Positions 1 through 32,000 of a stretch of 32,000 bases of DNA are shown one piece after another (the stretch's first letter is position 1; each line of letters begins with the position of its first letter). This DNA comes from Alphaproteobacteria bacterium. GTDB lineage: Bacteria; Pseudomonadota; Alphaproteobacteria; Rs-D84. The notes beneath the pieces are model-generated. The model was given only the letters and a program-made list of their open reading frames with translations. It had not been told where the DNA came from and did no database searches. The position numbers and the translations under genes were made by a program. The stretch covers positions 199,432 to 231,431 of the forward strand of contig JAFVFD010000002.1 in assembly GCA_017475605.1 (NCBI GenBank), written 5' to 3'.

Positions 1-332
1 TTGATAACAAAAGGAAACACAGAATCCGAACTGTTCACATTATGGAAAAAGTCATTTGCCGCATCTACCAATAATTCTAAATCTCGACAGGCCGAATTAT
101 CACGCCAATAATCAACTGCCTGTAAAAAGCGAACATTATTTTCCAATTCTGTATACAGTGGCTGCGTATTTGGGTTTTTATAGTTTTCCTTGAACTTCAA
201 TAATCTGCAAACCAACCTAAAATCACGTTCGGCATTATATTGTTTCAGAATGTTTACAATACCACTTGGTAAAATATTATTTGAATAAACAAAATCTAAA
301 AAAACGCCGCAAATTTCACGAACATCTGACAT
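1..332 (-). CDS. hypothetical protein, N-terminal 110 codons (gene continues beyond the window start)
   Basis: Absent from the ORF track because it runs off the edge. ATG at 332-330 is preceded by AAGGGGA (complement of 337-343). I read the frame by hand and found no in-frame stop down to nt 3. Translation begins MSDVREICGVFLDFVYSNNILPSG. No family recognised. Confidence 0.55.
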   Translation of the reverse strand, partial: MSDVREICGVFLDFVYSNNILPSGIVNILKQYNAERDFRLVCRLLKFKENYKNPNTQPLYTELENNVRFLQAVDYWRDNSACRDLELLVDAANDFFHNVNSSDSVFPFVI

Positions 333-375
333 TTTATCCCCTTGGTTTCTATATATTCTAATAACTACCACATTT

Positions 376-1461
376 ATGCGGCTTATATCAAGTTTTTTTA
401 CTTGTATGAATATGCACAAAAGTTTTAATATGAATTACATGGCAAGGGGAATATTCATTTTTATTGCGCTGGTCTTGGCGACCGTTGGTGCCGATGCTGC
501 ATCGGTTCGTGGCGTATCAACCGCCACACGTAATGGGCGCGCAACCGCCACATCCCAGACCGCCAACCCGGCCAGTGGTTATACATATAATTACATGTAC
601 CCCTATTTGAACAATCAGATGCGCACCGCGCTTAACCCCGGGGTTACAACATCGCAATCGACCAGCCCCATAAACGCCGTCGTTCGTACCGAACAATTGT
701 CATCGCCACGTCGTGTGGTTGCACGCAGTGCCAAGAAAGGCACCACAACAAATACCACCGCACCGGCCCAGGTCGCACGTCGTGTGGTTGCGCGTCCGAA
801 TACGGCGCGGGTTGCCACAAATAATGACGATGTATACCGCCCAACAAATATTCGCGACAATACGCAATATCGTGATGATGCGGTTACAACCGACGCACCG
901 CGCGGCAGGCTAAACGAATCCCAACGAAATGCCGCCGCACTGACCCCGTACCCTGAAACCCGGGTTGTGTCGTCTGCGCGATGCCTGGCCGATTATACCG
1001 AATGTATGGATTCATATTGTGTCCGCGAAGATACCGCATACAATCGCTGTTTTTGCAGTGCGAAATTGGCGCAAATTGATGCGACATATCAGCCGGCGAT
1101 TGAATCGTTGGTTAATCAAATTGTATCGTTGAAATATGGCTCGTCATCTTGGTCGGATGCGGAAATGAATGAATATTGGATGAATACTATTGGTAAATAT
1201 ACGGGCGACAATTCATGGCAAAAACTGGACGATTTGTTGAACATAGATTGGTCAACAATGGAAAATCGTACCCGCGGGCAAAATGCCTTTGCAACTGGGC
1301 ATGAATATTGTGTTCAACATATCCAGGGATGTTTTTATATGGCATCTAACCTGCGCGATGCCTACCGGTCCAGGATAAGCACCGATTGTGCCACATATGA
1401 ATCTTCACTACAAAAATTGAAAAACGCCGCAGAAAGCGTGATAGAGGCTTACCAGGAATGA
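376..1461 (+). CDS. secreted hypothetical protein with signal peptide, Arg/Thr-rich region and Cys-rich C-terminal domain
   Basis: 361-codon ORF. The signal-peptide-like MARGIFIFIALVLATVGADAAS begins at the ATG at 439 (ATG at 430 also possible), so the true start is probably 430/439. A 19-nt direct repeat (707-725 and 776-794) encodes RRVVAR twice. There are 8 Cys in the last ~170 aa. The stop overlaps the next start (ATGA at 1458-1461). Confidence 0.6.
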   Translation: MRLISSFFTCMNMHKSFNMNYMARGIFIFIALVLATVGADAASVRGVSTATRNGRATATSQTANPASGYTYNYMYPYLNNQMRTALNPGVTTSQSTSPINAVVRTEQLSSPRRVVARSAKKGTTTNTTAPAQVARRVVARPNTARVATNNDDVYRPTNIRDNTQYRDDAVTTDAPRGRLNESQRNAAALTPYPETRVVSSARCLADYTECMDSYCVREDTAYNRCFCSAKLAQIDATYQPAIESLVNQIVSLKYGSSSWSDAEMNEYWMNTIGKYTGDNSWQKLDDLLNIDWSTMENRTRGQNAFATGHEYCVQHIQGCFYMASNLRDAYRSRISTDCATYESSLQKLKNAAESVIEAYQE

Positions 1462-2297
1462 TAACACGCTTTATGGGTATTGAATACGGACGGGCCGCAT
1501 GCGCCATCCCACGTGATGGTGGGCCGGCATTGGCACCCGCGACAATAAAACAAATGTTTCCGAACACAACCTGGACAATGGTAAGCCCCACCCCCGTTGA
1601 TATTCAAACGACACTTGCTGACAGGTTTGCCGAAAACACCCCGGTTCAAATTGATATTTACAATAATACACCACACGAACGGCATATTATGATTGGTGGC
1701 GACCATTCCGTTAATTTCGGGCATTTCGCCGCGTTGGCCGACCAACTGGGAACCGACGATTTATGTATGGTGTATGTTGATGCGCATTTGGATATTCATT
1801 CGCCAGAATCTTCCCGGGCCGAAGCATCCGGCGCGCCACATGGGTGTAATGTACGCGGCCTTATGGGCGAAGGCGATGCGCGATGGTTGGCAATTCCAAA
1901 GCGTACACCTTTATTAAAACACGAAAATATGTTTTATTTGGGGACCCGTTCTTTTGAACCAGCCGAAATAAAATATGTTCATGAAAATAATATCTTTATG
2001 CACCCGGCCGATCAATTACAGACCATGTCCGCGGTACGCGATGCGGTACGCGCGGTTCTTGATAAAATCGCGGGTCGCCCCTTTGTTTTATCATTTGATT
2101 TTGATGGTATTGATCCAAAATATTTTCGCGATGTTTGGGTACCTGAAAATAACGGTCTGGATATGGATGCCGCGACATATATGGTTAACGCATTTCGTGG
2201 TGCATACGGCATTGAATTCGTTGAATATGCACCAAATGGCGATCCGCAATCTGCGGATATCGCCCGACAATTAATACAAATTGCGATGAATCAGTAA
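1458..2297 (+). CDS. arginase/agmatinase/formimidoylglutamase-family metallohydrolase (ureohydrolase fold)
   Basis: Family motifs GGDHSV, VDAHLDIH, SFDFDGIDP and EFVEYAP are present in the expected order. Substrate cannot be assigned from sequence alone. Confidence 0.8.
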   Translation: MITRFMGIEYGRAACAIPRDGGPALAPATIKQMFPNTTWTMVSPTPVDIQTTLADRFAENTPVQIDIYNNTPHERHIMIGGDHSVNFGHFAALADQLGTDDLCMVYVDAHLDIHSPESSRAEASGAPHGCNVRGLMGEGDARWLAIPKRTPLLKHENMFYLGTRSFEPAEIKYVHENNIFMHPADQLQTMSAVRDAVRAVLDKIAGRPFVLSFDFDGIDPKYFRDVWVPENNGLDMDAATYMVNAFRGAYGIEFVEYAPNGDPQSADIARQLIQIAMNQ

Positions 2298-2300
2298 AAA

Positions 2301-2495
2301 TTATTTCAGTTCTTCGCACATTAAATTGTGCCGATAAATATTTCGCGCCAAATCATCACTTATTACATTCCAATCTGATTCGCGCCCATATATTTTTTGA
2401 CATGTGATTGGCGCACATATACTATTCGGCGATTGTGTATTTTTCGCGCAGGACGCGACGAATATCGCCAAGATTGGTATGAAAAACTTTTTCAT
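2301..2495 (-). CDS. small lipoprotein (64 aa)
   Basis: MKKFFIPILAIFVASC signal peptide with lipobox. GGAG lies 7 nt upstream of the ATG. The mature part has 4 further Cys. Confidence 0.6.
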   Translation of the reverse strand: MKKFFIPILAIFVASCAKNTQSPNSICAPITCQKIYGRESDWNVISDDLARNIYRHNLMCEELK

Positions 2496-2649
2496 TTACA
2501 TTCTCCACCATATTTGCAGTTGATATAATTTCAACGGTATTCATATTCGCAATTCGCGAATTGCATTTTAATTTTCCAACATAATTGCCAATGACAAAGG
2601 CAAAAAAAATTGCGGTACCAAACGACACCGCATAATAAATATATTTCAT
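2422..2649 (-). CDS. small single-pass membrane protein (75 aa), doubtful
   Basis: ORF 2422-2673. I prefer the ATG at 2649 (MKYIYYAVSFGTAIFFAFVIGNYV, one TM helix). The 3' end overlaps the lipoprotein gene by 74 nt out of frame, which is unusually long. Confidence 0.35.
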   Translation of the reverse strand: MKYIYYAVSFGTAIFFAFVIGNYVGKLKCNSRIANMNTVEIISTANMVENVNEKVFHTNLGDIRRVLREKYTIAE

Positions 2650-2660
2650 TTTAATCTTTC

Positions 2661-2930
2661 TTATTCTATCCACATAATCGGTTGACCGCTGTTATTATCA
2701 CGCGGCATTTTATTTGGCAAAACATACACCAAATTACCCGATTTATCGGTTGTTACACTGTCCACACCAATTGATTCAACATCTATTGATTTTGATTCAT
2801 CTGTGGGTCTACTTGTTTGGTTCACACCGGGTACGGAATCACCACGACCAAACAACACGATTGCCCCAACAACAATCAGCCCTAAAACAATCAAAGCAAT
2901 TACAATTTTCTTAATCATTGTTATCACCAT
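2661..2930 (-). CDS. small membrane-anchored protein (89 aa)
   Basis: N-terminal TM helix IKKIVIALIVLGLIVVGAIVLF followed by a polar Ser/Asp/Thr-rich segment. It lies 52 nt downstream of rho on the same strand. Confidence 0.5.
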   Translation of the reverse strand: MVITMIKKIVIALIVLGLIVVGAIVLFGRGDSVPGVNQTSRPTDESKSIDVESIGVDSVTTDKSGNLVYVLPNKMPRDNNSGQPIMWIE

Positions 2931-2939
2931 ATATGTGAT

Positions 2940-2948
2940 ATTGTATCA
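2940..2948 (-). promoter_or_regulatory. extended -10-like element TGATACAAT, inside the inverted repeat TGTGATA-N3-TATCACA
   Basis: The reverse complement of 2940-2948 reads TGATACAAT, preceded by TTTG. The hexamer ends 9 nt before the ATG at 2930. Confidence 0.3.
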
Positions 2949-2982
2949 CAAATATGGCAATAAACAACTTTTTATATAAAAA

Positions 2983-4251
2983 TTATTGATTCATGGAATT
3001 AAAGAAATCGTCGTTTGTTTTCGTCAAACGCAATTTATCCAGCAAGAATTCCATCGCTTCTAATGTGCCCATTGGATTGATGATGCGGCGCAGAACATAT
3101 GTTTTTGCCAATGTTTCTTTGCCCACCAACAAATCTTCTTTGCGGGTACCAGACTTGGTAATATCAATTGCCGGGTAAACACGTTTATCAGACAATTTTC
3201 TATCCAAAATAATTTCACTGTTACCTGTTCCTTTGAATTCTTCGAAAATAACTTCGTCCATTTTGGAACCAGTATCGACCAACGCAGTTGCGATAATGGT
3301 AAGTGAACCGCCCCCTTCGATATTACGTGCGGCACCAAAGAATCGTTTTGGACGCTGTAATGCGTACGCATCAACACCACCGGTTAAAACCTTGCCGCTG
3401 GACGGGACACATGTATTGTACGCACGACCTAAACGCGTAATAGAATCTAACAGAATCACGACATCTTGGCCGGCTTCGACCAAACGTTTTGCCTTTTCAA
3501 TTACCATTTCAGCGACCTGGATATGACGCGTTGCTGGTTCATCAAAAGTGGACGAAATAACTTCCCCTTTGACACTGCGTTGCATATCGGTAACTTCTTC
3601 GGGACGTTCGTCAATCAACAAAACGATTAATTTAACATCTGGATAGTTCGTTGCGATTGAATGCGCGATATTCTGTAACATAACAGTTTTACCTGTACGC
3701 GGTGGCGCAACGATAAGTGAACGTTGCCCCTTGCCCGTTGGGGAAATCAAATCAATAACACGCGCAGAAAGGTTGCGGCCTTTGTCCTTGTCGTCGGCAA
3801 CTTCCATTTTAAGCATTTCATCCGGATACAACGGTGTCATATCATCAAAAGAAACACGATGGCGCAGTTTTTCCGGTTCACCACCGTTTACGCGTTCAAT
3901 TGTTTCCAACGCGAAATACCGTTCAGATTCGTTTTGTGGTGCCTGAATTTGCCCCTCGATATAATCGCCGGTTTTCAAACCATATTTTTTAATAAGATTC
4001 GGCGACACATACAAATCGTCCGGCCCCGCCAGATAGTTTGATTCCGGCGCGCGCAGGAAACCAAAACCATCCTGCATGCGTTCCAAAACACCATCACCAA
4101 TTAATGTGATTTTTTTATCGGCCGCATAGACACGCATAACCGCGAAACGCAGTTGTTGTACATTTAATTGCGACGGGTTTTCAATACCCATATCTTCGGC
4201 CATTTTCAGCAATTGCTGTGGCGATTTCGCCTTTAATTCATTTATATGCAT
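2983..4251 (-). CDS. rho: transcription termination factor Rho
   Basis: 422 aa. N-terminal RNA-binding region (DGFGFLR), Walker A APPRTGKT, and [16 protein letters not shown] are all present; full-length Rho architecture. Confidence 0.97.
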
Positions 4252-4316
4252 AATTTTTCCTTTTGGAATACGGGTTTCCTGTGCGAACGCACCCCGCTGT
4301 TTTCTAAGACCTTTTT

Positions 4317-4345
4317 ATTATAAGGCAATTTGACAAAAAAGTCAA
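4317..4345 (-). promoter_or_regulatory. sigma70-type promoter of rho (TTGACT-N17-TATAAT)
   Basis: On the minus strand, TTGACT is at 4345-4340, the spacer is 17 nt, and TATAAT is at 4322-4317. This leaves a ~58-nt leader to the rho ATG at 4251. Confidence 0.65.
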
Positions 4346-4440
4346 GGGGTGCGAAAAACTCGCTGTTTTTTTCTTGCTTTTATTGCTTTTTTTTGCTCGA
4401 ATTATCAATATAAACAAGAACTAACCGAAAGGAAAGAATT

Positions 4441-4896
4441 ATGGCAGGCAGCATTAACAAAGTAATATTGGTTGGTAACGTGGGTCAAGACCCCCAGGTT
4501 CGCTCTATGCAGAGTGGCCAAAAAGTAGTCAGTTTTTCACTAGCGACATCGGATCGTTGGCGCGACCGCACATCCGGCGAACAGAAAGAACAGACCGAAT
4601 GGCATCGTGTTGTTATCTTTAATCCAAACTTGGTCGAAGTTGCCGAACGCATGTTACAGAAAGGAACCAAATTGTACTTGGAAGGCTCTCTGCGTACACG
4701 CAAGTGGCAAAATCAGCAAGGTGTTGACACATTCACAACAGAAGTTGTTTTGAATCCATACGCGGGTCAAATGATTATACTTGGTGGGGCCAAGGCTATG
4801 GACGGTACCGCGGGCGAATATGCCGCACAATCTGCGCCGGCACAACCACGCGAAGAAGTAACCCCATCACAAATTGATGACGATATTCCGTTTTAA
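4441..4896 (+). CDS. ssb: single-stranded DNA-binding protein
   Basis: OB-fold N-terminus (NKVILVGNVGQDP, TEWHRVVIF), a Gly/Ala/Pro/Gln-rich linker and the canonical acidic tail DDDIPF. RBS AAAGGAAAG is upstream. Confidence 0.96.
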   Translation: MAGSINKVILVGNVGQDPQVRSMQSGQKVVSFSLATSDRWRDRTSGEQKEQTEWHRVVIFNPNLVEVAERMLQKGTKLYLEGSLRTRKWQNQQGVDTFTTEVVLNPYAGQMIILGGAKAMDGTAGEYAAQSAPAQPREEVTPSQIDDDIPF

Positions 4897-4913
4897 TGGA
4901 ATAAAGATTCAAT

Positions 4914-4946
4914 AAAAAAACACCGCCCGTTTGGGCGGTGTTTTTA
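4914..4946. terminator. bidirectional intrinsic terminator between convergent ssb and carD
   Basis: A-run, CACCGCCC (4921-4928), loop GTTT, GGGCGGTG (4933-4940), then T-run. Confidence 0.85.
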
Positions 4947-4969
4947 AAAATTATTATCATTAATCAGAT

Positions 4970-5542
4970 TTAAGAATTGTCGTCGTCATCCGGTTCTTCA
5001 TCTTCGTCATCGTCTTCTTCGACGGCATTAAGGTCTATTTCCTTTGGCACACCCAAAATATCTTCGATTTTGTCGGATGCCGCTTCTAAATCAATTTTGT
5101 GTAAAACGGCAAATTCCTGGGCCATGCGTTCCAATGCACGCAAATATAATTGACGCGCGGAAAATGTCATTGTATCCGATGCACTGCGACGTTGTAAATC
5201 ACGTACAACCTCGGCCAGTTTCATGGGATCGCCCGAATTAATATTTTCTTCGTACTGCTGTGCGCGACGCGCCCAAATCATACGCTTGGCACCCGCCTTG
5301 CCCTTGGCAGACGCAATTGCTTCATCCATTTTTTTCACAGATGTCAATGGACGCAAACCGGAAATTTCCGCACGTTCAACCGGGACACGCAATGTCATGT
5401 GGTTGCGTTCAAAATCAATCACCAACATTTTGATTTTCTGATCACCGATTGTTTGTTCTTCGACACGCAGTAATTTTCCAACACCCTGGGTTGGATAAAC
5501 AACATATTGTCCAGTTTTAAAATCTAACTTCTTACTTGGCAT
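4970..5542 (-). CDS. carD: CarD/CdnL-family RNA polymerase-binding transcription factor with acidic C-terminal tail
   Basis: The N-terminal FKTGQYVVYPTQGVGKL...TLRVPV matches the CarD_CdnL_TRCF RNAP-interaction domain. The C-terminus is EEDDDEDEEPDDDDNS. Confidence 0.88.
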   Translation of the reverse strand: MPSKKLDFKTGQYVVYPTQGVGKLLRVEEQTIGDQKIKMLVIDFERNHMTLRVPVERAEISGLRPLTSVKKMDEAIASAKGKAGAKRMIWARRAQQYEENINSGDPMKLAEVVRDLQRRSASDTMTFSARQLYLRALERMAQEFAVLHKIDLEAASDKIEDILGVPKEIDLNAVEEDDDEDEEPDDDDNS

Positions 5543-5584
5543 ATAAACACCCTTTTATATGTTGCCATTCTCCCTGTCGGATAC

Positions 5585-5593
5585 ATTATATCA
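5585..5593 (-). promoter_or_regulatory. extended -10 promoter element TGATATAAT upstream of carD
   Basis: The minus strand reads TTTTTTGTGATATAAT. AAAGGG RBS and the ATG at 5542 follow about 40 nt downstream. Confidence 0.5.
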
Positions 5594-5621
5594 CAAAAAA
5601 CCCGAAAAACAAATATTTGAC

Positions 5622-5656
5622 ACAAAAAAATAATGGGGCAATTTTCCGCCCCATTA
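5622..5656 (-). terminator. intrinsic terminator after the 5676-6218 gene
   Basis: Stem AATGGGGC (5632-5639) pairs with GCCCCATT (5648-5655) around an 8-nt loop. A run of 7 U follows on the minus-strand transcript. Confidence 0.8.
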
Positions 5657-5675
5657 TTATTCAATAAAACACCCC

Positions 5676-6218
5676 CTAGCGCGTGATACGACGCATAGTG
5701 CCGGTACGACGAACACTGGATTTCATTACAGTATTTGCCCCGCCCGTAGACGATGTTACACAAACCCATTCGCCATCACGCAAAATAGCCGATTCGCCAC
5801 TTGCACATTCTGGTTTTTCCAGACGCCATGCGAAACAAGACCCCTTTTGATACGCCTTGTATGTTGAACCATCATCGGAACCACGCACATAAATCCCCAG
5901 GTCCGCATTCCATTCGCCCGCAGGTTCGCCCGCACACCATTTGCGCTCACCAAAACATTCAACCGTTTCGCGCCCATCGGTTACTTCGGACAATTTATCA
6001 ACATAGCCAGATGCCACCTTGACCCCGGAACCCATGGCCTTGTTCGTTTCCAGGTCGCGACACCATAATTTCACACATTCACGTGCATTTATGCCATCAA
6101 TCTTGTTATGCGATGCCAAAACATACCCCGCCCCACATGAAAATGACGCGGCCGCCATCGCCGGCATTACACCCGCAAACAGACACAAACCGATTATGGA
6201 ACAAAATATTTTCTTCAT
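5676..6218 (-). CDS. secreted Cys-rich hypothetical protein (180 aa)
   Basis: Signal peptide MKKIFCSIIGLCLFAGVMPAMAAAS. There are 10 Cys spread through the mature part and a basic C-terminus (RRTGTMRRITR). No family recognised. Confidence 0.6.
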   Translation of the reverse strand: MKKIFCSIIGLCLFAGVMPAMAAASFSCGAGYVLASHNKIDGINARECVKLWCRDLETNKAMGSGVKVASGYVDKLSEVTDGRETVECFGERKWCAGEPAGEWNADLGIYVRGSDDGSTYKAYQKGSCFAWRLEKPECASGESAILRDGEWVCVTSSTGGANTVMKSSVRRTGTMRRITR

Positions 6219-6276
6219 AACTTTCTCTCTTGCTTTTTATTTTACACGAAATTAACGCAAATTCCAAATGTTTTTA

Positions 6277-6708
6277 TTATTGCCCCAATCCCGCCGGTGT
6301 AAATCGACCAACATTGTTGAACAATTCCTGTAGCGCGTTAAGTTCAATTGCCGCCGGTATTTTGGTTTCACCCGCCGCCGCCCGAACATTTGGCAGGTCC
6401 GCATCCTGTAAAACCTGTATCTTTTGGACACTGTTGCCACGCACCCATGCCAGCACAACCGTTTTATCGGTAAATGTGTGCGGTAACGGTCCGCGGTAGT
6501 TTTCATCGGCACCATAATATATCCAAACCTCGTCCCCGTACATAGTCTTGGTTTGTGGGTCGCCTATTTTATCACGCAATTGCGCAGTAGTTTTTATTTC
6601 CGTAATATCGGTATCAATGGTTGATGGGAAAACATAACCACGATGTTTGGTCTGGAAGGTACACGCAGACAACACAACCAAAACTAAAACTGTTAATATT
6701 TTTTTCAT
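6277..6708 (-). CDS. bamE: outer membrane protein assembly factor BamE-like (SmpA/OmlA) lipoprotein
   Basis: Lipobox LSAC followed by HRGY. The IGDP..K...GDEVWIYY pattern is typical of BamE. The start lies 2 nt after the PFOR stop, with GAGGGG as RBS. Confidence 0.6.
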   Translation of the reverse strand: MKKILTVLVLVVLSACTFQTKHRGYVFPSTIDTDITEIKTTAQLRDKIGDPQTKTMYGDEVWIYYGADENYRGPLPHTFTDKTVVLAWVRGNSVQKIQVLQDADLPNVRAAAGETKIPAAIELNALQELFNNVGRFTPAGLGQ

Positions 6709-6710
6709 TT

Positions 6711-9700
6711 TTACCCCTCGCCATTTTCTTTAACTGGATTATTCGCATTCAACGCAAATTGCGCAATATATTTTTTCAATTCGTCTTTGTAACGATTATT
6801 CGCCTGGGCTTGCGCAACCAATTTGTCAAAGTTAGGATTCACCGCACGCGCCGCCCCAAAACGCGATTCTGTTTTAAGGAAATCTTCCAATGGCATCAGA
6901 TTATCAACCGACGAATCCATGGCCAGTGGCGACTTTCCACTAAGTGCCAGGCGCGGATCAAACCGATACAACGGCCATGCGCCCGTATTTACCAACATTT
7001 GCTGATGTTCAACCCCATTTTGTAATGCGAAACCATGCGCGATACATGGCGCATATGCCAAAATGATTGATGGGCCGTTGAACGATTCCGCTTCGCGGAA
7101 CGCACGAATCGCCTGGGCCTGATTTGCCCCCAGGGCAATTTGCGCGACATATGCGCCCGACATCATGGCAATCATACCCAAATCTTTCTTGGCGTGTTCC
7201 TTGCCACCAATCGCAAATTTCATCGATGCACCAAACGGTGTAGATTTTGATTGCTGGCCCCCGGTATTCGAATAACCTTCGGTATCCAAGACCAATATAT
7301 TCACATTTTCACCACTGTGTAAAATATGGTCAACACCACCGTATCCAATATCGTATGCCCAACCATCGCCACCAATTATCCAAACCGATTTATCAACAAT
7401 CGTGTCCAACAACGATTCCGCCGCCCGCGCGCGTGGGTCCTGGATACCGGCCAGATGCAATTGAACAACATGTTTAAGTTCGCGCTGTTTTACAACATCT
7501 GTTTCGGCGAATATTTTTTCAACATCTGGTATATTTAACTCAAACAAAAGGCCCTTTAACGCATCGCGTTTTTGATTTATTGCCAAACGCATCCCCAGGC
7601 CATATTCCGCATTATCTTCGAACAGCGAATTAGACCATGCCGGCCCACACCCGTTATCGTCCGTTGTCCATGGGGTTGTCGGCAGGTTTCCACCATAAAT
7701 AGATGAACAACCCGTTGCATTTGCGACCACCATACGATTTCCAAACAAATGCGCCAAAAGTTTTACATACGGTGTTTCACCACACCCCGCACATGCGCCC
7801 GAAAACTCAAAATAGTGTGGCAATAATTCAACATGCTTTGGAATATTAAGATTTAATTTATCACGCGAAATATCCGGCAATTTTACGGTCGCATCAAATG
7901 CAGCCTGATTTTCACGCGCATCCGCCATTGGTTTTAATGCCAGCGCATGAACCGGACAATTTTTCACGCACACATTACAGCCCGTACAATCCGCCGGCGA
8001 AATACTTAATGTATAATACATATTCGGTCCCAATTCCGGCGTTTTCATCGGGACCACAATAATACCATTGGCGCGCGCATCGGCAACCTGGTCTTCTGTT
8101 AATGCCTTGATACGAATTGCCGCGTGCGGACAAAGCATTGAACATTTCCCGCACTGAATACATTTTTCCAAATCGACCGTCGCGACATTTTGCGCAATTG
8201 CGCGCTTTTCATATTTTGCCGTTCCAACCGGATATTGTCCCGCACCAAATTCGCCATCAACGCGGAACCGCGATACAGGTATCGCATCGCCCCGCCCCGC
8301 CGCAATTTCACCCAACGTTCCGGCAATTTCACTTGGCGCATCCGCCGTCATTGCCGGTGTCCAATCAGGTGCAAAATTTGATGGCGACGATGGCAAATCA
8401 TATTTGACCAGGTATTTATCCGCATTATCAACCGCCGCCCAGTTCGCCGCAACAACATCCATACCCTTTTTCTTGTACGATTTTTCAATAGCAACCTTGG
8501 CCGCGGATGCCGCAATCGCGGGGTCGATAACATTTGTTAACCGGAAAAAGTTTAACATGATAAATGTGTTAATACGGTTACCAAAACCAAATTCCGCCGC
8601 CCCCCGATTCGCATCCAGGAAATAGACATTTGCGCGTAATCTTATAAGTTGTTCCTGGGCTTCGCGTGGCAGGTTTGCGAATGCCACATCCGGTGCCATC
8701 CCTGTATTAATCATAACCGTTCCACCGGCGCGCAGACCGCGGAATGTGTCAAACCGCTGGGCAATCATAAAATTAGAAATACTGATAAAATCGGCAACTT
8801 CTACCAAATACTGACTGCGAATAGGCTTGTCAGAAAAACGAATGTGCGATTGGGTAAGTCCCCCAGATTTTTTAGAATCATATACCGCGTATGATTGTGG
8901 GTACAGGTCGCTGTTTTCGCCAACAATTTTTACGATATTTTTAACCGCACCAACCGTTCCGTCCGAACCAATACCATACAACACCGCGGTTTTAAAGTTG
9001 TCATTTTGAACGGCAAATGCCGGGTCGGTTTTAAGCGACAGTCCGGTTAAATCATCATCAATTCCAACGGTAAAATTATGGTGTAATGTGCCACGCATCA
9101 TATTTTCATAAATGGCCTTTACATCACGCGGTTTAAATTCCTTGGACCCCAGACCATATCGTCCCCCAAATACATTTATCCCATTACCAACAATAGTCTT
9201 GATTGTTGTGTAAAGCGGTTCACCAATTGCACCCGGTTCCTTGGTTCGATCCAACACCGCGATATTTTTCACCGTTTTCGGCAATATTTGTAAGAAAGCA
9301 TCCACCGGGAACGGCTGGAACAAGTGAACACGAATCAGCCCCAACCCCGCCGGCAACTGTTCCATTGTTTCTTCTATTGTTTCACAGGATGACCCCATGG
9401 ATACAATCACGTGTTTGGCGCGTTTATCGCCGACATATTCCACAACCCCATACTTACGTCCAGTAAGGCTTGCAAATTCATCCATCACAGATTGGACTAT
9501 TTCGGGTGTTTTTTCGTAAAGTGGGTTTGCGGCCTCGCGCGATTGGAAATATACATCTGGGTTCTGGGCGGTTCCGCGAATTGTTGGCTTTTCGGGTTTC
9601 ATACCGCGATTGCGATTTGCGACAACCAAATCATCTGGCAATAATTTGCGCAAAACATCATCTTCTATACGGCTAAGGCGCGATTCTTCATGACTGGTTC

Positions 9701-10217
9701 TGAAACCGTCAAAGAAATGAACAAAAGGCACCCGCGCGCGTAATGTTGCCGCATGGGCAATTGCCGCCAAGTCGTGTGCGGCCTGGACATTATGGGACGA
9801 CAGCATCGCAAACCCCGTCGCACGTACCGACATAACATCACTGTGGTCGCCAAATATTGATAGCGCATGTGTTGCCAGCGCGCGCGCCGCCACGTGCATA
9901 ACAAACGGCGTTTGTTCCCCGGCGATTTTGTACATATTCGGAATCATAAGCAACAATCCCTGGGACGCGGTAAACGTCGTCGCCAATGCGCCCATCTGTA
10001 ATGCGCCATGCATCGCGCCGGCGGCACCACCTTCGGATTGCATTTCAATTATTTGTGGAATTGCCCCCCAGATATTCTTTTTATGCTGAAAAGCCCATTC
10101 ATCCGCCAATTCCCCCATTGTCGAACTGGGGGTGATTGGATAAATTGCCGCAAAATCAACACAACGATACGCGACATCCGCCGCCGCCCAATTTCCATCA
10201 ACAATTAAATTTGCCAT
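6711..10217 (-). CDS. nifJ: pyruvate:ferredoxin (flavodoxin) oxidoreductase, single-polypeptide NifJ/YdbK type
   Basis: 1168 aa. Two ferredoxin-type motifs are present (CIQCGKCSMLCPHAAI and CTGCNVCVKNCPVHAL), plus the TPP-binding GGDGWAYDIGYGG. Length and domain order are typical of homodimeric PFOR. Confidence 0.95.
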   Translation of the reverse strand: MANLIVDGNWAAADVAYRCVDFAAIYPITPSSTMGELADEWAFQHKKNIWGAIPQIIEMQSEGGAAGAMHGALQMGALATTFTASQGLLLMIPNMYKIAGEQTPFVMHVAARALATHALSIFGDHSDVMSVRATGFAMLSSHNVQAAHDLAAIAHAATLRARVPFVHFFDGFRTSHEESRLSRIEDDVLRKLLPDDLVVANRNRGMKPEKPTIRGTAQNPDVYFQSREAANPLYEKTPEIVQSVMDEFASLTGRKYGVVEYVGDKRAKHVIVSMGSSCETIEETMEQLPAGLGLIRVHLFQPFPVDAFLQILPKTVKNIAVLDRTKEPGAIGEPLYTTIKTIVGNGINVFGGRYGLGSKEFKPRDVKAIYENMMRGTLHHNFTVGIDDDLTGLSLKTDPAFAVQNDNFKTAVLYGIGSDGTVGAVKNIVKIVGENSDLYPQSYAVYDSKKSGGLTQSHIRFSDKPIRSQYLVEVADFISISNFMIAQRFDTFRGLRAGGTVMINTGMAPDVAFANLPREAQEQLIRLRANVYFLDANRGAAEFGFGNRINTFIMLNFFRLTNVIDPAIAASAAKVAIEKSYKKKGMDVVAANWAAVDNADKYLVKYDLPSSPSNFAPDWTPAMTADAPSEIAGTLGEIAAGRGDAIPVSRFRVDGEFGAGQYPVGTAKYEKRAIAQNVATVDLEKCIQCGKCSMLCPHAAIRIKALTEDQVADARANGIIVVPMKTPELGPNMYYTLSISPADCTGCNVCVKNCPVHALALKPMADARENQAAFDATVKLPDISRDKLNLNIPKHVELLPHYFEFSGACAGCGETPYVKLLAHLFGNRMVVANATGCSSIYGGNLPTTPWTTDDNGCGPAWSNSLFEDNAEYGLGMRLAINQKRDALKGLLFELNIPDVEKIFAETDVVKQRELKHVVQLHLAGIQDPRARAAESLLDTIVDKSVWIIGGDGWAYDIGYGGVDHILHSGENVNILVLDTEGYSNTGGQQSKSTPFGASMKFAIGGKEHAKKDLGMIAMMSGAYVAQIALGANQAQAIRAFREAESFNGPSIILAYAPCIAHGFALQNGVEHQQMLVNTGAWPLYRFDPRLALSGKSPLAMDSSVDNLMPLEDFLKTESRFGAARAVNPNFDKLVAQAQANNRYKDELKKYIAQFALNANNPVKENGEG

Positions 10218-10241
10218 AATTTCCGTCCCTTTGGGTATATT

Positions 10242-10250
10242 TTTATATCA
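10242..10250 (-). promoter_or_regulatory. extended -10-like element TGATATAAA upstream of PFOR
   Basis: The minus strand reads TTTTTTTGTGATATAAA. AAGGGA RBS and the ATG at 10217 follow. Confidence 0.4.
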
Positions 10251-10291
10251 CAAAAAAACATAGTAAAACCCCAAAATAAAGGCAAGAAATA

Positions 10292-10335
10292 TTCTTGACA
10301 AAATACTTGACAAATAGAGTTTTTTGTATTATCTA
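10292..10335 (+). promoter_or_regulatory. tandem TTGACA element plus -10-like hexamers upstream of the alpha-CTD-repeat gene
   Basis: TTGACA at 10295-10300 and 10307-10312. TATCTA lies 17 nt after the second copy, or TG-TATTAT at 10325-10332. The element is near-identical to 14767-14793. Confidence 0.45.
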
Positions 10336-10385
10336 TTTGTATGGGTCGGGCAGGATGGCCTTAACACAACCAAACGGAGTGAAAA

Positions 10386-12209
10386 ATGAGAAATCCGACA
10401 AGAAAACAACAACGCGCTAAACAAAACGCTATAGAATCCAGAGAAAACGCATTAAAAAACCAATTGAAACTGGACGAAAACGATGCGCAAAAAATAGAAT
10501 ATATTTTAAGTATGTTATTGGATCTTGATGCGAATAAAGCACGTGATATCATCAAAAACACCTCGTTTCGCTATTTGATTCAATCGCGCCAATCGGATAC
10601 TGCAGACAAACAAAATTCTCTTAAATGTCCTTTGGCATTGCATGCCATTGTGGTTGCATTATCAACATCCGGCGAAGATATTAACAATATCTTGAGTGAA
10701 ATGTCAGATTCTGCGATTAATTCATTGAAAGAATCTATCGCCATTGCAAAAACACAACCCTGTCCGGACAAAGCGTCTATCAACAAACTTATTGCTGAGT
10801 ATAAAGAAAAACGAAAAACAAAAAGAACTGACGAATGGCACACAGACAGCAATGGTGACACATATAAAGAATCACGCGCATTAACAAAAAACGAAATGCT
10901 GGATAACGAACGCAAATTAAAATCCGCCACCGTTACAGCAAACGTTATAGACTTATGGGACGATGCAATAGCAGAGTTGGACAAATGGTCTGTTGCCGTT
11001 GATACTTTCAAACGCGATTCACAAACTGTTGAACAGCAACAAATTGGGGCGCGAAAAGACCCATCTGATAATCAGAAACAAGGCCAAACCGTTCCTGATG
11101 AAATATTGTTTATGCGGGTTGGCGAATTTTTGTCTGTTCGTACGGCAAATCGCCTTAAAGAAGCCGGCATTGAATATATATGTGATTTGATTCAATATGG
11201 CAAATCTAACGTTAAAAAAATACACGGATTAGGTCCAAAGGGATATCACGAAATCTTTTCGTACCTGTTGCCGCGACACCTTGGCTTAGGGTCTGATATA
11301 ACGCTGTCTGATGAATCTTTACAGGCGATTAAAAAATTCAAATCTAATCTGGCCAATACCGACAAGTTAGATTTGGATATCCGCGAAACTAATTTGTCAA
11401 AACGTACAAAAAATTGCTTGTTGGGTGCTGGTATTAAGACTATTGGCGAATTAATCAAAAAGACCAAAGAAGAACTGTATAAAATACGTGGCTTTGGTCG
11501 TCGCTCAATGGTTGATATCGAAGACATGTTGAATAAAATGGATTTAAAATTAGCAACGCCGATAACTGCAAAACCAGATTTATCACAAATTCGCATCGCG
11601 GATTTGCGCTTTTTGGGTTGCGCCAAGAATCCTTTGATTGTCGGCGGTATTGATACTGTTGATAAGTTAATCAAAAAGAACAAACAAGAACTGCGTAAAA
11701 TACGTGGTTTGGGTCCCAAAGCGATTCAGAATATTATTTACTCTTTGGAAAAAATGGGTCTAGAATTGGCCAAGCCAACACCTAGAAAAACAAAAACTGT
11801 TAAAAAGCCACAAGTGGTTACTGCCCAACCCAAAACAATGTTAGACGTCAAAGCATTAGAAGCGCAGTTGGCTGCATTGGTTGAATTATATAAAAATGCC
11901 GAAGAAGACATGGCCAATGCCAAAACAAGACGTTTGGCAATCATGATGCAAATTGGCGAACAAAGCGATGATGATAAGAAAATCGAACAACTGTCCGATG
12001 CATTACAAACCGAAAACGCATCTATTAAAGAACATGCTGTTACGATGGAAAATTTGCGTCCTGCAAAAGAATTGTCAGACAAACTAACCGCCGCAAAAAA
12101 TGCTAAAAATGATGCACAAAAAGCATTAGATGCAGCAGAATCAACACTGCAATCTTTAAACACAGAGATAGCAGCATTGTTGGCACAAGCAAAACAAAAT
12201 TCTAAATAA
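10386..12209 (+). CDS. hypothetical protein with three tandem RNA polymerase alpha-subunit C-terminal-domain (alpha-CTD, helix-hairpin-helix)-like repeats and a C-terminal coiled coil
   Basis: GGAG lies 6 nt upstream of the ATG. Repeat cores are LSVRTANRLKEAGIEYICDLIQ...IHGLGPKG, LSKRTKNCLLGAGIKTIGELIK...IRGFGRRS and LGCAKNPLIVGGIDTVDKLIK...IRGLGPKA. From memory these align to E. coli alpha [22 protein letters not shown]...TPNLGKKS. The last ~130 aa are heptad-like and rich in Ala/Lys/Glu/Gln. Confidence 0.8.
   Translation: MRNPTRKQQRAKQNAIESRENALKNQLKLDENDAQKIEYILSMLLDLDANKARDIIKNTSFRYLIQSRQSDTADKQNSLKCPLALHAIVVALSTSGEDINNILSEMSDSAINSLKESIAIAKTQPCPDKASINKLIAEYKEKRKTKRTDEWHTDSNGDTYKESRALTKNEMLDNERKLKSATVTANVIDLWDDAIAELDKWSVAVDTFKRDSQTVEQQQIGARKDPSDNQKQGQTVPDEILFMRVGEFLSVRTANRLKEAGIEYICDLIQYGKSNVKKIHGLGPKGYHEIFSYLLPRHLGLGSDITLSDESLQAIKKFKSNLANTDKLDLDIRETNLSKRTKNCLLGAGIKTIGELIKKTKEELYKIRGFGRRSMVDIEDMLNKMDLKLATPITAKPDLSQIRIADLRFLGCAKNPLIVGGIDTVDKLIKKNKQELRKIRGLGPKAIQNIIYSLEKMGLELAKPTPRKTKTVKKPQVVTAQPKTMLDVKALEAQLAALVELYKNAEEDMANAKTRRLAIMMQIGEQSDDDKKIEQLSDALQTENASIKEHAVTMENLRPAKELSDKLTAAKNAKNDAQKALDAAESTLQSLNTEIAALLAQAKQNSK
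11100..11768 (+). repeat. three alpha-CTD-like coding repeats (about 11100-11291, 11376-11552, 11589-11768)
   Basis: Protein-level repeats as listed for the CDS. Repeats 2 and 3 are also similar at DNA level: 11451-11500 ttaatcaaaaagaccaaagaagaactgtataaaatacgtggctttggt versus 11667-11714 ttaatcaaaaagaacaaacaagaactgcgtaaaatacgtggtttgggt. Confidence 0.8.
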
Positions 12210-12225
12210 AAAAAAGGATACCTTA

Positions 12226-12915
12226 ATGGCGAATTTCGATATTAAACCATCAAAATGGCTGAACGAATCTAAACAAGGCAACTTTGTGTTCGCACCCGTT
12301 GGGAATGTTTGTAATGTCCAGATTTTTGATAAAATCAGCATGGAAAAATGCGCAGAAATGTTGGGCAACCTGGCACAAATAATTGCGCAATTACCCGCAA
12401 AACCAATTTATACAGCATCGGCAAAAATTGTATCACCATACGACATATCGCCAGATATATTCGTTTTTGATGTTATGATTAATTCTAGTGGTGGCGATGT
12501 AAATGTATATAAATCAATTTCGTCATTGTTTGCATTGGCAAAATCACGTGGCGCGATTGTTCGCACCCAGAATATTGGCTCGGCGGCCAGTTGCGCCAGC
12601 ATGCTGGCAATTCAGGGCACCCCGGGTTATCGCGTAATGTATGATACCGCATGTAACTATATCCATTTCGGCAAAACTACATTAACAGTCGAACGCGCAG
12701 ATGAATTTGATATTGCGACCCAAAACTCAAAAATCAATCGCGAACAGGTTCGCAAAGTTTATCAGGCATATACGAAACTGACACCGGACGAGATAAAAAA
12801 ATTCATCACTGTCGAAGGTGCCGGCAACTTATTCGCACGCAAATCCCTTGAAAAAGGTGTATGCGATTGGATTTTGACAATTGACGGCAAACTTATTGGT
12901 CGCAAAGGTCGATAA
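12226..12915 (+). CDS. ClpP-like (S14 family) serine peptidase, divergent orphan copy
   Basis: AAGGA lies 7 nt upstream. INSSGGDVNVYKSI...IGSAASCASMLA...NYIHFG parallels the ClpP motifs INSPGG, GQAASMG (catalytic Ser, here Ser122 at 12589-12591) and VMIHQP (catalytic His, here His147 at 12664-12666). The position of the third triad residue (Asp) is unclear. There is no terminator between this gene and the upstream gene. Confidence 0.75.
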   Translation: MANFDIKPSKWLNESKQGNFVFAPVGNVCNVQIFDKISMEKCAEMLGNLAQIIAQLPAKPIYTASAKIVSPYDISPDIFVFDVMINSSGGDVNVYKSISSLFALAKSRGAIVRTQNIGSAASCASMLAIQGTPGYRVMYDTACNYIHFGKTTLTVERADEFDIATQNSKINREQVRKVYQAYTKLTPDEIKKFITVEGAGNLFARKSLEKGVCDWILTIDGKLIGRKGR

Positions 12916-12924
12916 AGAACTATA

Positions 12925-12957
12925 AAAAATGGGGCGGCTTGTTCGGCCCCATTTTTG
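12925..12957 (+). terminator. intrinsic terminator after the ClpP-like gene
   Basis: Stem ATGGGGC (12929-12935) pairs with GCCCCAT (12946-12952), followed by TTTTTG and preceded by an A-run. Confidence 0.75.
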
Positions 12958-12983
12958 TAAAAAACAAATACAAATTACATTTT

Positions 12984-12995
12984 TTAGTGTATAAT
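12984..12995 (+). promoter_or_regulatory. -10 element GTG-TATAAT for the 561-aa gene
   Basis: A perfect TATAAT at 12990-12995 is preceded by TTAGTG. It resembles the TTTGTGATATAAT motif used elsewhere in the window. Confidence 0.45.
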
Positions 12996-13028
12996 AAACA
13001 TGAAACAAACAACAAAGGCTGCAAGGAA

Positions 13029-14714
13029 ATGCAATTTATAATACCAGGACATTCGGTTTTATTTCGTTATCACAGCCGTGATCATTTTGCTAAGATTTTT
13101 TGGGGCACCGAAGAACCAGAAATTATTGACCAGCCTTATTTTTCAGATATTTCTTCTATTACAACCAATGAAAAATCAAGTTTTTTTGGTCTGCTCAAAC
13201 GCAGAAATACTGCGCTATTTGTTCCATTTAAAAAAACAACTATCTCGGCAGAAAGTACCGGTATACCAAACCTGAATTTTGTTTTCTTTGATGGCGATGT
13301 AACACTTACCAAATCTGTATCTGACCCAAATATGTTACCGTTGGCGGTTGGCGGAACATTCAAGATGTCTGGTTGTCGCGAATTATTTTTAAAACTGGGG
13401 AATAAGCATCACCTGCCCTTTGCCGAAACCATAAACCTTACGAACGCAATAGAAAGTTTGGACGAACTGATTGGTAAATTGCCGGTTGGTTTGAAAAAAT
13501 TGATTGTCCAACAATCTTTGACAAAATCGATAGGCAATGATGCAAAAAAATTAGAATCCGCACGAAAATTTGTCGAATACTACCCAGATGTAAACATTAA
13601 TGATGGTGATTTAGACCCTTTAATTTATAAACCGACTGTTTCTGAAAACATCATTACTGTTGATACTCAAAAATCAGAATACATCCACCAAAGAGAAGAA
13701 ATTGTAATTGCTCAAACCCAATTACCAGAAAATCGCAAAACAATAGGTCAATATGCAAAAAAACTGGCCTTAGACCCAGAAATACCTGTTAACGATGTGA
13801 ACAAATTACGCGATTATATCCGCGCCGTTGCGATTCCTGAACTGATTCTGGACACAAGTGTTCAACACGTTATACGAACAGACGAAGTTCGCATGTTGCT
13901 GGCCGAAGATTATAACGACATCAAAAACATTATTTTGCGCGAAATAAAATTTGTTGAACCCATCGCAACAAACTTAAAAACAGCTACAAATGTTGTACGC
14001 CCAATTGTAAAAATGTTTTATACCATGGGCAAGCCACTTGATGAAATCCAAATACTTGTCAAACAGGCTCTTGATGCACAACCCACCAACAGCCCGACAC
14101 CAACTGCACCCCAACAATTACCAAAAGAAGATAAACCAGCCAATAGCAAACCAGAAAAGCGCATGCTGTGGTTAAATCAGTCAGTTATCGACAGAATAAA
14201 CAGCTGGGCAATTGATGACAAAAACATTGCATTGGAAAGACTTGATTGGTTTTTGAATAATCCTGGTGCTGTCCCTAAGGATACTAACAGATTTGAAATA
14301 GTTGAAGAAATAGCGGAAATAAAGAAACACAGACGCGGTGGGTTACGCCTTTATGCGTCAAGACAGGTTGATCCTGCTTTAATGATATTTGATGCGGGTA
14401 ATAAAGGCGAACAAAAAGATTTGGACCCGCGTAAAATGGCAAAAGATTTCAAACAAAAATATGGTTCCGCCAGAACGGTTTCCGATCAACTGGCAAATGC
14501 AGCACCCGGTGCCGAAACCGTCCAAATACAATGCACATCTTATATTTCTGGCAAAACAATAAAATTTTTCGAAACATTTTATAATTTTGACACCGATACG
14601 GTCCGTCAAAAACTGGGGATAAAAACCGACACCAAACCCCAACCAGAACAGAAGAAACCTGACAACAACATGTTGGCAAAAGTTTGGTCTGGACGCGGTT
14701 CAAACGGAAATTAA
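13029..14714 (+). CDS. large hypothetical protein (561 aa) with a Pro/Thr/Gln-rich linker and a C-terminal RelE/ParE-superfamily (HigB / addiction-module-killer-like) domain
   Basis: The ORF-track start at 12939 is a TTG inside the upstream terminator, so I use the ATG at 13029 (AAAGG lies 10 nt upstream). The linker is AQPTNSPTPTAPQQLPKEDKPANSKPE. Downstream of it come WFLNNPGA, AEIKKHRRGGLRLYA and LMIFDAGNKGEQKDLD. These match my memory of the killer-protein pattern LGNPGD, SELRIDYGPGYRVYF and ILLCGGDKSTQDKDI. Confidence 0.7.
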   Translation: MQFIIPGHSVLFRYHSRDHFAKIFWGTEEPEIIDQPYFSDISSITTNEKSSFFGLLKRRNTALFVPFKKTTISAESTGIPNLNFVFFDGDVTLTKSVSDPNMLPLAVGGTFKMSGCRELFLKLGNKHHLPFAETINLTNAIESLDELIGKLPVGLKKLIVQQSLTKSIGNDAKKLESARKFVEYYPDVNINDGDLDPLIYKPTVSENIITVDTQKSEYIHQREEIVIAQTQLPENRKTIGQYAKKLALDPEIPVNDVNKLRDYIRAVAIPELILDTSVQHVIRTDEVRMLLAEDYNDIKNIILREIKFVEPIATNLKTATNVVRPIVKMFYTMGKPLDEIQILVKQALDAQPTNSPTPTAPQQLPKEDKPANSKPEKRMLWLNQSVIDRINSWAIDDKNIALERLDWFLNNPGAVPKDTNRFEIVEEIAEIKKHRRGGLRLYASRQVDPALMIFDAGNKGEQKDLDPRKMAKDFKQKYGSARTVSDQLANAAPGAETVQIQCTSYISGKTIKFFETFYNFDTDTVRQKLGIKTDTKPQPEQKKPDNNMLAKVWSGRGSNGN

Positions 14715-14717
14715 ATA

Positions 14718-14741
14718 AACGGGGCAAAAGCTCCGTTTTTT
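14718..14741 (+). terminator. intrinsic terminator after the 561-aa gene
   Basis: AACGGGG (14718-14724), loop CAAAAG, CTCCGTT (14731-14737), then TTTTTT. Confidence 0.7.
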
Positions 14742-14766
14742 ATTTACCTGGCGCAAATCGTCAAAA

Positions 14767-22361: not shown

Positions 22362-24134
22362 TTATTTAATGACAATATCGTGGAATATTTCCGCTGGTAT
22401 TGTTCCACCTGTTATTTTTGACGACATTGGTGTAAAATCATCGTTACCGACCCATACACCAATTACATATTTATCTGTTGCACCAACAAACCACGCATCG
22501 CGATTGTTATTACTGGTCCCGGTTTTCCCGCCCAGCACCCCCGATGCCGCCGCCCGATGTCCCGTTCCCCCCGGTGCCACAACATCAGACAACAATTCCG
22601 TCATATATCCAACCGTTTCCGTCGTCAAAACCAAAATCGGTTCCGATGGGTTCCGTTCATAAACTATATTTCCAGCGGCATCTGTAATTTTTGTAATAGA
22701 ATAAGGCCGCACCGATTCCCCATTATTCCAAATCACCGCATAGATATTTGTTAAATCCAACAACGACATCTCTGACGCACCCAAAACGGTTGAATATTCG
22801 CGCCGCAACTTTGTCCCGACACCCAAGCGGCCCGCCATATTTAACACAGAATCAATACCATATGTTTCCGTCAGTTTTAGTGGCACCGAATTCACACTTT
22901 TCGCAAATGCGGTTGCCAATGTTATATCACCATAATAACGTTCATTATAGTTTTTAGGGTTATAGTCCCCAATTGCGAACGGCGAATCATTAACATAGGA
23001 ATCGGGGCGAATACCATTTTCCAATGCCACCAAATATACAACGGGCTTAAACGCGGAACCCGGCTGGCGCGGGGCTGTTACACGATTAAATTGACTGGTC
23101 TGATAATCGGCACCACCCGACATCGCCCGAATCGCACCATCATGATTCATCGCGACAACTGCGCCCTGATATTCCCCGACACGATTCGCCAAGACGCGCG
23201 CCACATGTTCCTGTAACGGCATATCCATGGTTGTATAAACATAAAGGTCAGATTCAAATGTACCGATGCGGGAACGCACCTCGTCCAAAACAAAGTCCGT
23301 CCAATAGCGATATTTGTTTGTATCGGGTGCGGGCGTTGCGGGTCCCAACTGCTTTGCGGCCACACGTGCATCGTTAATATCAACATAACCCTGGCGCACC
23401 ATTTCAGTTAAAATGGTCCGCGCACGCGTAATATTTTTTTCAGGATTTTTCAATGGACTGTATGTTGTTGGTGCCTTTAACATCGCGGCGATTTGCGCGG
23501 CCTGGGCCAATGTTAGTTTTTCTGCGGGCACCTGAAACATAACGCGCGCGGCGGCATCAATTCCACGCATTCCCCCAACCAGCGACACACGATTCATATA
23601 CAAATCAAGAATCTGGTTTTTATCAAACCGGTTTTCCAACCAATAAGACAAAATCAATTCTTGAACCTTGCGCGAAATCTTTTTTTCACGCGACAAGAAA
23701 ATATTTTTAGCGGTCTGTTGCGTAATTGATGAACCACCGGCGGCAAATTGTCCCCGAAACATATTTACAATTAACGCACGCAACACCCCGCGCGAATCAA
23801 CCGGGCCATGTTCGAAAAAACGTTTATCTTCGATTGCGACAATCGCCTGCCACACATATGGTGGTAATTTTTCAACCGATACCGGCGCACCCATAATACG
23901 ATTAGTTGCCCGAATTTCATTTCCGTTCCTGTCCATGAACATGATTGCGGGCGCACGCGTTTCATGTAAAATCGCGTCCAGCGACGGCATTTTAAGATAA
24001 ATTACCGCAACATAACCCGCCACCGCCACCATTCCAACCAGGCACAAATTAAACAAATACACGACAATGCGCCAACGAAACGATGGACGCGATTTCTCGT
24101 TATTTTTTTTATCATCAATATTGCGGGACAACAT
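22362..24134 (-). CDS. class A penicillin-binding protein (glycosyltransferase plus transpeptidase), 590 aa
   Basis: GT51 motif EDKRFFEHGP and transpeptidase motifs GSAFKP (SxxK), SVN (SxN) and KTGTS (KTG), with an N-terminal TM anchor. Confidence 0.92.
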   Translation of the reverse strand: MLSRNIDDKKNNEKSRPSFRWRIVVYLFNLCLVGMVAVAGYVAVIYLKMPSLDAILHETRAPAIMFMDRNGNEIRATNRIMGAPVSVEKLPPYVWQAIVAIEDKRFFEHGPVDSRGVLRALIVNMFRGQFAAGGSSITQQTAKNIFLSREKKISRKVQELILSYWLENRFDKNQILDLYMNRVSLVGGMRGIDAAARVMFQVPAEKLTLAQAAQIAAMLKAPTTYSPLKNPEKNITRARTILTEMVRQGYVDINDARVAAKQLGPATPAPDTNKYRYWTDFVLDEVRSRIGTFESDLYVYTTMDMPLQEHVARVLANRVGEYQGAVVAMNHDGAIRAMSGGADYQTSQFNRVTAPRQPGSAFKPVVYLVALENGIRPDSYVNDSPFAIGDYNPKNYNERYYGDITLATAFAKSVNSVPLKLTETYGIDSVLNMAGRLGVGTKLRREYSTVLGASEMSLLDLTNIYAVIWNNGESVRPYSITKITDAAGNIVYERNPSEPILVLTTETVGYMTELLSDVVAPGGTGHRAAASGVLGGKTGTSNNNRDAWFVGATDKYVIGVWVGNDDFTPMSSKITGGTIPAEIFHDIVIK

Positions 24135-24151
24135 ATATTCCTTTCCTGTAA

Positions 24152-24160
24152 ATTATAACA
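24152..24160 (-). promoter_or_regulatory. extended -10 promoter element TGTTATAAT upstream of the PBP gene
   Basis: The minus strand reads AAATTTGTGTTATAAT. GGAAAGGAA RBS and the ATG at 24134 follow. Confidence 0.5.
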
Positions 24161-24168
24161 CAAATTTC

Positions 24169-24198
24169 TTGCCTTTGCATACAGTTTATAAGTATAAT
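24169..24198 (+). promoter_or_regulatory. sigma70-type promoter (TTGCCT-N18-TATAAT) for the OMP gene at 24227
   Basis: TTGCCT at 24169-24174 and TATAAT at 24193-24198. GGGGGAAAGG RBS precedes the ATG. Confidence 0.55.
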
Positions 24199-24226
24199 TT
24201 ACAACAATTATCTATGGGGGAAAGGT

Positions 24227-24916
24227 ATGAAGAAAATATCATTTTTATTATTGGGTATGATTATTGCGATGCCCGCATTCGCGAACGAATACGGCGAATA
24301 TTCGGAATCTTATAACGAAGAATCATATACAACTTATGCGCCCGACTATGACGACACACCGACCGAAACGATTACCACACGCACATCGGAACGCGCCCGC
24401 GACACATATGCCGGTTTCCGCATTCATAAAAACGAACATATTGCATTTGACTATGATATTCACAATGTCGGCAACACGACGGTAAAAAATGATAACTTTG
24501 GATTTGGTTTGAATATTGGCAATCGTTTAACAGATAATGTAAAACTTGAATTCGAAACATTGTATACCGGCACATCGACGACAAAAAATTCTGTCGATTA
24601 TAATTTTGATGTCTGGTCGAATTTGTTAAATGTTTATATTTATAAAAACTTTGGTGGTGCGGTTGAACCATATTTTGGTGTTGGTCTGGGATTCAGTGGC
24701 CTGTGGTCCGATATAAACAATACCCACGACAGCGGTTTTGAATTATCGTTCGCGGCAATGGCTGGGGTTAATTTCGCATTAAATAAATATGTCGATTTGA
24801 ACCTGGGGCTGCGCTATGTGGACTATGGCAAAATCGGACACGAAAATGCCACGACCAAGATTGATGCAACCGAAATCTATATCGGTGCCGCATATAAATT
24901 CGGATTGTTTGATTAA
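24227..24916 (+). CDS. small outer-membrane beta-barrel protein (OmpA-barrel / opacity-like family)
   Basis: Signal peptide MKKISFLLLGMIIAMPAFA. Strands such as AGVNFALNKYVDLNLGLRYVDYG and EIYIGAAYKF are typical of 8-stranded OMP barrels. Confidence 0.8.
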   Translation: MKKISFLLLGMIIAMPAFANEYGEYSESYNEESYTTYAPDYDDTPTETITTRTSERARDTYAGFRIHKNEHIAFDYDIHNVGNTTVKNDNFGFGLNIGNRLTDNVKLEFETLYTGTSTTKNSVDYNFDVWSNLLNVYIYKNFGGAVEPYFGVGLGFSGLWSDINNTHDSGFELSFAAMAGVNFALNKYVDLNLGLRYVDYGKIGHENATTKIDATEIYIGAAYKFGLFD

Positions 24917-24928
24917 AAACGTTACTCA

Positions 24929-24962
24929 AAAAAAACACCGCCCAAATGGGCGGTAATTTTTA
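24929..24962. terminator. bidirectional intrinsic terminator between convergent OMP and DUF805 genes
   Basis: A-run, ACCGCCC (24937-24943), loop AAAT, GGGCGGT (24948-24954), then AATTTTTAT. Confidence 0.8.
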
Positions 24963-25544
24963 TTTATTATTTTTATGGTATTTGTTTCCTGCGACAACCG
25001 TTGGCAATAATGCGACAATAAGACCAATCCCCGGGCCATACACCCACGATTCATCCACACAGGCCGGCGCAATACTTAACACATACAGCACCCACAGCCA
25101 TGCCGACAAACCCGCATCATGCATACGGCGTGTCATCATTGAAATTGCCGGTATAACCATCGCGATTATATACACCACCAATGCTACACAAATCATACCA
25201 GACAATAACGCAGGGTGTCCCCACATTTCCCCTTCTATCAAAGATGCCAGACACAATAATATTGTCCCCAGTGTCAAAACAATTACATTACCAATCCATG
25301 ATAACCAATATTCTGAACGCGATGATGTCCCCGACCATTCACAATAGCCGCGCCGCCAAAATGCGCGCCACGCGGACCAAATACCCGTATGTTTCACACT
25401 GGCACCGCACCCACATCCGCATGTGCATTCGCCACCATTATGGCATGGGCAATTTGCCCCACAATCGCACCCACATGGGCATACGTCTTTCTTGACAACC
25501 GTTTTCTTTGTAACTTTTTTAACTGATTTTTTCACTGTTGGCAT
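24960..25544 (-). CDS. DUF805 (YhaH-like) inner-membrane protein with N-terminal Lys-rich and metallothionein-like Cys-cluster extension
   Basis: DUF805 hallmarks RSEYW and RRMHDAGLSAW, with 4 TM helices. The N-terminus is KKSVKKVTKKTVVKK followed by CPCGCDCGANCPCHNGGECTCGCGCG, which carries 10 Cys (25407-25481). Confidence 0.8.
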   Translation of the reverse strand: MPTVKKSVKKVTKKTVVKKDVCPCGCDCGANCPCHNGGECTCGCGCGASVKHTGIWSAWRAFWRRGYCEWSGTSSRSEYWLSWIGNVIVLTLGTILLCLASLIEGEMWGHPALLSGMICVALVVYIIAMVIPAISMMTRRMHDAGLSAWLWVLYVLSIAPACVDESWVYGPGIGLIVALLPTVVAGNKYHKNNK

Positions 25545-25575
25545 TTTATTTCCTTTTTTACTTTATGTCCTGGGA

Positions 25576-25584
25576 ATTATATCA
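25576..25584 (-). promoter_or_regulatory. extended -10 promoter element TGATATAAT upstream of the DUF805 gene
   Basis: The minus strand reads TTTTATGATATAAT. AAGGA RBS and the ATG at 25544 follow. Confidence 0.45.
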
Positions 25585-25602
25585 TAAAACAAACAATAAA
25601 TA

Positions 25603-25630
25603 AATAAAAAACCGCCCGATTGGGCGGTAT
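25603..25630 (-). terminator. intrinsic terminator after rpsU
   Basis: The minus-strand transcript reads ACCGCCC-AATC-GGGCGGT followed by TTTTTTATTT. Confidence 0.85.
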
Positions 25631-25633
25631 GAA

Positions 25634-25840
25634 TTAGAATCCGAATACCATACGCTGTTTTGATTGACGTTTCTTTTCGTTGCGAACGGCTTCTTCTTTT
25701 AAACGTTTGCGTTTTGTTGTTGGTTTTTCATAACGCTGACGTTCTTTCATTTCGCGATACAGACCTTCTTTCTGCGATTTACGTTTTGCAACACGCAATG
25801 CCTGTTCAACATTATTGTCGCGAACCAGAACCTTTACCAT
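25634..25840 (-). CDS. rpsU: 30S ribosomal protein S21
   Basis: [40 protein letters not shown] matches the S21 family (alpha-proteobacterial type). A strong RBS AAGGGGGTGA is present. Confidence 0.93.
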
Positions 25841-25891
25841 ATATAATTCACCCCCTTTGGCGAACTTGTATTTCTTTTATTGTTAATGTTT

Positions 25892-25967
25892 TGGTGGAGC
25901 TGATCAGACTCGAACTGACGACCCCCTGCTTGCAAAGCAGGTGCTCTACCAACTGAGCTACAACCCC
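25892..25967 (-). tRNA. tRNA-Ala (anticodon UGC), 76 nt with encoded CCA
   Basis: The reverse complement is GGGGTTGTAGCTCAGTTGGTAGAGCACCTGCTTTGCAAGCAGGGGGTCGTCAGTTCGAGTCTGATCAGCTCCACCA. It folds as a cloverleaf by hand, with anticodon loop TTTGCAA and the G3:U70 Ala identity pair. Confidence 0.93.
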
Positions 25968-25989
25968 AAAACTCTTTGAAAGCCCACTT

Positions 25990-26018
25990 ATCTTATATTT
26001 ATTTCAACCAAAAGTCAA
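25990..26018 (-). promoter_or_regulatory. sigma70-type promoter (TTGACT-N17-TAAGAT) upstream of tRNA-Ala and rpsU
   Basis: On the minus strand, TTGACT is at 26018-26013, the spacer is 17 nt, and TAAGAT is at 25995-25990. I saw no separate promoter between the tRNA and rpsU. Confidence 0.5.
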
Positions 26019-26087
26019 ATACTTTGTGCGCTTGATTTTATATGTGCCATCGGCTACCCTTTTCTTGCTTAATAAAAAGGTATATTT

Positions 26088-27167
26088 ATGATAACGCTTT
26101 TTATGTTCGCATGTGTATGGATATGTACGGCACATGGTCTTAAATCGTCCGCCATACTTACCTATGCGTTCTTTTTATTTATATTGGCAACGGCTGTCTT
26201 CAACCTAGATTCCGTTTACTTGTTGCCAATCGTGGTAATTTATGCCGCATTCGCAATTGTTGGTATAATGACCCCATGGTCACGCATCGAAGGCGATAAA
26301 CCACGCAACAGTGTAAAACGGTGGTGGAAACATCCGCGTGAATTGTTCGGCTATCGCATTGTTAATGTGTTGCTGTTTTTTGCGCCATTACCGGTATTGT
26401 CGTGGATTGGTGGAACTGTACTGGGGCTGGTTGGGCCATTACTAAAAAAACGTCAGCGAATAATGTACGACAACCTTAAAAAAATTATGCCGGAAAACGC
26501 AAACAAACGTTTTATGAAACGCGTGTGGACGAATTGGGGACGCGCCTTTGTAGAAGGCCTTAAATTGCCAACCTATCGTCGCAAAATGGACAAATATGTT
26601 ACATTTCGTAATCGTGCGTTATTTTTCCAAAATCAGCAATTTTTGTTGGCTATGCCACATTTTGGATATATGGGGCTTATGTCGTTGGCATTTGTAAACA
26701 GTGAAAAAATCGTCGCCGTTACATACAAGGCGGCCCGCAATCCACTTACCAACGATATTATTTTACACAATTACGGTAATGGCTTTGTCCGCGAAGCACA
26801 CTTTATTCCGGTCGGGAATGCTATTCCGATGGTGCGCGCCCTGCGCGATGGCGAAATATTGAACATCAATTCAGATCAACGTTTTCATGGCGCACCATAT
26901 ATTGACTTTATGGGTGTTCCAGCAAAGACATCAACTGGCATCGCCCAATTGGCACGCAAATTCAACCTGCCTATCTTATTGGGGCATGTTGAACGCACAC
27001 ATGGTGCGCATCATATATTGGCGTTTGACGAAATCGTTAATGTTCCGCATACCGACGATGCCGCCGCCGATGAATTGAATGGTATGAAAATGGTAAACGA
27101 TGCGATGGGACGCATCATTAAAAGCAAGCCTGACGAATACTTGTGGATGCACAGACGTTGGGCATAA
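26088..27167 (+). CDS. lpxL: lipid A biosynthesis late (lauroyl/myristoyl-type) acyltransferase family protein with extended multi-TM N-terminus
   Basis: It aligns to E. coli LpxL from memory: FLLAMPHFGYMGLMS versus ILLVGIHFLTLELGA, TYKAARNPLTND versus VYRPNDNPLIDW, and C-terminal EYLWMHRRW versus EQYMWLHRRF. It lies directly upstream of msbA. Confidence 0.78.
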   Translation: MITLFMFACVWICTAHGLKSSAILTYAFFLFILATAVFNLDSVYLLPIVVIYAAFAIVGIMTPWSRIEGDKPRNSVKRWWKHPRELFGYRIVNVLLFFAPLPVLSWIGGTVLGLVGPLLKKRQRIMYDNLKKIMPENANKRFMKRVWTNWGRAFVEGLKLPTYRRKMDKYVTFRNRALFFQNQQFLLAMPHFGYMGLMSLAFVNSEKIVAVTYKAARNPLTNDIILHNYGNGFVREAHFIPVGNAIPMVRALRDGEILNINSDQRFHGAPYIDFMGVPAKTSTGIAQLARKFNLPILLGHVERTHGAHHILAFDEIVNVPHTDDAAADELNGMKMVNDAMGRIIKSKPDEYLWMHRRWA

Positions 27168-27187
27168 AAAACGGAAAGAGAAAAACA

Positions 27188-28999
27188 ATGGCAAACTTGA
27201 TTAACAAAATAAAAAATCTTTTCACTAAACACGATGATGATGTTGATGCAGGCCGTGTTAAATGGTCGCTTTATTGGCGTGTATGGCGTGAAATTGGTAT
27301 TCCACAGTTAAAATGGCTTATTGCCGGTGTTGTGGCCACCGTTTTGGCGGCATCCGCCGAAGCGTACACAATTACCCTGGTCCAGCAGGTTGTTGATAAA
27401 GCGTTCATTGAAAAATCAATGGCGGCTATCTATTTCCTGGGGGTACAAATCATCATCGCCTACGGATTAAAAGGTGTCTTTACCTATGCCAAGGCCCTTA
27501 TTATGTCCAAGGGCGGATTAATTGCCTATGCCCGCCTGCAACGTCGCATTTATGACCACATGGTTCATATGAATCTGGCGCGGTTTTATGGCGACGGAAT
27601 CGGCAAAAACTTGAACTATTTTACGGTACAATCGGGGGCGGTATTGTCCCTGGTTACGACTGCGGTGGTCCAGTTTATTCAAAACCTGGCAACATTGGCA
27701 ATGACCTTAGCATTAATGATTTATTATGCCCCACAAATGTGTGTTGTGTTATTATTCTTGGTACCGGCATTGTTGATTCCAATGGCGGTGATTATGCGTC
27801 GCAAACGCAAATTGTCGCGTCGCGGATTTAAAATCGCCAACGATGTTTCACAATGCCTTAACCAGACATTACGCGGAATAAAAACTATTCAATCTTTTGC
27901 CACCGAAAAACGCGAATTGAATAACTTTACAACCGTTCTGGAAAAATCAAACATCAACGCATATAAAAACACCCAGGCCGGCGCGTTGCGTTCACCATTG
28001 ATGGAGTTTATGATTTCCATTGGGCTTTGTATCGCGATGATTATGGGTGGCCATTTTATTACCAGTGGAGCAATCACAACCGGTGATTTTACAGCATTCT
28101 TGTTGGCATTGACCGCGGCATACAAACCGGCAAAAAGCATTAGTGGCACCGGCGAATCAATGCAGCATGGTATTTTGGCGGCGGAAATATTGTTTGAATT
28201 CCTGGACAGCAAACCAGATATTGTTGATGCCCCGGACGCGCGCGATTTGACGGCCAAAAATCTGTCGGTTGATTTCAACCATGTGTCGTTCGCATATAAT
28301 GAAAACGAGCCCGTCTTACGCGATATCGATTTTCATGTTCCCGCCGGCACAGTATGCGCATTTGTCGGCGAATCAGGTGGCGGGAAAACAACTATGTTTA
28401 ATTTGATTCAACGTTTTTATGACCCGCAAAGTGGTAAAATCGCAATCAACCGTACCGATATTAAAAAGTATACATTACATTCGTTGCGTAAAAGCATATC
28501 GGAAGTATCCCAAGATGTATTTTTATTCAACGACACCATCGAAGAAAACATTAAATACGGCCGTCCAGATGCCACACACGAAGAAGTTGTTGCGGCGGCA
28601 CGCGCGGCAAACGCACACGATTTCATTATGGAATTTGCGGACGGTTATAATTCATCTGTCGGCGAAGGTGGCGGTTTACTGTCGGGCGGACAAAAACAAA
28701 GAATTGCGATTGCACGCGCAATATTAAAAGATGCCCCTATTCTGCTTATGGACGAGGCTACATCGGCCCTGGACACACAAAGTGAAAAGTTAATTCAATC
28801 GGCATTAACCGATTTAATGCGGGGTCGCACGACATTTGTTATCGCACACCGTCTGTCCACAATTTTGGATGCAGATATGATTTGTGTTATCAAGGATGGC
28901 CAGATTATTGAGCGCGGAACCGATGCAGAATTATGCGCATTGGGTGGCGAATACAAACGGCTGCGCGATATTCAATTCAAAACAAAAAGCAAAAAATAA
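27188..28999 (+). CDS. msbA: lipid A / lipid exporter ABC transporter MsbA-like (fused permease/ATPase)
   Basis: The ORF-track start at 27143 is a GTG inside lpxL, so I use the ATG at 27188 (MANLINK). Walker A GESGGGKTT, signature LSGGQKQR and Walker B ILLMDEATSALD are present. Position after lpxL supports the call. Confidence 0.85.
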   Translation: MANLINKIKNLFTKHDDDVDAGRVKWSLYWRVWREIGIPQLKWLIAGVVATVLAASAEAYTITLVQQVVDKAFIEKSMAAIYFLGVQIIIAYGLKGVFTYAKALIMSKGGLIAYARLQRRIYDHMVHMNLARFYGDGIGKNLNYFTVQSGAVLSLVTTAVVQFIQNLATLAMTLALMIYYAPQMCVVLLFLVPALLIPMAVIMRRKRKLSRRGFKIANDVSQCLNQTLRGIKTIQSFATEKRELNNFTTVLEKSNINAYKNTQAGALRSPLMEFMISIGLCIAMIMGGHFITSGAITTGDFTAFLLALTAAYKPAKSISGTGESMQHGILAAEILFEFLDSKPDIVDAPDARDLTAKNLSVDFNHVSFAYNENEPVLRDIDFHVPAGTVCAFVGESGGGKTTMFNLIQRFYDPQSGKIAINRTDIKKYTLHSLRKSISEVSQDVFLFNDTIEENIKYGRPDATHEEVVAAARAANAHDFIMEFADGYNSSVGEGGGLLSGGQKQRIAIARAILKDAPILLMDEATSALDTQSEKLIQSALTDLMRGRTTFVIAHRLSTILDADMICVIKDGQIIERGTDAELCALGGEYKRLRDIQFKTKSKK

Positions 29000-29014
29000 A
29001 AACGGGAAACGCCT

Positions 29015-29275
29015 ATGCAACATAATTACAGTTTTGTTCAGACGCATCAGTATATAAAAGGCATCGCTCCGGTTTATAAAATAAAAAAACCTTTGCACTT
29101 GGGTTCACAATGGTCAAACCTGGTGCCAAGAAGCAATCTGGGTAATTTTTTGCATTTCTTGTATGACACAGAAGACAAGTTCGGCATATCGTTATCGTAT
29201 CGCACACACAATGTCAAAACCGTTCGTGATTTTGTTTTGCTGGTGCACAGTTTATCACACAATAAAACAAAATAA
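29015..29275 (+). CDS. hypothetical small protein (86 aa), weakly supported
   Basis: This is the only ORF on the transcribed strand between the msbA stop and the first terminator. Its stop abuts the terminator stem. The RBS is weak (GGGAAAC), the region is AT-rich, and no family was recognised. It could equally be a 3' UTR. Confidence 0.3.
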   Translation: MQHNYSFVQTHQYIKGIAPVYKIKKPLHLGSQWSNLVPRSNLGNFLHFLYDTEDKFGISLSYRTHNVKTVRDFVLLVHSLSHNKTK

Positions 29276-29300
29276 AAATGGGGCGATTGCCCCATTTTTA
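29274..29300. terminator. bidirectional intrinsic terminator between the msbA unit and convergent clpB
   Basis: AAAAATGGGGC, loop GATT, GCCCCATTTTT. Confidence 0.85.
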
Positions 29301-31355
29301 TTTGACTGTTAGTTCTTTGCCATGGGTGTCAACAACGACGGTTCCGCCATCGCCCACTGCGCCCGACAAAATTAAATCAGCGATTTTATCTTCAACCGCG
29401 GACGTAATAAGCCGTTTCAATGGTCGCGCACCGAATACAGAATCGTATCCATTGTCCGCCAACCAATTGATTGCCTTGTCCGTAATATCCAACGATATGC
29501 GACGTTCCGCCAGGCGTTTTTCAAGGTTTCTAATCTGAATCTTGACAATGCCCGCCATCACATCACGCCCCAGCGCATTAAAGAACACAATTTCATCAAT
29601 ACGATTTATGAATTCAGGACGGAATTGTTTGCGCACCGCATCCATATCCGGCAAATTACTTGTCATAATGATAATTGTGTTTGTAAAGTTCACAACATGC
29701 CCCTGGCCGTCAGTTAAACGCCCATCGTCCAATATTTGTAAAAATACATTGAACACATCTGGATGTGCCTTTTCGATTTCATCGAACAGCAATACCTGAT
29801 ATGGACGGCGACGTACACTTTCGGTCAAAACACCGCCGGCATCATAGCCCACATACCCCGGGGGCGCACCGATTAAACGCGCGACCGAATGCGGTTCCAT
29901 AAATTCACTCATATCAATTCGGGTCATCGCAGTGTCGTCGTTGAACAAATATTCTGCCAAAGCCTTGGCGACTTCGGTTTTACCAACCCCGGTCGGCCCC
30001 AGGAACATAAACGAACCCATTGGACGATGCGGGTCGGACAACCCGGCACGCGACCGGCGAATTGCGCGTGCAACGATTGACAGCGCGTTATCCTGTCCCA
30101 CGACACGTTTGCGCAACTCGTCTTCGATGTTTAATAGTTTAGATTGTTCTTCGACACTTAATCTGTCGGCGGGAACACCGGTCCATTTACTTACCACCGC
30201 GGCGATATGTTCCGGCAAAACGGTCTTGTATTCCTTGGATTCGGCATTCATTTTCTTTATTTTTTCTTCCAGTTCTGGAATCTTGCCGTATTGTAACGCA
30301 GATGCCTTTTCATAATCGCCCGAACGCATAGCGGCGGCAACTTCGGCCTTGGCGGTATCCAGTGCCGCCATCGCATCGGAAAGCCCATGCATTTTTTCCT
30401 GTTCGGCACGCCACGCGGCCGTCATTTTTTCAGATTCCGCGGTCGCATCTGCGATTAACTTTTCCAAATCAACCAAACGTTTTTTAGATTCTTCATCTTT
30501 TTCCTTTTTCAATGCCTGACGTTCTATCTTTAATTGGGCAAGACGATGGTCAACCTCGTCAAGTGCATCTGGCTTTGAAGAAACCTCGATACGAACGCGG
30601 GCGGCGGCTTCATCCATCAAATCAATTGCCTTGTCTGGCAGGAAACGGTCGGTAATATACCGATTCGATAATTTAACGGCCGCAACCAGCGCGCTGTCTG
30701 CGATACGAACACCATGGTGCCCTTCGTATTTTTCTTTTAACCCACGCAAAATTGAAATAGTGTCTTCAACGGTCGGTTCTTCGATATAAACCGGTTGAAA
30801 ACGACGCGCCAACGCGGGATCTTTTTCAATATATTGACGATACTCGTCCAATGTCGTCGCCCCAAGGCAGTGTAATTCACCACGCGCCAACATCGGTTTA
30901 AGCAGGTTTCCAGCATCCATAGAACCTTCGCCCTTGCCGGCACCGACCAACGTGTGTAATTCATCAATAAACAATATGATTTGACCGTTGGAATCTTTGA
31001 CCGCCTTTAAAATCGCTTTAAGGCGCGCTTCAAACTGGCCACGAAACATTGCGCCCGCCATCATTGCACCCAAATCCAGCGACAATAACTTTTTATTTTG
31101 CAGGTTTTCCGGTATATCGCGCGAAATAATGCGTTCCGCCAAACCTTCTATTATTGCGGTTTTACCAACGCCCGGATTCCCAATTAAAACCGGATTGTTT
31201 TTAGTACGACGCGACAACACCTGGATAGTACGACGAATTTCATCATCGCGCCCGATAACCGGGTCCAACTTGCCATCCGCCGCCAATTTTGTAAAATCGG
31301 TCGTATATTTTTCGATTGCCTGTTGCGGTGTTTCATTCATTTCTTCTGGATTCAT
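29298..31355 (-). CDS. clpB: ClpB-type AAA+ disaggregase lacking the N-terminal (Clp_N) domain
   Basis: 685 aa. NBD1 has [10 protein letters not shown] and LFIDELHT. A coiled-coil middle domain is present ([20 protein letters not shown]...). NBD2 has GPTGVGKTE and [10 protein letters not shown]. The protein starts ~20 aa before NBD1, and only ~170 bp of non-coding DNA lie upstream. Confidence 0.93.
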
Positions 31356-31387
31356 AAATCTACCCCCAATACTTTTTTGCTGTTTGT

Positions 31388-31417
31388 ATATATAGTGTCA
31401 TTTTTTCCCCTTTCAAG
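31388..31417 (-). promoter_or_regulatory. heat-shock (RpoH/sigma32)-like promoter upstream of clpB; a sigma70 reading is also possible
   Basis: The minus strand reads CTTGAAA (31417-31411), a 15-nt spacer, then CTATATAT (31395-31388). The same DNA also reads as TTGAAA-N16-TATATA. Confidence 0.45.
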
Positions 31418-31468
31418 ACACAGGAATCAAACCCCCGAAAATAAAAATACAAAAAGTAAAAACATTTC

Positions 31469-31495
31469 TTGACTTTTCGCGATTTTTGTTATAAA
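31469..31495 (+). promoter_or_regulatory. promoter for rpmB (TTGACT, then TG-T-TATAAA extended -10)
   Basis: TTGACT at 31469-31474, and TGTTATAAA at 31487-31495 after a 15-nt spacer to the hexamer. Confidence 0.5.
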
Positions 31496-31524
31496 TTGGG
31501 GCGCAGTTATCAAAGGATTAAGTT

Positions 31525-31899
31525 ATGCCACGTGTATGTAATGTAACAGGTAAGAAAACAGAAGTTGGGATGAATGTTTCCCACTCTATGCGCCATACAA
31601 AACGCACATTCTTGCCGAATTTACAAAAATTAAACTTTCACAGCGATATTTTGAATCGCGACTTTTCATTGCGTATTTCAACGGCCGGTTTGCGTACATT
31701 GACCAAACATGGCGGTTTGGATGGTTATGTAATGGCGAAACCAGTATCGCGTTTGACACCGGAAATGGCGGCAATCAAGAAAGCCATTGAAAAGAAAGCC
31801 GGTAAACCAGCGGCCCCTGCTAAAAAGCCAACACACAAGGCGACACGCAGCGCACGTTTGGTAAAAAAGGTTGAATCCAAGAAAGCGGCCGCGAAATAA
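31525..31899 (+). CDS. rpmB: 50S ribosomal protein L28 with Lys/Ala-rich C-terminal extension
   Basis: MPRVCNVTGKKTEVGMNVSHSMRHTKRTFLPNLQ matches L28. The C-terminal ~45 aa (KKAIEKKAGKPAAPAKKPTHKATRSARLVKKVESKKAAAK) lie beyond the usual family length. Confidence 0.93.
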   Translation: MPRVCNVTGKKTEVGMNVSHSMRHTKRTFLPNLQKLNFHSDILNRDFSLRISTAGLRTLTKHGGLDGYVMAKPVSRLTPEMAAIKKAIEKKAGKPAAPAKKPTHKATRSARLVKKVESKKAAAK

Positions 31900-31918
31900 T
31901 CGCGCCGAATTGGGTTTT

Positions 31919-32000
31919 GGCCCTGTGGCGGAATTGGTAGACGCGCTTGACTCAAAATCAAGTTCCGCAAGGAGTATCGGTTCAAGTCCGATCAGGGCCA
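31919..32000 (+). tRNA. tRNA-Leu (anticodon CAA), type II; window ends at the discriminator base
   Basis: GGCCCTGTGGCGGAATTGGTAGACGCGCTTGACTCAAAATCAAGTTCCGCAAGGAGTATCGGTTCAAGTCCGATCAGGGCCA. The anticodon loop is CTCAAAA, there is a long variable arm, and the acceptor GGCCCTG pairs with CAGGGCC. It starts 19 nt after the rpmB stop. Confidence 0.88.

Follow-up and report, generated by a model that had tools for sequence, protein, structure and literature searches.

Gene organization of the locus

In this work, we analyzed a 32,000-nt stretch of DNA (hereafter, the window) from an alphaproteobacterial genome; all features with coordinates below lie on its forward strand. The central gene is an open reading frame (ORF) of 607 aa (10386..12209), which is the same as MBR2286027.1, annotated as a "hypothetical protein" from an Alphaproteobacteria metagenome-assembled genome (MAG). 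The position that it occupies, between the PFOR gene and a ClpP-like gene, is referred to below as the slot. Ahead of this ORF is a putative promoter region (10294..10335; consensus match only), which contains a direct repeat, CTTGACAAA (10294-10302 and 10306-10314), a putative -35 element TTGACA (10307-10312), a 17-nt spacer, and a -10-like TATCTA (10330-10335). A ribosome-binding site, GGAG, is found at 10376-10379. The promoter region is kept in four loci that carry a slot gene, and its core also precedes the ClpP-like gene in loci that have no slot gene.

A divergent ClpP-family serine protease gene (12226..12915; 229 aa) starts 16 nt downstream of the 607-aa ORF and is likely its operon partner. 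The match to PF00574 (E = 3.5e-12) is well above the cutoff, yet weak for a housekeeping ClpP. Among four orthologs of this protein, Ser122 and His147 are invariant, and the position of the catalytic Asp is occupied by Ala or Ser. The third gene (12939..14714) encodes 591 aa from a TTG start or 561 aa from an ATG at 13029. It has no family or PDB match, is absent in the related loci examined, and has one module in common with L017_1088, a slot allele of 1088 aa from a different lineage (31% identity over 134 aa). By eye only, the C-terminal part of the 591-aa protein may have a RelE/Gp49-like look. Directly after this gene is a terminator-like hairpin with a trailing T run (14717..14738; consensus scan only), where the operon probably ends.

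The alpha-CTD-like repeats

The sequence-only reading had placed three tandem domains resembling the C-terminal domain of the RNA polymerase (RNAP) alpha subunit (alpha-CTD) at 11100-11768, which corresponds to aa 239-461 of the 607-aa ORF, and had regarded their carrier as a protein other than RpoA. Profile searches and structure prediction bear this out. The whole protein matches Pfam PF03118 (RNA_pol_A_CTD) in three stretches (E = 1e-35), and when scanned alone, each repeat scores above the gathering threshold of 23.8 bits: R1 (aa 236-305; 11091..11300) with 39.1 bits (E = 6e-10), R2 (aa 323-392; 11352..11561) with 66.6 bits (E = 1.6e-18), and R3 (aa 396-465; 11571..11780) with 31.7 bits (E = 1.3e-7). 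All 44 PDB sequence matches of the protein are RpoA alpha-CTDs, and R2 is both the most RpoA-like repeat and the one with the best sequence match in the PDB. The AF2 model of the 607-aa protein, built from a shallow alignment (pLDDT 69, pTM 0.32), was matched by Foldseek to 1z3e_B (TM 0.91, rmsd 0.7 Å over 63 columns, 41% identity) and 1lb2_E (TM 0.87); Foldseek gives one local match per target and does not report which repeat is involved, so this superposition holds for at least one of the three. The order of helices in the model is identical in R1, R2, and R3. Furthermore, R2 and R3 are related by duplication at the DNA level: a stretch of 91 nt (11409-11499) recurs in direct orientation at 11625-11715 with 75% identity.

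Judged by its domain content, the protein is not RpoA, even though R1-R3 and the RpoA alpha-CTD belong to the same fold and sequence family (PF03118). The dimerization and insert domains of the alpha subunit (RNA_pol_L and RNA_pol_A_bac) were absent in the Pfam search, and the match to TIGR02027 reached 121 bits against a cutoff of 227.8, covering only profile positions 201-296. Without an alpha N-terminal domain, the protein cannot be expected to assemble into RNAP. It further differs from RpoA in having three tandem copies of the alpha-CTD, which are embedded between an unrelated N-terminal domain and a coiled coil. The identities of R1-R3 to the alpha-CTDs of Escherichia coli and Bacillus subtilis, which were used for this comparison rather than the RpoA of the host, are only 29-43%.

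In E. coli, the DNA-contacting 265 determinant comprises R265, N268, C269, G296, K298, and S299. R2 (R340/N343/C344/G371/R373/S374; RNCGRS) keeps five of these six residues and has Arg in place of K298; its motifs are KRTKNCL (aa 339-345) and GFGRRS (aa 369-374). Four of six are kept in R1 (R252/N255/R256/G283/K285/G286; RNRGKG), with the motifs VRTANRL (aa 251-257) and GLGPKG (aa 281-286). R3 (C412/N415/P416/G443/K445/A446; CNPGKA) keeps three, has Cys in place of Arg265, and contains GCAKNPL (aa 411-417) and GLGPKA (aa 441-446). The residues that the sequence-only reading had listed for all three repeats thus agree with our alignment. With the Arg missing from R3 and the equivalents of the Cys and Ser missing from R1, perhaps only a single repeat would be competent as a minor-groove reader. 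The 261 determinant (D258/D259/E261), which contacts sigma-70 region 4, is lost in all repeats; the equivalents of positions 258-261 are GEF- in R1, RETN in R2, and ADLR in R3. The net charges are +4 for R2, +7 for R3, and +5 for the tail that follows R3 (aa 466-487; 11781..11846), a basic linker that is disordered in the AF2 model, and the coiled coil is acidic. Among divergent alleles, R2 is also conserved better than any other segment, with 70% identity in P0003 and 66% in P0004, compared with 37% and 19%, respectively, for the N-terminal domain. The dN/dS ratios of R2, R3, and the coiled coil are approximately 0.3, with few substitutions to estimate them from (18 synonymous and 34 non-synonymous in the gene).

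Proteins with 2-13 tandem alpha-CTD-like copies are frequent in metagenomes, and possession of such an array does not by itself make the 607-aa protein unusual. The rarity of such proteins that the sequence-only reading had implied is contradicted by the finding that at least two alpha-CTD-like domains are present in 135 of the 150 best matches of an exhaustive search. These uncharacterized alpha-CTD-like/HhH arrays also occur outside RpoA and mostly retain the DNA-contact residues; among 470 domains of this type from other proteins, R265 is kept in 69%, N268 in 62%, and G296 in 78%. Many are fused to TPR or to sigma-70 region 4, which reads the promoter -35 element and was found in 15 of 40 other array proteins. 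The 607-aa protein lacks sigma region 4, and none of the 40 scanned proteins shares its N-terminal domain and coiled-coil frame, which was found only in a small, clade-specific family. One of the array proteins is named "helix-hairpin-helix domain-containing protein" by NCBI, and no experimental study of such arrays was found in the literature searched. The repeats also match the profiles of the BREX kinase PglW from PADLOC (positions 795-866, E = 1.7e-9) and NCBIfam (positions 788-864, E = 2.8e-9), which makes PglW a known protein other than RpoA with an alpha-CTD-like domain. However, this match is limited to a short HhH region (35 bits against a cutoff of 990 bits), the 607-aa protein has no kinase domain, and its neighbors (PFOR, ClpP-like, and unknown genes) include no BREX gene.

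A hypervariable slot and its probable swapped cassette

The remainder of the 607-aa protein places it in a family of slot genes that is so far, by homology search, confined to one clade of uncultured Alphaproteobacteria. Members of this family have a helical N-terminal domain, a central cassette, and a C-terminal coiled coil, and the 607-aa protein is assigned to it by its homologous N-terminal domain and coiled coil. The N-terminal domain (aa 1-235; 10386..11090) defines the family and is homologous to 16 proteins that lack an alpha-CTD. It is helical with one beta-hairpin at aa 147-165 (AF2; pLDDT 81.7, pTM 0.69) and has the invariant residues D33, C81, and H86, a conserved C-x4-HA motif, and a conserved W191. 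It has no match in Pfam or PHROG and no significant structural neighbor in PDB or BFVD. The C-terminal region (aa 488-607; 11847..12209), delimited by AF2 secondary structure, alignments, and local BLAST, consists of three long helices of approximately 120 aa in the AF2 model and is probably coiled-coil and oligomeric. It is common to all slot-family alleles, with a conserved "KT(M/L)LD(V/L)KALE" at aa 482-492 that spans its start and "QN(S/T)K" at its end.

The 16 relatives are matched by phmmer (E 1e-13 to 1e-30) in two stretches each, at the N- and C-termini. Most members of the family have an HTH-like module exactly where the 607-aa protein has the alpha-CTD repeats. The HTH-like identity of this alternative module is weakly indicated by matches below significance: the middle segments of the 16 relatives have weak matches of HTH type only, to HTH_17 (E = 0.006) and, also below significance, to the parts of MarR, Xre, and WhiA that contain the HTH. 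One protein, P0067, carries both kinds, with one alpha-CTD flanked by two HTH-like modules. Alleles with different cassettes share the direct repeat of the promoter, which argues against the cassette reading that site.

Slot-family genes were found between PFOR and the ClpP-like gene in the window and in the loci L001/L002/L003, L004, L006/L007/L008, and L016. The HTH-type member P0069 occupies the same position, in the order PFOR, slot gene, ClpP-like gene, and CtpB. In four other loci (L010, L011, L013, and L014), the ClpP-like gene alone follows PFOR. The ClpP-like gene is thus the ancestral occupant of the locus, and its adjacency to the slot gene arose by insertion of the latter between an older promoter and the ClpP-like gene. 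The slot is hypervariable, and its alleles are mosaics of shuffled modules. Such rapid turnover would fit a conflict-type or niche-specific role better than a housekeeping one.

The allele in the window has a near-identical counterpart in another lineage. The two 607-aa proteins are 95% identical, whereas their ClpP-like proteins are only 69% identical. Between these lineages, dS is 0.049 for the 607-aa gene, compared with 1.03 for PFOR, 0.59 for CarD, and 1.04 for the ClpP-like gene, and the two alleles are 96-100% identical in DNA, compared with 80-88% or less for the DNA beyond the gene. An allele this similar between flanks with dS of approximately 1 points to recent transfer between the lineages by recombination. 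An assembly chimera was rejected as the cause: the arrangement of L001 is reproduced at 100% in L002, an independent assembly from a different sample, including across the junctions. We found no convincing direct or inverted repeats flanking the 607-aa gene that could represent the ends of a mobile element. A foreign island behind the GC dip is also not supported, since the slot and ClpP-like genes are syntenic across relatives; the only genome-specific genes are those to the right (591 and 302 aa). Scans of GTDB genomes found no relatives, and the metagenome scan found only the L002 contig.

We also rejected a phage or prophage origin of the kind of a prohead protease with a scaffold. The N-terminal domain has no significant BFVD neighbor, no relatives were found in viral contigs, the PHROG matches are to ClpP-type proteases only, and the relatives are at a conserved core-genome position. 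The 11 tblastn matches in phage records are single alpha-CTD-length stretches that cover 10-18% of the query at <45% identity.

Possible roles of the 607-aa protein

The reading that we favor, with a probability of about one-half, is that the 607-aa protein is an oligomeric, multivalent DNA-binding protein that uses alpha-CTD modules as a swapped-in DNA-binding cassette. It would be a cytoplasmic and probably oligomerizing protein composed of the N-terminal domain, a cassette of three (HhH)2 alpha-CTD-type domains, and a coiled coil. R2 and probably R1 would contact DNA as the alpha-CTD of RpoA does, through the Arg/Asn pair and the Gly-Lys/Arg-Ser loops, and R3 would provide mostly charge. 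Oligomers held by the coiled coil would present at least six modules, which may result in avid, low-specificity binding, perhaps with a preference for the AT-rich minor groove. The layout would resemble that of a nucleoid-associated or silencer-like protein, or of a regulator of its own operon.

Silencers of the H-NS/MvaT/Lsr2/MucR type combine an oligomerization helix or coiled coil with an Arg-bearing reader of the AT-rich minor groove and are often horizontally exchanged. The predicted coiled coil and Arg-bearing modules of the 607-aa protein may form an analogous layout, but the two are unrelated in sequence and fold, their domain orders are reversed, and the 607-aa protein has three DNA-binding modules per chain. 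Analogies may also be drawn with two other families. KfrA of plasmid RK2 has a DNA-binding head and a long coiled coil and is encoded by the first, self-regulating gene of its operon, and HsdS of type I restriction-modification systems carries variable DNA-recognition modules that are shuffled by recombination on a conserved coiled-coil frame. Neither family is among the Pfam, NCBIfam, and PHROG matches, and no partition, methylase, or restriction genes are nearby.

The sequence-only reading had offered two roles for the array, namely, multivalent DNA binding and service as a decoy for, or sensor of, factors directed at the genuine alpha-CTD. The former appears better supported, given the 265 determinant kept in R2 and largely in R1, the basic character of R2, R3, and the tail, the helical C-terminal region, and the HTH-like replacement in other members. 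As a decoy or sensor, the repeats would mimic the RNAP alpha-CTD and soak up or detect phage or mobile-element factors that bind or modify it (e.g., by ADP-ribosylation at the Arg265 equivalent). The Arg265 equivalents of R1 and R2, the alpha-CTD-like region of the BREX protein PglW, and a locus that is fast-evolving, mosaic, and recently exchanged between lineages, as expected in an arms race, all fit such a role. However, the orthologs that have an unrelated HTH-like module instead of the repeats indicate that the conserved requirement is not alpha-CTD mimicry. Moreover, the 261 determinant is lost in every repeat, R3 lacks the Arg, the identities to the E. coli and B. subtilis domains are low, and the PADLOC scan of four genes found no known defense system beyond the alpha-CTD-like stretch of PglW. 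This half of the proposal is therefore weakened, and we regard it as improbable. A role as a competitor of RNAP, in which the repeats would sit on AT-rich UP elements, keep the genuine alpha-CTD from docking there or dock in its place, and modulate transcription globally, is a special case of DNA binding. It draws on the UP-element-contacting residues of R2, on solved complexes of alpha-CTDs with AT-rich DNA (titles of 9zum, 1lb2, and 3n97), and on the sigma-70 region 4 carried by 15 of 40 other array proteins; without such a region in the 607-aa protein, and with orthologs whose HTH-like modules would not target UP elements, it appears quite unlikely.

The neighboring protease raises another option, in which the 607-aa protein would be a DNA-tethering adaptor, a substrate, or a regulator of the ClpP-like protein, with the coiled coil or the QN(S/T)K tail as a docking site or degron. 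The 16-nt gap and the predicted common promoter and terminator suggest co-transcription, the ClpP-like gene is immediately preceded by a slot gene in the window and in L001, L004, L006, L016, and L017, the catalytic Ser and His are conserved, and the alleles, mosaic in their other parts, all keep the C-terminal region. Yet the ClpP-like gene also occurs at this site without any slot gene, P0004 has no adjoining ClpP-like gene, and the pairing of 95%-identical 607-aa proteins with 69%-identical ClpP-like proteins gives no sign of co-evolution. The functional partnership implied by the sequence-only reading is thus doubtful, since the ClpP-like gene predates the insertion and the two differ so much in identity, and we consider this role unlikely. 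A secreted, nucleomodulin-like effector of a host-associated bacterium that acts in a eukaryotic nucleus through DNA-binding repeats and lysine-rich stretches would suit a hypervariable, mosaic family with coiled coils that is confined to one clade, and Lys/Arg-rich stretches are present at aa 149-156 and 466-476. With no signal peptide, secretion-system gene, or eukaryote-like domain in the window, this idea is far-fetched.

A broader proposal, which is speculative and has a low probability, is that the slot encodes a conflict system of a new kind, modular in build and exchanged horizontally. Cassettes that vary at the N-terminal and DNA-binding positions, some of them mimics of RNAP alpha, would be mounted on the constant coiled coil, recognize invading DNA or RNAP-targeting factors, and act via the ClpP-family protease, which is constant. 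In a wider sense, regulators that mimic or occupy promoters would constitute an unrecognized class made up of alpha-CTD arrays, often with a fused sigma region 4.

If the favored reading of a multivalent DNA-binding protein is true, the alpha-CTD is a portable DNA-binding module that is swapped like an HTH and is not private to RNA polymerase. With the DNA-binding cassette as the sole difference between orthologs at the locus, a natural experiment on alpha-CTD recognition outside RNAP would be at hand. The finding would also draw attention to a large and apparently unstudied class of alpha-CTD-array proteins, many of which are fused to sigma-70 region 4. In this clade of uncultured Alphaproteobacteria, the gene stands out as one under unusual selection, given the recent transfer of its allele and the hypervariability of the slot.

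Alpha-CTD repeats in a non-RpoA protein

The gene at the variable position between PFOR and a ClpP-like gene (hereafter the slot; 10386-12209, plus strand) encodes a 607-aa protein with three repeats, R1 to R3, that belong to the alpha-CTD domain family. This protein has a public record from an uncultured Alphaproteobacteria MAG (MBR2286027.1, "hypothetical protein IJ866_01025"), and the neighboring Rho, CarD, PFOR, and RNase III genes are from the same MAG. Pfam model PF03118 (RNA_pol_A_CTD) matched the protein over three stretches (E = 1e-35), and each repeat scanned alone exceeded the gathering score of 23.8 bits: R1 (aa 236-305, 39.1 bits), R2 (aa 323-392, 66.6 bits), and R3 (aa 396-465, 31.7 bits). 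All 44 PDB sequence matches were RpoA alpha-CTDs. In the AF2 model (pLDDT 69; ~78 for R2 and R3), the three repeats are predicted to have identical helix order, and Foldseek matched the model to isolated alpha-CTD chains (1z3e_B, TM 0.91, rmsd 0.7 Å; 1lb2_E, TM 0.87). The sequence-only reading, which placed three tandem alpha-CTD-like domains at 11100-11768 (aa 239-461), is thus confirmed by profile for each repeat and agrees with the predicted fold. The protein is not RpoA, as only the C-terminal 100 positions of the NCBIfam rpoA models match it, with scores far below the cutoffs. It is also not PglW.

At the positions corresponding to the DNA-contact residues R265, N268, C269, G296, K298, and S299 of Escherichia coli, R1 has R N R G K G (four of six kept), R2 has R N C G R S (five kept, plus a change from K to R), and R3 has C N P G K A (three kept, with the Arg lost). 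The residue alignment given by the sequence-only reading was correct for all three repeats, including the Arg loss. As judged from this alignment, R2 retains the DNA-contact residues and R1 retains most of them. None of the three repeats keeps the 261 determinant, the one that contacts sigma region 4. R2 (net charge +4), R3 (+7), and the tail (+5) are basic, and the helical C-terminus is acidic. A 91-nt DNA repeat shared by R2 and R3 at 75% identity points to tandem duplication.

Searched exhaustively with HMMER, 1.84 billion cluster representatives yielded 3793 matches at E ≤ 1e-3, of which 216 reached E ≤ 1e-10. Since 135 of the 150 best matches carry 2-13 alpha-CTD-like domains, tandem alpha-CTD arrays outside RpoA are a common architecture, and the rarity implied earlier is not borne out. 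Among 40 of these array proteins scanned against Pfam, 15 also have sigma-70 region 4, three have TPR repeats, and two are true RpoA with a duplicated CTD (RpoA N-terminal domains present). Retention across 470 array-type domains was 69% for R265, 62% for N268, and 78% for G296. Almost all array proteins are unnamed (one is labeled "helix-hairpin-helix domain-containing protein"), and our literature search found no paper on them. Some RpoA-length proteins, P0087, P0136, P0149, P0188, and P0206 among them, have two C-terminal alpha-CTDs. Both the duplicated-CTD RpoA and the sigma-70 region 4 fusions look worth a separate survey.

Exchange of the central module among orthologues

In the same HMMER search, 16 proteins of 390-490 aa matched the N-terminal 210 and C-terminal 140 residues of the query and lacked any alpha-CTD. 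Between these two parts lies a 60-80-aa module (LWTxxQLAxxL...WF...FxxxxFEEYK) with weak matches only, all of the HTH kind (HTH_17, E = 0.006; the HTH regions of MarR, Xre, and WhiA, E = 0.1-1.4). Orthologues of the 607-aa protein carry this small module in place of the alpha-CTD repeats. Other relatives combine the pieces differently: P0067 has a single alpha-CTD between two HTH-like modules, P0003 has the N-domain and two alpha-CTDs, and P0004 has an unrelated 460-aa N-terminus followed by R2, R3, and the coiled coil.

Together, the N-domain and the coiled coil form the frame that defines this small, unnamed family. D33, C81, and H86 are invariant in the N-domain, which has no Pfam or PHROG family match; its AF2 model (pLDDT 81.7, pTM 0.69) has no significant structural neighbor in PDB or BFVD. 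The C-terminal helical region is the constant piece of all slot alleles, with its start marked by KT(M/L)LD(V/L)KALE and its end by QN(S/T)K.

A hypervariable slot and recent transfer of its allele

The window gene, P0001, P0003, P0069, and a 439-aa relative occupy one position, namely, PFOR (minus strand), slot gene (plus), and a ClpP-like gene of 226-229 aa (plus), usually followed by CtpB (minus). More distantly related loci lack the slot gene, so that PFOR is directly followed by the ClpP-like gene, and the region 5' of the latter aligns with the promoter core of the slot gene (AAGGCAAG ... TTGACAAA ... TTTTTGTaTTAT). These patterns show that the slot gene entered by insertion, between the ClpP-like ORF and a promoter that was there before it. 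The 16-nt gap between the two ORFs and a terminator-like hairpin at 14717-14738 make their co-transcription probable. A direct repeat (CTTGACAAA-N3-CTTGACAAA, 10294-10314) overlaps the -35 element; its upstream copy is present in all four slot-gene loci examined (the window and L001, L004, and L006, with one mismatch in the latter two) and absent in two slot-less loci (L011 and L013). This repeat could be a candidate operator, although it is conserved across alleles with differing DNA-binding cassettes.

Comparison with L001 points to recent movement of the allele. Amino-acid identities between the window and L001, L004, and L006 are 93, 89, and 90% for PFOR, 95, 46, and 40% for the slot protein, and 69, 62, and 63% for the ClpP-like protein. 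Against L001, dS (Nei-Gojobori) is 0.049 in the slot gene vs. 1.03 in PFOR, 0.59 in CarD, and 1.04 in the ClpP-like gene. At the DNA level, PFOR is 80-88% identical and the stretch from ~10000 to 12210 is 96-100% identical, after which identity drops again through the ClpP-like gene. L001 and L002 come from different samples and are 100% identical across the region, which rules out an assembly artifact. Recombination has therefore carried the alpha-CTD allele from one lineage to another in recent times, and the slot gene is a recently transferred insertion at a hypervariable site. The part best conserved among divergent alleles is R2 (70 and 66%, vs. 37 and 19% in the N-domain and 26 and 31% in the coiled coil); dN/dS is ~0.3 in the coiled coil and in both R2 and R3, values based on few substitutions. 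A patch within R2 (11400-11499; window GAGIKTIGELIKK, L001 GSGIDTVKKLIKK) is only 86% identical to L001 in a tract otherwise 94-100% identical. The L001 version resembles R3, which suggests gene conversion between repeats.

Other lineages have very different slot occupants, including a 1088-aa mosaic (L017) with modules separately shared with the window 591-aa ORF, a 271-aa gene at L005, the P0004 N-terminus, the HTH-like module, and the coiled coil. The 591-aa ORF (12939-14714), or 561 aa if read from the ATG at 13029, matched no family and no PDB entry, and none of the related loci examined carries it. Residues 108-220 of this ORF share 31% identity with a segment of the 1088-aa allele, which places both in one pool of shuffled modules; judged by eye, aa ~480-540 look RelE/Gp49-like. 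At L004, an extra 264-aa gene (12174-12968) lies 3' of the ClpP-like gene and has, by eye, an HTH-like module resembling that of the slot family (WF..RYF..HFDEL) and a helical C-terminus ending in QKNRSHIK. If this module is real, the set of modules is found 3' of the protease gene as well.

The window ClpP-like gene (12226-12915) keeps catalytic Ser122 and His147, and the Asp is replaced by Ala or Ser. For this gene, dN/dS is 0.22, vs. 0.04 for PFOR and CarD, and its 3' half is only 50-70% identical to L001 in DNA, lower than the 80-88% typical of the flanks; the gene may itself be recombinant or subject to diversifying pressure. Synteny with L001, L004, and L006 breaks after this gene (right of 12915), such that the slot coincides with a rearrangement breakpoint in the window's genome: the relatives continue with CtpB, Fic, APH, and M23, and the window with the 591-aa and 302-aa ORFs, a 69-aa membrane ORF, a SecG-like ORF (16054-16392, minus), and RNase III. 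The 302-aa ORF (14770-15678, plus) has an Arg-rich N-terminus, one hydrophobic segment, a repetitive C-terminus, a weak match to WisP CCD (E = 0.0013), and its own promoter-like site (14783-14810); a 301-aa antisense ORF (14700-15605, minus) that overlaps it almost completely is probably spurious. GC content is 0.37-0.41 in 10001-16000, which spans the slot gene, the ClpP-like gene, and the 591-aa and 302-aa ORFs, vs. 0.45-0.49 in the flanks. A 685-aa ClpA/ClpB-type double-AAA+ protein (AAA_2, ClpB_D2-small) is encoded 17 kb away (29298-31355, minus).

Proposed function and alternatives

We favor, at a probability of about 0.5, a modular, multivalent DNA-binding protein. The central cassette would be the DNA-binding part and the C-terminal helices may oligomerize, such that a particle would carry six or more alpha-CTD modules and bind DNA avidly, perhaps with a preference for AT-rich minor grooves. 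The closest functional likeness, by analogy only, may be to H-NS-like proteins, which are oligomerizing minor-groove binders. The sequence-only reading had proposed multivalent binding of AT-rich DNA or a decoy or sensor, and its DNA-binding half gains partial support from the contact residues of R2 and R1 and the basic R2, R3, and tail. A decoy or sensor would fit the fast evolution, but the repeats are replaceable by an HTH-like module, the 261 determinant is gone, and R3 lacks the Arg, which leaves that half weakened and quite improbable. Competition for UP elements, a special case of DNA binding, is unlikely.

The operon structure and constant C-terminus suggest functional pairing with the ClpP-like protease. 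However, the protease predates the insertion, P0004 has no adjoining ClpP-like gene, and a 95%-identical slot protein sits beside a 69%-identical protease; this partnership has accordingly lost ground and appears doubtful. A secreted effector is speculative and very improbable. Phage origin and known defense systems were also tested and were unsupported.

New here are the swapping of cassettes inside a single orthologous gene, a slot that is both hypervariable and mosaic, and an allele that recently passed between lineages. The role of the protein would be tied to conflict or niche rather than to housekeeping.

Follow-up and report, generated by a model that had tools for sequence, protein, structure and literature searches.

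A divergent RelE/ParE-fold domain of the gp49/HigB-2 kind within a 561-aa modular protein of uncultured Alphaproteobacteria, with no antitoxin gene beside it

[quoted passage not shown] The window analysed here (the whole stretch of 32,000 nucleotides of an alphaproteobacterial contig) encodes a 561-aa protein in which aa 377-480 form a genuine but very divergent domain of the RelE/ParE (BECR) fold, most closely related to the 'addiction module killer' toxins of gp49/HigB-2 type (TIGR02683). A RelE/HigB-like domain had been proposed for this protein in a first-pass annotation made from the sequence alone, and this proposal is borne out by a TIGR02683 match, by a profile-profile alignment with stand-alone toxins and by a fold search in which the 14 best PDB matches are toxins of this superfamily. 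No antitoxin-like gene adjoins the gene. As an explanation of the whole, we consider it somewhat probable that the domain is a tethered mRNase cassette of the RelE/ParE fold which would be controlled after translation, without a separate antitoxin.

The gene, its boundaries and the layout of its product

The features to which the text refers are the following (positions in the window, strand, and basis of the assignment).

10386-12209, forward strand: 607-aa protein with an N-domain, three RpoA-CTD-like helix-hairpin-helix stretches and a C-terminal coiled coil (Pfam)
12226-12915, forward strand: ClpP-like serine peptidase, 229 aa (Pfam CLP_protease, 3.5e-12)
12931-12956, forward strand: terminator-like hairpin GGGGC...GCCCC followed by TTTTT, in the interval that separates the ClpP-like gene from the 561-aa gene (sequence reading)
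13029-14714, forward strand: gene of the 561-aa modular protein (ORF and translation)
13266-13628, forward strand: N-terminal alpha/beta repeat domain, aa ~80-200 (phmmer, AF2)
13929-14078, forward strand: helical region, aa ~301-350, with the conserved motif DYNDIKxIILxEI (AF2, homologue alignment)
14079-14156, forward strand: flexible Pro/Gln/Thr/Lys-rich linker, aa 351-376; the sequence AQPTNSPTPTAPQQLPKEDKPANSKPE covers aa 350-376 (AF2)
14157-14468, forward strand: RelE/ParE-fold (BECR) domain of the gp49/HigB-2 (TIGR02683) kind, aa 377-480 (AF2, Foldseek, hhalign)
14469-14633, forward strand: 55-aa extension made of a helix, a long beta-hairpin and a short helix (AF2, profile search)
14634-14711, forward strand: disordered C-terminal tail ending ...LAKVWSGRGSNGN (AF2)
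14717-14738, forward strand: intrinsic-terminator-like hairpin and T-run directly 3' of the stop codon of the 561-aa gene (terminator scan)

Re-translation rendered a single ORF of 561 aa from the ATG at 13029 to the stop codon at 14714, with the frame and the RelE-like peptide exactly as they had been described before; the peptide quoted then (MLWLNQ...MAKDF) corresponds to aa 379-474, nt 14163-14450, and the end assigned to it, 14460, adds KQK. In the NCBI MAG annotation the product is hypothetical protein IJ866_01035 of Alphaproteobacteria bacterium, and the homologue search returned a 100% match (P0001). An independent assembly (L004) contains a 98%-identical copy with identical neighbours, and the fusion of the RelE-like domain into the larger protein is real, since the fused ORF is uninterrupted in four independent assemblies. 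Between a near-identical pair of strains, 0 nonsynonymous and 2 synonymous changes were counted in the RelE-like domain, and 14 and 5, respectively, overall, which are too few for pN/pS to be informative.

An alternative TTG start, at 12939, lies within the loop of the upstream terminator hairpin (12931-12950), and therefore the ATG at 13029 is the likely start of the gene. This hairpin was missed by the terminator scanner because its loop is long. The gene, whose neighbours are the ClpP-like gene upstream and a gene for a 277/302-aa membrane protein downstream, appears to be monocistronic, with a terminator on either side.

The N-terminal repeat domain, a module common to all the members of the family, is LRR-like by its sequence pattern (GDxDCSG...LP..V.G...); it was modelled by AF2 with a pLDDT of 66-85, and a fold search yielded low-probability EAL/LRR-like matches and nothing better. 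The matches of homologues P0005-P0016, detected by exhaustive phmmer, span aa ~75-235. Helices are predicted at aa 284-350, and the DYNDIKxIILxEI motif is common to the 561-aa protein, P0003, P0008 and P0010. The linker (pLDDT <50 at aa 352-375 in the full-length model) has counterparts in P0003 and P0006, the sequence of which is not conserved. The 55-aa extension, with a pLDDT of 86-90, makes one body with the RelE-like domain in the AF2 model and bears an invariant ETxYxFDxD...LG; it accompanies the RelE-like cassette every time, and its profile matches only the three RelE-bearing groups of homologues. Finally, the C-terminal tail has a pLDDT <50, and by-eye comparison found its motif to be common to the 561-aa protein, P0003, P0010 and P0012.

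Identity of the RelE-like domain

The AF2 model of the domain, for which the underlying alignment amounts to only 3 effective sequences, has a pLDDT of 83.4 and a pTM of 0.82, with the topology b1-a1-a2-b2-b3-b4-b5-a3 (order E-H-H-E-E-E-E-H). In the comparison with HigB/RelE folds that had been recommended in the first-pass annotation, carried out with Foldseek against the PDB, the top 14 matches were RelE, HigB, YafQ and ParE toxins, the best being 9g12_B (E=3.9e-3, prob 1.0, TMt 0.71); the matches also include the CARF-RelE fusion Cami1 (PDB 8phj), in ninth place, and structures of ParE1 and ParE2 (8c24_B, 7r5a_A). When an independent full-length model was used, Streptococcus pneumoniae HigB again ranked first. 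The Foldseek E-values for the domain are modest, about 4e-3.

With regard to sequence, TIGR02683 is the sole NCBIfam match of the domain (E=0.023, 15.1 bits) and also the sole NCBIfam match of the homologue P0006, in which the domain is 24% identical (E=2.7e-4, 21.3 bits); the curated cut-off of this family is 62.85 bits, so that the fused domains fall far below it. No Pfam family was matched by the domain, and the searches of Pfam, PHROGs and PADLOC with the domain and with the whole protein rendered nothing relevant. The profile match anticipated earlier was found in TIGR02683, at 15-21 bits, and with hhalign, but not in Pfam. In the hhalign comparison, a profile of the three fused domains was aligned to one of 12 stand-alone plasmid toxins (TIGR02683/gp49) over 86 columns with a score of 35.9 (P=4.5e-6), whereas column shuffles (n=300) scored 11.1 +/- 2.2 and did not exceed 21.6. 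Sequence searches of the PDB with the domain, with its profile and with the profile of the stand-alone toxins did not find any RelE/HigB chain, which indicates a toxin subfamily without a solved relative that is detectable by sequence.

The signature residues of the fused domain are E430-I-K432, R440-L-Y442 and G457-N-K459-x-x-Q462. When 11 stand-alone toxins and the 3 fused domains are aligned together, the only invariant columns are E, R, G and K, which belong to the motifs E-[LI]-[RK], R-x-Y and G-x-K and are located, in the AF2 model, at the end of b3, at the beginning of b4 and directly after b5. K432, R440 and K459 are invariant, and they are topologically equivalent to K54, R61 and R81 of RelE; the mapping onto RelE/HigB2 is topological only and does not derive from a structural superposition. 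By the same topological comparison, no counterpart of Tyr87/Tyr82 could be assigned. Retention of the conserved residues, raised earlier as a further check, holds for the four toxin-invariant positions and fails at two others: the Asp of GGDK is Asn in the 561-aa protein and in P0003 (it is kept in P0006), and the Arg of ELR is Lys. The residues of VcHigB2 identified as catalytic by mutagenesis, R51, R64 and K84, occupy positions equivalent to these motifs (PMC5416850), and the same [KR], R pattern, corresponding to R61 and R81 of RelE, was described for Tox-RelE by Zhang et al. (PMC3482391).

A rare family at a conserved locus

The 561-aa gene is a member of a rare, fast-evolving, lineage-specific modular family. 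Three fused RelE-like domains are known, with 24-46% identity among them, and the two further homologues that bear the cassette, P0003 and P0006, are 769 and 972 aa long. In these the cassette is internal and is followed by other modules, 150-330 aa remaining C-terminal to the domain, as compared to ~80 aa in the 561-aa protein. A 328-aa form (P0004/L024) appears to be devoid of the N-terminal part, so that a short form may exist. Other members have an unrelated 'B' block at the equivalent position; as a candidate RelE-like domain this block was either rejected or could not be resolved by hhalign, NCBIfam and a PDB profile search, and P0009 was discarded as a low-complexity artefact. Sibling proteins carry DNA-binding modules of cytoplasmic type (RpoA-CTD, excisionase-like HTH), and two family members are encoded beside or near VirB4 genes.

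A word-indexed search with the 561-aa protein recovered only itself and the 98%-identical copy; the same kind of search with the domain alignment found nothing and missed known members as well, probably because the tool is limited in this respect. No relatives were detected when GTDB genomes, JGI metagenomes and IMG/VR were scanned with the domain and N-terminal alignments. Comparison of the 561-aa protein to plasmids and phages by tblastn gave no match, which indicates that the locus does not correspond to any known mobile element. The RelE-bearing architecture together with the ClpP-like partner is so far found only in uncultured gut and rumen Alphaproteobacteria.

The family is encoded at a single conserved site on the chromosome, next to the gene for pyruvate:ferredoxin oxidoreductase (PFOR), in a clade of uncultured gut/rumen Alphaproteobacteria; the neighbourhood of the 561-aa gene consists of PFOR, ClpP-like, secG, rnc and lepB. 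The ClpP-like protein is well conserved, with relatives in 39 clusters (38-80% identity); in the alignment its Ser and His coincide with catalytic residues of ClpP, and the Asp position is Gly. Its gene is found at the PFOR-side site in 7 loci in all, and the link to this peptidase suggested in the first-pass annotation, where cleavage at the linker was envisaged, is sustained by its position next to a family member in four of the five loci carrying one but weakened by the terminator that separates the two genes here; furthermore, the RelE-bearing homologue P0003 (L001) has no ClpP-like neighbour. The 607-aa gene is the first of a conserved pair with the ClpP-like gene. Its product matches RNA_pol_A_CTD of Pfam in three stretches (1e-35) and has L020_416 and L021_439 as orthologues, and in other genomes its C-terminal module is fused to LRR/toxin-bearing members of the family: aa 186-394 of L020_416 match aa 677-882 of P0008 (E=9.5e-17), and the C-terminus of the 607-aa protein matches that of P0005 (E=3e-4). 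At some loci the toxin-bearing protein is absent, and the coiled-coil and ClpP-like genes are the only ones of the three present. The downstream neighbour differs by locus (ctpB, ClpP-like or a membrane protein), and no conserved immunity gene was found downstream among the loci compared, nor any secretion-system gene in the window.

Possible function and control of the fused domain

The statement that there is no separate antitoxin gene stands, the immediate neighbours being the ClpP-like and membrane-protein genes, with terminators flanking, and no antidote-like part being recognizable in the protein. When the cognate HTH antidotes of the stand-alone toxins (n=11) were aligned by hhalign to the whole 561-aa protein and to the extension, P was at least 0.09, and the extension is ruled out on these grounds as a fused HTH antidote; its ETFYNFDT resembles the N-termini of antidotes over 12 columns, which is not significant (P=0.09). 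The idea that the N-terminal ~380 aa act in cis as an inhibitor or sensor found no support, since the full-length model has a pTM of 0.33 with no confident packing between domains, the cassette is internal in P0003/P0006 and the 328-aa form appears without that part.

In the explanation of a tethered, post-translationally controlled mRNase, the RelE-like domain would enter the ribosomal A site and cleave mRNA by means of the basic residues that it has retained, K432, R440 and K459. Its activity would be restrained after translation by the 55-aa extension, by the ClpP-like peptidase and the coiled-coil partner, or by both, and not via a separately encoded antitoxin. A more elaborate version, which we regard as rather doubtful, is that the three adjacent genes constitute a hitherto undescribed, chromosomally fixed conflict module in which a dedicated peptidase of ClpP type and a DNA-binding coiled-coil protein are combined with the repeat-domain/RelE-like protein, the last being an antitoxin-less, single-chain HigB-2-like mRNase gated by proteolysis. 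Cleavage of the linker might release or activate the mRNase, or the shared C-terminal tail might drive continuous turnover, so that a built-in protease would replace the classical logic of antitoxin plus Lon/ClpXP; in some genomes the components would be fused into one protein of 900-1500 aa.

It is also possible, with a lower probability than the tethered mRNase, that the RelE fold has been kept in a catalytically dead form, serving a scaffold-like protein as a module that binds ribosomes, RNA or proteins. This would explain why no antitoxin is needed, and neither an antitoxin gene nor an antidote domain has been found; the D-to-N and R-to-K changes within the signature motifs, the unrelated 'B' block of other members, the loci with the coiled-coil and ClpP-like proteins alone and the possible short form also fit with it. 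On the other hand, the four residues that are invariant in the toxins are invariant in the three fused domains as well, in spite of only 24-46% identity, which argues for constraint on positions of active-site type; the Asp is kept in P0006, and active VcHigB2 likewise has Lys (K84) for the corresponding Arg (PMC5416850). A secreted or translocated effector, following the logic of polymorphic toxins or type IV substrates, would exert its RNase activity in another cell, bacterial or eukaryotic, and its producer would need no antitoxin. The modular, fast-evolving character of the family, in which the N-terminal repeat domain is conserved and the cassettes downstream of it can be exchanged, the tail motif common to several members, the VirB4 genes near two of them and the occurrence of Tox-RelE domains in polymorphic toxins (PMC3482391) are in line with such an effector, which we nevertheless consider quite unlikely, because no signal peptide or trafficking, RHS or filamentous domain was detected (Pfam, NCBIfam, PADLOC), the cassette of the homologues is internal instead of lying at the extreme C-terminus, ctpB, ClpP-like or membrane-protein genes are found downstream instead of a conserved immunity gene, the siblings bear DNA-binding modules of cytoplasmic type, and secretion-system genes are absent from the window.

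That the domain is a ParE-like gyrase poison rather than a RelE-like mRNase is highly improbable: ParE1 and ParE2 are among the fold matches and Pfam families do not cleanly separate RelE from ParE (PMC11980606), but RelE and HigB lead the fold matches, the only relatives at the sequence level are TIGR02683/gp49 toxins, which are described as ribosome-dependent mRNases (PMC11980606), and conservation extends to the basic residues that mRNases typically have. Hardly tenable is a chance resemblance, or a toxin made separately from Met379. The scores against the curated model are below threshold and there is an in-frame ATG at 14163; however, none of the 300 shuffles came near the real hhalign score, two divergent members match TIGR02683 independently, and the fold matches are to RelE/ParE toxins. 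The internal start, which the first-pass annotation had left as an option, corresponds to Ala in P0003 and Thr in P0006 and, in contrast to most genes of the window, is not preceded by a purine-rich Shine-Dalgarno sequence; separate translation from it seems unlikely on account of both features.

A comparison with known systems places the fused domain in the RelE/ParE superfamily, since it has a compact alpha+beta fold and a statistically supported sequence relationship. The gp49/HigB-2 toxins have the same fold, are the only family with sequence-level similarity and share the motifs E-[LI]-[RK], G-x-R-x-Y and G-[DN]-K-x-x-Q, but they are stand-alone proteins of ~100 aa that lack the 55-aa extension, with an antidote gene following the toxin gene in the 11 annotated loci fetched (11/11). 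The 561-aa protein represents a cassette form, with both antidote gene and antidote domain absent, and cannot be assigned to the type II HigB-2/gp49 plus HTH antidote systems, as it scores below the cut-off, is not a small stand-alone gene product and has no adjacent or fused antitoxin. Cami1, a type III CRISPR ancillary ribosome-dependent RNase, is similar in that a RelE-fold domain is joined to a larger regulatory or sensor part and targets the ribosome with no classical antitoxin involved; the 561-aa protein, in contrast, has another N-terminal architecture, gave no CARF match and does not lie in a CRISPR neighbourhood. Larger proteins into which a RelE/ParE-fold domain is built also occur among the multidomain BECR toxins of Gerdes 2025 (gp49-HTH fusions, PtuZ of ptuXYZ, ToxM), where many such proteins without an identifiable antitoxin were left unanalysed (PMC11980606); unlike those systems, the 561-aa protein is devoid of transmembrane segments and of HTH antidote and PIN-like domains, and its partner genes, encoding the ClpP-like peptidase and the RpoA-CTD/coiled-coil protein, are different. 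As for the Tox-RelE polymorphic toxins (PMC3482391), in these a RelE domain with the same [KR], R pattern ends a large modular protein with swappable cassettes, lies at the extreme C-terminus and is accompanied by an immunity gene, neither of which holds for the family of the 561-aa protein. Neither a HINT peptidase nor an immunity gene of Imm54 type was detected for the latter, and secretion or trafficking domains were detected neither in it (Pfam, NCBIfam, PHROGs, PADLOC) nor in 10 homologues (Pfam).

Multidomain BECR toxins and ribosome-acting RelE fusions were already known (PMC11980606), and the 561-aa protein adds a new architecture to this theme, together with a candidate new control partner for the toxin fold, a dedicated ClpP-like peptidase. 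It also illustrates that a sub-threshold match of 15 bits, missed by every curated library, can correspond to a real homologue. Toxin folds that reside without an antitoxin inside larger proteins show other ways in which such effectors can be controlled. If gating by the protease is true, it would represent a new regulatory logic for toxins that target translation; if the domain is inactive, the family would provide an example of a toxin fold that has been repurposed.

Gene boundaries and anatomy of the 561-aa protein

Rechecking the positions of the ORF, the linker and the killer-like peptide confirmed the coordinates and sequence given in the first-pass annotation. Judging from the sequence context, translation of the 561-aa gene likely starts at ATG 13029, because TTG 12939, which would open a longer ORF, falls within the loop of a terminator-like hairpin that belongs to the upstream gene; the start is also called identically in the independent assembly L004.

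Features in and around the 561-aa gene (window positions)
10386-12209, + strand: gene of the 607-aa coiled-coil protein (three tandem RpoA-CTD-like helix-hairpin-helix repeats, Pfam 1e-35; C-terminal coiled coil)
12226-12915, + strand: gene of the ClpP-like peptidase, second of the pair (proteins of ~228 aa)
12931-12950, followed by TTTTT: terminator-like hairpin closing the ClpP-like gene, upstream of the 561-aa gene
13029-14714, + strand: gene of the 561-aa protein, ATG to stop (ORF and translation)
14163-14450, + strand: previously quoted peptide MLWLNQ...MAKDF, aa 379-474
14717-14738: second terminator-like hairpin, 3' of the stop codon

Segments of the 561-aa protein
aa 1-77: poor prediction
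aa ~80-200: alpha/beta repeat domain, LRR-like in its sequence pattern; common to the whole family
aa 201-300: low model confidence
aa ~301-350: helices
aa 352-375: disordered linker rich in Pro/Gln/Thr/Lys (previously quoted as aa 350-376)
aa 377-480: RelE-like domain
aa 481-535: extension (helix, long beta-hairpin, short helix)
aa 536-561: disordered tail

The full-length model (pLDDT 57.6, pTM 0.33) consists of ordered blocks with low-confidence joins, and the fold of the repeat domain could not be assigned by fold search. The extension has the highest model confidence in the protein and forms one body with the RelE-like domain, which it always accompanies, being found nowhere else by profile search. 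A tail motif, approximately [LF]-[FLW]-x-G-x-G-S-x-[DG]-x-stop, is present at window 14673-14711 and at the C-termini of the relatives P0003, P0010 and P0012, after otherwise differing C-terminal modules; it may act as a degron or as a signal for docking or secretion. The gene is 98% identical between the window and L004 (2901-4586), with 14 nonsynonymous changes, none of them in the RelE-like domain, and 5 synonymous ones (pN/pS ~0.78, from these small counts).

The RelE-like domain as a homologue of killer toxins

The RelE-like domain had no match in Pfam, PHROGs or PADLOC, and its single NCBIfam match was TIGR02683, the addiction module killer toxins (E=0.023, 15 bits, under the 62.85 cut-off). 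An exhaustive HMMER search against 1.84 billion representatives rendered only 15 relatives of the 561-aa protein, three of which (P0003, P0004 and P0006) also carry the domain; that of P0006, 24% identical to the window's, separately matched the same sole family with E=2.7e-4. For comparison, 12 real stand-alone toxins from plasmids were fetched with a consensus-like bait, and a profile of the three fused domains matched them in profile-profile comparison with a score of 35.9 (probability 86.5%, P=4.5e-6, 86 columns), against 11.1 +/- 2.2 (maximum 21.6) for 300 column-shuffled controls. When 11 toxins and the three fused domains were aligned jointly, only four columns were invariant: E in E-[LI]-[RK], R in R-x-Y, and both G and K in G-[DN]-K.

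Structure prediction gave the same answer. An AlphaFold model of aa 377-533, based on a small homologue alignment (pLDDT 83.4, pTM 0.82), has the strand-helix-helix-sheet order of RelE, and its best 14 Foldseek matches in the PDB, a comparison that the first-pass annotation had proposed, are all RelE/ParE-superfamily toxins (top match E=3.9e-3, probability 1.0, TM 0.71 on target). They include Mycobacterium tuberculosis RelE1, an archaeal RelE, Vibrio cholerae HigB2, Streptococcus pneumoniae HigB and the CARF-RelE protein Cami1, as well as Thermus thermophilus RelE, HigB1, YafQ and ParE1; S. pneumoniae HigB was again the first-ranked fold match of the separate full-length model. On the homologues, the predicted structure, the profile comparison and the invariant residues, the motif-by-motif likeness initially noted is true homology. 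A weak, sub-cut-off Pfam match to the translation initiation factor SUI1 (aa 461-501, window 14409-14531; E=0.017, 16 bits), across the boundary between domain and extension, probably arose by chance.

In the AlphaFold model, K432 ends one strand, R440 begins the next and K459 lies just past the last (K56, R64 and K83 in domain numbering), and the three are invariant among homologues of 24-46% identity. Matched by topology, they would be the counterparts of RelE K54/R61/R81 and of VcHigB2 R51/R64/K84, mutation of which lowers activity 170- to 3000-fold (PMC5416850); Zhang et al. described Tox-RelE domains with the same [KR], R pattern (PMC3482391). Retention of K432, R440 and K459 is consistent with an active mRNase, short of proof; two of the three fused domains carry Asn in place of the family Asp of GGDK.

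No adjacent antitoxin, and a conserved peptidase locus

An antidote gene follows the toxin in all 11 stand-alone plasmid loci with a listed neighbour. Among the window ORFs searched with Pfam, no antitoxin-like gene adjoins the 561-aa gene, as had been noted, nor does the protein show HTH-antidote likeness anywhere (P of at least 0.09 against the antidotes of the stand-alone toxins). The suggestion that the N-terminal 380 aa act as an inhibitor in cis found no support, since the full-length model has no confident inter-domain packing, P0003 and P0006 carry the RelE-like cassette internally, and an apparent short form exists in the 1.4-kb contig L024. There (1-1413), homology to P0003 begins only at ~aa 460, with upstream stops in all frames, and the apparent 328-aa form, adjoining ctpB, starts just before the linker and comprises helix, linker, RelE-like domain, extension and tail; the form may be genuinely truncated, or the contig chimeric.

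With rho, ssb, carD, PFOR, secG, rnc, lepB, PBP and a ClpA/B-type ATPase, the window is a stretch of ordinary chromosome from an uncultured alphaproteobacterium with relatives in ruminant and other gut metagenomes. The PFOR-adjacent site in this clade carries a conserved pair, a coiled-coil protein gene followed by the ClpP-like peptidase gene. The former encodes a predicted DNA-binding middle part; in the L020 and L021 orthologues of the 607-aa protein the N-domain and the coiled coil are kept, and an excisionase-like HTH replaces the RpoA-CTD repeats, for which the only PADLOC match was to the equivalent part of BREX PglW. The peptidase is well conserved at the PFOR-ctpB locus of a clade of uncultured Alphaproteobacteria (39 clusters, 38-80% identity) and only remotely similar to canonical ClpP (23 bits against PDB ClpPs); its Ser and His align with the ClpP catalytic residues, and the Asp position is Gly.

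The repeat-domain family gene is separate and 3' of the peptidase in the window, L004 and L005 (P0012, 1480 aa), stands alone in L001 (P0003), and in L002 (P0006, with the RelE-like domain) and the P0010 contig is a large fusion occupying the slot of the coiled-coil gene, 5' of the peptidase. At their C-terminus the long forms share the HTH-plus-coiled-coil module of the separate coiled-coil protein (L020_416 against P0008, E=9.5e-17; 607-aa protein against P0005, E=3e-4, and P0006, E=0.006). By gene fusion and conserved neighbourhood, as read from sequence, the 561-aa protein, the 607-aa protein and the peptidase are linked. The peptidase is strongly conserved and its partners diverge and shuffle domains fast, a pattern typical of conflict systems.

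In P0005, P0008, P0010, P0011, P0012 and P0015 the position of the RelE-like cassette is taken by an unrelated 'B' block (for example L005 10001-14443 and L003 1462-2931) of ~150 aa, which starts IKKYIS and carries a single invariant His following a hydrophobic strand. Comparison with families, PDB chains and profiles gave no match for the block, and it may represent a further toxin fold. P0011 directly follows a VirB4 C-terminal fragment and a lipoprotein gene (L003 3-2931), and P0015 lies ~4 kb from a VirB4/TrbE gene (L006 3805-6222 and 10001-11476).

Two further observations concern neighbouring genes. A 302-aa ORF (14770-15678, + strand) has a TTG start coinciding with the region's best promoter-like site (TTGACA-16-TATATT); a 277-aa product called in a related assembly implies ATG 14845. 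Its product, which had no family match, is Arg-rich at the N-terminus, contains a hydrophobic segment and carries GN-x-Y/F repeats at the C-terminus. L005 encodes, between ssb and carD (831-3473, - strand), a protein of 880 aa that bears numerous BspA-like 'TNTSNMF...IP..LF' repeats and is absent from the window.

Possible activity and relation to known systems

The RelE-like domain would be a ribosome-dependent mRNA endonuclease tethered by the flexible linker and controlled post-translationally. Candidates for this control are the co-conserved extension, packed on the domain in the model, and the ClpP-like peptidase acting with its coiled-coil partner. That the fold is instead catalytically dead and serves as a binding module is the most serious alternative, although we consider it unlikely. 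It is less probable still that the protein is a translocated effector resembling polymorphic toxins: modularity, the shared tail and the two family members near VirB4 genes speak for it, but it has no trafficking domain, terminal toxin position or immunity gene. A ParE-like action on gyrase seems very improbable. Chance resemblance is hardly credible after the shuffled controls, and equally so the separate translation from the internal Met that had been left open, since P0003 has Ala and P0006 Thr at the position of Met379, and this Met is preceded by no purine-rich Shine-Dalgarno, whereas most window genes have one.

RelE-fold domains in larger proteins are already documented, as Tox-RelE inside polymorphic toxins (PMC3482391) and as gp49-HTH fusions, PtuZ and ToxM (PMC11980606), a paper that left aside many other multidomain BECR proteins for which no antitoxin could be identified; Cami1 (PDB 8phj) is a precedent for a ribosome-acting RelE domain inside a larger protein. 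The 561-aa protein's domain passes the tests of the RelE/ParE superfamily, whereas the protein does not pass those that define a type II module, a polymorphic toxin or Cami1; it is therefore a new architecture of a known theme. New here are the architecture, the co-conserved extension and the set of partners, all from a lineage of which very few members have been sequenced. The antitoxin-free design and the conserved tie to a dedicated ClpP-like peptidase make for a concrete, testable hypothesis.
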